IMG/VR virus record: IMGVR_UViG_2778261463_000017 | Coordinates: 1-9,315 of that record | Direction: 5' to 3' (one strand) | Source of the DNA: a virus | Taxonomy: Duplodnaviria; Heunggongvirae; Uroviricota; Caudoviricetes | DNA length: 9,315 nucleotides | Part shown: piece by piece, positions 1-9,315 of the stretch | Position numbering within the stretch: position 1 is the stretch's first letter | How the letters are laid out: every line of letters begins with the position of its first letter | Notes under the pieces: generated by a model | Database searches by the model: none | What the model was told of the DNA's origin: nothing | What the model saw: only the letters and a program-made list of their open reading frames with translations | Program-made: the position numbers and the translations under genes

Positions 1-1242
1 ATGGCGAGAAAAACACACCCATTAACCACAGTGCAGATCAAAGCAGCCAGACCAGCGCAAAAGGAGTACACCCTGCAGGACGGCGGAGGGCTTTTTCTCC
101 TGGTCAAACCGTCTGGATCAAAACTCTGGAGATTTTCCTACTACCGACCATCGGACAAAAAAAGAATATTGCTGAGTTTTGGATCGCTTGAAGATGTTTC
201 CCTGGCTGATGCCAGAAAACGCCGTAGCGAGTACAGGACGTTAATCAGTGCCGGAACTGACCCGCAGGACCACGAGAGGCAAAAAAGAGAGACAGAGGCC
301 CGAAGACAAGGGAACACGTTCGAAAATGTGGCGGCGGCATGGTACCAGGTGAAAATCAGCCAGAATCTGGCCCCCAACACGATTAAAGACATCTGGCGTT
401 CGCTGGATAAATATGTATTCCCGTTCATCGGCAACACGCCAATAGATACCCTCACCGCCCGAAGGTTCGTTGAAGTGCTTACCCCCATCAAGGAGCGCGG
501 CAACCTGGAAACACTCAAGCGGGTTTTACAGCGCGTTAATGAGGTAATGGATTACGCCGCCAACAGTGGGCTGATTGATGCCAATCCGGCTATGAATGTG
601 CGTAAGGCGTTTCCCTCACCTGTAAAAAAACATATGCCAACAATCCGCCCCGAACAGCTGCCCGAGCTTATGCAGGCTTTATCAGTATCGGCAACAGAAC
701 GGCAGACCAGATTACTGATTGAATGGCAGTTACTGACCGTAACCCGTCCCGCCGAAGCGTCATCAACGCGGTGGGATGAAATCAACCTGGACGCGAAGCA
801 ATGGACGATACCTGCCGGACGCATGAAGATGCGCAGGGATCACGTTATCCCGCTTTCCGGTCAGGCTATGGCGGTGCTGGAGGCCATGAAACCAATCAGC
901 CACCACCGCAATTACGTTTTCCCAAGTCTGAAAGACCCACAGCAGCCGATGAACAGCCAGACAGCTAACGCAGCATTGCGGCGTATGGGATTCGCTGGCG
1001 TGCTGGTGTCTCATGGATTACGCGCCATATTCAGCACAGCAGCGAACGAGGAAGGATTCGAGCCGGACGTAATAGAGGCGGCACTTGCCCACGTCGACAC
1101 CAACGAAGTTAGACGGGCATACAACCGGAGCAACTACCTGGAAAAACGTGTAGTACTTATGCGCTGGTGGGGTGAATTTGTGGAAGCCGCAGCAACCGGA
1201 GTGACCATAGCCAGTGGTAAAAGGGGTATCCGTGCGGTGTAA
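1..1242 (+). CDS. int: P4-type tyrosine integrase (site-specific recombinase)
   Basis: 413-aa ORF starting MARKTHPLT...; the N-terminal block (KLWRFSYYRP...) and overall length are typical of P4/CP4-57-like integrases as I recall them. Full length from first base of window to TAA at 1240-1242. Confidence 0.9.
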   Translation: MARKTHPLTTVQIKAARPAQKEYTLQDGGGLFLLVKPSGSKLWRFSYYRPSDKKRILLSFGSLEDVSLADARKRRSEYRTLISAGTDPQDHERQKRETEARRQGNTFENVAAAWYQVKISQNLAPNTIKDIWRSLDKYVFPFIGNTPIDTLTARRFVEVLTPIKERGNLETLKRVLQRVNEVMDYAANSGLIDANPAMNVRKAFPSPVKKHMPTIRPEQLPELMQALSVSATERQTRLLIEWQLLTVTRPAEASSTRWDEINLDAKQWTIPAGRMKMRRDHVIPLSGQAMAVLEAMKPISHHRNYVFPSLKDPQQPMNSQTANAALRRMGFAGVLVSHGLRAIFSTAANEEGFEPDVIEAALAHVDTNEVRRAYNRSNYLEKRVVLMRWWGEFVEAAATGVTIASGKRGIRAV

Positions 1243-1355
1243 CTGTACAAAAAACCAGTACAACCAGTGCAAACCATGCTAAACCATCGTATAATCGCCT
1301 ATCTCCTCAACAGACAAGGAAAAACCCGACTCATGAGAAATCGAGATTTATTGAA

Positions 1356-1598
1356 ATGGTCTGGCACGAAAAATCATCCAATGTCTGCGGTGAAGGGCTG
1401 CAACTGGCGTTAATGGCAAATCGTGAATTCTGGTCAACATACGATCCGGAAGACAAATCAACAGCCCCCACAAAACACGAGGTAGTCAGTTTTTTACGCT
1501 CGCGTGGCGCATCGAAAAATCTGGCTGAAAGCATCGACAAGGTGCTGAGGCCCACCAGCCTTAAATGTGGTGGGCGACCTAAGAAGTGGAAACGGTAA
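1356..1598 (+). CDS. small hypothetical protein (start uncertain; ATG at 1416 is an alternative)
   Basis: 80-codon ORF with no clear Shine-Dalgarno, but it is followed within a few nt by a hairpin plus T-run terminator, which suggests it is a transcribed unit. No recognisable family. Confidence 0.35.
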   Translation: MVWHEKSSNVCGEGLQLALMANREFWSTYDPEDKSTAPTKHEVVSFLRSRGASKNLAESIDKVLRPTSLKCGGRPKKWKR

Positions 1599-1603
1599 TC
1601 ACA

Positions 1604-1634
1604 ATAGCGGCCCCTTGCGGTCGCTATTTTTTTG
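1604..1634 (+). terminator. rho-independent terminator
   Basis: Stem ATAGCGGCC / GGTCGCTAT around a CCTTGC loop, followed by TTTTTTT (1627-1634), directly after the stop at 1596-1598. Confidence 0.6.
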
Positions 1635-1666
1635 CAAAAAGAAAGCGTAATCAATGAGATAAAAAA

Positions 1667-1703
1667 CAGTGAGTACCGTTTTAAAACGGTGAGTACTGTT
1701 TTT
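1667..1703. promoter_or_regulatory. operator-like palindrome with flanking direct repeats upstream of alpA
   Basis: Perfect 16-bp palindrome ACCGTTTTAAAACGGT (1675-1690) embedded in a tandem direct repeat GTGAGTAC(C/T)GTTTT, about 65 bp upstream of the alpA start. Confidence 0.4.
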
Positions 1704-1767
1704 CCCGCCCTGCCCTGTTTTACCGTATTTATCACCGGAATACGCCGGATTAACGAGGTAAAACACG

Positions 1768-1974
1768 ATGGAAGTAATCAGAAAAATTCTTACCCGTCAG
1801 GAAGTAAAAAATATTCTGCGCATCAAGGCAGACAGTTCGCTACAGGACATGATCAACGCCGGAAAATTCCCGAAAGGCTTCAAAATCGGTCTGCGCCGTG
1901 TTGGCTGGTATGAAGATGAGGTGCAGGCCTGGTTGAAAGAACGCGAGGAAGAAGCGCGCGGAACGGCTGCGTAA
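1768..1974 (+). CDS. alpA: AlpA-family prophage transcriptional regulator (small HTH protein)
   Basis: 68-aa protein MEVIRKILTRQEVKNILRIKADSSLQDMINAGKFPKGFKIGLRRVGWYEDEVQAWL, a classic AlpA/phage-AlpA signature; GAGGT Shine-Dalgarno 8 nt upstream. Confidence 0.85.
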   Translation: MEVIRKILTRQEVKNILRIKADSSLQDMINAGKFPKGFKIGLRRVGWYEDEVQAWLKEREEEARGTAA

Positions 1975-2121
1975 TGGTGTGAGGTGTAACGCAATGAACA
2001 TAACAAAAAGCGCCCCGTTGCCGGAGCGCCCTTGTGAACAATTAACCTGCTGCGAAAAAAATGGATCAGTGCAGGGGAATTATATCAACCGTGTGACGAA
2101 GCGCCACAATTGCCGGATAAC

Positions 2122-2153
2122 AGGCAAAACAAAGGCCACCTGCTACGGTGGCC
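2122..2153 (-). terminator. candidate rho-independent terminator for the reverse-strand repressor gene
   Basis: Perfect 7-bp stem GGCCACC / GGTGGCC (2134-2140, 2147-2153) with a 6-nt loop; on the minus strand it is followed by TTTGTTTTG. Lies about 100 bp downstream of the stop at 2257. Confidence 0.4.
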
Positions 2154-2256
2154 ATTCGACACAAGCTACACGTTATCCCCAACGCAAGAGAGATGATTAC
2201 TATGCCGTGATTACATCCGGTTGGCAATGTGATCAGTGTGCTGGCTTGCTGGTGGG

Positions 2257-2562
2257 CTATTCCTGCTCTTTGGCTTTGCGCCGCTGGAGTTCTTCACGCG
2301 CAACGGCGACGAGTTGCCCGATCTCCTCGGCAGCTTTGACACCGATTTTTTCCACCTGCGCCAGTGCATCGAGCGAAGAAACCAGGGGATTTTCTCCTCT
2401 TCCTTCTGCCTGGCGGCGGGCGATCTCACCACGCATGGCGGTTACTATGAATCCGGCGTTGCTTTCGCCGTCCAGTTTTACGGATTCCATGCCATCAAAA
2501 GCATCATGTGGGATACGAATTGAAATCTGTTTTGATTTGTCGTTGATAGTGTTTTTTGCCAT
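2257..2562 (-). CDS. putative ribbon-helix-helix DNA-binding protein (candidate island repressor)
   Basis: 101 aa from MAKNTINDK...; the segment KQISIRIPHDAFDGMESVKL...NAGFIVTAMRGEIARR fits a beta-strand/helix/helix RHH pattern, followed by a charged helical tail. GGAGA Shine-Dalgarno 6 nt before this ATG. The longer 2257-2601 start is rejected because it has no spacing to the SD. Confidence 0.55.
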   Translation of the reverse strand: MAKNTINDKSKQISIRIPHDAFDGMESVKLDGESNAGFIVTAMRGEIARRQAEGRGENPLVSSLDALAQVEKIGVKAAEEIGQLVAVAREELQRRKAKEQE

Positions 2563-2584
2563 GTGCATTCTCCTAAACAAAATA

Positions 2585-2660
2585 TGTGATTCAGTATACA
2601 CAAAAAAGAATCACAAAAAATACTTGACCTGTGATTCAGTTGAATTTAATTTAAATCACA
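2585..2660. promoter_or_regulatory. divergent promoter/operator region between RHH gene and icd-like gene
   Basis: Two inverted-repeat pairs TGTGATTCAG...GAATCACA (2585-2615) and TGTGATTCAG...AAATCACA (2630-2660); a -35-like TTGACC (2624-2629) with TAATTT 17 bp downstream, overlapped by the second palindrome. Confidence 0.5.
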
Positions 2661-2685
2661 CCTCAGTAAGAGGATGTAAACGACA

Positions 2686-2719
2686 ACGCCCCGAACTGTT
2701 TGCGGCAGTAGCGGGGCGT
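2686..2719 (+). other. stable hairpin in the icd leader (candidate structured regulatory RNA element)
   Basis: 8-bp GC-rich stem ACGCCCCG (2686-2693) / CGGGGCGT (2712-2719) with an 18-nt loop containing an inner CTG/CAG stem; no T-run follows, so it is unlikely to be a terminator. Confidence 0.3.
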
Positions 2720-2755
2720 CTAACCACCAACGATAGCGAAAGTATCGAGGTAGCT

Positions 2756-2950
2756 ATGAGAAATCATACCACACACCCGCAAGGGCGGGACTCGCACAAC
2801 CTGAATAAATACATCTGGCGTTTTATCGCCCTGAGCACGGCACAACCGCGCGTGATTCACATCGTGGCCACCAGCGAACAGGAAGCGCGTCAGCAATCTC
2901 CTGATGGCTGCGTGATGGTATTGGCCTCCAGATTTCATCATCGCTGTTTG
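2756..2950 (+). CDS. Icd-like (host cell division inhibitor-like) small protein; 3' end undefined because the frame has no stop until 3988
   Basis: ATG at 2756 with GAGG Shine-Dalgarno; MRNHTTHPQGRDSHNLNKYIWRFIALSTAQPRVIHIVATSEQEARQQ resembles Icd-like proteins of P4-like elements as I remember them. Downstream of ~2950 the same frame becomes Cys/Arg/Ser/Phe-rich and un-protein-like, so the end given here is approximate, not a stop codon. Confidence 0.45.
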
Positions 2951-3132
2951 TTTTTTGTCTGTCTCTCCTCGGGGTATGGGGTTGTGCCGTTCCAGCGTAT
3001 GCGGGGCCGTTCACTGATGAAGCGCTCAAGCGGGAAATTATCGGATGGCGCGGGGGGCCGTACCCGTCGTTCCCGCCTCCGCTGGCGTACCACGCTGGCT
3101 TCGGTAATTTCCCCTGATTCGTTTATTTTCAT
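2938..3132 (-). CDS. small Arg/Pro-rich protein, paralogue A of a three-member mini-gene family
   Basis: 64 aa (MKINESGEITEASVVRQRRRERRVRPPAPSDNFPLERFISERPRIRW...); strong GGAGGT Shine-Dalgarno 8 nt upstream of ATG; shares the RRERR...PP.P...FPLE.FI..R.R pattern with the ORF at 3376-3546. Confidence 0.3.
   Translation of the reverse strand: MKINESGEITEASVVRQRRRERRVRPPAPSDNFPLERFISERPRIRWNGTTPYPEERQTKNKQR
3014..3033. repeat. dispersed direct repeat copy A (CTGATGAAGCGCTCAAGCGG)
   Basis: One of three copies of CTGATGAAN(3)CNNNAGCGG; 17/20 identical to copy C and 15/20 to copy B. Confidence 0.5.
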
Positions 3133-3175
3133 AAAGAGTTACCTCCGTGCTCATCTGCTCTGGCGTTTTCTGTTT

Positions 3176-3195
3176 CTGATGAAGACTTACAGCGG
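3176..3195. repeat. dispersed direct repeat copy B (CTGATGAAGACTTACAGCGG)
   Basis: 162 bp downstream of copy A (a multiple of 3); the most diverged copy, with a stop in the minus-strand reading. Confidence 0.45.
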
Positions 3196-3207
3196 TAGCG
3201 GCGTATC

Positions 3208-3324
3208 TTATTTTAAGATTTGGTTTAATTTCTCGTGTCTGGCTTTAATGACGGCGCGTAATAATATCTGTCGCTGCTTTGTGTTTACGTCCAGAACTGT
3301 GGGGGATAATATGGATTTGTTCAT
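3208..3324 (-). CDS. short ORF (38 aa), possibly a truncated paralogue B of the mini-gene family
   Basis: MNKSILSPTVLDVNTKQRQILLRAVIKARHEKLNQILK; AGGTGA Shine-Dalgarno 5 nt upstream of ATG; stops just before repeat copy B. Uses AT-rich codons (ATA, TTA), which weakens the call. Confidence 0.2.
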   Translation of the reverse strand: MNKSILSPTVLDVNTKQRQILLRAVIKARHEKLNQILK

Positions 3325-3375
3325 GGTGCTCACCTGTAATGCATTGCGTCGTGATGCCTCATATCACGGCGGCGG

Positions 3376-3546
3376 TTATCGTTTTGTTCGGATTCGTCCC
3401 CTGATGAAATCCTCAAGCGGAAAATGTTCAGGGCGAGGTAATTCAGGAGGGACAGGGTTATTACTCATGCGCTCACGTTCCCTTGCGGCGCGTGCAGCAT
3501 TCAGCTTTTGCAGGAGCACATCAAACGGCACCCCCTTATCATTCAT
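3376..3546 (-). CDS. small Arg/Pro-rich protein, paralogue C of the mini-gene family
   Basis: 56 aa (MNDKGVPFDVLLQKLNAARAARERERMSNNPVPPELPRPEHFPLEDFIRGRIRTKR); G-rich Shine-Dalgarno-like run before ATG; C-terminal half aligns with the ORF at 2938-3132. Confidence 0.3.
   Translation of the reverse strand: MNDKGVPFDVLLQKLNAARAARERERMSNNPVPPELPRPEHFPLEDFIRGRIRTKR
3401..3420. repeat. dispersed direct repeat copy C (CTGATGAAATCCTCAAGCGG)
   Basis: 225 bp downstream of copy B (a multiple of 3); differs from copy A at three adjacent positions only. Confidence 0.5.
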
Positions 3547-3700
3547 GGTCCCCCCTGTATATCCGTTGTTAACTGATGGTTACAGGTGCATTTTTCGCAC
3601 AAACTATTTAATCAACACATCCGACCACATTATCAGAGAGCCGGAATATACAGGGGCAATAATCCCGCATTTGCTGGCCTACGCACAGCTTACCGCTGAT

Positions 3701-3988
3701 ATGGCACTGAATGAGGCCAAAGCCATCCTGATTGCTGATTGTGAATATGGGGTTATGCGTGATGATCGTTTTAATGCCCTGAAACAGGAATTTGATGGCA
3801 CACCGGAAGATACAGATATTGCGCTGTTATGTGTTGCTGACATGGTAAAAGCTGCATGTTTTTTACTGGAAACCGCCGAACATTCAGGAACGGGTAGCGA
3901 TATTCTCAATATTGCGTCGGACTATGCTGAATATGTGGCAGAGGCGCGTTACAGAAGAAAATTCCAGGAGGTGGTTAGCCATGAATAA
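3701..3988 (+). CDS. hypothetical acidic protein, first gene of the replication operon (true start may be upstream)
   Basis: 95 aa (MALNEAKAILIADCEYGVMRDDRFNALKQEFDGTPEDTDIALLCVADMVKAACFLLETAEHSG...) with protein-like composition, unlike the upstream part of the same frame. No convincing Shine-Dalgarno at 3701; the stop overlaps the next gene's start. Confidence 0.5.
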   Translation: MALNEAKAILIADCEYGVMRDDRFNALKQEFDGTPEDTDIALLCVADMVKAACFLLETAEHSGTGSDILNIASDYAEYVAEARYRRKFQEVVSHE

Positions 3989-4181
3989 TCATGAAGCGCA
4001 CTTACCTGTAGTGCTTAATGTGCCATCTGATTATACGGGGCGCGTTTTGATATTCCTGGATAAAGGGAAAGTGAAATCGCAATGCCGCCTTAGAAATAAT
4101 GAGGTTATTGGTTCTCTGGCTTTTTTTTCTGAAGCCTGTATTCGCGCCGGAATAAAGCCGGAATCACTGACAGGAAAATAA
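3981..4181 (+). CDS. hypothetical small protein
   Basis: 66 aa from MNNHEAHLPVVLNVPSDYTGRVLIFLDKGKVK...; strong AGGAGGTGG Shine-Dalgarno; ATG overlaps the upstream stop (ATGAATAA), indicating translational coupling. The ORF-track start at 3912 is rejected. Confidence 0.5.
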   Translation: MNNHEAHLPVVLNVPSDYTGRVLIFLDKGKVKSQCRLRNNEVIGSLAFFSEACIRAGIKPESLTGK

Positions 4182-4185
4182 AACC

Positions 4186-4485
4186 ATGAAAAAGAAAAAT
4201 TCTGGCTTTACTGCCAGCGGCCCCGCTCGGCCTGAAATCCGTCCCGGCGATATTTTCCGTGATAACTACGGCGGTACGGTAACGATTAAAGGCGTGGCAG
4301 AACGGCGCATCACTTACCGCCGTGATGGCTACGAATATGACTGCGTGATGCCTGTTTATCAGTTCCGGCGTGATTTTTCTCTGGTACAGGCAGCGCCCCG
4401 CAGTAAACCAACCAGCAGGGAGAAAGCACGCGCCAATATTCAGAAGATGAAAACCATGATTAACGGATTCAGGGATAAAAAATGA
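4186..4485 (+). CDS. hypothetical basic protein (prophage-associated small protein of unknown function)
   Basis: 99 aa (..GDIFRDNYGGTVTIKGVAERRITYRRDGYEYDCVMPVYQFRRDFSLV..); AGGAAA 8 nt upstream; stop overlaps the primase start (ATGA). Family identity not established. Confidence 0.55.
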   Translation: MKKKNSGFTASGPARPEIRPGDIFRDNYGGTVTIKGVAERRITYRRDGYEYDCVMPVYQFRRDFSLVQAAPRSKPTSREKARANIQKMKTMINGFRDKK

Positions 4486-5897
4486 AACTGGCACCGAACT
4501 TAAAAAAACAGCCACACAACAAAATGACCGAAGTCATTATTTTTGCAGGTAGTGATGCCTGGGCGCACGCAAAACAATGGCAGGAACAGGACGGGCGACT
4601 TGCTGGCGATAACGTCCCGCCAGTATGGCTGGGAGACAGTCAGCTTGACGAACTGGCAGACCTGAAAATTATCGACGATGGTCGCTATTGTGTCCGGCTG
4701 TACAAGGCAGGCCACATCAAGCCATCAAATATTAATGCCATCGGGCAAAAACTGGCGGCGGCAGGTGTACGGGATGCGAGTTATTACCCCGAGGGAATGC
4801 ACAGCCAGAAGCGGGAGGAATGGCGCGACTACCTGCAACGGATCCGCGAACAGGCAGAGCGCGGGGAAATACTTACTGATGAGCAATACAGCCAGCGAAA
4901 AACCACGCTACCCATGAGCATTGGATCTGCAGGATACGACACACAGCTTGATTATGTCGTTAAGGGCGTGATTCCGGCTAATTCATTGTGCAGCACATAC
5001 GGTGCGAGCGGTTCCTATAAATCATTCCTTGCGTGTTCCTGGGCGTGTCATGTTGCCACGGGGCGCCACTGGGGAGGCCGCAGGGTGGCGCATGGTTCGG
5101 TGATGTATGTTGTCGGTGAAGGTGGCATTGGTGTCCCCCGTCGTATCAAGGCATGGGAAATCGTTAATGATGAACGGGTGAAAAATCTGTACCTGGTAAA
5201 CCGCCCGATTTTTCCGGCAGCCCCGCTTGATGTTGATGAAATGGTTATCGCTTCCCGCCAGGTTGAACGGGAAACGGGTAAACCGGTACGCATGATTATT
5301 CTGGATACGCTGGCGCGTTGCTTTGGCGGTAATGATGAAAATGACGCGCGGGATATGGGGGCGTTTATCCGTGGATGTGACGACCTGAAACGACGCACAG
5401 GGGCCACGGTGCTGGTGGTCCACCATTCCGGCAAGGATGAAACAAAGGGGGCGCGTGGTTCCAGTGCATTTCGTGCATCTCTGGACGCTGAATACCGTAT
5501 TCGCCGAGAAGGTGCAGACAGTAAAGCCCTGGTTATATCCTGCACCAAAATGAAGGACGCGGAGGAACTGAAAGAGGCCGCCTACGATTTACGCGTGGTG
5601 GAGCTTTTTACCGACGCTGACGGGGAGTTAATCACGTCGCTGGTGGTGGTGGATAAGCCGCGCACTCCCGTTGAACTGGAGCGCATCGAGGAGGCAGGCA
5701 ACAAGACGGAAAACCATACCGCGCTATGGCAGTGCATCAGAACGCGAACAGCACACGGGGAGGCGTGCACTATCGCCCTTCTCCGCGACGATATGAAAAA
5801 GCTGGGGTATGAGATGAAGCACTTCCGGCGCTGGCTGTCCAAGCTGGAAAAAGACGGCGTGATTTGTGTCGATGGGGATGATGTTTACCCACTGTAA
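4482..5897 (+). CDS. replication initiator: primase-like N-terminal domain fused to a RecA-like AAA ATPase (PICI pri-rep type)
   Basis: 471 aa; Walker A GASGSYKS, Walker B-like MIILDTL, and an HHSGKDETKG block typical of RepA/DnaB-like AAA ATPases; AGGGA Shine-Dalgarno 6 nt upstream; iteron array immediately downstream. Confidence 0.85.
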   Translation: MKLAPNLKKQPHNKMTEVIIFAGSDAWAHAKQWQEQDGRLAGDNVPPVWLGDSQLDELADLKIIDDGRYCVRLYKAGHIKPSNINAIGQKLAAAGVRDASYYPEGMHSQKREEWRDYLQRIREQAERGEILTDEQYSQRKTTLPMSIGSAGYDTQLDYVVKGVIPANSLCSTYGASGSYKSFLACSWACHVATGRHWGGRRVAHGSVMYVVGEGGIGVPRRIKAWEIVNDERVKNLYLVNRPIFPAAPLDVDEMVIASRQVERETGKPVRMIILDTLARCFGGNDENDARDMGAFIRGCDDLKRRTGATVLVVHHSGKDETKGARGSSAFRASLDAEYRIRREGADSKALVISCTKMKDAEELKEAAYDLRVVELFTDADGELITSLVVVDKPRTPVELERIEEAGNKTENHTALWQCIRTRTAHGEACTIALLRDDMKKLGYEMKHFRRWLSKLEKDGVICVDGDDVYPL

Positions 5898-6098
5898 AAA
5901 GTGGGTAGTAAAAGTGGGGAGAGTGGGGAATTTAACAAAATTGAAACATAATTCCCCACTTTCCCACCTGTATACATCCAAAAAAGTGGGGAGTAAAAAA
6001 CGCAATGAAAAACAAAGCATTAGATTCACTCAAAAAACGAGGTGGGGAGCAAGTGGGGAATTTAAAAAGTGGGGAGCAAAAGTGGGGAGTGGTGGGGA
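5898..6098. repeat. iteron-type replication origin (GTGGGGA repeats flanking AT-rich spacers)
   Basis: About ten copies of GTGGG(G/T)A in direct orientation (5901, 5914, 5923, 5986, 6032, 6043, 6069, 6082, 6092) and two in inverted orientation (5952-5968), with an 18-bp unit AGTGGGGAATTTAA(C/A)AAA present twice and an A-rich segment 5993-6030. Confidence 0.7.
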
Positions 6099-6350
6099 AT
6101 GAACAGAAAAACCAGAGATAAGACAGCGCCAAAATATAAAGCGTTAGACATGACAGAGCACGCCTTAAAGGTGGCAATCAGAACGATAGACCGCCACGCC
6201 GGAGAAGGATACGCGAAAGCACATCCCGAACTGATAAGTGCATTCATGACCACAGCGGCGGCAAACTTTGCCACGCTGACAGAACGGGAGATTGCCGAAG
6301 CAGAACAGGTAACAACCATCAATGTTAAAACCGGAGAGCAGACAGCATGA
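6099..6350 (+). CDS. hypothetical small protein (start uncertain)
   Basis: 83 aa from MNRKTRDK...; stop overlaps the ssb start (ATGA). The putative start sits inside the last iteron, so the start is insecure. Confidence 0.45.
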   Translation: MNRKTRDKTAPKYKALDMTEHALKVAIRTIDRHAGEGYAKAHPELISAFMTTAAANFATLTEREIAEAEQVTTINVKTGEQTA

Positions 6351-6757
6351 CAGCACAGATAGCGGCTTACGGGCGGCTGGTGGACGACCCGCAGACAAAA
6401 CAGACCAGTAAGGGTACACCGATGACGCTGGCGCGTATGGCGGTATCTTTACCATGCGGCCAGGCACAGGACGGACAGGCGACGTTATGGTTATCGGTCA
6501 TCGCATTTGGCAAACAGGCCGACTTTCTGGCTAAACATCAAAAAGGCGACGTTGCCAGCGTATCCGGCACGATGCAGGTCAGCCAGTGGACCGGACAGAA
6601 CGGGGAAACGCGGCAGGGTTATCAGGTCATTGCAGACAGTGTAATCAGTGCCCGTGCTGCACGTCCTGGCGGGAGCAGACGCACAACCACAGGCACACAG
6701 GGGAATAAGCCACCAGCGGGAGGCGATGACCCTTACGGTGATGATATTCCGTTCTGA
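6347..6757 (+). CDS. ssb: single-stranded DNA-binding protein (SSB)
   Basis: 136 aa; OB-fold-like N-terminus (GRLVDDPQ..., WLSVIAFGKQADFL, QWTGQNGETRQGYQVIADSV), a Gly/Pro-rich linker and the acidic C-terminal tail ending DDIPF characteristic of bacterial/phage SSBs; GGAGAG Shine-Dalgarno. Confidence 0.8.
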   Translation: MTAQIAAYGRLVDDPQTKQTSKGTPMTLARMAVSLPCGQAQDGQATLWLSVIAFGKQADFLAKHQKGDVASVSGTMQVSQWTGQNGETRQGYQVIADSVISARAARPGGSRRTTTGTQGNKPPAGGDDPYGDDIPF

Positions 6758-6767
6758 GGGGGTGACG

Positions 6768-7040
6768 ATGGTACATGACCGGATAGCGGAGGAACTGGAG
6801 GCGAAAGGATTTTACCGGAGGGCGGCGGCGCGATGGGGTGAAGTTATGTGGCTGGTGAGCACTGACAAGGAGCGCGAACAGGTGGCAATGCGACGGCTGG
6901 AATGTTCCCGGAAGGCACAGAGGCCACCGGAGCCGCCGGATGATTTAGGCGCTCTGAAAAGGTCAGTTAATCGCACTGAAAAACAAATGGGGATAGCTGG
7001 TATTGGCAAAGCAATATGGCGCAACTACCCGCAGAAGTGA
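6768..7040 (+). CDS. PerC-family transcriptional regulator-like protein
   Basis: 90 aa from MVHDRIAEELEAKGFYRRAAARWGEVM...; this N-terminal motif resembles PerC/Pch-type prophage regulators as I recall them; GAGGGGG Shine-Dalgarno. The ORF-track start at 6648 overlaps ssb and is rejected. Confidence 0.55.
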   Translation: MVHDRIAEELEAKGFYRRAAARWGEVMWLVSTDKEREQVAMRRLECSRKAQRPPEPPDDLGALKRSVNRTEKQMGIAGIGKAIWRNYPQK

Positions 7041-7046
7041 GCACAC

Positions 7047-7071
7047 AGCCGGAGCAATCCGGCTTTTTTAC
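7047..7071 (+). terminator. rho-independent terminator ending the replication/regulatory operon
   Basis: Hairpin AGCCGGA-GCAA-TCCGGCT followed by TTTTTTA, 7 nt after the PerC-like stop. Confidence 0.65.
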
Positions 7072-7081
7072 GCCTAAAAAA

Positions 7082-7114
7082 AGCCCGATAAGGTCACAGG
7101 GGGCTTATCGGGCT
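7082..7114. terminator. second hairpin, possibly a bidirectional terminator
   Basis: 11-bp stem AGCCCGATAAG / CTTATCGGGCT flanked by AAAAAAA upstream and TTTTG downstream. Confidence 0.4.
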
Positions 7115-7196
7115 TTTGTATACGAGGTTTTTTATGGTGCACTGACACACATGATCGGGATAATCATTTCATAATTTGCAACGTAACTCAATATTG

Positions 7197-7224
7197 TTGC
7201 GCAAAATGCAATCATGATTATAAT
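7197..7224 (+). promoter_or_regulatory. candidate sigma70 promoter of the capsid operon
   Basis: TTGCGC (7197-7202), 16-bp spacer, consensus TATAAT (7219-7224); the -35 lies in a palindromic TTGCGCAA. Confidence 0.45.
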
Positions 7225-7228
7225 CAGG

Positions 7229-7246
7229 ACTGGATGAACATCCAGT
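7229..7246. promoter_or_regulatory. operator-like palindrome just downstream of the -10
   Basis: ACTGGATG-AA-CATCCAGT: 8-bp perfect inverted arms with a 2-nt centre, starting 5 bp after the TATAAT. Confidence 0.4.
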
Positions 7247-7280
7247 TATGATTTTTTAAGTCAAAGAGGAATTTCTGACT

Positions 7281-7487
7281 ATGGCAGAAGAGAAAAAAGG
7301 CGGGGTGACGGTCTACATAAGCCCCGACATCGTGGAGGCGCTCAAGGAACGCCACCAGCAGAATGTAAAAGCAGGCATTGCGGCAGGACTTGATCCGCTG
7401 GCGATGGTTGAGCCGTCAACAGGCTGGCAGGTGCGCACCTATTTACGTGCGGCGCTGGGTATCAATCAGGTTCACGGAGGTGAATAA
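7281..7487 (+). CDS. small hypothetical protein, first gene of the capsid operon
   Basis: 68 aa (MAEEKKGGVTVYISPDIVEALKERHQQNVKAGIAAGL...); AGAGGA Shine-Dalgarno; its TAA overlaps the capsid gene ATG by one base (TAATG). Confidence 0.5.
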   Translation: MAEEKKGGVTVYISPDIVEALKERHQQNVKAGIAAGLDPLAMVEPSTGWQVRTYLRAALGINQVHGGE

Positions 7488-8542
7488 TGACAGGCAAAGC
7501 AACGGCACTTACAACTAACCAGCTTTTCGCGTACCTGAATCGCGGGGATATTGCGGATTTTAAATTCAGCCCTCTGTTTACCACGCTGTTTTTCCCGAAC
7601 GTGGCGACCTTCAACACCCAAAACATCATGCTGGACACCCTGGACATTGAAGAGGTTACGATGTCAGCGTTCTGTTCGCCTATGGTGGGTAGTCAGGTCC
7701 AGCGCGATAAAGGGTACGAAACCAGCACGATTAAACCCGGCTACATGAAGCCAAAGCACGAAATCGATCCAACAAAGACCATCATGCGCATGGCTGGAGA
7801 AGATCCGGCACAGCTTAACGATCCAACTTACCGCCGTATGCGCCTGATTACTGGCAACATGCGCCGCCAGATAAACGCCATTAAGGCGCGCGTGGAATGG
7901 CTGGCGGTGAATGCGGTAACGACCGGAAAAAACATCATTGAGGGCGAAGGCATAGAACGCTATGAAATCGACTGGAAAATACCGGAAAACTGCATCATAC
8001 AGCAGGCCAGTGGTAAAAAATGGTCCGAGCAGGATAAAGACATGCACGACCCAATCTATGACATCGAGCTTTATGCTGATCAGGCAGGTTGCCCCGCCAA
8101 CGTCATGATTATGGGCGGTGAGGTATGGCGCACATTACGCAGCTTTAAAAAATTCCGTGAACTGTACGATCTTTCGCGTGGCTCAGAATCCGCCGCCGAG
8201 CTGGCCTGTAAAAACCTGGGCGAAGTGGTGAGCTTTAAAGGCTATCTTGGTGATCTGGGCCTTATCGTCTATTCCGGCAAATACACTGACAGCGACGGCA
8301 CCGAAAAATATTTCCTTGAGCCTGATTTGCTGGTCCTGGGTAACACCAACAATAAAGGGCTGGTGGCCTATGGTGCGATTATGGATCAGGAAGCGGTAAG
8401 AACGGGCGCAACGCAAAACATGTACTACCCGAAAAACTGGATTGAGGACGGCGATCCGGCGATTGAGTACGTGCAGACGCACAGCGCACCGCAGCCGGTA
8501 CCGGCAGATATTCGCAAATTTGTTACCGTCAAAATTGCTTAA
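7487..8542 (+). CDS. lambda gpE-like major capsid protein (HK97-fold MCP family)
   Basis: 351 aa; colinear similarity to lambda gpE as I recall it (KFxPLF..LFF near the N-terminus, PGYMKPKHE, RRMRLI..NMR, KWSEQDK, RSFK, GSESA, VSFKGYLGDLGLIVYSGKY, VLGNT, YPKNW..GDPA); strong GGAGGTG Shine-Dalgarno. Confidence 0.85.
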   Translation: MTGKATALTTNQLFAYLNRGDIADFKFSPLFTTLFFPNVATFNTQNIMLDTLDIEEVTMSAFCSPMVGSQVQRDKGYETSTIKPGYMKPKHEIDPTKTIMRMAGEDPAQLNDPTYRRMRLITGNMRRQINAIKARVEWLAVNAVTTGKNIIEGEGIERYEIDWKIPENCIIQQASGKKWSEQDKDMHDPIYDIELYADQAGCPANVMIMGGEVWRTLRSFKKFRELYDLSRGSESAAELACKNLGEVVSFKGYLGDLGLIVYSGKYTDSDGTEKYFLEPDLLVLGNTNNKGLVAYGAIMDQEAVRTGATQNMYYPKNWIEDGDPAIEYVQTHSAPQPVPADIRKFVTVKIA

Positions 8543-8553
8543 CGGGGGATTCT

Positions 8554-8889
8554 ATGGACGCTCCATACATTGAGTTATTTTCAGGCAGCCAGCAGGTATC
8601 CACGACGCTGGTACATTTTGCCGCTGATGCTGGCGTTATTCAGGAATTTACCCCGCTGATGCTGGCAGACAATGGCGAGTTTAAGGCGTGGGATGGTCAG
8701 GAATCTGGCAAAGCTGTTTATCTGACTTCGCACCCCGTGGACACGTCAAAGCAGAAATCAGCACAGTGTTACAAAACGGGGATATTCAATATTGCCGCCG
8801 TTAACTGGCCTGATAGCGTCGACACCGATGCGAAAAAATGCGCCGCCTTTGCGGGTTCCGGCGTATCCGTTCAGCCGCTGGCCCGATAA
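8554..8889 (+). CDS. lambda gpD-like head decoration protein
   Basis: 111 aa; PLMLADNGEFKAWDG, YKTGIF, VNWPDSVDTDAKKCAAFAGSGVSV parallel the gpD blocks PLMLD..AWDG, YKSGTF, WPEA..ETKKRTAFAGTAISIV. Confidence 0.7.
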   Translation: MDAPYIELFSGSQQVSTTLVHFAADAGVIQEFTPLMLADNGEFKAWDGQESGKAVYLTSHPVDTSKQKSAQCYKTGIFNIAAVNWPDSVDTDAKKCAAFAGSGVSVQPLAR

Positions 8890-8901
8890 GCAGGGGGAAC
8901 G

Positions 8902-9315
8902 ATGGCAACGAATGAAAGTATCATGACGCTACCGCTGGCGAGTAAATTTAAAGCCGAAGCGCGGGCAATGGCTGACAGAGGTTTATCAACCTACGAGGCC
9001 ATACACCGACTAAACAAACTGGAAGAACAGGACAAGCCGCGCGCTGATGCGATTATGGCGCTTCATGAATCTGACGACTACCAGCCGCTGTTACGTGCAA
9101 TGGCTAACGTGCCTTGTATCGATGTTGGTACGGCTAAAAGCATCCTTAGCATGACCATAGAGCAGGAACGCCCGAAGGTTGCACCAGAGCTTACTTCAGC
9201 CTTTGAAAACTTTATGGACATGCACAGCCCGAAAGCCGTATCAGCTGGCATGGCATACGATGGCAGAAACCCGGGCGATGACGGCGACATCGATCACATA
9301 CTGAAAACCATCTGA
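8902..9315 (+). CDS. hypothetical protein downstream of the decoration gene
   Basis: 137 aa with AGGGGGAA Shine-Dalgarno, ending TGA at the last bases of the window; composition is protein-like (charged, helical N-terminus). Function not recognisable. Confidence 0.55.
   Translation: MATNESIMTLPLASKFKAEARAMADRGLSTYEAIHRLNKLEEQDKPRADAIMALHESDDYQPLLRAMANVPCIDVGTAKSILSMTIEQERPKVAPELTSAFENFMDMHSPKAVSAGMAYDGRNPGDDGDIDHILKTI

Follow-up and report, generated by a model that had tools for sequence, protein, structure and literature searches.

A long stop-free frame in a capsid-encoding PICI is a chain of short coding segments linked through opposite-strand and non-genic DNA

How can a forward reading frame stay free of stop codons for about 2 kb without reading like one protein? 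The question is raised by the window analysed here, a stretch of 9,315 nucleotides from IMG/VR record IMGVR_UViG_2778261463_000017. The original prediction had listed an open reading frame of 669 amino acids on the forward strand (1979-3988) and had considered a fused or long protein, a frameshifted pseudogene, an assembly error, or stop-codon avoidance imposed by coding on the opposite strand. The frame is as listed, and the stop-free run begins even slightly earlier, at 1937. Its 683 codons (1937-3985) are the longest stop-free stretch among the six frames of the window; over the same interval there are 40 and 39 stops in the other two plus frames and 25 to 31 in each of the three minus frames. 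The window itself is an EcCICFT073-like capsid-encoding PICI satellite: Pfam matches identify integrase, AlpA, a RepA-like AAA_25 helicase, SSB, PerC, capsid E and decoration D, and the layout, with int at one end and the island's own capsid genes but no full phage gene set, agrees with that of EcCICFT073 up to the end of the window, which lies before the packaging genes.

Table 1. Features along the stop-free frame, in window coordinates.
Feature	Position	Strand	Evidence
alpA (AlpA-family regulator)	1768-1974	+	PF05930 Phage_AlpA, 36.2 bits; stop just 5' of the bridge ORF
Complete stop-free frame	1937-3988	+	683 sense codons and TGA; opens just 3' of TGA 1934-1936, closes with TGA 3986-3988
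Likely translation start of the long frame	1981-1996	+	SD-like GAGGTG (1981-1986) and in-frame ATG (1994-1996), read from the sequence
Intrinsic terminator of leftward transcription	2006-2033	-	Terminator scan: 12-bp stem and T run
Second leftward intrinsic terminator	2134-2153	-	Terminator scan; plus frame reads '..KTKAT..'
YlcI/YnfO-family (RHH-like) gene	2257-2562	-	NF041551, 65.1 bits (cut-off 30); phrog_6522, 2e-57
Divergent control region, YlcI/YnfO to Icd	2563-2755		No gene on either strand; 64 codons, 0 stops in the long frame
Icd-like domain	2756-2944	+	Own SD GAGGT (2747-2751), ATG 2756; NF033153, 54.9 bits (cut-off 25)
64-aa FALExF-family small ORF	2938-3132	-	SD GGAGGT; family HMM built without this lineage, E=3.5e-7
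Rare 681-bp module	2945-3625		Stands in place of the Icd stop and of the ~30 initial phrog_2512 codons; junctions mapped against L003 and L005
Decayed FALExF-type ORF, 38 aa	3208-3324	-	Family HMM E=0.055, ranking third among the window's ORFs
56-aa FALExF-family small ORF	3376-3546	-	Family HMM E=1.9e-6; hypothetical protein in some genomes' annotation
C-terminal ~120 codons of phrog_2512 protein	3626-3988	+	phrog_2512, E=2.6e-49, profile positions 31-153 of 154

The frame consists of linked segments: two short genuine plus-strand coding pieces are joined through opposite-strand or non-genic DNA (Table 1). GC and purine periodicity are of the plus-coding type only in the Icd-like domain and the phrog_2512 segment and are inverted over the minus-strand ORFs; plus-strand domain and family matches are likewise confined to these two pieces, which bears out the earlier view that the frame is not readable as a single protein. 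As had been predicted, the frame runs antisense to the whole of the RHH gene, which belongs to the YlcI/YnfO family. The register is such that the third codon positions of both strands coincide, and variable sites at plus positions 1/2/3 (10/22/60) fit minus-strand codon positions 2/1/3, a minus-strand coding pattern. The divergent control region that follows varies evenly (27/33/33) and has one promoter-like site (2556-2583). The predicted fold of the conserved leader 5' of the leftward genes was no stabler than that of shuffled sequences (z=0.29), and a structured RNA element there was dropped as a candidate.

The Icd-like start was also placed correctly: the match to NF033153, the family of Icd-like host cell division inhibitors, covers residues 19-60 counted from the ATG at 2756, GC1 exceeds GC2, and the variable sites (19/14/36) follow the plus-coding pattern. 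Aligned with homologues of 62-68 aa, the domain is intact through its conserved '..HH' C-terminus and contains no stop codon. A protein of this type would be expected to stand alone, with about 62-69 aa and a stop right after the '..HH'; here the frame is open to 3988, as had been noted, while the stop comes after 67-69 codons in 78 of 80 related IMG/VR loci. In ordinary islands the Icd protein has 62-68 aa and is followed directly by the next gene, which in L003 encodes the 154-aa phrog_2512 protein. The C-terminal part of this protein, aligned with that of L003, closes the long frame. Its variable sites (41/31/66 at plus positions 1/2/3) are again in the plus-coding pattern, as are those of alpA and the next gene, and its TGA overlaps the ATG of the next gene (3984) as ATGA. 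The original prediction was right to see a real protein at this end of the frame but not in its start at 3701: phrog_2512 homology begins at about 3617-3626, and neither the ATG at 3545 nor that at 3701 is supported as an ancestral start. The N-terminal MCNNT... and the rest of the first ~30 residues have been replaced by the inserted module.

Alignment to homologous islands locates the usual Icd stop and shows that the window differs from them by a 681-bp replacement, and not by a single-base indel. The suggestion that the stop of a short Icd-like ORF was removed by an error of sequencing or assembly, for instance within the T6 run at 2951-2956, draws on homopolymer runs near the junction and on one IMG/VR copy with a 1-nt indel elsewhere in the segment. 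Against this, 10 of 5,426 E. coli genomes carry the identical sequence, joined in frame and arranged alike (they are complete, come from different laboratories and all match at 99.7% identity or above), as do IMG/VR contigs and a metagenome contig; this excludes an assembly error and leaves an error of any kind next to no probability. A frameshifted pseudogene is an unnecessary assumption, since the module took the place of the Icd stop and of the first ~30 codons of the next gene. The annotation 'frameshifted pseudogene' given by PGAP in NZ_CP120557 also seems unnecessary, as a different type of Icd N-terminus opens a 417-codon frame there.

Three small ORFs, all leftward, lie in the module, along with part of a divergent control region. 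The ORFs belong to an unnamed family of leftward genes of these islands, here called FALExF (57-82 aa, with a C-terminal F-A/P-L-E/D-x-F-L/V/I motif and a basic tail), to which the 64-aa and 56-aa ORFs conform and of which the 38-aa ORF is a truncated relative. The stop of the 64-aa ORF overlaps the Icd 'HH' codons. The 56-aa ORF is identical to a database protein (P0205) present on 10 contigs; it was found together with the family by profile search, while a search with the concatenated minus-ORF protein gave no match, and no Pfam or NCBIfam family matched the FALExF proteins. The 38-aa ORF is homologous to a 67-aa protein of L004, MSKHRFSPVTPNISALQRQRLIRAIIETRQEKL...PPPLEVFLSGRKNQ, and its minus frame goes on as '..EKLNQILK*DTPLPL*VFIRNRKRQSR*'; it is thus a decayed minus gene with two in-frame stops, over which the plus frame is still open. 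FALExF genes usually lie leftward between alpA and Icd; in the window they follow Icd and do not precede it. The module shares short similarities (55-76 nt) with pre-Icd regions of other islands. A repeat scan showed a short direct repeat, which is the FALExF motif of two paralogous minus ORFs, and no transposon-like ends; no donor was found in phage or plasmid collections, and E. coli genomes, IMG/VR and metagenomes yielded only the same post-Icd arrangement. The module shows almost no sequence diversity, and in one IMG/VR copy (L039) a 1-nt indel ends the frame early.

These properties could be read, for the downstream half of the frame (2945-3988) only, as a recent neutral or mildly harmful recombination accident or pseudogenisation that fused Icd, the module and the truncated phrog_2512 gene, with nothing selected there. 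The rarity and uniformity of the module agree with such an origin, as do the decay of one of its three minus genes, the loss of the first 30 codons of phrog_2512, the pseudogene call by PGAP in one genome and the frameshift in L039; two in-frame junctions would, moreover, arise by chance in about 1 of 9 cases. The wider context points the other way. The block sits behind at least three different upstream modules (in E. coli genomes, IMG/VR and a metagenome contig), always within an unbroken chain of plus ORFs, and in L001 the upstream bridge overlaps a fused 417-codon frame by 22 nt. Other in-frame mosaics exist, an Icd::phrog_2512 fusion in L045 and a 629-aa bridge+Icd'+Ash+Icd in P0023, and within 3133-3700 the long frame has no stop in 93 non-genic codons, against 5 in each of the other two frames. 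We therefore consider an accident unlikely, though it is the strongest of the alternatives.

The upstream half of the frame, here termed the bridge, is open as a conserved property of the whole island family, which the original prediction had overlooked. We counted stops in the 750 nt 5' of Icd in 26 non-redundant islands from seven genera (E. coli, E. ruysiae, Cedecea, Pantoea, Klebsiella, Hafnia and Shigella): the Icd frame holds 54, against 364 and 397 in the other two, and is entirely free of stops in 17 of the 26, although most loci are from E. coli and are related to one another, and so the counts do not represent independent events. Plus-strand runs of 60 or more stop-free codons account for 84-100% of the gap between alpA and Icd (505-2530 nt) in about 75 unique loci. 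In EcCICFT073, the prototype, an open frame of 434 codons begins 38 nt 3' of the alpA stop and extends to that of Icd (stops: 1, against 19 and 28). Bridge and Icd are in different frames in roughly 15% of loci, and the bridge then closes 20-150 nt short of the Icd ATG.

Opposite-strand coding and base composition might by themselves leave the antisense frame open, so that the long ORFs would be shadows taken up by gene callers. Tyr, His and Gln are scarce in the leftward proteins, and few plus-strand stops are therefore expected: synonymous shuffling gave 0.85 over YlcI and 1.7 over the window's three small ORFs, with probabilities of observing none of 0.36 and 0.10. The antisense of the island's other genes is also fairly open, with a median longest run of 112 codons in the control set of downstream rightward genes. 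The part of the original prediction that invoked opposite-strand coding thus holds for a minority of the frame. About 250 codons of the window carry no gene on either strand and are nevertheless all stop-free in the long frame, while the other two plus frames hold 15 and 11 stops in the 750 nt 5' of Icd alone. Over the leftward genes of the family, synonymous shuffling predicted 43 plus-strand stops in total and 0 were observed. None of 78 control chunks of 800 nt was fully open, against 17 of 26 upstream regions, where the median longest run was 266 codons, the maximum attainable there. In 28 loci, all plausible leftward genes use one and the same minus frame, with the wobble positions of both strands coinciding. 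Together with the recurrence of the pattern across the islands, these results strongly disfavour a mere by-product.

Is the product of the frame then what matters? The ORF is a fused or long protein in the literal sense that PGAP annotates a 410-aa Icd-like protein, and databases hold hundreds of 'Icd-like proteins' of 280-660 aa. SD and ATG sites stand at the start of the long frame, and transposon insertions in an Icd-like protein whose N-terminal extension is long suppressed a phenotype (10.1101/2023.04.06.535777), a result that could equally reflect polarity or damage to the leftward genes. The bridging parts, in contrast, show no amino-acid constraint. The non-genic parts vary about equally at the three plus codon positions (37/33/32, and 27/33/33 in the control region); many 1-2-nt gaps in local BLAST alignments of diverged non-genic DNA are probably alignment noise. 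The extensions are non-homologous between islands and simply reflect the local set of leftward genes; they match no family of Pfam, NCBIfam or PHROG, and they lie in another frame than Icd in the out-of-frame loci described above. Ser, Arg, Leu, Gly and Phe abound in the stretch at 2945-3625, which had been called low-complexity and rich in Cys, Arg, Ser and Phe, and none of its 227 residues is Glu, a composition of antisense type. The frame does resemble a dual-coding gene in running antisense to an established gene with its own ribosome-binding site and start; purifying selection on its own amino acids is not seen, given the flat variability of non-genic DNA and the minus-coding pattern over YlcI. 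A genuine multi-domain protein is therefore improbable, somewhat more so than a fusion accident.

Taken together, the family-wide deficit of stops and the equal variation at the three codon positions of the non-genic parts indicate that the absence of stops in the bridging parts is kept by selection across the family, and that their amino-acid sequence is not. We propose that the bridge would be selected for being translated and not for its product. Its reading frame would open at the SD and ATG at 1981-1996, with the ATG 20 nt 3' of the alpA stop and an in-frame GTG (1979) as an alternative start. SD and ATG lie 9-20 nt 3' of the alpA stop in several alpA classes (e.g. TAAaGGGGAGtatATG, TAGGGGGGAGCTATG, TGAGGTAGGGTATG and TAAGGTGAGTTATG); the SD motif is not evident in every class. 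From here the bridge runs rightward through DNA that is informative on the opposite strand or on neither (a pair of leftward terminators, then YlcI/YnfO and the control region next to it) and in frame into the Icd-like domain. Through the first terminator it reads '..KSAPLPERP..', a peptide found again in homologous long ORFs. An Rfam scan of the whole window gave as its sole match a sub-threshold isrD-like hit (E=0.72) on the second terminator, which we take as mere hairpin resemblance; no known RNA explains the region. In the lineage of the window the frame next crosses a second antisense passage, the 681-bp module with its three leftward FALExF small genes, before closing with the last 120 codons of the phrog_2512 protein and the ATGA overlap. 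The Icd stop would have been lost when a second module of the same kind, already stop-free in register, was inserted by recombination and joined in frame.

In this way translating ribosomes may keep the AlpA-activated rightward transcript covered across the antisense regulatory module and shield it from Rho-dependent polarity, or from attack by antisense RNA and RNase, before Icd and the replication genes are reached. We assign a probability of roughly 0.55 to this reading as a whole, comprising the chain of segments, the ribosome-covering bridge and the in-frame insertion of a second module. A stricter form is more tentative: that the bridge is a translation-only ORF of 250-680 codons, its stops selected against and its sequence free, whose sole job would be to carry ribosomes on the AlpA-induced rightward mRNA across the leftward regulatory genes. 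The module could then sit inside the induced operon, and new modules might be inserted only if the frame is preserved, as appears to have happened in the window. Rightward transcription and translation over the leftward genes might also help to shut them off at induction. AlpA-type proteins in Pseudomonas can be processive antiterminators, and ribosome coupling could therefore be unnecessary. Further observations against ribosome cover are untranslated gaps of about 200 nt elsewhere in the island, the plus-strand RNA over 2945-3625, which is G- and U-rich and not C-rich and has no obvious rut site, the out-of-frame bridges, the early end of the frame in L039 and the alpA classes in which the SD is not evident.

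If our reading holds, these islands offer a natural and widespread case of selection on a long ORF for the absence of stops only, a cis-acting use of translation with no protein product. It would explain the hundreds of implausible 300-660-aa 'Icd-like proteins' produced by annotation pipelines, the single reading register common to all leftward regulator genes of these satellites, and how a satellite places leftward control genes inside an operon that they may control. It also bears on how to read the transposon hits reported for 'Icd-like proteins' that carry long N-terminal extensions. In practice, annotation and modelling should not treat these ORFs as multi-domain proteins, and gene calling should include the small leftward genes beneath them.

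The Icd-like domain takes its name from the immI operon of phage P1 (c4 antisense RNA - icd - ant), in which the short icd ORF lies 5' of ant. Biere, Citron and Schuster are said to have found in 1992 that a block of icd translation by c4 RNA leads to Rho-dependent premature termination. Translation of an upstream ORF as an anti-polarity device is the mechanism that we propose, by analogy, for the bridge, and expression of icd has been reported as apparently required for that of ant (PMC8201110). The P1 icd has about 73 codons and does not run antisense through other genes, whereas the bridge has 250-680 codons, passes 1-5 leftward genes and two terminators, and is free of amino-acid constraint. 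The Rfam scan found no c4-like RNA in the window beyond the sub-threshold hairpin match.

EcCICFT073-type and capsid-forming PICIs of Enterobacteriaceae share a gene order of int, alpA, a leftward YlcI/YnfO module, Icd-like, DUF4222, primase or helicase, SSB, PerC, capsid E and decoration D. EcCICFT073 itself has the open bridge frame, and its AlpA switches on its own promoter and the downstream, rightward PICI genes (PMC6092414); the window differs from other PICIs of this type in its extra leftward module after Icd. Our literature search on EcCICFT073-type PICIs found no description of the bridge frame or its conservation. The long 'Icd-like proteins' of the databases are the same objects, starting after alpA and ending at the Icd stop. 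One preprint treats them as proteins with an N-terminal extension (10.1101/2023.04.06.535777), whereas the extension here is antisense to regulatory genes and without amino-acid constraint. The E. coli antisense overlapping genes (such as ano, asa and further EHEC cases) are likewise long ORFs antisense to annotated genes with their own SD and start. These have been proposed to code for proteins and have phenotypes, while selection on the bridge apparently concerns the absence of stops only; unlike them, the bridge also spans non-genic DNA and links two segments of an operon.

The predicted 669-aa ORF at 1979..3988 (+) is present as described. The stop-free run extends from 1937, preceded by a TGA at 1934-1936, to a TGA at 3986-3988, giving 683 sense codons, and is longer than every real gene of the window. 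Over 1937-3988 there are 40 and 39 stops in the other two plus frames and 25-31 in each minus frame, and the absence of stops over 2 kb is, as had been claimed, far more than chance would give. Besides the integrase and AlpA, Pfam matches in the window include DUF4222, an AAA_25/RepA-like helicase, SSB, PerC, major capsid protein E and head decoration protein D. Because this gene set and the gene layout match those of EcCICFT073, the prototype Gram-negative PICI, the window is an E. coli phage satellite that encodes its own capsid.

The anatomy of the frame is well supported, and here the interpretation in the original prediction holds; one of the options it offered, that opposite-strand coding keeps the frame open, fares less well. 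The RHH gene placed antisense to the frame matches YlcI/YnfO, and the Icd-like gene indeed lacks its own stop. In the ordinary arrangement, represented by NZ_CP085069, the Icd-like protein has 68 aa and ends '..HHVQ*', and its gene runs 11 nt into that of a phrog_2512 protein of 154 aa (N-terminus MCNNTRPDAAAEAIK...). Homology of the window to ordinary islands ends at about 2945, just past the Icd 'HH' codons, and is back at about 3626; a 681-bp module occupies the interval, and the frame runs on to its distant TGA. Within the frame GC1 exceeds GC2, the signature of plus-strand coding, only at 2756-2944 and 3626-3988, whereas the minus ORFs show the inverse pattern; base composition thus agrees with plus coding limited to the Icd-like and phrog_2512 pieces and with minus coding in the minus ORFs. 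The translated 681-bp segment contains no Glu among 227 residues.

Features in and around the open frame of the window
Feature	Position	Strand	Evidence or remark
Tyrosine integrase	1-1242		Pfam
AlpA	1768-1974		Pfam
SD and ATG of the bridge (GAGGTG...ATG)	1981-1996	+	after alpA stop
YlcI/YnfO protein	2562-2257	- (opposite to frame)	NCBIfam, 65.1 bits
Icd-like domain	residues 19-60 from ATG 2756	+	NCBIfam, 54.9 bits
64-aa ORF	3132-2938	-	SD GGAGGT
38-aa ORF	3324-3208	-	SD AGGTGA
56-aa ORF	3546-3376	-	small ORF of module
phrog_2512 match	last ~120 codons of frame	+	PHROGs, profile positions 31-153 of 154

Long ORFs of this kind are already in databases: with the 410-aa ORF protein as query, numerous E. 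coli 'Icd-like proteins' 280-660 aa long were retrieved, and the match is confined to their C-terminal domain of about 60 aa. The loci compared comprised 7 from other species, 80 from IMG/VR and 5 annotated E. coli islands, from which 26 non-redundant representatives were taken (E. coli, E. ruysiae, Cedecea, Pantoea, Klebsiella, Hafnia and Shigella). In E. coli, 1,445 genomes gave a match to positions 1900-4200 of the window. Over the 750 nt 5' of Icd, the Icd frame of these 26 loci contains 54 stops in all, compared with 364 and 397 for the other plus frames; 17 loci have none, and three loci in which a neighbouring plus frame is open instead contribute most of the total. Across about 75 unique loci, 84-100% of the gap between the alpA stop and the Icd start (505-2530 nt) lies under plus-strand runs of 60 or more stop-free codons. 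In the control regions, antisense to genes downstream in the islands, the median longest run is 112 codons and none of 78 chunks of 800 nt is fully open. The open frame starts before, at or up to 60 nt past the alpA stop, and several alpA classes carry an SD and in-frame ATG 9-20 nt past it. In long gaps an AntA/KilAC-like antirepressor gene on the plus strand directly follows alpA, ahead of the open frame, or bridge, that leads to Icd (locus L015 from 2080, locus L008 from 3434). EcCICFT073 itself, a PICI that has been studied by experiment (NC_004431.1 1379525-1381052), has an open frame of 434 codons that begins 38 nt past the alpA stop and runs to that of Icd; the stop count is 1, versus 19 and 28 in the other plus frames. 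This frame covers two annotated leftward genes, and what is left of an antirepressor N-terminus makes up its first ~60 codons, which is also the case in locus L005.

The plausible leftward genes, of YlcI/YnfO and FALExF types and numbering one to five per island, all lie in one minus frame. In this register the plus codon is comp(m2) comp(m1) comp(previous m3), which makes the third positions of both strands coincide. Synonymous shuffling of the leftward genes at 28 loci predicts 43 plus stops, with none observed. Taken by itself, the YlcI gene of the window has an expectation of just 0.85, and opposite-strand coding therefore accounts for little of the stop-freeness; the larger anomaly is the roughly 250 stop-free window codons with no gene on either strand. 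Sites variable among homologues, counted at plus positions 1/2/3, are flat in two non-genic stretches (37/33/32 and 27/33/33), follow a minus-coding pattern in YlcI (10/22/60), and follow a plus-coding pattern in alpA (15/8/26), Icd (19/14/36), phrog_2512 (41/31/66) and the gene after it (22/16/33). The bridge thus appears to be held stop-free without conservation of its amino-acid sequence, and these comparisons strongly support family-wide selection against stops in it, with the reservation that the loci compared are related to one another.

With the 681-bp module the window has a second leftward module like the one preceding Icd; the module shares short similarities with pre-Icd regions of other islands. 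Of the complete E. coli genomes, 10 out of 5,426 carry it, every copy at 99.7% identity or higher, and it has no match in phage or plasmid collections. Its three minus ORFs share one frame, both of its junctions are in frame, and there are no stops in the bridge register but 12 and 11 in the two others; its 93 non-genic codons likewise have 0 versus 5 and 5. The module follows at least three different upstream modules, each time inside an unbroken chain of plus ORFs. In locus L001, from NZ_CP120557.1, a 417-codon frame that begins with an Icd N-terminus of another type (MAVRQ...) is open at 3760-5013 of the locus, overlapped by the upstream bridge ORF by 22 nt; the PGAP annotation of the Icd-like gene there (3711-3957) as a 'frameshifted, incomplete' pseudogene looks unnecessary. 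The fusion of Icd, module and phrog_2512 may be a neutral in-frame accident; the module shows very little diversity. In one IMG/VR copy (locus L039), which differs from the window at the G run near 3450, a 1-nt indel ends the frame early. Other fusions were also observed: a direct in-frame Icd::phrog_2512 fusion of 145 aa (IMG/VR locus L045, from 3248), and a 629-aa ORF (database protein P0023) that contains a bridge, a truncated Icd, Ash (PF10554) and a second Icd. Two arms separated by about 76 nt (3552-3565 and 3642-3656) form an imperfect inverted repeat, CCCCTGTATAT(T)CCG, which the repeat tool missed owing to a 1-nt gap; the repeat lies in the apparent divergent control region of the module and is a possible operator pair.

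FALExF proteins are small leftward products that have a basic tail and, at the C-terminus, the motif F-A/P-L-E/D-x-F-L/V/I, and they are often encoded by tandem paralogues between alpA and Icd (for example locus L004 3003-3992, minus strand). An HMM built from other loci matches the 64-aa (E=3.5e-7) and 56-aa (E=1.9e-6) ORFs. The profile finds 108 database clusters of 57-82 aa, all 'hypothetical protein' and including an identical 56-aa protein; Pfam and NCBIfam hold no model of the family. The frame of the 38-aa ORF goes on as '...EKLNQILK*DTPLPL*VFIRNRKRQSR*', and this ORF is a decayed relative of another island's 67-aa protein. A conserved leader of about 45 nt (GTGATATGAGGCATCACGACGCAATGCATTACAGGTGAGCACC-ATG) precedes a leftward small gene in the window (3322-3367, minus strand) and in L004 (~4035); its predicted fold does not improve on those of shuffled sequences (z=0.29). 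The '..CKAMRRSTSHHGA..' peptide that recurs up to three times per long Icd-like ORF translation seems to stem from related sequence. A leftward terminator hairpin at 2128-2170 (minus strand) matches the Rfam isrD sRNA at 22.4 bits (E=0.72), below the gathering score of 37, probably a terminator resemblance only.

Both the promoter of alpA and the island genes downstream of it are activated by AlpA (PMC6092414). Because of this activation, because the rightward genes are tightly coupled through ATGA or overlapping stop/start junctions, and because the bridge occupies the sole long stretch that would otherwise be left untranslated, we infer that the bridge is translated to keep the rightward mRNA covered by ribosomes. 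Such translation would shield the induced transcript across the antisense regulatory module, and this cover may allow escape from Rho polarity or from antisense-RNA/RNase attack. A point against this reading is that the RNA over 2945-3625 is not C-rich. The literature searched describes neither a conserved, sequence-unconstrained stop-free bridge, nor the shared register of the leftward genes, nor the FALExF family. The known kinds that the bridge comes closest to are translational coupling or anti-polarity and antisense overlapping ORFs. The nearest precedent for its proposed mechanism is the immI region of P1, where the icd/ant case is Rho-dependent. There, ant expression apparently requires expression of icd, as reported (PMC8201110).

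Follow-up and report, generated by a model that had tools for sequence, protein, structure and literature searches.

A predicted ribbon-helix-helix repressor/operator switch embedded in a P4-type nested frame of a phage-inducible chromosomal island

Phage-inducible chromosomal islands (PICIs) of Gram-negative bacteria are widespread, and their regulation has been described as activator-only: the founding paper reports unidirectional transcription and induction via helper-activated expression of AlpA, names AlpA as the activator and leaves the global repressor unclear, no repressor being known, and later papers repeat this account (PMC6092414). How such islands stay silent, and what AlpA does to switch them on, are the questions raised by a short divergent region in one of them. 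The DNA analyzed here (the window, meaning the whole 9.3-kb stretch) is an EcCICFT073-type PICI whose right half matches the right end of EcCICFT073 from E. coli CFT073; in the closest complete genome the island site is tRNA-Pro, beside yejM, and a 601-bp region is matched in 1308/5426 complete E. coli genomes. Its gene order begins with a tyrosine integrase (1-1242) and alpA (1768..1974, plus strand, 68 aa; Pfam Phage_AlpA, E 5.6e-09), the activator gene of Gram-negative PICIs (PMC6092414). It continues with a minus-strand gene for a 101-aa protein (2257..2562), called the RHH gene below after the predicted ribbon-helix-helix (RHH) fold of its product, an icd-like gene (2756..2956, plus strand) that is the first gene of a DUF4222/RepA-helicase/SSB operon (DUF4222, RepA/AAA_25 helicase, SSB), and PerC, after which come lambda-E-type capsid and D-type decoration genes. 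The first-pass annotation had set the RHH gene opposite to the icd-like gene, and this holds: the minus-strand ORF (2562..2257) and the ATG at 2756 bound the control region between them exactly.

Related loci were drawn from E. coli genomes, GTDB genomes and assemblies (30 loci) and from IMG/VR (80 loci), and 55 distinct control regions from more than 10 genera were compared. Because these loci share descent, locus counts overstate independence and the statistics given below are not phylogenetically independent.

The two inverted-repeat pairs described for the control region in the first-pass annotation are real. The first, O1 (2585-2615, 31 bp), has arms TGTGATTC (2585-2592) and GAATCACA (2608-2615) with 15 nt between them, and the second, O2 (2630-2660, 31 bp), has arms TGTGATTC (2630-2637) and AAATCACA (2653-2660), within which the core arms TGTGATT (2630-2636) and AATCACA (2654-2660) are separated by 17 nt. 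An 11-nt direct repeat, TGTGATTCAGT, is found at 2585 and again 45 bp away at 2630, and the 76 bp from 2585 to 2660 hold all three exact TGTGATTC half-sites as well as a fourth arm with one mismatch. The pattern TGTGATT-N15-17-AATCACA has two matches in the 9315-bp window versus none in 200 dinucleotide-preserving shuffles (0/200), which argues against chance. The four half-sites alternate in orientation and follow one another at intervals of ~22-24 bp, about two turns of the helix, with arms at about +23, +46, +68, and +91 from the RHH ATG, and these positions are kept in loci from E. coli, Serratia, Edwardsiella, and Klebsiella despite diverged flanks. In loci with 59-aa RHH alleles, every operator site is itself a small palindrome. 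Two Edwardsiella loci (L016 and L017) have a fifth exact TGTGATTC half-site in the leader, at +113 from the RHH ATG, so that left arms recur there every 45 bp (+23, +68, +113). A near-palindrome inside the icd-like gene, CGTGATTCACA (2851-2861), amounts to two overlapping one-mismatch half-sites; it is treated as chance and was rejected as a further operator because it is not conserved in loci of the same operator type.

The elements of the promoter claimed for the icd-like gene, TTGACC-17-TAATTT, lie where they had been placed. This predicted rightward promoter, P_R (2624..2652, plus strand), comprises a -35 TTGACC (2624-2629), a 17-nt spacer, and a -10 TAATTT (2647-2652) that has 3/6 consensus matches and falls below the promoter-scan threshold. 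The -35 position is conserved, TTGACN occurring at +62 from the RHH ATG in 20/26 related loci, with 3-4/6 matches at the -10. On the opposite strand, TATACT (2593..2598) is likely the -10 of the RHH gene's own promoter; it lies at +31 from the RHH ATG (31-36 nt upstream), its position is conserved across loci, and it has 5-6/6 matches in most of them. No good -35 was found for this leftward promoter, and the SD of the RHH gene (AGGAG) is the reverse complement of 2570-2574. The claim that the repeats overlap the rightward promoter is correct for O2, which extends from the first base after the -35 to the predicted +1 and fills the spacer and -10, but not for O1, which lies upstream of P_R and brackets the leftward -10 instead.

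The candidate for a protein acting at these sites is the product of the RHH gene. It is a YlcI/YnfO-family protein, with residues 9-50 scoring 65.1 bits against YlcI_YnfO_N (NCBIfam NF041551; curated cut-off 30), and it matches PHROGs 6522 and 949, both of 'unknown function'. Substitutions between homologues are 2.8-fold commoner at codon position 3, and the gene is therefore genuinely coding. An AF2 model (pLDDT 82) predicts an extended N-terminus (strand at about residues 12-18) followed by helices at 19-28, 35-53, and 59-100, that is, an N-terminal domain of about 45 residues with the beta-alpha-alpha topology of an RHH fold and a long C-terminal helix. Sequence comparisons give far less: no Pfam family matches the 101-aa protein at E<=0.01, nothing relevant is found in Pfam at E<=10 for 19 N-terminal domains, a PDB profile search for an RHH match returned phi29 p16.7 alone (E about 1), and no curated RHH family or solved RHH protein is matched by sequence. 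An hhalign comparison places QISIRIP on QFNLRWP of Arc in the canonical register with a probability of 27%, and the Arc-like strand signature x-h-x-h-R-h-P-x-E/D-h occurs in the same register. We accept the RHH designation of the first-pass annotation as a prediction of fold and not as sequence-based family membership, because the AF2 model fits while the Pfam, PDB, and hhalign matches are absent or weak. 

The protein is highly conserved except in residues 2-15, where variation falls mostly in the four residues before an invariant R16-x-P18, and some alleles are just 59 aa long and are without the C-terminal helix. This helix may link dimers, as in Mnt of phage P22, which combines an RHH domain with a C-terminal helical extension. 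The C-terminal half (residues 55-101; 2257-2400) weakly matches the helix-hairpin-helix of Hef (PDB 1x2i, E 0.005), a reading not adopted here, AF2 predicting one continuous helix. No match to the RHH protein was obtained by tblastn against GenBank phages, and literature searches for an RHH or YlcI regulator in PICIs found neither the protein nor the operators described.

The relationship between the variable strand residues and the operator arms is the evidence that most directly connects the protein with the repeats. When the loci are classed by residues 12-15 of the predicted DNA-reading strand, each class among the 55 distinct regions has its own arm sequence while the arm positions are kept. 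Strand QISI goes with TGTGATTC (E. coli, Serratia, Edwardsiella, Klebsiella), LTTV and LFTV with GTGTGTTTCA (E. coli, Xenorhabdus, Photorhabdus), SLTA with TGTAAGAC (E. coli, Enterobacter), QLNA with GGTATTCA (L020/L021), QINA with GGGATTCA (L014), MTTI with TGTATATCAC (L023 and IMG/VR loci), ALKA with GTGGGCCAC (the EcCICFT073 allele), and TVAA with GTGTTCAACAC (L005, L028), and several xKNx classes have GTGTGTA/TGCACAC-type sites. LTTV and LFTV, which share an operator, differ at one alternate residue that is predicted to face inward. Arm identity is 84% between loci that agree in all four strand residues, versus 66% elsewhere, and 40% between loci with different strand residues, versus 41% elsewhere; in the most diverged same-strand pairs, arm identity is 83-98% and flank identity 39-58%. 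This table of strand residues and operators is a ready-made data set on the RHH recognition code.

The same comparison bears on whether the repeats could be sites of a different factor, be it AlpA, CRP, or a repressor from a helper phage, or else reflect chance or the structure of AT-rich DNA. AlpA is known to activate island genes, and TGTGA and TCACA are CRP half-site pentamers; however, the spacing from TGTGA to TCACA is 21 nt in both repeats and not the 6 nt of TGTGA-N6-TCACA, and the arms change completely between alleles, following the RHH strand and not AlpA. Two loci (L004 and L020) with AlpA proteins 96-99% identical have different arms, and three others (L015, L016, and L018) have the same arms with AlpA identity of at most 37% or none detectable. 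CRP and AlpA were thus rejected as binders, and the stability of the region folded as single-stranded DNA is unremarkable (z -1.7), so that this group of explanations seems scarcely credible. The arms are also independent of the downstream gene, which differs among QISI loci. Since the arms track the strand of the 101-aa protein, and neither AlpA nor the downstream gene, there is strong indirect evidence from sequence comparison that this protein would bind the arm sites and repress both promoters.

The positions of the operators suggest what such binding would do. With the 101-aa protein on the four half-sites that form the two 31-bp inverted repeats, occupancy of O2 would shut off P_R, and hence the icd-like(kil)-DUF4222-RepA helicase-SSB operon, because O2 sits between the -35 and +1; occupancy of O1 would limit synthesis of the protein itself (negative autoregulation), because O1 brackets the -10 and +1 of its own leftward promoter. 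The strand motifs fall into at least 13 classes, each with arm sequences to match, a diversity that argues for an immunity-type switch for the island. It has to be asked whether the RHH gene could be a self-contained accessory module (antitoxin-like, or serving superinfection exclusion) with operators only for itself and the icd operon controlled elsewhere. In every allele class, O2 lies between the -35 and +1 of P_R, ~70-100 bp from the RHH start, a placement unnecessary for autoregulation alone that makes the accessory-module explanation very unlikely, and no partner gene is present in the window between 2257 and the terminator.

The switch is also present, unnoticed, in the textbook island EcCICFT073, which has a 59-aa YlcI/YnfO allele (C_RS30120) and an icd-like gene (C_RS30125) with late-added locus tags. 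The protein is a previously uncharacterized candidate regulator. The layout of this control region (E. coli CFT073, NC_004431 1380242-1381052; L027) is as in the window, with GTGGGCCAC sites, and a second small minus-strand gene there likewise has a late-added locus tag. Different RHH alleles are seen to precede identical downstream modules (as in L028), which means that RHH gene and operators are swapped together as one cassette. The recombination boundary of these cassettes with the modules that follow them is at ~2714, inside the leader, and in many E. coli genomes the match extends only from ~2714 onwards, at 94-99% identity.

The leader in which this boundary falls (2686..2750, plus strand, downstream of O2) is conserved and structured. 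It contains hairpin 2 (2686-2719) and hairpin 3 (2731-2747), separated by a near-invariant UCUAACCA(CC) at 2719-2728, and hairpin 3 abuts the SD GAGG (2747-2750). Across 21 loci, 9/15 pairs change on both sides, a value reached by 0/500 shuffles, the covariation score is 0.236 versus at most 0.082 in slid controls, and the z-score of the fold MFE is -3.0. No significant Rfam family was found in the whole window or in the 241-nt region, and the leader's weak Rfam resemblance (17 bits) to the R1162 antisense RNA probably arose by chance. That the leader serves in attenuation or in translational control of kil would be a guess.

The control region is not simply intergenic, as it lies in a conserved stop-free frame that joins alpA to the icd-like gene. 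This eta-like long frame (1994..3988, plus strand; ORF 1979..3988) has alpA as its upstream neighbor and begins with SD (GAGG)-N9-ATG at 1994, 20 nt past the alpA stop, the frame being open from 1937 inside the 3' end of alpA. It runs antisense to the whole RHH gene and then across the operators, promoters, and leader, in phase with the ATG at 2756. In the window the long frame has 0 stops, versus 4 and 2 in the other two frames over the antisense RHH stretch and 7 and 6 over the control region. In-phase stops are absent in 20/25 distinct loci, and the other two frames contain 112 and 92 stops (antisense RHH) and 139 and 141 stops (control region). The lengths of the control region in those loci (187, 190, 193, 196, 199, 202, 208, and 211 nt) are all 1 mod 3. 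Over its first 165 nt the frame is open in 24/26 loci, for which shuffles give a chance of about 2% per locus, and it is open in 53/55 distinct control regions when IMG/VR is included. Where it fails, it often does so late: in L003, L008, and L023 the stop comes ~15-20 nt short of the downstream ATG, after the operators, hairpin 2, and most of the leader have been crossed, and in L013 it comes ~40 nt short of that ATG, within the leader. The frame is lost in L007 and in L025, the latter lying outside the 25-locus stop count. In most loci the frame starts with an SD-ATG that either follows closely on the stop codon of the gene before it or overlaps that codon. The int-alpA RNA (RF02996) was detected in L005 and L015. 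The open frame inside the RHH gene is weaker evidence than that in the control region, because with the RHH protein fixed the antisense frame is stop-free by chance in 15-45% of synonymous resamplings and the two frames have the wobble position in common. The upstream part of the long frame matches no recognizable protein family. We infer that the long frame is translated.

At its downstream end the long frame enters a gene of recognizable ancestry. The icd-like gene scores 59.2 bits against NCBIfam NF033153, which gives 76.1 bits on P4 Kil, and phrog_1743 is matched by both proteins alike; on these profile matches, the icd-like gene is a homologue of phage P4 kil. In the window the icd-like ORF is without the usual stop after ~67 codons and stays open for ~344 codons more, to 3988, and in L028 the stretch corresponding to 2756-3988 is annotated by PGAP as a 477-aa 'Icd-like protein'. 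The translation of ~2950-3650 looks non-protein-like, and the last ~95 aa of the 2756-3988 frame (from 'MALNEAK...') resemble a real protein. The stretch 2938-3546 holds three copies of a 20-mer like CTGATGAAGCGCTCAAGCGG (3014, 3176, 3401), and the small minus-strand ORFs 2938-3132 and 3376-3546 have a common 'FPLE(R/D)FI' motif and no PHROG match; these ORFs weakly resemble the CFT073 57-aa minus-strand protein adjoining the RHH gene (pairwise E 0.03-0.08).

The terminators between alpA and the RHH gene provide a further indication of how the nested frame might be used. The terminator scan found the intrinsic terminator of the RHH gene (2124..2153, stem 2153-2134) and a second one (stem 2033-2006), each acting on the minus strand only, and both of these strong terminators (1998-2153) lie inside the plus-strand long frame. 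Their strand specificity supports, and the arrangement as a whole suggests, an AlpA-driven, translated read-through that bypasses the switch. The helper phage would turn on alpA, and AlpA-autoactivated transcription from the alpA promoter would read onward, with ribosomes translating the long frame through the stretch antisense to the RHH gene, past the operators and the structured leader, and on into kil. With such read-through the replication operon would be expressed without recourse to the repressed promoter, and the transcription would interfere or collide with convergent RHH transcription. The same scan gave two weak plus-strand terminator-like hairpins within the antisense RHH stretch, and the RHH terminator (2124..2153) gives a sub-threshold Rfam match to isrD (22 bits).

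This route has to be set against a master repressor of the Stl type, the role proposed in the first-pass annotation, in which the RHH protein alone would silence the island and be inactivated by direct binding of a helper protein. As in the Stl/Rpr systems of Gram-positive PICIs (SaPIs), the gene of the putative repressor is divergent from the excision/replication operon of the satellite. The operators cover the promoter of the operon, and the prototype EcCICFT073 has the gene too. However, Stl/Rpr are HTH proteins encoded in the same orientation as int and relieved by helper proteins, whereas the fold predicted here is RHH and int and alpA lie on the other strand, and no helper partner is known. 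Published work also indicates that alpA is required for EcCICFT073 and EcCIEDL933 to be induced and transferred and that over-expression of AlpA alone induces the island without a helper, and the conserved frame running from alpA across the switch is a route that would need no antirepressor. Antirepression of the Stl type is thus not favored and is considered unlikely. The repressor/operator part of the earlier proposal is retained, as the arms co-vary with the strand and overlap both divergent promoters, but the Stl/Rpr layout is not that of this locus.

The reading preferred here joins an RHH repressor acting on four half-sites at both promoters with a P4 eta/kil-type frame that would allow an AlpA-driven bypass, and we give this combination a probability of roughly 0.6. 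The broader proposition that the YlcI/YnfO RHH cassette is the missing immunity or master repressor of Gram-negative PICIs, that its types constitute 'immunity groups', and that AlpA-driven translated read-through overcomes it, is put forward tentatively and, with all its parts taken together, remains rather doubtful. If it is true, AlpA induces the islands via read-through of an eta-like frame and not by acting at the operon promoter, the RHH specificity types define island 'immunity groups', and the control region is at once protein-coding sequence, two promoters, and four operators. An allele-specific repressor/operator cassette is a concrete candidate for how Gram-negative PICIs stay silent, and it may explain how co-resident islands avoid cross-talk. 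The question of how AlpA switches the islands on becomes a set of simple mutational tests, and the switch is directly testable in the prototype EcCICFT073.

Among known systems, the immI region of phage P1 (c4 RNA - icd - ant, employing the C4 antisense RNA) resembles this locus in having an Icd-family small gene first in an immunity-controlled operon, and differs in that here there is no C4 and no ant gene downstream. In the immI region of phage P22, the RHH repressors Mnt and Arc act at the divergent promoters Pant and Pmnt, and the island likewise has a small predicted RHH repressor divergent from the promoter it would repress, with operators overlapping both promoters; the 101-aa protein is also like Mnt in combining a predicted RHH domain with a C-terminal helical extension. 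Unlike in P22, the half-sites are ~23 bp apart rather than ~11 bp, no significant sequence relationship to Arc exists (hhalign 27%, no Pfam Arc match), and the switch would control a replication operon and not an antirepressor and sits inside an overlapping frame.

The closest parallel is with phage P4, in which vis is followed, with an overlap at its end, by eta (214 aa), and the last 65 codons of eta are kil. In both P4 and the island, an AlpA/Vis homologue is followed directly by a long ORF whose last ~65 codons form a separately translated Kil/Icd-like gene, a promoter and an immunity determinant lie inside that ORF, and replication (primase/helicase) genes come downstream. Translation of eta in P4 takes place solely on transcripts from the upstream late promoter and prevents termination, and transcripts from the internal promoter are subject to immunity (PMC10111431, summarizing Forti et al. 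1999); translation-dependent antitermination is thus demonstrated in P4, whereas for the island it would be expected by analogy. Immunity in P4 is exerted by RNA, unlike in the island, where the determinant would be an opposite-strand protein gene with its own operators. Rfam detects C4 (74.9 bits) and isrK (60.8 bits) in P4, and neither in the window at E<=1 nor in the 241-nt stretch at E<=10. The idea that the RHH cassette merely stands in for the P4 CI RNA was dropped, since two loci, L022 (1780-1965) and L025 (1011-1897), carry C4 and isrK inside an ash-family first gene downstream of the RHH switch, so that the cassette is a further layer and does not just take the place of the RNA. Through the kil homology and the nested frame, classical PICIs are linked with control of the P4 type, and the switch described here is best regarded as an RHH variant lying within a nested gene like that of P4, for which the repressor/operator reading is well supported indirectly.

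Follow-up and report, generated by a model that had tools for sequence, protein, structure and literature searches.

A hairpin in the leader of an icd-like gene of a P4-like satellite is a real RNA structure, selected on the strand opposite to the gene, and it probably terminates an approximately 80-nt minus-strand cis-antisense RNA that would repress translation of the Kil-like icd cistron. The window analyzed here, meaning the whole stretch of 9,315 nucleotides at positions 1 to 9,315 of IMG/VR record IMGVR_UViG_2778261463_000017, is part of a PICI/P4-like satellite, and identical DNA is found in several E. coli chromosomes.

The hairpin occupies positions 2686 to 2719, with the letters ACGCCCCGAACTGTTTGCGGCAGTAGCGGGGCGT, or 2685 to 2720 when one closing G·U pair is included. 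It comprises a G+C-rich stem of 8 bp, in which 2686–2693 pair with 2712–2719, below an internally paired top of 18 nt. The ATG of the icd-like gene (2756–2758) begins 37 nt downstream of the stem. As plus-strand RNA, positions 2686–2719 of the window fold at −20.3 kcal/mol (z = −3.76), and none of 200 shuffled sequences was as stable. Homologs were collected by an exact-pattern scan with the invariant TCTAACCACCAACGATA, found just 3′ of the hairpin, which returned about 120 viral or satellite contigs; nearly all of them retained the two-tier hairpin, in widely different sequences and with a length of 33 or 34 nt. In alignment A2, which contains 79 distinct sequences and on which pairs were counted for one stated structure, 93.9% of the cells were paired and nine pairs showed double (compensatory) changes, figures that describe conservation of pairing rather than independent events, since the homologs are mostly related E. 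coli elements whose lineages are not independent. None of 500 shuffles attained any of five measures of pairing, and slid controls reached pairing of just 32–60%. The loop of the hairpin is hypervariable among the relatives, whereas the RBS region is invariant. The hairpin is a real and selected RNA structure, and the initial annotation had described it correctly as an 8-bp GC stem with an internally structured 18-nt loop, 37 bp upstream of the icd start.

The strand on which this structure is selected could be read from its non-Watson–Crick pairs. Across the 79 distinct homologs, the two helices contained 244 G·U cells on the minus strand vs 14 on the plus strand, and these 14 cells, which are A·C on the minus strand, all fell at one alignment slip. 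Folding of the hairpin segment in the relatives gave a mean of −22.2 kcal/mol for the minus strand, compared with −16.9 for the plus strand, where C·A mismatches occurred at the sites of minus-strand G·U pairs. A second, diverged type of leader (type 2, represented by the second copy in L012 and by L063, L123, L128, L131, L135 and L144) folded at −28.5 to −32.9 kcal/mol on the minus strand and at −17.5 to −23.2 on the plus strand. Such strand asymmetry is unexpected for a DNA palindrome or for a plus-strand RNA element. The selected fold is that of minus-strand RNA, on the strand opposite to the icd-like gene.

Terminator features are also found on the minus strand. Directly after the stem, the plus strand reads CTAACCACC; the statement in the initial annotation that the hairpin has no T run is therefore accurate for this strand, but not for the minus strand, on which a T-rich tail (2677–2684) follows the stem. 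This tail forms part of TGTCGTTT, the run from 2685 to 2678, in which the first T belongs to the closing pair. Minus-strand tails after the stem in the relatives read TTTCGTCGTTT, TTGTTTTTTG, TTTGCTTTTTT or TTGCGTTTTTT, with runs such as TTGTTTTTTG and TTTGCTTTTTT clearer than that of the window, and the 10 nt 3′ of the stem contained a mean of 5.1 T residues on the minus strand vs 1.0 on the plus strand. These tails are non-homologous between relatives and come from unrelated promoter regions. Hairpin and tail were scored together with a discriminant of the d'Aubenton-Carafa form, which served only for comparison of the two strands; it exceeded zero for 76 of the 79 copies on the minus strand and for none of the 79 on the plus strand, with the window's own copy, in which the T tract is interrupted, borderline at +1.3 and the family mean at 13.8. 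A simple promoter and terminator scan of the window did not report the minus-strand terminator, because the top of the hairpin is longer than the scan's loop limit. In typical relatives, all genes to the right of the hairpin lie on the plus strand, and thus nothing else in that direction would need a terminator. Most likely, the hairpin serves as rho-independent terminator to a cis-encoded antisense RNA, with a predicted 3′ end near 2678–2680.

The putative antisense RNA, approximately 80 nt in length (2757 to 2677, minus strand), is predicted to form two adjacent stem-loops. Folded as an 81-nt minus-strand RNA, the region reached −34.2 kcal/mol (z = −4.3), compared with −26.6 for the plus strand. 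A covariance model, R1, scored 91.9 bits in the window, on the minus strand only; it matched one copy per locus in the 69 loci searched, apart from L012 and L063 with two or three, and the copies lay on the strand opposite to the gene every time. RNAalifold predicted the 5′ stem-loop, SL1 (helix 1, 2756 to 2721), which immediately precedes the hairpin on the minus strand and the first base of which coincides with the predicted transcription start. SL1 begins at the complement of the AUG, carries an anti-SD sequence, CCUC (2750 to 2747), and has a hypervariable 7-nt loop (2742 to 2736). Because the pattern used to gather the homologs dictated the 3′ arm of helix 1, what supports this helix is a set of one-sided G·U changes and the comparison with type-2 leaders. 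An A-to-G change in column 12 creates a minus-strand G·U pair in 15 sequences. The type-2 leaders retain the stem-loop with a compensatory change from CGAUA/UAUCG to CGUUA/UAACG, contain G·U pairs on the minus strand only, and have the anti-SD located in a 7-nt loop. The predicted RNA (2757–2677) overlaps both the SD (2747–2750) and the ATG (2756–2758) of its target.

A candidate extended −10 element, TGgTATGAT (2763–2771, minus strand), was read from the sequence inside icd codons 3–6, with a predicted antisense RNA start at 2755–2757; the candidate promoter has no −35 box. Across the relatives, T−15, T−12, A−11, T−10, A−8 and T−7 never vary, positions −13 and −14 show one change each, and the variable positions are −16 and −9, the latter giving the box its forms TATGAT, TATAAT or TATTAT. 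Where the N-terminus is diverged or unrelated, TATATT or TATAGT occupies the site of the box, and the type-2 leaders have TATGCT. Opposite the box lies a codon for His, Tyr or Asn; its first base differs among the relatives, but the silent third base, A−11 of the box, is constant. In codons 1–18, codon positions 1, 2 and 3 contain 6, 8 and 2 variable sites, respectively, as opposed to 14, 10 and 24 in codons 19–56, the Icd domain. Synonymous and nonsynonymous changes stand at 3:16 in codons 1–18 and at 33:31 in codons 19–56 (Fisher's exact p = 0.008), and codon 2 switches between Arg and Leu among the relatives. This substitution pattern points to a nucleotide-level constraint at the start of icd, promoter-like rather than protein-like, although part of the conservation could be at the protein level, as the box overlaps conserved His-Thr codons. 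A minus-strand ORF was considered as a cause of the pattern and rejected, as no open frame fits. Upstream of the −10 box lies a conserved block (2772–2809, icd codons 6–18), which contains a small inverted repeat, CCCGCAAGGGCGGG (2776–2789), and is near-invariant irrespective of the type of ORF downstream, icd-like or Ash-Icd. The block shows no coding signature and may be upstream promoter sequence. We infer that the box fires as an antisense promoter.

The surrounding genes place this module in the control region of the satellite. An integrase (1–1242) is followed by alpA (1768–1974, plus strand; Pfam Phage_AlpA), a homolog of P4 vis, and by a divergent minus-strand gene of the YlcI/YnfO family (2257–2565; NCBIfam NF041551, E = 4.5e-18, and RefSeq annotation), which likely encodes a repressor. 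Between ylcI and icd are operator-like inverted repeats that overlap divergent promoters (2585–2665), namely TGTGATTC/GAATCACA (2585–2615) and TGACCTGTGATT/AATCACACCTCA (2625–2665). The rightward promoter, identified by inspection, is a putative sigma-70-like element of the plus strand (TTGACC, 17 nt, TAATTT; 2624–2652), possibly the analog of P4 PLE, from which the leader would start near 2660. Its TTGACG or TTGACC is conserved in the relatives; in the simple scan of the window it fell below threshold, because the −10 box is too weak for the scan's rule. The icd-like, P4 Kil-like ORF (2756–2932, plus strand), the predicted antisense target, is 3′-truncated and has an SD, GAGG, at 2747–2750. 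Residues 19–60 match NCBIfam NF033153 (Icd-like), in agreement with the gene identity first assigned. RefSeq lists the gene here as a pseudogene without its C-terminus and starts it at the first base of the hairpin. The other genes encode, in order, DUF4222, an AAA_25/RepA-type helicase, SSB, PerC, a capsid E protein and a head-decoration protein. Small minus-strand ORFs are also present to the right of the hairpin in the window, in a module at 2938–3546.

A long open frame of 669 codons (1979–3988, plus strand) starts just after the alpA stop (1974), with a GTG at 1979 and an ATG at 1994 that has a GAGG RBS. It is in frame with the icd ATG at 2756 and passes through the hairpin, the promoter and the operators, running antisense to ylcI. 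Upstream of the ATG, the open run had a median length of 267 codons over 113 related loci, and in the 79 distinct sequences, out to −555 nt, stops numbered 0.04–0.25 per 60 nt in the long frame vs 0.7–2.4 in the other two frames. The frame stays open despite hairpins of 33 vs 34 nt, since other indels restore it; for this reason, the 1-nt length differences were rejected as proof that the stretch is non-coding. The residues encoded by the frame are not conserved. By analogy with P4, we regard the long frame as an eta-like ORF of the 'translate-through' kind. A published account of P4 describes eta as a long ORF that is translationally coupled to the alpA homolog, with a constitutive promoter inside it, and that contains the CI RNA and seqA, Kil being its C-terminal part (PMC10111431). 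According to the same account, transcripts that start at the upstream late promoter are kept from terminating by translation of eta (PMC10111431; original Forti et al. 1999). The P4 Kil protein encoded in NC_001609, which begins MATTLTPSHPEFVFVFAAV, is itself Icd-like and resembles the N-termini of type 2.

The initial annotation had suggested that the hairpin is a processed leader RNA similar to P1 C4 or P4 CI. Its general idea, RNA-level control of icd akin to that of P1 and P4, is in keeping with the P4-like layout and with the C4 and isrK RNAs of relatives; the hairpin, by contrast, does not behave as an RNA of the C4/CI type. Rfam 15 gave no match over the whole window at gathering thresholds, including C4 (RF01695, clan CL00128). 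At E ≤ 10, searches of 2500–3000 and 1700–4500 returned no C4, c4-a1b1, isrK, sar or FinP, the sole matches being chance snoRNA and miRNA hits. The same scan detected C4 in L003, L012 and P4. Nor does the proposed pairing between the loop and sites near the icd RBS exceed the level of shuffled loops: against 2720–2830, the longest complement was 6 nt and the duplex, at −13.2, was no better than those of shuffled loops (p about 0.25). With no Rfam match and complementarity at chance level, a C4/CI-type mechanism for the hairpin is unsupported, and selection acts on the opposite strand.

Long-form relatives show how the hairpin and the CI system are arranged when both are present. In these, an Ash-Icd fusion ORF of approximately 180 aa (Pfam Phage_ASH) starts at the same ATG, and isrK (seqA-like) and C4 (CI) lie 107–295 nt downstream of that ATG. 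In L003, isrK is found at 3186–3262 and C4 at 3287–3374; L012 is likewise arranged, and P4 gives the same pair of matches. In the short icd-like form of the window, the whole isrK/C4 segment is absent from the Rfam scans, by which measure the window has lost both RNAs. The C4 RNA of L003 pairs with the isrK-like site (p = 0.007), but its pairing with the leader or hairpin is no better than that of shuffles (p = 0.77), which argues that the hairpin module is separate from the CI system. To judge from this sequence comparison, the module occurs together with CI in long forms and has remained on its own in short forms.

We propose that the antisense RNA would start at approximately 2755–2757 from the extended −10 promoter TGgTATGAT inside icd codons 3–6, and would consist of the 5′ stem-loop (2756 to 2721), the terminator hairpin (2720 to 2685) and a T-rich end near 2678. 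Its predicted target is the leader, RBS and AUG of the icd-like cistron, transcribed rightward from 2624–2652, to which it would be fully complementary. Complementarity to these three elements leads us to expect a block of translation initiation, and the duplex would also be a substrate for RNase III. On the P4 analogy, uncoupling from translation may leave the early transcript open to premature termination before the replication genes are reached. As a result, both the toxic gene and the replication genes beyond it would stay off in the quiescent satellite. For transcripts from the alpA promoter, ribosomes in the eta-like frame would cross the region, and these transcripts would escape control as in P4. 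The repression and the escape are both modeled steps, as are the exact ends of the RNA.

More speculatively, and with rather less confidence than we place in the antisense RNA itself, the locus could be a P4-like two-promoter switch in which the cis-antisense RNA replaces the lost CI and seqA or adds to them. Transcripts from the internal promoter would have their Kil-like start silenced by this RNA, and those from the alpA promoter would escape by translation in a long frame that is conserved solely in its lack of stops, with the hypervariable loops setting specificity against cross-regulation. If the loops did set pairing specificity in such a switch, co-resident satellites, of which a genome may hold up to six copies, would avoid regulating one another. 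The hypervariability of the loops may instead reflect a lack of constraint.

Several other explanations for the hairpin were weighed against the proposed antisense RNA. The strand and terminator evidence fits equally well a minus-strand terminator without a dedicated small RNA, which would halt stray leftward transcription arising within the island, for example in the minus-strand module at 2938–3546, before it reaches the divergent promoters and ylcI/ynfO, or would attenuate a second leftward promoter for ylcI/ynfO. The antisense promoter is, after all, a predicted one, and small minus-strand ORFs are indeed present in the window on the right-hand side of the hairpin. We nevertheless consider a terminator of this kind unlikely, though a serious possibility: typical relatives have plus-strand genes only in that position, a second conserved stem-loop abuts the hairpin and begins at the predicted start site, the −10-like box is retained in diverged N-termini, and the constraint on codons 1–18 is at the nucleotide level rather than the protein level. 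It is quite improbable that the hairpin acts in the plus-strand icd leader, be it as a C4/CI-like RNA, as a processing or stability element, or as a site for protein binding or antitermination. Its position in the 5′ leader, its stable plus-strand fold in the window (−20.3) and the use of C4/CI RNAs by relatives in the same operon would suit such a role; however, no Rfam model matches, C·A mismatches appear in relatives where the minus strand has G·U pairs, the loop is hypervariable with chance-level complementarity to the RBS region, and the C4 RNA of L003 does not target the leader.

A view of the stretch as coding sequence for an N-terminally extended Icd/Eta-like protein, with the hairpin incidental to it, can draw on the frame, which is open through the hairpin in most relatives despite the 33- and 34-nt variants, and on PGAP/RefSeq, which starts some Icd-like CDSs upstream of the hairpin. 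We find this very improbable, as the residues are not conserved, yet base pairing is kept with compensatory changes; an open frame without a conserved product fits a translation requirement of the P4 type, which is compatible with the antisense RNA. Least credible to us is that the inverted repeat serves as a DNA-level site, either an operator for a dimeric protein or a cruciform. It does adjoin a regulated promoter, but its half-sites are free to vary while pairing persists, its mismatches have the strand asymmetry (244 vs 14) not expected of a DNA palindrome, and the operator-like repeats are located elsewhere, at 2585–2665.

The antisense RNA that we favor resembles several known regulators. 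Cis-antisense control of toxic or antirepressor genes is a known kind of system, of which the module appears to be an undescribed member situated in a P4-type region; no description of the hairpin or of an antisense RNA from it was found in Rfam or in the searchable literature. The sar RNA of the P22 immI region (mnt, arc, ant) is likewise a small cis-antisense RNA that lies over the RBS of its target, ends at an intrinsic terminator, is located near small-repressor genes and controls an antirepressor-type function. Its promoter reportedly lies inside the beginning of the regulated gene (Liao et al. 1987; Wu et al. 1987). Sar nevertheless shares no sequence or covariance-model similarity with the present RNA (Rfam sar unmatched at E ≤ 10), and its target is ant in a phage, as opposed to an Icd/Kil-like or Ash-Icd ORF in a satellite. 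In architecture, the predicted RNA is the same as FinP. FinP, which targets the traJ leader in F-like plasmids, is approximately 80 nt long, forms two stem-loops, with the terminator as the second, and is fully complementary to the 5′ leader and RBS of its target. The two are unrelated in sequence, without an Rfam match, and differ in biological context; no FinO/ProQ-type gene was seen in the window.

Similarity to the P4 immunity region lies in the layout. Both have an alpA homolog, a long ORF right after it that is kept open, an internal promoter (putative here) and a Kil-like toxic C-terminal cistron, and the long-form relatives have isrK (seqA-like) and C4 (CI) inside the frame. Unlike P4, the window lacks CI and seqA, and the divergent ylcI/ynfO gene lies inside the long frame. 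Ahead of its kil RBS, P4 carries a hairpin and T run in the sense orientation rather than an antisense one, and model R1 gave no match on P4; the regulator proposed here would be cis-antisense rather than processed from the leader. The C4 RNA of P1 and P7, which acts with icd-ant, is similar as an RNA regulator at the ribosome-binding region of an icd gene. C4, however, is a processed sense-strand RNA that pairs with short target sites on its own transcript, a/b in P1 and seqA/seqC in the case of P4, and here there was neither a C4 or c4-a1b1 match nor loop-to-target complementarity.

If the antisense RNA is real, PICI/P4-like satellites would have a further, post-transcriptional level of control. 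This control would be exerted at the very gene, Icd/Kil-like or Ash-Icd, through which satellite induction is linked to host toxicity and helper derepression, and P4-type immunity would be able to persist after loss of the CI RNA. The long stop-free frame offers a testable case in which translation matters and the protein product does not.

The cassette that contains this module (2712–2812) is widespread in E. coli: of 5426 complete genomes, 1040 carried it, with 1255 occurrences in total and up to six copies per genome, and with O157:H7, EAEC 042 and strain 83972 among the carriers. Deposited phage genomes did not contain it. Further copies were found on three plasmids and in Edwardsiella hoshinae and E. 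ruysiae, which supplied the only two loci given by a protein scan of genome contigs. In the complete E. coli genomes the cassette is annotated as Icd-like, as ash or not at all, and never as an RNA feature. For Icd-like CDSs with a RefSeq start at the hairpin or upstream of it, the annotated start is probably wrong.

The icd-like ATG at 2756 lies in phase with a plus-strand frame that is free of stop codons for 669 codons (1979-3988), crossing ylcI/ynfO (antisense to the gene), the promoter, the operators and the hairpin at 2686-2719. Among the related loci L001-L122, the open run upstream of the ATG has a median length of 267 codons, and stop codons in the icd-phase frame are depleted 5-10-fold; the residues that the long frame encodes are not conserved among these relatives. 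We interpret the frame as a 'translate-through' ORF like that of P4 eta. In the RefSeq annotation of the window, the first base of the Icd-like pseudogene (2686-2932) coincides with that of the hairpin; in the related locus L002, RefSeq gives an Icd-like protein of 135 residues (2877-3281) that begins 67 codons upstream of the ATG preceded by a ribosome-binding site. Both annotated starts probably reflect the open eta-like frame rather than a real initiation site.

In four relatives (L003, L012, L036 and L065), the 'ash family' and 'Icd-like' genes form a single ORF of about 180 residues read from a shared ATG. The ORF opens with the same 18 residues in each case and continues with a Phage_ASH domain; its C-terminus is Icd/Kil-like and contains an internal start, MAT(I/V)PTL, that is similar to the start of P4 Kil. 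Rfam matches to the isrK (seqA-like) and C4 (CI) RNAs were found in L003 (3186-3374) and L012 (9391-9576); in these long-form relatives, the two RNAs lie 107-295 nt downstream of the shared start codon, inside the Ash-Icd fusion ORF. Icd-like proteins of the short kind resemble this ORF minus its Ash part, and the short form in the window has lost the isrK/C4 segment.

Within the cassette of the predicted antisense RNA, two sites are hypervariable between elements: the 7-nt loop of the 5' stem-loop (2736-2742; columns 21-27 of A2, the alignment of 79 distinct sequences) and the top of the terminator hairpin (2694-2711; A2 columns 50-70). The stems and flanks, in contrast, are nearly invariant. 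The variable loops may determine the specificity with which the antisense pair interacts, or they could simply be unconstrained. Some satellites (L012 and L063) carry two copies of the antisense cassette, one of each leader type, separated by about 0.8 kb or more; in L012, the terminator hairpins of the two are nearly identical. A small G+C inverted repeat, CCCGCAAGGGCGGG, occupies icd codons 7-12 (2776-2789), at -20 to -33 relative to the proposed antisense promoter. The repeat is conserved; none of its few variants is compensatory, and the two that are compatible with wobble pairing are so on the plus strand.

The 3' end of the icd-like gene is replaced by a segment of about 0.8 kb (2933-3700) that is rare (30 of 5426 genomes) and has no RefSeq annotation and no Pfam match. 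It contains three direct copies of CTGATGAAnnnCTCAAGCGG, at 3014, 3176 and 3401, and three small minus-strand ORFs in one common frame (2938-3132, 3208-3333 and 3376-3546); the motif FPLE(R/D)FI occurs in two of these ORFs. Despite these ORFs, the plus-strand eta-like frame runs uninterrupted through the whole segment.

Elsewhere in the window, a weak Rfam match to isrD between alpA and ylcI (2128-2170, minus strand; 22.4 bits, E 0.22, gathering score 37) is probably due to chance. Two canonical intrinsic terminators lie 3' of perC (7049-7126), the first being GCCGGAGCAATCCGGCTTTTTT and the other, which appears bidirectional, AAAAAAAGCCCGATAAGG...CTTATCGGGCTTTTG; they show that clean T runs are in use elsewhere in the element.

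Follow-up and report, generated by a model that had tools for sequence, protein, structure and literature searches.

Probable leftward small-protein genes embedded antisense within a long Eta-like reading frame of a capsid-encoding PICI-type satellite

In the immI region of phages P1 and P7, which comprises the c4 antisense RNA, icd and ant, translational repression of icd leads to Rho-dependent termination. The left operon of phage P4 reportedly contains the nested genes eta and kil. In transcription from the upstream late promoter of P4, translation of eta averts termination and allows read-through (PMC10111431). In PICIs, AlpA is an activator induced by the helper (PMC6092414; Alqurainy 2022/23; PMC10111431). 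Here we describe a window of 9,315 nt of viral DNA (IMG/VR record IMGVR_UViG_2778261463_000017) in which small leftward genes lie antisense inside a stop-free frame of 2 kb, and both DNA strands therefore appear to be under selection (Table 1).

The window derives from a capsid-encoding PICI-type satellite that has int, alpA, a replication module and its own capsid genes, all co-oriented, at a tRNA site, as judged from its ORFs and from the annotation of the near-identical L001 (tRNA-Pro, integrase, HTH, RepA helicase, SSB, PerC, ProQ/FinO, major capsid and head decoration). Described Gram-negative PICIs and cf-PICIs (Fillol-Salom 2018, PMC6092414; Alqurainy 2022/23; HE-PICIs, PMC10111431) likewise have int, alpA, a Bro/Icd zone, DUF4222, RepA helicase, SSB, PerC, and lambda-E-type capsid and decoration genes at tRNA-Pro. 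In contrast, leftward small-ORF arrays and their antisense embedding are absent from the descriptions in these papers.

Table 1. Positions of the features discussed, in window coordinates
Feature	Position	Strand	Evidence
alpA (AlpA/Vis-type regulator)	1768-1974	+	Pfam Phage_AlpA, E = 5.6e-9; HTH regulator in L001
Eta-like read-through ORF, likely start ATG 1994	1994-3988	+	ORF list and stop-to-stop scan; stop-free frame 1937-3988
Intrinsic terminator of leftward unit, inside first codons of plus ORF	2006-2033	-	Terminator scan: 12-bp stem, then TTTTTGTTAT
Second leftward intrinsic terminator	2134-2153	-	Terminator scan; also weak isrD-like Rfam match
YlcI/YnfO-family gene, likely ribbon-helix-helix, antisense within plus ORF	2257-2562 (ORF list: to 2601)	-	NCBIfam NF041551, E = 6.4e-18; phrog_6522, E = 3e-57; annotated in L004
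Operator-like region between YlcI start and Icd start, two TGTGATTC-N15-GAATCACA inverted pairs	2585-2660	strandless	Sequence inspection
Icd/Kil-like domain nested in frame of long ORF	2756-2940	+	Own SD GAGGT and ATG 2756; NCBIfam NF033153, E = 1.8e-16, at 2810-2935; phrog_6196, E = 6.7e-38
ORF64 (…NFPLERFISER…), intact, 64 aa	2938-3132	-	GGAGG 9 nt before ATG; family HMM, E = 2.4e-16
Motif copy 1	3014-3033	strandless	Minus strand encodes PLERFIS
Middle copy, pseudogene/truncated, homologue of 67-aa MSKHRFSPVTPNISALQRQRL…PPLEVFLSGR type	3151-3333	-	Ungapped DNA alignment to L003 4789-4992
Motif copy 2	3176-3195	strandless	Minus strand reads PL*VFIR
Conserved cassette leader CGCCGTGATATGAGGCATCACGACGCAATGCATTACAGG, part closest to L003	3334-3375	-	Sequence comparison
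ORF56 (…HFPLEDFIRGR…), intact, 56 aa	3376-3546	-	GGGGGG 3 nt before ATG; family HMM; identical to database protein P0006
Motif copy 3	3401-3420	strandless	Minus strand encodes PLEDFIR
Segment (TTTTTCGCACAAACT…CAACACATCCGACCAC) also found in L003 and L007 upstream of their seqA/C4 immunity set; possible divergent-promoter region of array B	3590-3660	+	blastn to L003 5105-5175
C-terminal part of long ORF; its homologues in related islands are ordinary downstream genes	3626-3988	+	phrog_2512, phrog_24341; 92% identical to L002 from 4375 onward

The first-pass annotation of this DNA had found no start codon in the plus-strand phase that it read, but the array of minus-strand mini-ORFs in fact sits inside one continuous ORF that runs from the ATG at 1994 to 3988. 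This ATG is found 20 nt past the alpA stop codon (1972-1974), with GAGGTG 7 nt upstream, and the stop of the ORF overlaps the ATG (3981) of the next gene. The ORF spans the antisense YlcI gene, the Icd-like domain, the mini-ORF array and then downstream genes; its frame has 0 stops, compared to 10-15 in the other plus frames, and PGAP calls the ORF in L001 a 595-aa 'Icd-like' protein. In the window, the Icd/Kil-like domain is not C-terminal because its usual stop codon is missing. The array occupies 685 nt (2941-3625) inserted in the rightward early operon, where array B replaces 110 nt of L002, fusing two formerly separate frames. Thus, while the array is indeed oriented against the alpA-replication operon, as had been reported, it is not the free-standing antisense module between two operons that had been proposed, but is embedded in a plus ORF that appears coupled to alpA.

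The closest parallel to this ORF is P4 eta/kil, in which a long ORF likewise extends from the end of an alpA/vis homologue across regulatory DNA and a Kil/Icd-like domain has its own in-frame internal start; the window has the same order, coupling and nested start. In L008, the P4 eta frame overlaps the end of orf88 and finishes in the Icd-like domain. The two also differ: the 197 codons of P4 eta cover a promoter and RNA genes (seqA/isrK, CI), whereas the 665 codons of the window ORF cover complete antisense protein genes (YlcI and three small-ORF cassettes) and continue past the Icd domain into downstream genes. P1/P7 immI is similar in having an Icd-type leader ORF whose translation decides whether transcription reaches downstream genes, but there control is exerted by an RNA that blocks the RBS rather than by coupling to an upstream activator, and the window has neither c4 RNA nor ant. 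Indeed, Rfam searches of the window (E <= 1) yielded no C4 or isrK matches, the sole match being the terminator-like isrD, and the trio of mini-ORFs therefore does not belong here to an RNA immunity set of the P4 type. Both C4 RNA (RF01695) and isrK are present in P4, L003 and L007, with seqA/seqC complementarity; P4 and L003 served as positive controls. It speaks against an Eta-like role that the C4/seqA immunity set, which gives P4 eta its rationale, is missing from the window. Complementarity of the C4 loop to the cassette leaders was considered and rejected, since it extends over 6 nt only.

The array had been recognized by a 20-bp motif said to occur at 3014, 3176 and 3401. All three sites stand, and a repeat search places them in one family, 162 and 225 nt apart, but the exact consensus does not hold at 3176: the 20-nt pattern CTGATGAANNNCNNNAGCGG has exact matches at 3014 and 3401 (2 versus 0.00 expected in 200 shuffles), while at 3176 (CTGATGAAGACTTACAGCGG) the C of position 12 is replaced by T, a single mismatch. 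The claimed in-phase spacing is borne out, in that the end coordinates of every minus ORF, including the YlcI-like gene, equal 0 mod 3. The spacings are multiples of 3 because the leftward genes are all in the phase that makes third codon positions coincide, a consequence of the plus-strand constraint. The plus-strand phase singled out earlier, D-E-x-L-K-R, is the wrong frame; the one that reads L-M-K-x-S-S-G over the motif is the open frame of 1937-3988.

Three spaced copies, a conserved leader of ~50 nt beside many cassettes (a weak hairpin, consensus -1.3 kcal/mol, with some covariation) and the use of RNA-RNA immunity by related islands might all suggest that the repeat acts in cis as DNA or RNA (as iterons or origin repeats, operators or seqA-like immunity-RNA targets) and is not coding sequence. 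We regard this as very improbable. TRF detected no tandem DNA repeats or iterons at 2900-3700, and the 162 and 225 spacings are irregular; moreover, the window has no C4 or isrK match, and the complementarity to the C4 loop in L003 maps elsewhere, at 5214 and 5478. The differences between copies, which had been described as codon-wise, do follow the codons of the minus frame, and the motif is the best-conserved part of the protein alignment, with conservative substitutions. The three copies instead appear to encode an amphipathic helix that is conserved at the C-terminal end of the proteins, reads F-[AP]-L-E-x-F-[ILV] and has a basic tail after it.

On the minus strand, a Shine-Dalgarno sequence and ATG were found for ORF64, ORF56 and the middle copy, and the earlier count of two intact mini-ORFs and one truncated was correct, with ORF64 and ORF56 open. 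The middle copy, listed as a GTG ORF at 3208-3333, likely starts at an ATG at 3324 (AGGTGA 5 nt upstream) and has in-frame TAA codons at 3210-3208 and 3189-3187; since its alignment to the intact 67-aa homologue in L003 is ungapped, it is truncated by these two codons and not by a frameshift. An AF2 model of ORF56 (pLDDT 77) has helices at 8-29 and 43-52, and a globular fold is absent. No convincing leftward sigma-70 promoter was found near 3547-3640 by promoter scan and inspection. We interpret the array, from its sequence, as three tandem leftward paralogues of a satellite-specific small-protein gene family.

Searches for relatives of these peptides, which had been suggested as a check, revealed a conserved protein family in related E. 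coli satellites, whose genes always run against the alpA-to-replication operon, on the other strand. The family proteins are 56-92 aa long and share the C-terminal helix; they fall into ~20 clusters at 50% identity in an exhaustive HMM search of 1.84e9 representatives, and a word-indexed search gave 21 proteins. All members bearing a source name come from E. coli or Shigella, and all are annotated "hypothetical". Satellites of the PICI/P4-like kind carry 1-4 cassettes in tandem, pointing leftward. L003, for instance, has four annotated leftward cassettes with the motif common to the window's, and its array was matched by blastn in 836 of 5426 E. coli genomes. In every one of the 19 loci with family HMM matches, these are on the anti-operon strand. 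The arrangement had not been recognized from described satellites, and described families indeed have no match to the mini-ORFs: in Pfam, NCBIfam, PHROGs and PADLOC, ORF64 had no family matches and ORF56 had a sub-threshold CRF match only, and other family members had no significant PHROG match. Similarly, tblastn against 50,697 phage records gave no matches to the family protein P0004 and none to the YlcI-like protein. The N-terminal domain of YlcI/YnfO NF041551 is matched solely by the separate gene at 2257-2562, and not by the mini-ORFs.

We considered that the plus strand alone might be coding, and that the long ORF might be a genuine Eta/'Bro-network' protein in which the repeat is a peptide segment (L-M-K-x-S-S-G) and the minus mini-ORFs are shadow ORFs of a favorable antisense phase. 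The plus frame is the strongest ORF signal of the region and is annotated by PGAP, and such genes have been treated as domain-swapping Bro-network proteins (PMC10111431). Moreover, minus-phase stop counts equal expectation given the plus protein; with the plus amino acid sequence held fixed, the minus phase has no deficit of stops, and the length of the minus ORFs alone is therefore no proof that they code. Nevertheless, we consider plus-only coding quite unlikely, since several lines of evidence favor the minus frame. One of the minus-strand genes, YlcI/YnfO, has a match in an independent curated family. The substitution test proposed earlier gave dN/dS of 0.41 in the minus frame compared to 0.61 in the plus frame, lower in 7/7 pairs, although two-frame dN/dS is confounded because the wobble positions coincide; the minus values are moderately low (range 0.06-1.1), and plus dN/dS is also below 1 in most pairs. 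Replacements were more conservative in the minus frame in all seven pairs (mean BLOSUM62 of -0.03, versus -0.86 in the plus frame), and the family varies as proteins do (e.g., FALEDF, FAIEDF, YALEEF). Across 17 unique cassettes the minus ATG does not change, whereas the overlying plus residue varies (F, S, V, L), with a wobble base that is always C. Each minus ATG is preceded by a Shine-Dalgarno sequence, and leftward terminators follow the last gene. Finally, the plus translation has 5.7% Cys (~5x normal) and 13.7% Ser, while the minus ORFs have 0.6% Cys and are rich in Arg, Glu and Lys. This comparative evidence shows that the minus frame, as far as substitution patterns can tell, bears protein-level constraint.

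The plus frame is open well beyond the window. Across the window's arrays A and B, L002, L003 and L007, the same plus frame has 0 stops, versus 6-37 in the other plus frames, and in 17 intact loci every family member is within an open plus frame, in the same relative phase. Randomization of synonymous codons in 22 minus ORFs predicted 21-23 plus-frame stops, with 0 seen (joint P ~1e-12); this joint P-value, like that for the dN/dS pairs, is overstated because pairs share ancestry. Intergenic parts also have 0 plus-frame stops, compared to 41 and 55 in the other frames (39.6 expected, P = 6e-18). These comparisons show, from sequence, that in the intact related islands examined the plus frame has apparently been selected against stop codons far beyond chance. 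As a counterexample, one of the 10 genomes carrying array B, L004, has a frameshift in the long ORF.

Could this be an ordinary leftward accessory operon, whose open plus frame is a by-product of chance or composition together with an annotation artefact? Antisense frames of purine-rich genes can be long, and PGAP annotation does vary between genomes, but about 22 stops are expected from synonymous shuffles where none is seen, the intergenic segments have 0 against 41 and 55, and the pattern persists across non-homologous cassettes and junctions. Canonical coupled start sites on the plus ORF also argue against this explanation, which we find exceedingly improbable. In L002, L003 and L007, AGGGGAG-5nt-ATG is found directly after the alpA stop, and in L012 ATGCCTGA overlaps the antA stop; L021 is an exception, its open frame beginning ~80 nt after alpA. 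In the window, too, the long ORF is predicted to be translationally coupled to alpA.

If both strands are translated, all of the products might be functional, the leftward small proteins as well as the entire long plus polypeptide, including its antisense-derived parts. Such dual coding has some appeal, since the shared-wobble phase is the one that best tolerates two coding frames, plus dN/dS is mostly below 1, and the plus ORF does contain real domains, namely its Icd-like and phrog_2512 parts. However, over the arrays, conservation of the plus sequence is lost from one array type to the next, its composition is aberrant, and non-homologous cassettes have been freely swapped with only openness kept. 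Furthermore, in L006 and L016 the region is spanned by two overlapping open plus frames, the TGA of the first falling inside the Shine-Dalgarno sequence of the second, and this splitting of the bridge into two coupled ORFs fits a need for translation over a need for a defined protein. We therefore view dual coding as unlikely. The locus resembles bacterial and phage antisense overlapping gene pairs, in which opposite-strand frames occupy the same DNA with coinciding wobble positions, but it differs from them in that one partner is apparently selected for openness or translation and not for its product, and overlaps an entire operon of several genes, an arrangement seen again in many array variants.

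We think it probable that the leftward small-protein genes are embedded in a P4 Eta-like ORF whose translation protects the alpA-initiated transcript from premature termination; we propose this protective role because of the precedent of phage P4 eta/kil. By analogy with eta/kil, it would be the act of translating the plus ORF that matters, and not its Cys/Ser/Phe-rich product. If P4 is a guide, ribosomes coupled to alpA would trail RNA polymerase over ~1.3 kb of antisense DNA, and the helper-induced alpA transcript would be spared Rho-dependent polarity, allowing expression of the replication genes. In the quiescent state, again on the P4 model, the leftward unit, with its own Shine-Dalgarno sequences and two intrinsic terminators, would make the small proteins and YlcI, and would be antisense to icd. 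The extreme avoidance of stops and the coupled starts support prevention of Rho-dependent termination indirectly. A composition check found that a rut-like C>G skew is absent from the plus RNA over the arrays, and composition therefore gives the idea of Rho-dependent termination no support. As for the small proteins, we speculate that two helices mediate their action, a variable N-terminal one that might confer specificity and the conserved C-terminal one, which might dock on a partner.

A more ambitious possibility, which we put forward tentatively and consider rather doubtful, is that these E. coli satellites carry a true two-strand coding switch. An operon of as many as four small-protein genes, which may also include the repressor-like YlcI gene, would lie wholly antisense within a ribosome-shielding ORF. 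Leftward transcription in the quiescent state would make the small proteins and impose antisense and collision control on alpA read-through and on toxic icd/kil, whereas upon helper induction alpA-coupled translation would drive polymerase through and silence the array; the hypervariable N-terminal helices would then be helper- or competitor-specific sensors or inhibitors. If this is true, satellite immunity and induction would be governed by a toggle of a new kind.

Overlapping antisense genes are a contentious subject in bacteria, and the present system comes with built-in controls, since stops on one strand can be silent on the other. It provides unusually clean comparative evidence for selection on two strands, for protein sequence on one and for uninterrupted translation on the other, with a breadth of hundreds of E. 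coli genomes and at least 8 different cassette combinations. The principle of P4 eta, that translation rather than its product licenses transcription, would extend to the bridging of entire antisense operons, and such bridging would account for the tolerance of PICIs to leftward cassettes in the early operon. The locus also points to an unrecognized leftward gene set in Gram-negative PICIs, consisting of FALEDF-motif small proteins, a YlcI ribbon-helix-helix candidate and operator-like palindromes; the repressor and maintenance functions of these PICIs are still described as unclear. Finally, a systematic annotation problem is exposed, in that PGAP picks the ORFs of one strand: between genomes its annotation is inconsistent, with the long plus ORF called in some and the small minus ORFs in others, but in no case the two together.

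We found that the 20-nt repeat marks a set of paralogous minus-strand mini-ORFs. The first-pass annotation had placed this motif at 3014, 3176 and 3401; its pattern is matched exactly at 3014 and 3401 (0.00 expected from shuffles), but the copy at 3176 differs from it at one base. A repeat search assigned all three copies to one family, with the spacings of 162 and 225 nt originally described, and the three accompanying ORFs are present, one of them truncated as reported (see table). This middle copy gives an ungapped alignment with a 67-aa gene that is intact in a related island, and it is interrupted by in-frame TAA at two points (3210-3208 and 3189-3187); thus, it is a nonsense-mutated paralogue, not a frameshifted one.

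Features of the window by position
Feature	Position	Strand	Remark
Integrase	1-1242
80-aa ORF	1356-1598	plus	between int and alpA
AlpA	1768-1974
YlcI/YnfO-family gene	2257-2562	minus	curated-family match, independent of mini-ORFs
Icd-like domain	about 2756-2940	plus
ORF64	2938-3132	minus	SD-like sequence upstream
Short middle ORF	3208-3333, likely ATG 3324	minus	SD-like sequence upstream
ORF56	3376-3546	minus	SD-like sequence upstream
DUF4222, RepA helicase, SSB, lambda-E-type major capsid protein, decoration protein			in this order after Icd-like domain

The window covers the left-hand portion of a PICI-type satellite that has integrated at tRNA-Pro in E. coli. In Gram-negative PICIs, for which the literature identifies no global repressor, AlpA is the helper-induced activator (PMC6092414). 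Compared with the related island L002, 685 nt of the window (2941-3625) stand in place of 110 nt lying between icd and the gene after it, with loss of the icd stop and fusion of formerly separate frames. Of 5426 complete E. coli genomes, only 10 carry the 620 nt at 2941-3560, each with at least 99.8% identity. The 80-aa ORF, a hypothetical (231 nt) in L022 and in L001, which is near-identical to the window, had no family match and has hairpins on both sides (1603-1628 and 1674-1691).

On sequence comparison, the mini-ORFs are members of a real, uncharacterised family of predicted proteins. Four annotated leftward "hypothetical" genes of island L003 share the C-terminal motif F-[AP]-L-E-x-F-[ILV]; a profile search recovered 21 family proteins, and when an HMM was run exhaustively against 1.84 billion representatives, only 20 clusters resulted. 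Every member with a source name is a hypothetical protein of E. coli or Shigella; no family in Pfam, NCBIfam, PHROG or PADLOC matches the mini-ORFs, nor did the phage records searched contain a match. By blastn, the L003 array has matches in 836 of 5426 E. coli genomes. At 19 loci, the family HMM matched solely the strand opposite the alpA-to-replication operon, in 1-4 tandem cassettes, so that the antisense placement first noted in the window holds at all of these loci. Members are laid out as an N-terminal helix (often (I/L)xERQRE), a Pro-rich linker, the motif, with conservative substitutions (FALEDF, FAIEDF, YALEEF), and a basic tail such as KYPRRLKATKNRPPG; an AF2 model of ORF56 predicts two helices (8-29 and 43-52, pLDDT 77). 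The hypervariable N-terminal helix (dN/dS up to 1.1), together with the conserved C-terminal helix and variable copy number, suggests a partner-binding, fast-evolving function.

A leader of ~50 nt (…GCGCCGTGrTGTGAGGnACTnCGGCGCATTGCTTTACAGG…ATG) precedes the small ORFs, in the window at 3334-3375 and before the majority of cassettes in L002, L003, L007, L009, L011, L012 and L016; this leader surpasses the ORF bodies in conservation and contains a weak hairpin, with compensatory changes in 4 of 7 pairs. In degraded island remnants of O157:H7 and other strains (L005, L018, L023, L024), one 62-aa-type cassette is left, adjoining IS fragments and 76% identical to L003; one stop has arisen in its plus frame (L005 5060-5062).

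What the first-pass annotation overlooked is the plus frame that reads L-M-K-x-S-S-G over the motif, which is stop-free from 1937 to 3988 and which PGAP calls a 595-aa "Icd-like protein" in near-identical genomes. In every intact related island examined, a plus open frame spans the whole leftward array, starting where the preceding rightward gene ends and reaching into the Ash/Icd region; in L006 and L016 the span is covered by two overlapping frames, linked by a TGA inside the next ORF's SD. Over the arrays, this frame has 0 stops, compared to 6-37 in the remaining plus frames. The open frame cannot be put down to chance or composition, since synonymous randomisation of 22 minus ORFs predicts 21-23 plus-frame stops where none is observed (joint P about 1e-12), and the segments between minus ORFs contain 0 stops in this frame, compared to 41 and 55 in the others and 39.6 expected (P = 6e-18), although both P-values are inflated by shared ancestry. 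The signal for stop avoidance is overwhelming. Each long plus ORF also has a canonical coupled start: AGGGGAG, 5 nt and ATG immediately 3' of the alpA stop in L002, L003 and L007; GAGGTG, 7 nt and ATG at 1994 in the window; and a ATGCCTGA start/stop overlap with antA in L012. All leftward genes lie in a single relative phase, in which minus and plus third codon positions coincide; this accounts for the repeat spacings being multiples of three. In L004 (strain B771), one of the ten genomes with the window's array, the long ORF is frameshifted within its Icd portion (2746-2992) and so divided into two overlapping open frames (2053-2817 and 2795-4048).

If only the plus strand coded, the minus mini-ORFs would be shadow ORFs. 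When the plus protein was kept constant, stops in the minus phase were no rarer than expected, and therefore ORF length alone is no evidence for minus coding. Tests for the coding strand are partly confounded because the wobble positions of the two frames coincide, but they concur in favouring the minus frame: in 7 of 7 orthologous pairs dN/dS was lower there (0.41 vs 0.61 overall) and replacements were more conservative (mean BLOSUM62 -0.03 vs -0.86). Synonymous changes at first positions likewise favour the minus frame. Moreover, all 17 unique cassettes keep the minus ATG unchanged, even as the overlying plus residue varies (F/S/V/L) with a wobble base that is always C; the plus translation has 5.7% Cys and 13.7% Ser, compared to 0.6% Cys in the minus ORFs; YlcI belongs to a known family; and two leftward intrinsic terminators lie 3' of the last leftward gene, within the plus ORF's first codons. 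Plus-only coding is thus disfavoured, as is a non-coding repeat element, because motif variation is codon-wise and we found neither a tandem array nor an RNA-family match to the array. In our reading, the minus frame carries the protein constraint and the plus frame is constrained to remain open and be translated; that both polypeptides are fully functional is less likely. PGAP annotates homologous DNA as one plus-strand "Icd-like" or "ash family" protein (418-596 aa; L001 5386-7173, L007 3901-5157) or, in contrast, as several minus-strand hypotheticals (L003, L006, L016), never both. The Pfam Phage_ASH match in L003 (nt 5162-5528) is to the plus frame over a C4 RNA gene, and so this family may largely reflect the RNA gene.

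We infer that the long plus ORF acts as an Eta-like anti-polarity device, extended here over complete antisense genes. In a passage of PMC10111431 citing Forti et al., translation of P4 eta from the upstream late promoter is described as preventing termination, such that transcription reads through. The P4 (L008) open frame overlaps the end of orf88 (an AlpA homologue), passes over the isrK/seqA and C4/CI RNA genes before terminating in the Icd-like Kil domain; the window's ORF instead bridges two antisense stretches, YlcI (1994-2680) and the mini-ORF array (2951-3544). Plus RNA over the arrays showed no rut-like skew. The leftward unit, made up of the small proteins, a YlcI ribbon-helix-helix candidate and operator-like pairs (2585-2660), may serve as a maintenance operon, and its RNA would be antisense to icd as well; the window scan identified no leftward promoter. 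Both alpA-coupled ORFs of the Eta type and the long "Icd-like" calls made by PGAP are already known, but the literature searched contained no description of the leftward family or its systematic antisense embedding.

The region of 2585-2660, between the divergent YlcI and Icd, contains four TGTGATT(C/T) octamers in two inverted pairs (TGTGATTC-N15-GAATCACA) that share bases with a -35-like hexamer, TTGACC. This operator-like arrangement may be recognised by the YlcI ribbon-helix-helix-like protein. About 35 nt before the SD and ATG of Icd there is a GC-rich hairpin (CGCCCCG…CGGGGCG, then TCTAACCA; window 2686-2727; L022 about 4020-4060; L016 about 3320-3360). It is kept in islands without C4 RNA, has a fold z-score of only -1.6, and may serve to control icd from within the 5'-UTR. 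An Rfam isrD match at 2128-2170 (minus) is sub-threshold (22 bits, E = 0.72) and coincides with a leftward intrinsic terminator (GGCCACC…GGTGGCC, then a T-run), which is most likely all that it is. C4 RNAs occur in L003 and L007, with complete P4-type immunity sets (L003 5214, 5353-5440, 5478, 5834-5921; L007 4845-4932), in which the C4/CI RNA loop is complementary to an upstream seqA-like site and also to one resembling seqC that overlaps the icd SD. In L003, which has two C4 copies, seqA- and seqC-like complements flank C4 RNA. Among the loci seen, islands seem to have C4 or YlcI, not both.

Follow-up and report, generated by a model that had tools for sequence, protein, structure and literature searches.

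What do the three small open reading frames (ORFs) immediately upstream of the replicase gene (Rep) contribute to this mobile element, and do they form one unit with the replicase? The original prediction treated them as a coupled trio without recognisable domains, feeding into a primase gene, and proposed them as candidate factors for the exploitation of a helper phage. The stretch of DNA that was analysed (9,315 nt in total, here called the window) is as a whole a phage-inducible chromosomal island (PICI) of E. coli of the EcCICFT073 type. This assignment is based on the order of its genes (int, alpA, YlcI/YnfO-like, Icd-like, small ORFs, DUF4222, Rep, SSB, PerC, capsid, and decoration), which agrees with that of the experimentally studied PICI EcCICFT073 (PMC6092414). 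The features that define Gram-negative PICIs are present, namely int, alpA, a replication module, and packaging/capsid-related genes in an island of ~10 kb with a dedicated att site, which in this case lies in the context of tRNA-Pro beside yejM. Helper-induced, AlpA-dependent expression and mobilisation have been demonstrated in EcCICFT073 only, with lambda and phi80 as the mobilising helpers (PMC6092414). Expression of alpA from pBAD induces replication with no helper present (PMC6092414). The placement of the three genes in the early/replication operon of a phage satellite, as had been proposed, is borne out; in this operon an Icd-like leader ORF comes first and the replicase last (Table 1).

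Table 1 Features of the early/replication region of the island, with positions in the window.
Feature	Coordinates	Strand	Remarks
Icd-like leader ORF, operon opener	2756..2935	+	NF033153 phage_ICD_like
Rare ~700-bp insertion or replacement	2930..3625	.	Took away the 5' part of the gene 1 N-half
N-half remnant of gene 1, C-terminal ~42 codons, in frame	3626..3754	+	phrog_5146 / N part of phrog_2512
Gene 1 as first delimited, 95 aa, pI 4.5	3701..3988	+	Last 18 N-half codons plus complete C-half
Gene 1 conserved core (C-half), 77 aa, MRDDRF...	3755..3988	+	phrog_24341
Gene 2, 66 aa, pI 9.2	3981..4181	+	Distantly related to phrog_340, E 1.7e-18
Gene 3, 99 aa, pI 10.4	4186..4485	+	DUF4222 protein, orthologue of RgdR/ECs1581 and C1493
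RepN, N-terminal ~130-aa domain of Rep	4482..4874	+	Common to PICI replicases of different catalytic types
Rep catalytic part, AAA_25 (RepA/DnaB-like) helicase domain	4875..5897	+	PF13481

The phage_ICD_like domain of the leader (NF033153, E 3.8e-15) was placed at 2810-2935 within a long open frame, and the leader is 88% identical to the Icd-like protein of EcCICFT073. In relatives, the Icd-like ORF runs to about 2935, where it overlaps the beginning of the small ORF that follows. PGAP names the long coding sequence that covers gene 1 an Icd cell-division inhibitor; this identity was discarded for gene 1 itself, the NF033153 domain being located ~770 nt upstream of 3701; the isolated N- and C-halves of gene 1 have no NCBIfam match. 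An Rfam scan of the Icd-like region and its surroundings for an immunity RNA of the c4/CI type returned a sub-threshold isrD-like terminator (2128-2170) as its sole match. PGAP annotation of this region is unreliable, with "Icd-like" proteins of 410-595 aa being called. These calls, an unannotated DUF4222 ORF in a GenBank phage record, and the label "primase" on Rep make automated annotation a poor guide here.

The frames and junctions of the three genes are as originally described, with each ORF overlapping or abutting the next and the last overlapping the Rep start. ORF 3701-3988 stops with a TAA (3986-3988), and its last 8 nt overlap the start of ORF 3981-4181, ATG included (ATGAATAA). A 4-nt spacer separates the latter from ATG 4186 of ORF 4186-4485, whose TGA overlaps ATG 4482 of ORF 4482-5897 in an ATGA junction. 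All three small ORFs are evidently real genes rather than products of chance, because they carry the mark of purifying selection and the ATGA overlap of gene 3 with Rep is recurrent. The dN/dS ratio is 0.14 for gene 2 and 0.22 for gene 3 in comparison with the L003 locus, and 0.31 for gene 3 and 0.32 for the gene 1 core (at a dS of ~1) in comparison with CFT073.

The earlier statement that none of the genes has a recognisable domain fails for gene 3, which on the basis of its sequence belongs to the known DUF4222/RgdR family. It matches PF13973 (DUF4222) over residues 16-68 with 88.8 bits against a cut-off of 27 (E 1.7e-25). The protein is 75% identical to RgdR/ECs1581 across all 99 aa without gaps (E 1e-54), and 74% identical to C1493 of EcCICFT073. 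RgdR (ECs1581, from island OI-51/Sp7 of EHEC O157:H7) and C1493 are collinear with gene 3 and equal to it in length (99 aa). The three share a conserved core at residues 20-68, residues 61-86 of gene 3 are identical to those of ECs1581, and both relatives overlap their island replicase in the ATGA manner, as gene 3 does. The family takes its name from the RGD at residues 20-22 of RgdR, whereas gene 3 in the window has P20-G21-D22, and its close relatives have PGD or NGD at this position. Residue 20 modulates the activity of RgdR (PMC3378721).

RgdR, a published EHEC regulator, and C1493 activate LEE1 and type III secretion, repress motility, raise Congo-red binding, and bind DNA without sequence specificity; these phenotypes are known for ECs1581 and C1493 only, not for the window allele (PMC3378721). 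RgdR has activity without Rep, since a plasmid copy works in a strain lacking the entire island (PMC3378721). Gene 3 is predicted to fold as an SH3/KOW-like beta-barrel followed by a basic C-terminal helix. In the AF2 model the core (residues 21-68, pLDDT about 90) forms a five-stranded barrel, and the helix spans residues 77-98. Foldseek returned generic SH3/KOW/Tudor-like and DUF1653-like folds only, none at E <= 0.001; the best of these matches, all weak, were to KOW, ssDNA-bound PWWP, integrase C-terminal, and DUF1653 domains. The net charge of the protein is +12.5, most of it carried by the tails. A profile search of genome contigs with the gene 3 alignment recovered one locus only, the derived patterns being too narrow. 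In the literature searched, DUF4222/RgdR is not linked to replication and the small ORFs of EcCICFT073 are not assigned functions. Searches of Pfam, NCBIfam, PHROGs, and PDB sequences for replication accessory proteins (DnaC, lambda P, DnaD/DnaB-like, and others) gave no confident homology for genes 1-3 to a factor such as a helicase loader, and PDB sequence-profile searches yielded nothing significant for gene 1, gene 2, gene 3, or RepN.

The replicase downstream was also misnamed. Residues 152-320 of Rep match PF13481 (AAA_25) with an E value of 8.4e-44, which is its sole Pfam match, and PGAP names the protein "helicase RepA family protein". Rep is thus a RepA-type AAA_25 helicase with a RepN domain, not a recognisable primase, and the primase designation was rejected. 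The RepN domain is 61% identical to the N-terminus of the D5-type replicase of EcCICFT073, has no match in Pfam, and was found in 79 of 80 loci. The catalytic parts differ, with a DUF927-type replicase in Sakai, a D5 type in CFT073, and an AAA_25 helicase in the window.

While the catalytic part of the initiator varies, its linkage to DUF4222 is nearly constant. Among 160 related PICI loci in IMG/VR, the DUF4222 gene overlaps the downstream Rep gene by ATGA in 155, and in Sakai ECs1581 overlaps ECs1582 in the same manner. When loci were selected by RepN, DUF4222 was directly upstream in 77 of 78 and the ATGA overlap was present in 73. The Reps that follow DUF4222 have four architectures with a common RepN: D5_N-DUF5906-Pox_D5 (two subtypes), AAA_25, and DUF927. 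The tight coupling to the initiator that had been predicted for all three genes therefore holds for gene 3, where the overlap is conserved, and not for genes 1 and 2. Translation of gene 3 and Rep is probably joint, given the overlap of the stop codon of the former with the start codon of the latter.

Temperate siphophages, such as Escherichia phage vB_EcoS-733R5, contain unannotated 59-aa DUF4222 ORFs (PF13973, E 8e-19), and in 80 of 80 temperate phage loci this ORF overlaps the start of an initiator gene. DUF4222 genes thus also lie ahead of initiators in ordinary temperate phages, where there is no helper to be exploited. The phage initiators are of the HTH_36/DnaD_N-like or Phg_2220_C type, in contrast to the RepN-helicase of the window. 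The phage proteins, about 40% identical to gene 3 over the core, consist of the barrel core only; they are roughly neutral and lack the basic N- and C-terminal tails of gene 3, suggesting that DNA binding may not be the conserved activity of DUF4222. A third DUF4222 subtype of 79 aa adjoins xis/int in lambdoid prophages, with no initiator next to it. Sequence divergence of gene 3 is weakly correlated with that of RepN (Spearman 0.12-0.27), and about one quarter of near-identical gene 3 pairs adjoin RepN domains that are at least 35% divergent. Co-variation was for this reason dropped as evidence of contact, and its weakness argues against a specific lock-and-key contact between gene 3 and RepN.

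Gene 1 is a rearranged fusion of two small genes, in which a truncated N-half is joined to an intact acidic C-half. The open frame that holds it spans 1979-3988. In relatives, the counterpart is one protein of 154 aa or a pair of separate proteins of ~75 aa, and gene 1 matches positions 60-153 of the 154 in phrog_2512. The N-half remnant is 88% identical to residues 34-75 of the 79-aa N-half in L003, and N-half proteins occur as stand-alone genes in diverse relatives. Every invariant alignment column of gene 1 falls at or after Met 3755, where the C-half begins. The C-half family is acidic and narrowly distributed, and a deep search recovered stand-alone members of ~75 aa; the intact window copy shares 95% identity with copies that look functional. 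Initiation of gene 1 at 3701 is questionable, since this ATG corresponds to a Met inside the upstream N-half, the core runs from ATG 3755, and no Shine-Dalgarno sequence was seen on reading the sequence upstream of 3701, or of 3545, another candidate start. The gene may be partly degenerate in the window, with its N-half truncated and a clear ribosome-binding site absent.

The ~700-bp insertion upstream of gene 1 is present in 10 of 5426 complete E. coli genomes. It contains a 31-nt internal repeat and three minus-strand ORFs in the same frame (2938-3132, 3208-3333, and 3376-3546). Neither the insertion nor its ORFs have Pfam or PHROG matches, and the sole similarity of these ORFs is a stretch of 58 nt to "ash family protein" genes.

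Gene 2 has 32 homologues only among 5.8 billion proteins, and contains a T8 run at 4121-4128. Its AF2 model is of low confidence (pLDDT 68.9, with other models at about 50) and found no fold match in Foldseek. An ordinary temperate Klebsiella phage has relatives of gene 2 in its early-left region. The notion of a fixed trio is contradicted by the distribution of these genes among 72 related islands: the gene 1 core is present in 14 (19%), gene 2 in 17 (24%), and both in 5, whereas gene 3 and RepN are essentially constant. Between the Icd-like ORF and DUF4222 there are 97 distinct intervals of 350-1500 nt with at least 26 architectures. Genes 1 and 2 are optional, interchangeable cassettes in this mosaic slot. 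In the lineage of the window, they form one recombination block with the insertion, separate from gene 3 and Rep; the block (2936-4178) is near-identical between two PICI backbones, while the flanks differ by 8-9%. The small genes do not, then, constitute one coupled unit of three.

EcCICFT073 contains four small ORFs between the Icd-like ORF and C1493 (L005 7050-7940), which form an overlapping chain as in the window. Its ORFs 2 and 3 are homologues of the gene 1 N-half and C-half (49% and 54% identical, the latter at L005 7484-7705). The halves are split at the same poly-G site, but they are separate genes in EcCICFT073 and are fused and truncated in the window. The poly-G tract is G7-G11 in islands, a spread that may represent genuine phase variation or assembly error. 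EcCICFT073 also has an extra first ORF (phrog_1478), an unrelated phrog_2196 ORF in place of gene 2, and no ~700-bp insertion.

The layout of the operon parallels the left operon of P4: both place overlapping small ORFs between an ORF with an Icd-like domain and the replicase. The P4 "cI" ORF carries the same Icd-like domain as the window leader, and epsilon (helper derepression), ORF151, cnr, and alpha follow it; the window genes are in the matching position. Cnr is a small replicase-modulating protein that controls copy number by acting on alpha. P4 ORF106, which we take to be cnr, is a DUF5375 protein gene whose stop codon is 14 nt short of alpha, whereas gene 3 encodes DUF4222 and overlaps Rep. 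Homology of gene 3 to ORF106 was rejected because the domain families differ and hhalign found nothing. A putative relationship of the gene 1 family to epsilon was rejected as chance; the hhalign probability of 22% over 24 columns fell to 0.8% with a diverse N-half profile. Neither sequence nor profile comparisons linked any of the three genes to epsilon, ORF151, or Cnr of P4, tblastn of the phage collection with genes 1-3 gave no P4 match, and models of anti-phage defence in PADLOC did not match any of them. None of the tools gave support for helper sensing or interference by the three genes.

We favour, at somewhat less than even confidence, the reading that gene 3 is an SH3-like accessory protein made with the initiator and that genes 1 and 2 are optional cargo. 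The locus would then comprise two separate modules, gene 3 with Rep and gene 1 with gene 2. Gene 3 would be a small accessory factor for replication initiation, produced together with the initiator, and may help to build or adjust the complex of initiator and DNA at the origin of the island, either through basic tails that bind DNA or through a barrel that binds a conserved surface of the host or the initiator. Such an action would resemble in its logic that of P4 Cnr on the alpha protein, although the sequences are unrelated. Gene 3 could instead be primarily a host-directed modulator of transcription (a "moron") acting at nucleoid-silenced promoters and possibly antagonising H-NS-type silencing, with its position simply ensuring expression from the early operon. 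We consider this rather unlikely. The missing co-variation with RepN is in its favour, and the set of RgdR phenotypes seems to resemble a loss of H-NS silencing. It is further consistent with the effects of RgdR and C1493 on LEE1/type III secretion, motility, and Congo-red binding, with their nonspecific DNA binding, and with their ability to act on their own, including in a strain without the island (PMC3378721). However, 155 of 160 islands, with Reps of four types, preserve the overlap with Rep, and a free-standing regulator would not need the overlap with initiators that is seen in all 80 phage loci. The family also occurs in commensals and in phages of hosts without LEE (PMC3378721), and the window has PGD for RGD at a position important for RgdR activity. 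If gene 3 is an initiation factor, the effects of RgdR on LEE1, motility, and Congo-red binding may be spill-over from a basic DNA binder without sequence specificity.

Under the original prediction, genes 1 and 2, if not all three small genes, would be helper-exploitation factors involved in sensing, derepression, or interference, like P4 epsilon. Their operon position as in P4, the hypervariable mosaic slot of genes 1 and 2 (a pattern frequent for arms-race genes), and the small, acidic gene 1 products (pI 4.5), which in this respect are like many protein-binding inhibitors, are consistent with such a role. We regard it as improbable given the lack of similarity to epsilon, ORF151, or Cnr, of any P4 match by tblastn, and of a PADLOC match, together with the relatives of gene 2 in an ordinary temperate Klebsiella phage. 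Further, EcCICFT073 is mobilised by lambda and phi80 and is without gene 2 (PMC6092414). Gene 1 of the window could also be a decaying remnant, in which the insertion destroyed the N-half and severed the operon from its promoter, leaving ORF 3701-3988 poorly expressed or non-functional. The truncation of the N-half and replacement of its start, the lack of a visible Shine-Dalgarno sequence before 3701 or 3545 and, in a consensus scan, of a sigma-70-like promoter in 3547-3700, the opposite-strand ORFs of the insertion, and the rarity of the variant all point in this direction. Decay nevertheless seems quite unlikely to us, as the C-half is intact and close to functional-looking copies, the frame is still open, and the block of insertion, gene 1, and gene 2 has recently spread nearly unchanged across two PICI backbones. 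Gene 2, gene 3, and Rep are likewise intact downstream, and their transcription is still required for island replication. As optional cargo, genes 1 and 2 would most likely encode small protein-binding modulators of host or helper targets, a role typical of variable early genes in temperate elements.

The literature presents RgdR as a type III secretion regulator of EHEC encoded by a prophage and gives no account of its role inside the element that carries it. DUF4222 overlaps initiator genes of unrelated types in hundreds of satellite and phage loci, and this near-invariable arrangement offers a concrete hypothesis for the native function of the RgdR family that is testable in EcCICFT073. A broader proposal, possible but doubtful at present, is that DUF4222/RgdR proteins are a new class of SH3-like factors that are co-translated with initiators in enterobacterial PICIs and temperate phages and build or control the initiation complex. 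Regulation of virulence by RgdR would then be a by-product, and in Gram-negative PICIs effectors directed at helper or host would concentrate in the slot just upstream, genes 1 and 2 and their alternatives among them. The region of Gram-negative PICIs from the Icd-like ORF to DUF4222 undergoes cassette shuffling and is a sensible hunting ground for helper- or host-directed factors.

The element in the window is a known kind of satellite, with a gene order matching that of EcCICFT073, which we located in the CFT073 genome. EcCICFT073 is the prototype Gram-negative phage-inducible chromosomal island (PICI), in which induction by a helper phage turns on AlpA, which in turn activates the island genes, pri-rep among them (PMC6092414). 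Five complete E. coli genomes hold segments 100% identical to window positions 3500-4600; in strain 135 this segment is part of an island adjoining tRNA-Pro, between yejM and yejO. The window lacks both a ProQ/FinO-family gene that lies between PerC and the capsid module of the closely related strain 135 island (L001 12676-13260; window 7040-7281) and ~240 bases near int, and therefore represents a distinct variant of that island.

Coordinates of features in the window and in related loci (L003, a related island; L005, EcCICFT073; L004, a CFT073 locus; L168, an Escherichia phage)
Feature	Coordinates	Remarks
Tyrosine integrase	1-1242	
AlpA-type regulator	1768-1974	
YlcI/YnfO-like gene	2257-2601	minus strand
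Icd-like ORF	from 2756	
ORFs of the ~700-bp segment	2938-3132, 3208-3333, 3376-3546	minus strand, one frame
Three small ORFs (genes 1, 2, 3)	between Icd-like ORF and Rep	
Poly-G tract	window 3746-3749; L003 5124-5131; L005 ~7474	
Rep protein, 471 aa	4482-5897	
SSB	6347-6757	
PerC	6768-7040	
Lambda-E-like major capsid protein	7487-8542	
Head-decoration protein	8554-8889	
59-aa DUF4222 ORF	L168 2980-3159; also L169	vB_EcoS-733R5, ON470608; PF13973 E 8e-19
Third-subtype DUF4222 gene	L004 15192-15431	CFT073 lambdoid prophage

The coordinates and junctions of the three small ORFs were confirmed on the window sequence. Gene 1 (3701-3988) overlaps the ATG of gene 2 at 3981 by 8 nt (ATGAATAA), a 4-nt gap separates gene 2 (3981-4181) from the ATG of gene 3 at 4186, and the TGA of gene 3 (4186-4485) overlaps the Rep ATG at 4482 as ATGA. 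Values of dN/dS (0.14 for gene 2, 0.22-0.31 for gene 3, and 0.32 for the gene 1 core versus CFT073, at dS ~1) show that the ORFs are under purifying selection. The downstream gene had been called a primase, a name that is not borne out, as Pfam gives only a RepA-type AAA_25 helicase domain (E 8e-44). The original observation that none of the three small genes has a recognizable domain does not hold for gene 3, which carries DUF4222. The gene 1 products are acidic (pI ~4.5) and have no relatives in Pfam, NCBIfam, PADLOC, or PDB.

Gene 3 is an RgdR orthologue, a new allele of a known and experimentally studied family. Its product (99 aa) aligns without gaps to ECs1581 (RgdR) of E. coli O157:H7 Sakai at 75% identity, and its identity to C1493 of EcCICFT073 is 74%. 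RgdR and C1493 activate LEE1 and type III secretion, repress motility, and raise Congo-red binding (Flockhart et al., PMC3378721). RgdR binds DNA without sequence specificity and is active when supplied on a plasmid to a strain that lacks the entire island, and its activity is modulated by residue 20, within the RGD motif (PMC3378721); the window protein has PGD at this position. In the AlphaFold2 prediction, residues 21-68 form a barrel of five strands that is SH3/KOW-like (pLDDT ~90), residues 77-98 form a helix, and the N-terminus is disordered; the net charge of +12.5 resides mainly in the two tails. Foldseek returned no match to this model at E <= 0.001, and the relatives that it listed are generic (Spt5 KOW, PWWP bound to ssDNA, an integrase C-terminal domain, and DUF1653-like phage proteins).

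The 160 IMG/VR loci with a gene 3 orthologue came from two overlapping sets that were ordered by their resemblance to the window, and the sample is therefore biased. In 155 of these loci, the end of gene 3 and the start of a following ORF (80 aa or longer) share exactly 4 nt, and the proposed tight coupling to the initiator gene is thus upheld for gene 3. Sakai (ECs1581/ECs1582) and CFT073 show this overlap as well. All of the downstream proteins begin with RepN, the N-terminal ~130 aa of Rep, followed by D5_N-DUF5906-Pox_D5 (89 and 14 loci, two subtypes), AAA_25 (50 loci), or DUF927 (4 loci). When loci were chosen through RepN, DUF4222 was found directly upstream in 77 of 78, with the ATGA geometry in 73 of these. 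RepN (4482-4874) shares 61% identity with the N-terminal end of the EcCICFT073 D5-type replicase and has no family match in Pfam or PDB; it is a conserved domain joined to at least four different helicase/replicase bodies in related islands.

Searches by tblastn also reached DUF4222 in temperate siphophages, one lead being an ORF of 59 aa in Escherichia phage vB_EcoS-733R5 that shares 11 nt with the beginning of the "replication protein O" gene. This ORF is unannotated in GenBank, which instead gives a hypothetical CDS on the opposite strand (2938-3225) that is probably spurious. The phage-type ORF overlaps its downstream gene by 11-38 nt in all 80 IMG/VR loci (80/80), and this gene belongs to one of three types of initiator, which are HTH_36/DnaD_N-like or contain Phg_2220_C. 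A third DUF4222 subtype, of 79 aa, lies immediately before xis/int in the terminal part of lambdoid prophages (L330-L409), and its presence in one such prophage of CFT073 means that this strain has two or more DUF4222 paralogues, carried by separate mobile elements. Across the PICI, siphophage, and xis/int contexts, DUF4222 genes thus regularly lie ahead of, and in most cases overlap, genes for DNA-binding builders of nucleoprotein complexes. Their partners are most often replication initiators.

The interval from the Icd-like ORF to DUF4222 is, by contrast, highly variable, with 97 distinct sequences of 350-1500 nt and no fewer than 26 ORF architectures. Of 72 loci, 14 carry the gene 1 core and 17 carry gene 2, with the two occurring together in 5. 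Island L002, a PICI at another attachment site (beside cspD) with a D5-type Rep, differs from the window by two substitutions and one indel across block 2936-4178 (the insertion, gene 1, and gene 2), whereas the flanking Icd-like ORF differs at 16/180 positions and gene 3 at 24/297. Genes 1 and 2 have therefore moved as a joint cassette that is independent of both gene 3 and Rep, and the coupling to the initiator does not extend to them. Neither this interval as a cassette-shuffling slot nor the near-invariant overlap of DUF4222 and initiator genes in satellites and phages was found in the searchable literature; we regard both as moderate, testable leads, not as surprises.

Both genes belong to small, uncharacterized families already in PHROGs. 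A search of 5.8 billion proteins gave only 32 homologues of the gene 2 product (66 aa), virtually all from Escherichia. This product is a distant relative of phrog_340 (E 1.7e-18); its AlphaFold2 model is weak (pLDDT 68.9) and had no fold match in Foldseek. The single phage relative found by tblastn is in a temperate Klebsiella phage, within a chain of small early-left ORFs located between the repressor and xis/int. In EcCICFT073, the position of gene 2 is instead taken by an unrelated ORF (phrog_2196). Gene 2 contains a T8 run (4121-4128), which is T7 in L002 (a 96%-identical island), where PGAP flags gene 2 as a frameshifted pseudogene.

Homologues of the 95-aa gene 1 product are mostly annotated as proteins of 154-155 aa. 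In L003 and EcCICFT073, the family sequence is split into two overlapping ORFs, an N-half of 73-79 aa ending in CENGGGYA and the stop, and a C-half of 73-77 aa beginning with MRDDRF. When 1.84 billion representative proteins were searched with a profile, only 60 clusters were recovered, the majority being stand-alone N-halves or C-halves of ~75 aa; the two-gene state is therefore general and the fusion derived. The halves meet at a poly-G tract of 4, 7, 8, 9, 10, or 11 G (mode 8; 33 distinct contexts), the length of which separates the two states: 8, 9, and 11 give two ORFs, and 4, 7, and 10 one fused ORF (154 aa). Gene 1 of the window is fused because its tract is G4. The variation in length between islands could be phase variation or else homopolymer sequencing error.

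Position 3701 is a doubtful start for gene 1, since this ATG is aligned with an internal Met of the N-half and every invariant column of the family alignment falls from Met 3755 onward. The last ~42 codons of the N-half remain (3626-3754, 88% identical to L003), and a ~700-bp segment (about 2930-3625) stands upstream, in place of the rest. This segment is rare (10/5426 complete E. coli genomes) and, in the window and L002, is shared as a single block with genes 1 and 2 by two PICI backbones. Its three minus-strand ORFs have no family match in Pfam or PHROGs; two of them have in common a 31-nt repeat (3008-3038 and 3395-3425), and a 58-nt stretch of the segment (3333-3390) shows 84% similarity to genes for "ash family protein". 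The plus-strand frame stays open across the segment from 1979 to 3988 (669 codons without a stop); in related genomes, PGAP treats it as one "host cell division inhibitor Icd-like protein" of 410 or 595 aa. Within this frame the Icd-like model matches 2810-2935 only; the middle, antisense to the minus-strand ORFs, resembles non-coding translation.

We tentatively favor, at somewhat short of an even chance, a reading in which the gene 3 product would be a small accessory factor of replication initiation made jointly with the initiator, its effects on host expression would be spill-over from a basic DNA-binding protein, and genes 1 and 2 would be optional early cassettes. The replication role is assigned by association, and several observations weigh against it: RgdR does not need the island for its activity (PMC3378721), one DUF4222 subtype goes with xis and not with an initiator, the phage subtype has no basic tails, and co-variation between gene 3 and RepN is absent (Spearman 0.12-0.27). 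The main rival, that gene 3 is chiefly a host-directed regulator, is less likely, set beside its recurrent overlap with initiator genes. The RgdR phenotypes that would speak for such a regulator resemble a possible relief of H-NS silencing.

For genes 1 and 2 only, the earlier idea that they are helper-exploitation factors has a small probability. It would draw on the mosaic nature of their slot and on a positional analogy with phage P4, where a "cI" ORF with an Icd-like domain is followed by epsilon, ORF151, ORF106 (which we take to be cnr), and alpha; however, profile comparisons with P4 proteins were negative. In P4, the match to the Icd-like model (NF033153, E 8e-21) falls in the C-terminal 48 residues of the "cI gene product" ORF (L087 8171-8584). 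The leader/replicase layout is therefore common to the early operon of the PICI and the left operon of P4, but the small ORFs between leader and replicase are unrelated. Partial degeneration of gene 1 in this island is similarly improbable.

The likely control region of the operon containing genes 1, 2, and 3 is 2575-2660, where operator-like repeats lie between the divergent YlcI/YnfO-like gene and the Icd-like ORF. The repeat TGTGATTCAG occurs at 2575-2584 and 2630-2639, with the inverted GAATCACA at 2608-2615, and these repeats flank a -35-like hexamer (TTGACC) at 2624.

Follow-up and report, generated by a model that had tools for sequence, protein, structure and literature searches.

Positions 5898-6098 of the window (the whole 9315-base stretch of DNA that was analysed) very probably constitute the vegetative replication origin of a classical phage-inducible chromosomal island (PICI), a phage satellite of E. 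coli, and we propose a mechanism in which this origin is driven by Rep, the product of the gene immediately upstream. Our computational analysis reveals in this interval a dense array of short repeats with a layout that is conserved among relatives, a base within the repeats that switches in concert in all copies of an array, and a one-to-one link of that base with residue 447 of Rep, a residue that lies in a domain modelled with a winged-helix fold.

Results

Repeat array between rep and orf83

The window has nine exact copies of the 7-nt core GTGGGGA in its 9315 bases (+ strand, eight; − strand, one), and all nine lie inside 5914-6098, a span of 185 nt; dinucleotide-preserving shuffling gave a mean of 1.06 copies and a maximum of 4, with none of 200 shuffles reaching nine. 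When one mismatch is allowed, the region yields two more copies, GTGGGTA in direct orientation (5901-5907) and GTGGGAA in inverted orientation (5961-5967). With these degenerate copies the array holds nine direct and two inverted repeats, exactly the numbers that an earlier note on this DNA had put forward as a minimum when it described a dense GTGGGGA array here. The parts of the array are as follows.

5898-6098, strand not applicable: predicted origin, the whole rep-orf83 intergenic region, with the array; GC skew +0.405
5901-5929, + strand: left iteron cluster, with GTGGGTA at 5901-5907 and GTGGGGA at 5914-5920 and 5923-5929
5953-5967, − strand: inverted iterons, GTGGGGA at 5953-5959 and the degenerate GTGGGAA at 5961-5967
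5969-5976, strand not applicable: TGTATACA palindrome, the TATA(T/C)A element; it lies in the 26 nt that separate 5953-5959 from 5986-5992
5986-5992, + strand: direct iteron, partner of 5953-5959 in a divergent pair
5993-6041, strand not applicable: A-rich central spacer of 49 nt, 55% A and 69% A+T
6042-6098, + strand: right iteron cluster, with GTGGGGA at 6042, 6053, 6069, 6082 and 6092
6084-6089, + strand: GGGGAG, likely to serve orf83 as Shine-Dalgarno sequence; it falls in the fourth right-hand iteron, 9 nt before the ATG at 6099

The repeats are embedded in longer duplicated units. The right-hand copies are spaced 11, 16, 13 and 10 nt from start to start; an 18-nt unit, AAAAAGTGGG(G/T)AG(T/C)AAAA, which the earlier note had reported as duplicated, occurs not twice but three times (5896, 5981 and 6064); a further unit of 17 nt forms a pair at 5922/6052; and a 46-nt duplication relates the left cluster (5895-5940) to the right cluster (6063-6108) with 80% identity. 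An inverted look-alike at 5886-5892 was rejected as a repeat copy: it sits in the final rep codons (V-Y-P-L-stop), and we regard it as coding sequence because CCCAC or CCAC is found there even in relatives with GTGAGG repeats.

The array runs up to the next start codon, as had been claimed, the terminal repeat (6092-6098) directly abutting the ATG at 6099. The further proposal that the initiator could gate translation from this position found no support: the last repeats simply supply the Shine-Dalgarno sequence, the abutment is not universal in relatives, and any effect of an initiator on double-stranded DNA would be on transcription at most. It is also very improbable that the G-rich repeats act by DNA or RNA structure, either as G-quadruplexes formed from the eight GGGG runs on one strand or as a structured leader in the orf83 mRNA that governs its translation. 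The layout persists in relatives whose repeats, GTGAGGA or GTGCGGCA, have no GGGG runs, the loops, at 6-12 nt, would be long for a stable quadruplex, the next gene lies hundreds of nucleotides away in some relatives, and a search of Rfam returned no family match; against these observations stand the strong strand asymmetry of the interval, the five GGGG runs within the 57 nt of 6042-6098, and the overlap of the final repeats with the ribosome-binding site.

DnaA boxes are not enriched in the window and none lies within 5898-6098; the only two matches with two mismatches are at the rep end, at 5873-5881 and 5885-5893, just upstream of the array. A classical iteron plasmid origin of the Rep_3/RepA-pi-TrfA kind is defined by 17-22-bp iterons, one or more DnaA boxes and a WH1-WH2 initiator without helicase activity, and we rejected this assignment on account of the 7-nt core, the lack of DnaA boxes in the array and the AAA_25 helicase initiator encoded next to it.

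Rep is a RepA-family helicase-initiator

The gene upstream of the array had been called a primase in the earlier note. Its features correct that label.

4482-5897, + strand: rep, a 471-aa RepA-family helicase-initiator by Pfam, PDB and RefSeq matches
4482-4874 (aa 1-131): Rep N-terminal domain
4935-5441 (aa 152-320): Rep AAA_25 core, Pfam E=8e-44
5694-5894 (aa ~405-471): Rep C-terminal domain, predicted winged helix
5820-5822, + strand: His447 codon (CAC); the residue, the predicted reader of base 4 in the repeats, marks the N-terminal edge of the putative recognition helix, K446-H447-F448-R-R450-W451

AAA_25 is the sole Pfam match in Rep; among solved structures the nearest in sequence is RSF1010 RepA, a helicase (PDB 1G8Y, E=4e-5, aa 154-319), and RefSeq names the homologues "helicase RepA family protein". 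We found in Rep no recognisable primase catalytic domain of either the TOPRIM/DnaG or the AEP/Prim-Pol type, and the PHROG "primase" matches map to the helicase part or to a non-catalytic N-terminal stretch. The PICI papers call the gene in this slot "pri-rep".

The N-terminal ~131-133 aa gave no significant Pfam or PDB sequence match. Residues 1-131 share 61% identity with the N-terminal end of Pri-Rep from EcCICFT073 (L087:2242-2640), a protein that is otherwise unrelated to Rep, being of SF3 type with D5_N, DUF5906 and Pox_D5 domains. The N-terminal domain is thus a module common to both Rep types; it is modelled as alternating strands and helices with a pLDDT of 82-92.

The C-terminal ~70 aa are modelled as three helices and a beta-hairpin (core pLDDT 92-95, domain-only mean 85). 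The model resembles the winged-helix domains of DtxR/IdeR, LexA, Fur and MCM with TM-scores of 0.6-0.66 and an rmsd of ~2 Å, at Foldseek E-values that are weak (0.06-0.3), as is usual at so short a length. A helix spanning residues 448-457 is present in the Rep models. On the basis of these models we confidently assign the C-terminal domain a winged-helix fold, in which residue 447 directly precedes helix 3. The full-length Rep model is poor in the helicase core (pLDDT 67), and a Foldseek search with this multi-domain, low-confidence model was uninformative.

Conservation of the array and its layout

We compared 167 homologous loci: 80 loci with Rep homologues came from bacterial contigs of other Enterobacterales, one genome per species, with genera that include Xenorhabdus, Pectobacterium, Serratia, Morganella, Pantoea, Erwinia, Kosakonia and Citrobacter; the further loci were 80 from IMG/VR and several E. 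coli contigs. An array of like design occupies the homologous interval of about 150 of 164 related loci, in the 260-300 nt following the rep stop. Its core is specific to lineage (GTGGGGA, GTGAGGA, GTGGGGGA, GTGGGGGC or GTGCGGCA) and its layout is constant: two to four direct copies, a spacer, one or two inverted copies, a fixed spacer of 24 or 26 nt and one direct copy make up the first half, and a spacer of 50-60 nt followed by four or five direct copies makes up the second. Six loci (L022, L033, L069, L071, L072 and L076) have no recognisable array in the 300 nt past the rep stop; they may be decayed elements or have their origin elsewhere.

Conservation within the layout is uneven. The positions of the left cluster are kept among relatives, with a switch from G to A in those that carry Asn447, and both inverted iterons (5953-5959 and 5961-5967) vary with the repeat type. 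Of 67 distinct 24- or 26-nt spacers, 64 hold a hexamer of the TATA(T/C)A kind, as against 8% of background windows, and the TGTATACA element at 5969-5976 does not vary among E. coli-type relatives. An A-rich central spacer, which the earlier note had counted among the elements of the origin, is present at 5993-6041, but its sequence is not conserved between relatives, and the most conserved part of the origin, judging from these alignments, is instead the divergent iteron pair (5953-5992) that brackets TATA(T/C)A. We regard the divergent pair and its TA-rich hexamer as a candidate for the first opening site that is at least as good as the A-rich spacer.

Further motifs occur in the central spacers of some relatives. 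Three Xenorhabdus loci (L003, L009 and L016) contain a second divergent pair, AATTCCTCAC...CAGTGAGGAA, in the central spacer ~137-165 nt past the rep stop; therefore, the number of divergent pairs differs between lineages. The motif CTGAAAnCC(N4-8)CATTACTGG is found in the central spacer of some origins with other repeats, and even with another Rep family; it occurs in the EcCICFT073 origin (L087:4170-4235) and, about 85-120 nt after the rep stop, in L029, L031, L034, L038, L040, L075 and L079. It could be a host-factor or priming site, and it is absent from the window.

Rep residue 447 co-varies with base 4 of the repeats

In the core GTG-N-GG, base 4 switches in all copies of an array at once. 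In the alignment of E. coli-type elements, five direct positions and one inverted position all show AAAAGTG.G unchanged around the dotted base, which is G throughout in some elements and A throughout in others. The residue that follows this switch is the X of a K-X-F-x-R-W motif immediately before the third helix of the winged-helix domain, residue 447. Among 89 distinct Rep C-terminal domains the pairing was:

Asn447: base 4 is A, 35 of 89 domains
His447: base 4 is G, 24 of 89 domains
Lys447: base 4 is G, 21 of 89 domains
Ser447: base 4 is C, 8 of 89 domains

The lone exception to this rule is a locus without a real array, and a neighbour-joining tree of the domain shows ~10 coincident changes of residue 447 and base 4. 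The rule also correctly predicts the repeats of two published PICIs, EcCI042 (K-N-F, GTGAGG) and EcCI11128 (K-H-F, GTGGGGA).

The same pairing holds in 58 distinct full-length E. coli-type Reps (His with G in 32, Asn with A in 26), where column 447 alone reaches a normalised mutual information of 1.0 with the repeat type and the runner-up column reaches 0.37. The C-terminal domain and the origin are adjacent, and part of the association between Rep and origin reflects their co-inheritance. However, columns 459, 462 and 469, which lie physically between codon 447 and the origin, score only 0.29-0.37; because columns nearer the origin score lower, linkage alone cannot explain the peak at 447. 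In the three control proteins, DUF4222, orf83 and SSB, the best normalised values were 0.26, 0.63 and 0.24, respectively; the orf83 signal does not extend past codon 4, in the stretch that adjoins the array, and each of the three proteins has identical copies that are found with both repeat types.

Taken together, the co-variation, the controls and the structural models strongly, though indirectly, support binding of the repeats by the winged-helix domain of Rep and a contact between residue 447 and base 4. We consider it somewhat more probable than its converse that a one-residue/one-base code (447 His or Lys with G, Asn with A, Ser with C) sets the specificity of Rep for its origin across this widespread enterobacterial family of PICI replicons, and that this code has been rewritten repeatedly, with ~10 repeats changing together.

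Two observations extend the picture of the repeats. In L085 and nine similar IMG/VR loci, the Rep motif is D-T-K-H-L-K (F448L, R449K) and only GTGGG of the repeat is kept, positions 6-7 being degenerate, which suggests that residues 448 and 449 help to read the 3' part of the repeat. We found no support, in a small sample, for avoidance of a shared repeat type by co-resident islands; such islands often share it, as do L118/L120/L122 from IMG/VR and L012/L014/L080 from Xenorhabdus, and repeat switching therefore shows no sign of preventing cross-talk within a cell.

The co-variation also bears on whether the repeats are operators for Rep, AlpA, PerC or a helper-phage protein that control orf83-ssb-perC-capsid, instead of or besides serving replication, a reading that we regard as improbable. 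The array does lie between two co-directional genes and reaches the orf83 start, the conserved TATA(T/C)A resembles a −10 hexamer, and plasmid iteron-binding initiators commonly autoregulate. However, the repeat type follows the Rep residue and no column of DUF4222, orf83 or SSB; a simple scan of the + strand in 5600-6400 found neither a sigma-70-like promoter nor a terminator; and the layout fits the experimentally defined position of PICI origins. A pure transcriptional operator is therefore unlikely, and a secondary effect of Rep binding on read-through transcription is possible.

The island is a classical PICI

All genes in the window lie on the + strand and run rightward. Those that surround rep and the predicted origin are listed below.

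1-1242, + strand: int, tyrosine integrase
1768-1974, + strand: alpA
1979-3988, + strand: long ORF with an Icd-like segment, 669 aa, GTG start, directly after alpA
4186-4485, + strand: DUF4222 protein
6099-6350, + strand: orf83, conserved hypothetical protein of 83 aa, first gene past the predicted origin, full-length phrog_1231
6347-6757, + strand: ssb, the island's own single-strand DNA-binding protein, replication module, Pfam SSB E=1.5e-16
to 7040, + strand: PerC, in a frame that opens at 6648; relatives are 82-106 aa long
7487-8542, + strand: lambda-E-type capsid protein
8554-8889, + strand: head-decoration protein

The orf83 start at the ATG at 6099 agrees with RefSeq and with full-length phrog_1231. 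The order int, alpA, DUF4222, rep, origin, orf83, ssb, perC, capsid, decoration is that of EcCICFT073, EcCI042 and EcCI11128; Table S1 of Fillol-Salom et al. 2018 (PMC6092414) includes the latter two. Of 5426 complete E. coli genomes, 1647 have a sequence resembling 5700-6400, the best match being 97% identical; a megablast search of the window against a phage database gave no match. The 97%-identical element of E. coli LH50-c is ~11 kb long and lies between tRNA-Pro/yejM and yejO, and after perC/proQ it carries only capsid, decoration and hypothetical genes before the chromosomal yejO.

PICIs are marked by int at the left end, alpA, one-way rightward genes, a length of ~11 kb, an att site of their own and the lack of tail and lysis genes; the window, read together with its 97%-identical relative, fits this description, and the island is a classical PICI of the EcCICFT073/EcCI042 type. 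The capsid and decoration genes had first suggested a capsid-forming PICI (cf-PICI), which would carry its own terminase, portal, protease and connectors; we rejected this assignment, as judged on the 97%-identical full-length relative, since full-length relatives lack terminase and portal and match classical PICIs.

The long ORF at 1979-3988 has matches limited to aa 235-320 (Icd-like, phrog_6196) and aa 548-668 (phrog_2512), and PADLOC gave no match for it or for the small ORFs. EcCICFT073 and EcCI042 have four or five small ORFs in its slot, so the long ORF, inside which the AT skew reverses, may have arisen by fusion or be an accessory gene that was inserted. Just upstream of alpA, at 1663-1702, two copies of a 20-nt direct repeat, AAAACAGTGAGTACCGTTTT, share 90% identity and form a candidate operator for the helper-phage inducing signal.

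It is extremely improbable that the array is a packaging site (cos/pac-like, for terminase) or a recombination site (integrase arm). It is internal, 4.6 kb from int and not at an island end; this island type has no adjoining terminase gene; the repeats co-vary with Rep and with no packaging gene; and rep-adjacent arrays are also found in elements with very different downstream modules. What speaks for such a site is that short repeated protein-binding sites also typify cosB and pac sites and att arms, and that PICIs of this type are packaged from cos sites (PMC6092414).

Discussion

Fillol-Salom et al. 2018 (PMC6092414) locate the origin of Gram-negative PICIs directly 3' of rep, where an AT-rich region has one set of iterons on either side. 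The window reproduces this arrangement: the rep stop is at 5897 and the array extends over 5901-6098, before orf83 (orf83/85 in these islands) and ssb, with a left set (5901-5992) and a right set (6042-6098) around the 49-nt spacer (5993-6041). The proposal of the earlier note that an iteron origin is placed here as in PICIs is thus strongly supported by synteny, by the published PICI work (PMC6092414) and by the co-variation with the Rep residue. Within this group the GTGGGGA array of EcCI11128 is nearly the same as that of the window, and EcCI042 combines GTGAGG repeats with a Rep of 86% identity; the Rep of both is of the RepA type, as in the window, whereas EcCIATCC25922 and EcCIRM13514 carry a D5-type Pri-Rep instead.

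EcCICFT073 has the only origin of this group that has been tested experimentally. Its rep-ori segment maintains a temperature-sensitive plasmid at the restrictive temperature, and in this plasmid test a rep mutant gave no colonies and deletion of the origin gave significantly fewer (PMC6092414). It differs from the window in having an unrelated SF3-type motor (D5_N/DUF5906/Pox_D5), so that only the N-terminal 131 aa are common to its Pri-Rep and our Rep, and in its repeats, GGTAGAYA/TGTCTACC, which occur in both orientations.

Comparison with SaPIs provides a second point of reference. SaPI Rep is an initiator and a self-loading helicase whose C-terminal winged-helix domain binds iterons, and the SaPI origin has 6-12 short iterons right after rep (PMC9371898). 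Both systems have the origin downstream of rep, and SaPI iterons of 5-6 nt are split around an AT-rich centre, some of them in opposite orientation; in the window, 9 of 11 copies point one way and the two inverted copies are together in the left half. SaPI Reps are AAA+ helicases of SF3 or SF6, whereas the Rep described here has a RecA-type AAA_25/RepA core.

Two further replicons resemble the window in part. The alpha protein of satellite phage P4 has a C-terminal winged-helix origin-binding domain that recognises 8-nt repeats, and P4 is likewise an enterobacterial satellite whose multi-domain replication protein acts through a C-terminal winged helix on short ori/crr repeats; however, alpha combines a primase with an SF3 helicase, the P4 ori and crr lie apart from each other and do not directly follow the gene, and alpha has no sequence similarity to Rep beyond what the PICI papers call "distant". 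In the IncQ plasmid RSF1010, whose RepA is the closest solved relative of the helicase core, RepA is not known to have a DNA-recognition domain and a separate protein, RepC, binds 20-bp iterons; in the window, helicase and predicted origin-binding domain are fused, the repeats are 7 nt long, and no homologue of RepC or RepB was found.

We propose the following sequence of events. Helper-phage induction would switch on the rightward operon through AlpA (PMC6092414; 10.1101/2022.09.08.507074), and Rep would be made. Rep, as a RepA-family ring helicase, would recognise the (AAAA)GTGGGGA repeats through its C-terminal winged-helix domains, His447 at the start of the recognition helix reading base 4 in each repeat. 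Rep assemblies on both clusters and on the divergent pair around TGTATACA would then distort and open the AT-rich DNA between them; the Rep helicase would load itself, the island SSB would coat the single strands, and host primase and polymerase would complete initiation. The SaPI Reps and the EcCICFT073 experiment are the analogies from which we infer Rep binding, the melting step, helicase self-loading and the part played by host enzymes.

The architecture of such an origin was already published in 2018, and islands with this very Rep type are in the tables of that paper (PMC6092414). Within the literature searched, no relevant mention of GTGGGGA as an iteron came up, and GTGGGG is absent from the supplements of PMC6092414, a paper whose Fig. 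2a shows iteron sequences. On this coverage, an explicit repeat sequence for the RepA-type replicon may be new, as may the conserved divergent pair with its TATA(T/C)A core and a one-residue/one-base specificity rule with repeated concerted switching.

None of these results overturns current understanding. The annotation locates the predicted origin and initiator of one of the commonest E. coli satellite replicons, the "primase" label is corrected, and the divergent pair around TATA(T/C)A offers a place to look for DNA opening. The rule that links residue 447 to base 4 is a simple, falsifiable handle that could predict cross-replication of co-resident islands or be used to build orthogonal replicons. 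If the code is true, a single H447N change together with G-to-A edits of the repeats would yield orthogonal, designable replicons, and these islands would provide a tractable natural case of protein-DNA co-evolution that needs concerted change at many sites.

Follow-up and report, generated by a model that had tools for sequence, protein, structure and literature searches.

Lambda-type coat and cement genes and a candidate scaffold gene form the late module of an EcCICFT073-family PICI

We analyzed a stretch of viral DNA of 9,315 nucleotides, referred to here as the window, which ends in a four-gene operon on the plus strand (7281-9315) with ORFs of 68, 351, 111 and 137 aa. We identified this operon, with near certainty, as the c1498-c1501 "late/adaptable" module of a cos-type PICI of the EcCICFT073 family. 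It encodes a coat protein of the lambda gpE family, the matching cement protein, a stand-alone homologue of the lambda Nu3 scaffold domain and a small protein restricted to satellites. The capsid-gene module has already been published as an EcCICFT073-type block, and it is experimentally dispensable for satellite transfer.

The genes that precede the operon are those of a satellite, as the first-pass annotation had proposed. An integrase gene comes first, followed by an AlpA gene, a DUF4222 gene, a RepA-type helicase gene and an SSB gene (Table 1); every assigned gene lies on the same strand, which is the arrangement expected of a PICI. Iterons (GTGGGGAG) 3' of the helicase gene indicate that the island has its own iteron-type replicon. 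The products of ssb and of the operon measure 136, 68, 351, 111 and 137 aa, exactly the lengths reported for c1497-c1501 (Fillol-Salom et al. 2018, supplement), and the window is collinear with this late zone of EcCICFT073. PICIs typically measure 10-15 kb, lie between host genes and have no lysis, tail, portal or large terminase genes; this size and content were seen in near-identical copies (about 11 kb) rather than in the window. Portal, protease, head-tail connector, TerS and TerL genes, the set that marks a cf-PICI, were found neither in the window nor in its complete relatives. Pfam and PHROG profile searches of the window also agreed with the earlier statement that no portal, protease or scaffold gene lies upstream of 7281. 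Excision and replication induced by a helper phage, together with high-frequency transfer, have been demonstrated in the literature for EcCICFT073 only.

Table 1. Features of the island and of its capsid operon (positions in the window)
Feature	Position	Strand	Remarks
Integrase	1-1242	+	ORF at one end of the window
AlpA-family regulator/excisionase	1768-1974	+	PF05930
Replication module	4186-6108	+	DUF4222 gene 4186-4485; RepA/AAA_25 helicase 4482-5897; ori iterons 5895-6108
SSB gene	6347-6757	+	136 aa, length as c1497; upstream of the capsid operon
PerC-family regulator gene	6768-7040	+	Immediately 5' of the capsid operon
Two terminator-like hairpins	7047-7118	+	3' of the PerC-family gene; set the capsid operon apart from upstream genes
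Conserved promoter/operator block (predicted)	7160-7269	+	Upstream of the 68-aa gene
TTGCA-N5-TGCAA-like sites	7167-7181 and 7197-7211	+	Within the promoter/operator block
-10 TATAAT	7219-7224	+	Within the promoter/operator block
Palindrome CTGGATGAACATCCAG	7230-7245	+	Within the promoter/operator block
RBS AAAGAGG	7263-7269	+	Within the promoter/operator block
68-aa protein, c1498 homologue	7281-7487	+	phrog_3255, E=8.7e-36; c1498 also 68 aa
Major capsid protein, lambda gpE family, c1499 homologue	7487-8542	+	351 aa, PF03864
Head decoration (cement) protein, lambda gpD/SHP family, c1500 homologue	8554-8889	+	PF02924
Stand-alone Nu3-type scaffold homologue, c1501 equivalent	8902-9315	+	phrog_1999; its stop is the window end

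Since the window stops with the last codon of the 137-aa gene, cos, rpp and the host flanks were read from near-identical copies. In these, the module is followed by a terminator, a lambda-type cos, sometimes rpp, a 93-aa gene and then host genes; the complete head-tail gene set that the first-pass annotation had named as counterevidence is absent from them. The cosN sequence is lambda-like (GGGCG[G/T]CGACCT) and lies 60-75 bp past the stop of the 137-aa gene. The best full-length match of the window island has 88% coverage and 96.9% identity. The closest full-length relative, L004, is an island of about 11 kb between tRNA-Pro/yejM and yejO, in which a search with a 12-nt seed found no att direct repeats. 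A second relative of about 11 kb, L001, lies between allE and allC in the allantoin locus; an RppC homologue (E=1.7e-32) follows cos in L001, and none was evident in L004. PGAP-style names ("major capsid protein," "head decoration protein," "phage head-tail connector protein") look phage-like and would fit an ordinary prophage fragment, with the capsid genes belonging to a lambdoid prophage, whether degraded or complete. However, three relatives reach host genes (allC, yejO) or IS remnants within about 1.3 kb 3' of the module, and in all three the PICI int/alpA/replication set precedes the capsid genes. Portal, protease, terminase large subunit and tail genes are missing, and the gene order is unlike that of phages. 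The flanks of these three rule out a prophage fragment for the relatives examined, and we give this explanation next to no chance.

It is nearly certain that the capsid genes form one operon, with a conserved predicted promoter of its own and terminators at its bounds. Of the two terminator-like hairpins upstream, the first (7047-7064) has a T-run behind it, and the second, a GC hairpin at 7084-7118, was read from the sequence; the same hairpin type recurs 3' of the 137-aa gene in relatives (family D1). The block in front of the 68-aa gene is nearly invariant between PICI lineages whose coat proteins are just 63-68% identical, and it had no match in the phage collection. From its motifs, it probably serves as promoter and operator. 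We considered the palindrome in this block as a LexA box and rejected it; the CTG-N10-CAG spacing is present, but the conserved T and A of CTGT/ACAG are not, and the palindrome is missing in one lineage. The stop codon of the 68-aa ORF overlaps the start codon of the coat gene (TAATG, 7485-7489), which bears out the coupling noted at first pass.

The identities proposed earlier for the coat and decoration genes are well founded. Residues 26-349 of the 351-aa protein matched Phage_cap_E (PF03864) with 169.6 bits (cut-off, 22.9), and the lambda gpE structure 7vi9 was retrieved with E=1.3e-80. PDB entry 3BQW (E=3.5e-230) differs from the window coat at only 15 of 351 residues. Because this solved protein, counted among the experimentally determined HK97-type structures, is 95.7% identical to the window coat, the HK97 fold of the latter is settled, and the lack of such a fold, the other counterevidence named at first pass, does not apply. 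We take 3BQW to be c1499 itself; its deposition title reads "putative prophage capsid protein." The conservation of individual sites is still that of a coat protein, and the 351-aa protein is a putative builder of icosahedral capsids. The 111-aa protein scored 63.7 bits against HDPD (PF02924; cut-off, 29.1) and matched PDB entries 1td0 (E=1e-12) and 1c5e, lambda gpD (E=3.8e-9). The order is E then D, as first reported, whereas lambda and one lambdoid phage have C/Nu3, D, E.

The capsid genes had also been described as lacking visible assembly partners, a view that the 137-aa protein contradicts. This protein falls into phrog_1999 (E=3.7e-62) and also matches the C terminus of phrog_53. The Nu3 region of lambda matched the same family with E=4e-26, and a lambdoid gpC did so with its C-terminal 153 aa, over the full length (E=1e-59). 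With all three in phrog_1999, a scaffold relative therefore sits 3' of the coat and decoration genes. By BLASTP, the 137-aa protein is 36% identical to gpC/Nu3 over 83 aa (E=3e-10), and an hmmsearch of its family profile against lambda head proteins gave gpC/Nu3 as the sole match. A search of 1.84 billion representatives brought up only 13 relatives. AF2 predicts an all-helical protein (pLDDT 66), and a fold search of this model against PDB and BFVD gave no significant match. The gene is free-standing and not nested in frame within the 3' part of a protease gene; no S49 protease is present in the island. These comparisons identify the 137-aa protein as a homologue of the C-terminal scaffold domain of gpC/Nu3, an assignment that is new here. 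From this homology and the all-helical model, we predict a role as an assembly chaperone inside procapsids, from which it would later be removed. The PGAP name "phage head-tail connector protein" was rejected, as no profile backs it; it seems to stem from the old "preconnector" label of gpC/Nu3.

The 68-aa protein is found in satellites alone, and its gene is coupled in translation to that of the coat. Its homologues occur in Escherichia, Salmonella and Edwardsiella only, and tblastn against 50,697 phage records found no match. Pfam, NCBIfam and PADLOC searches were likewise negative, as was a comparison of its profile with the head proteins of lambda and lambdoid phages. The AF2 model (pLDDT 77) consists of a beta-hairpin and two helices and had no significant fold match in PDB or BFVD. 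A ribbon-helix-helix fold might be guessed from this beta-alpha-alpha pattern, although no tool agreed.

Islands of this type have been studied experimentally. Deletion of c1499 or c1500 left both transfer by the resident helper and interference with lambda unchanged, and the DNA packaged with lambda from EcCICFT073 was phage-sized (PMC6092414). Induction of CFT073 gave no PICI-monomer band. The whole c1498-c1501 block has been swapped for cas9 or melA, and the island was still packaged by phi80. In the stated view of the field, full-size heads carry these islands as concatemers. In the published sections consulted, the tested islands were marked c1501::tetA or c1499::cat, and capsid size was reported from such islands only. 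Both markers fall within the capsid module, a point that is new here; therefore, as far as those sections go, an intact module may not have been tested.

These data weigh on the possibility that the satellite coat, the Nu3-like scaffold, or both force helper components into small heads that fit one or two satellite genomes of about 11 kb and exclude the helper genome, in the manner of Ccm and CpmB. A coat homologue combined with a scaffold that resembles, in its C-terminal part, the coat-binding gpC/Nu3 tail of the helper would parallel the SaPI systems, and the position of the markers inside the module, in the sections consulted, leaves room for such an effect. In Pasteurella, PmCI172 has small capsids together with a coat homologue (PMC6092414). 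The first-pass annotation had mentioned a proposed capsid-redirecting coat homologue in Gram-negative PICIs; this fits PmCI172, where it was put forward as a suggestion, but no other island. Coat genes as such are present in 21 of the 29 reference Gram-negative PICIs (Tommasini et al. 2023, PMC10111431). Phage-sized DNA and the missing monomer band argue against size redirection, as do the continued packaging of cargo-enlarged islands that lack the module and the field's view of concatemers in full-size heads. Moreover, Rpp alone explains both interference and preferential packaging. The building or remodelling of small capsids that had been proposed for this module finds no support in the phage-sized DNA, the silent deletions and the replaceable block, and we consider size redirection quite unlikely.

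Another possibility is that coat and scaffold act as dominant-negative subunits that poison capsid assembly in lambdoid phages that are competitors or do not serve as helpers. Capsid assembly is a common point at which satellites block their helpers, and the scaffold homologue and helper gpC/Nu3 could be rivals for the interior of the coat. However, when the EcCICFT073 genes after ori were expressed singly from pBAD, only c1503 (rpp) cut lambda or phi80 plaques, and deletion of c1503 brought plaquing back almost fully. The c1499 and c1500 deletions gave no relief, PADLOC returned no matches, and poisoning needs no cement protein. The chance that the module serves interference or defence appears slim.

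The module is both widespread and well preserved. At least 80% of it is present in 590 of 5,426 complete E. coli genomes (about one in nine), and in four islands compared all four ORFs are intact and of the same length. Among these islands, dN/dS was 0.12 for the 68-aa gene, 0.14 for the coat gene, 0.13 for the decoration gene, 0.31 for the scaffold gene and 0.17 for the replicase. Purifying selection on the module is thus as strong as on the replicase, at a dN/dS of about 0.14 (scaffold gene, 0.31), a result that is new here and that, with the intact ORFs, speaks for functional proteins. We read the genomic contexts of coat homologues from the contigs that encode them. Those examined, 51-95% identical to the window coat and from Escherichia, Salmonella and Serratia, were all in int-AlpA-primase islands, always with E before D.

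In a neighbor-joining tree, the satellite coat proteins form one clade, sister to lambda-like phages; this separate clade is new here. Its members are 49-72% identical to each other and at most 47% identical to any sequenced phage, and at 49% identity the clade goes deeper than the lambda-like phages sampled (55%). Of 336 ungapped columns in the coat alignment, 59 are invariant in satellite and phage clades alike, and per-site conservation correlates between the two (Spearman 0.44, p=1e-17). These comparisons suggest that the coat genes are an ancient satellite-borne lineage. Recent capture from a helper was rejected because no coat among the 50,697 phage records exceeds 47% identity to that of the window; for two divergent satellite lineages, the best phage identity is 42-44% at most.

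The same data bear on whether the genes are a decaying relic that no longer has a function, left behind by a phage head cluster that was once captured or by an ancestor that formed capsids. The deletions without phenotype and the replaceable block would be expected of a relic, and PICI late zones are said to be dynamic, with genes captured and lost in cycles (PMC10111431). The third gene also differs between lineages; other satellite lineages with E and D lack the Nu3-like gene or have an AlpA-domain gene in its place. A relic is nevertheless hard to reconcile with dN/dS values of 0.12-0.15 (apart from the scaffold gene) that equal or undercut that of the essential replicase, with ORFs intact and equally long in the 590 genomes and across genera, with a deep clade that has kept coat-like site conservation and with a highly conserved promoter. 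We therefore hold decay to be improbable.

The explanation that we favor overall, at somewhat less than even confidence, joins the EcCICFT073-type identity of the module to a shell-building mechanism. Coat, Nu3-type scaffold and cement would form a lambda-type shell set. Because the module has no portal, protease or terminase, assembly would use the portal/protease core of the helper, and the helper terminase, retargeted in islands that have Rpp, would fill the heads. Satellite DNA would thereby obtain some or all of its heads from the module whenever helper coat is scarce, late, interrupted or ill-matched, for example, when the satellite resides inside the helper's own gene E. For satellites embedded in this way a "backup copy" role has been proposed (PMC10111431), and we found one such satellite in L009. 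Under the laboratory conditions used so far, the module would be redundant with helper genes. Satellite proteins would, by the same reasoning, enter DNA-filled heads.

The intact genes under selection, the old satellite-borne lineage and the coat-like site conservation speak for this explanation. In lambda, gpD does not bind the gpE lattice until the latter has expanded, and the action of Nu3 is confined to assembling procapsids. The retention of a matched cement and scaffold thus makes sense mainly if the coat forms real shells. Against shell building stand the deletions without effect, the replaceable block, the phage-sized DNA packaged with lambda and the finding that only c1503 of the singly expressed genes inhibited lambda. 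The identity between satellite and helper coats is only 42-47%, so that the satellite coat may not co-assemble with helper coats or dock on a helper portal; the lineages with E and D in which the Nu3-like gene is lost or replaced also count against it. That the three proteins are a working lambda-type shell-building set is accordingly a tentative proposal, which we would back in about one case of three. A related possibility is that the island is a "half capsid-forming" PICI that makes its own shells, maybe smaller, on a helper portal/protease core with some natural helpers. Such shells could have been missed because every tested derivative was marked in c1499 or c1501 or was without the block. 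We consider this unlikely; if true, the family would be an evolutionary intermediate from classical PICIs to cf-PICIs.

Strong purifying selection has kept the module in the satellites of several enterobacterial genera. Experiments nevertheless showed no phenotype, and in engineered islands it is routinely removed as an "adaptable" slot for cargo. Recognizing coat, cement and scaffold together turns this into a concrete, testable question, namely, whether such satellites ever produce heads of their own; it was with islands carrying a marker in the module that the published negative results were obtained. Should the module have no part in transfer, its conservation would indicate an unrecognized selective role of satellite capsid proteins.

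Compared with known systems, the window island is closest to EcCICFT073, which it resembles in gene order, product lengths and island architecture, with cos immediately 3' of the module in its relatives. It differs as a mosaic relative, with another integrase and Bro-zone region, and its relatives occupy other sites (tRNA-Pro/yejM and the allantoin locus). The EcCICFT073 system is given as 96% identical, and the phage-sized DNA reported for it came with markers inside the module. With lambda, the island shares homologous coat (E=1e-80), cement and scaffold-domain proteins, and in its relatives, as in lambda, cos adjoins a Nu1-derived gene. Unlike lambda (Nu3, D, E, with the scaffold nested in the protease gene), it has the order E, D, Nu3-like with a free-standing scaffold gene, and it is without portal, S49 protease, terminase, W, FI and FII. 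Its coat is just 42-47% identical, and it has the additional 68-aa gene, which has no phage counterpart.

Among satellites, cf-PICIs such as EcCIEDL933 have related int/alpA/rep genes and likewise encode their own capsid proteins. However, they carry coat, protease, portal, connectors, HNH, TerS and TerL, whereas islands of the window type have coat, cement and scaffold only and rely on cos, plus Rpp in relatives. The Ccm protein of SaPIbov5 is also a satellite-encoded coat homologue, and CpmB of SaPI1 is a satellite scaffold that resembles the coat-binding end of the helper scaffold; neither has a sequence relationship to the window module. Small capsids have been demonstrated for SaPIs but not seen for EcCICFT073. 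Finally, 11capE (PMC10111431) is an island of the same type with its own E-type coat gene; it lies inside helper late genes, as does the satellite in L009, whereas the relatives of the window occupy chromosomal sites.

Upstream of the capsid genes, the window encodes an integrase, AlpA, a DUF4222 gene, a RepA/AAA_25 helicase, SSB, and a PerC-family gene; genes for a portal, a protease, or a terminase are absent there. The gene for the RepA-family helicase is immediately followed by about eight GTGGGGAG-type iterons, the expected origin of replication of a phage-inducible chromosomal island (PICI). The AR_0085 island, 99.7% identical across the module interval, sits between allE and allC and carries, past the 137-aa gene, only a 146-aa protein, an RppC homologue (PDB 6hlk, E=1.7e-32), and a 93-aa gene. 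The B771 island, the best full-length match to the window, adjoins tRNA-Pro/yejM and ends before yejO, and EcCIDi14 has the same layout. In all three islands, the stop codon of the 137-aa gene is followed by a terminator hairpin and, 60 to 75 bp later, by a lambda-type cosN, GGGCG(G/T)CGACCT with lambda-like flanks. Complete copies run from the 137-aa gene through a terminator, cosN, and a few small genes into host genes, with no head-tail set. Judged by these relatives, the element is a cos-type PICI, as opposed to a capsid-forming PICI, and a prophage fragment is excluded; the first-pass annotation was right to call it a satellite. In the supplementary gene list of Fillol-Salom et al. 2018, the product lengths of c1497 to c1501 of the reference island EcCICFT073 exactly equal those of the window.

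Features of the window and of related loci, with EcCICFT073 counterparts (supplementary gene list of Fillol-Salom et al. 2018) and dN/dS against EcCIDi14
Feature	Coordinates	Strand	Basis	EcCICFT073	dN/dS
669-aa ORF	1979-3988
Motif-sharing ORF	2938-3132	-
Motif-sharing ORF	3376-3546	-
Iterons	5895-6108
PerC-family regulator	6768-7040
Putative promoter/operator block	7160-7269
68-aa ORF	7281-7487	+	ORF call	c1498, 68 aa	0.12
Coat (gpE-type), 351 aa	7487-8542	+	Pfam Phage_cap_E, PHROG major head protein	c1499, capsid, 351 aa	0.14
Decoration (gpD-type), 111 aa	8554-8889	+	Pfam HDPD, PHROG head decoration	c1500, decoration, 111 aa	0.13
Nu3-type scaffold homologue, 137 aa	8902-9315	+	phrog_1999	c1501, 137 aa	0.31
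SSB				c1497, ssb, 136 aa
Replicase (comparison)					0.17
cosN-flanked segment, L001 (AR_0085 locus)	16035-16870
cosN-flanked segment, L004 (B771 locus)	13950-14612
PICI within lambda-like prophage, L009	2511-14073
PICI within P2-like prophage, L012	3292-13000

In the AR_0085 and B771 loci, the segment after the 137-aa gene is flanked by two oppositely oriented cosN-like sites; it encodes the RppC homologue in AR_0085, whereas in the B771 island it is AT-rich and no rpp was evident. The PerC-family regulator (132.7 bits) is immediately upstream of the capsid operon, with terminators between them; for PerC-like genes of PICIs in other islands, an effect on LEE expression has been reported (PMC11773190). 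Several small ORFs on the minus strand overlap the 669-aa GTG-initiated ORF, which lacks a Pfam match and probably does not represent a gene; relatives have YlcI/YnfO and Icd-like genes in this region. Two minus-strand ORFs share an FPLE(R/D)FI motif.

The capsid operon (7281-9315) consists of four closely packed plus-strand ORFs, and the stop codon of the 68-aa gene overlaps the coat gene start (TAATG). The 351-aa protein matched Phage_cap_E at 169.6 bits (cut-off, 22.9), and the 111-aa protein matched HDPD at 63.7 bits (cut-off, 29.1). PHROG assignments agreed with Pfam for both (major head protein, E=2.6e-108; head decoration, E=3e-27). The coat differs at 15 of 351 residues from PDB 3BQW ("putative capsid protein of prophage"), which the literature uses as an experimentally determined HK97-type structure; the next solved relative is lambda gpE (E=1.3e-80). 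This 95.7% identity settles the HK97-like fold without modelling. The reversed order, E then D, pointed out in the first-pass annotation is real, because lambda and one lambdoid phage have C/Nu3, D, E.

The same annotation saw no assembly partner and missed a scaffold relative. The 137-aa protein is a member of phrog_1999 (E=3.7e-62) and also touches the C-terminal end of phrog_53, a head-maturation-protease family. Reciprocally, the lambda Nu3 region matched phrog_1999 at E=4e-26, and the final 153 residues of one lambdoid gpC matched it over the full length at E=1e-59. BLASTP aligned the 137-aa protein with gpC/Nu3 (36% identity, 83 residues, E=3e-10). The same lambdoid gpC/Nu3 tail was its sole tblastn match in 50,697 phage records, and among all lambda and lambdoid head proteins the family profile matched gpC/Nu3 only. 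The family is very narrow (13 matches among 1.84 billion representatives), and its predicted structure is all-helical at low confidence (pLDDT 66). A literature search found no paper linking PICIs with Nu3 or a scaffold. Many NCBI-annotated copies are named "phage head-tail connector protein," an identity supported by no profile; the name probably goes back to "head-tail preconnector," an older label for lambda gpC/Nu3. Judged by sequence, the module is a predicted set of coat, cement, free-standing Nu3-type scaffold, and a 68-aa orphan with no phage counterpart found.

That the module is a relic is disfavored by the selection data. Between the window and EcCIDi14 (dS of about 0.25), dN/dS was low, and every ORF was intact with no difference in length. 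At a coverage of at least 80%, the module was found in 590 of 5,426 complete E. coli genomes. Coat homologues with 68% (Salmonella), 63% and 55% (E. coli), 53 to 54% (Serratia), and 51% (Salmonella) identity all sit in islands of the int-AlpA-primase type, and in each of them E precedes D. The best phage-collection match was 47% identical for the window coat and 42 to 44% for two divergent satellite lineages. In a neighbor-joining tree without bootstrap, satellite coats grouped in a single clade whose sister group was the coats of lambda-like phages. Together, the clade and the low phage identity argue for an old acquisition kept within satellites, as opposed to recent capture from helpers. 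Site-wise conservation correlated between satellite and phage coats (Spearman, 0.44), 59 positions were invariant in both, and indels were nearly absent, as would be expected of an assembly-competent coat protein. The 68-aa gene is present in all three closest lineages and the Nu3-like gene in two, the Salmonella 68% lineage lacking it; the 51 to 55% lineages have an AlpA-domain gene in its place. The constant core is E plus D. In the 55% lineage, one predicted protein of 463 aa (P0103) combines Phage_cap_E and HDPD domains and looks like a fusion, or a read-through, of the neighboring E and D genes.

The operon is bounded by terminators, and a putative promoter/operator block of its own precedes the 68-aa gene. 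This block holds two TTGCA-N5-TGCAA-like sites 30 bp apart and a perfect TATAAT, the -10 being directly followed by the palindrome CTGGATGAACATCCAG. The block is nearly invariant across PICI lineages whose coats are only 63 to 68% identical, is more conserved than coding DNA, and had no match in the phage collection.

Two PICIs lie within prophages. One has its own E-D pair and interrupts gene E of a lambda-like prophage, leaving fragments of 91 and 254 aa; its coat shares 55% identity with the window's and only 42% with the disrupted helper coat. Helper-embedded islands of this configuration have been published. The other, also with an E-D pair, lies among the clustered tail genes of a P2-like prophage. 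Because P2-type phages use a different coat family from the lambda type, this coat and cement cannot simply mix with the capsid proteins of the surrounding prophage.

Size redirection, proposed in the first-pass annotation as a small-capsid role, is possible but disfavored by published packaged-DNA sizes: in Fillol-Salom et al. 2018 (PMC6092414), EcCICFT073, the closest relative examined, was packaged with lambda as phage-sized DNA. The same paper reports unchanged lambda interference and transfer upon deletion of c1499 or c1500. Single-gene expression and deletion data likewise disfavor interference as the module's function, and Rpp (c1503) is responsible for interference and preferential packaging. 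The two marked islands described there were c1501::tetA, marked in the scaffold homologue, and c1499::cat. Both markers lie inside the module; therefore, as far as the published text shows, capsid size and transfer were assessed with the module already interrupted. Synthetic islands with cas9 or melA in place of c1498 to c1501 are still packaged by phi80. Tommasini et al. (PMC10111431) state that 21 of the 29 Gram-negative PICIs in their reference set carry a major capsid gene and that transfer does not need it; where islands are embedded in helper late genes, they suggest that it acts as a backup copy.

The gene identities, fold, context, and conservation of the module are established, as is its dispensability for transfer by three helpers. 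It is established lambda biology that proteins of the gpD type bind the gpE lattice only once it has expanded and that scaffolds of the Nu3 type work only within procapsids under assembly. That a matched cement protein, and in this lineage also a scaffold, has been retained over the long term would thus be best explained if the satellite coat forms real, DNA-filled shells. Since the island has no portal, protease, or terminase, such shells would have to nucleate on a helper portal/protease core, and helper terminase would fill them at the adjacent cos site. We tentatively suggest that the module could provide heads as an auxiliary or a backup, one that would be redundant in the usual laboratory pairings. 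The first-pass observation was real, and its interpretation only partly right. The narrow question that remains is why satellites conserve a coat-cement-scaffold set found dispensable in experiments. The coat structure of this well-studied satellite family has long been solved and, given the published capsid genes, deletions, and packaging data, the capsid-gene module is an already documented part of it.
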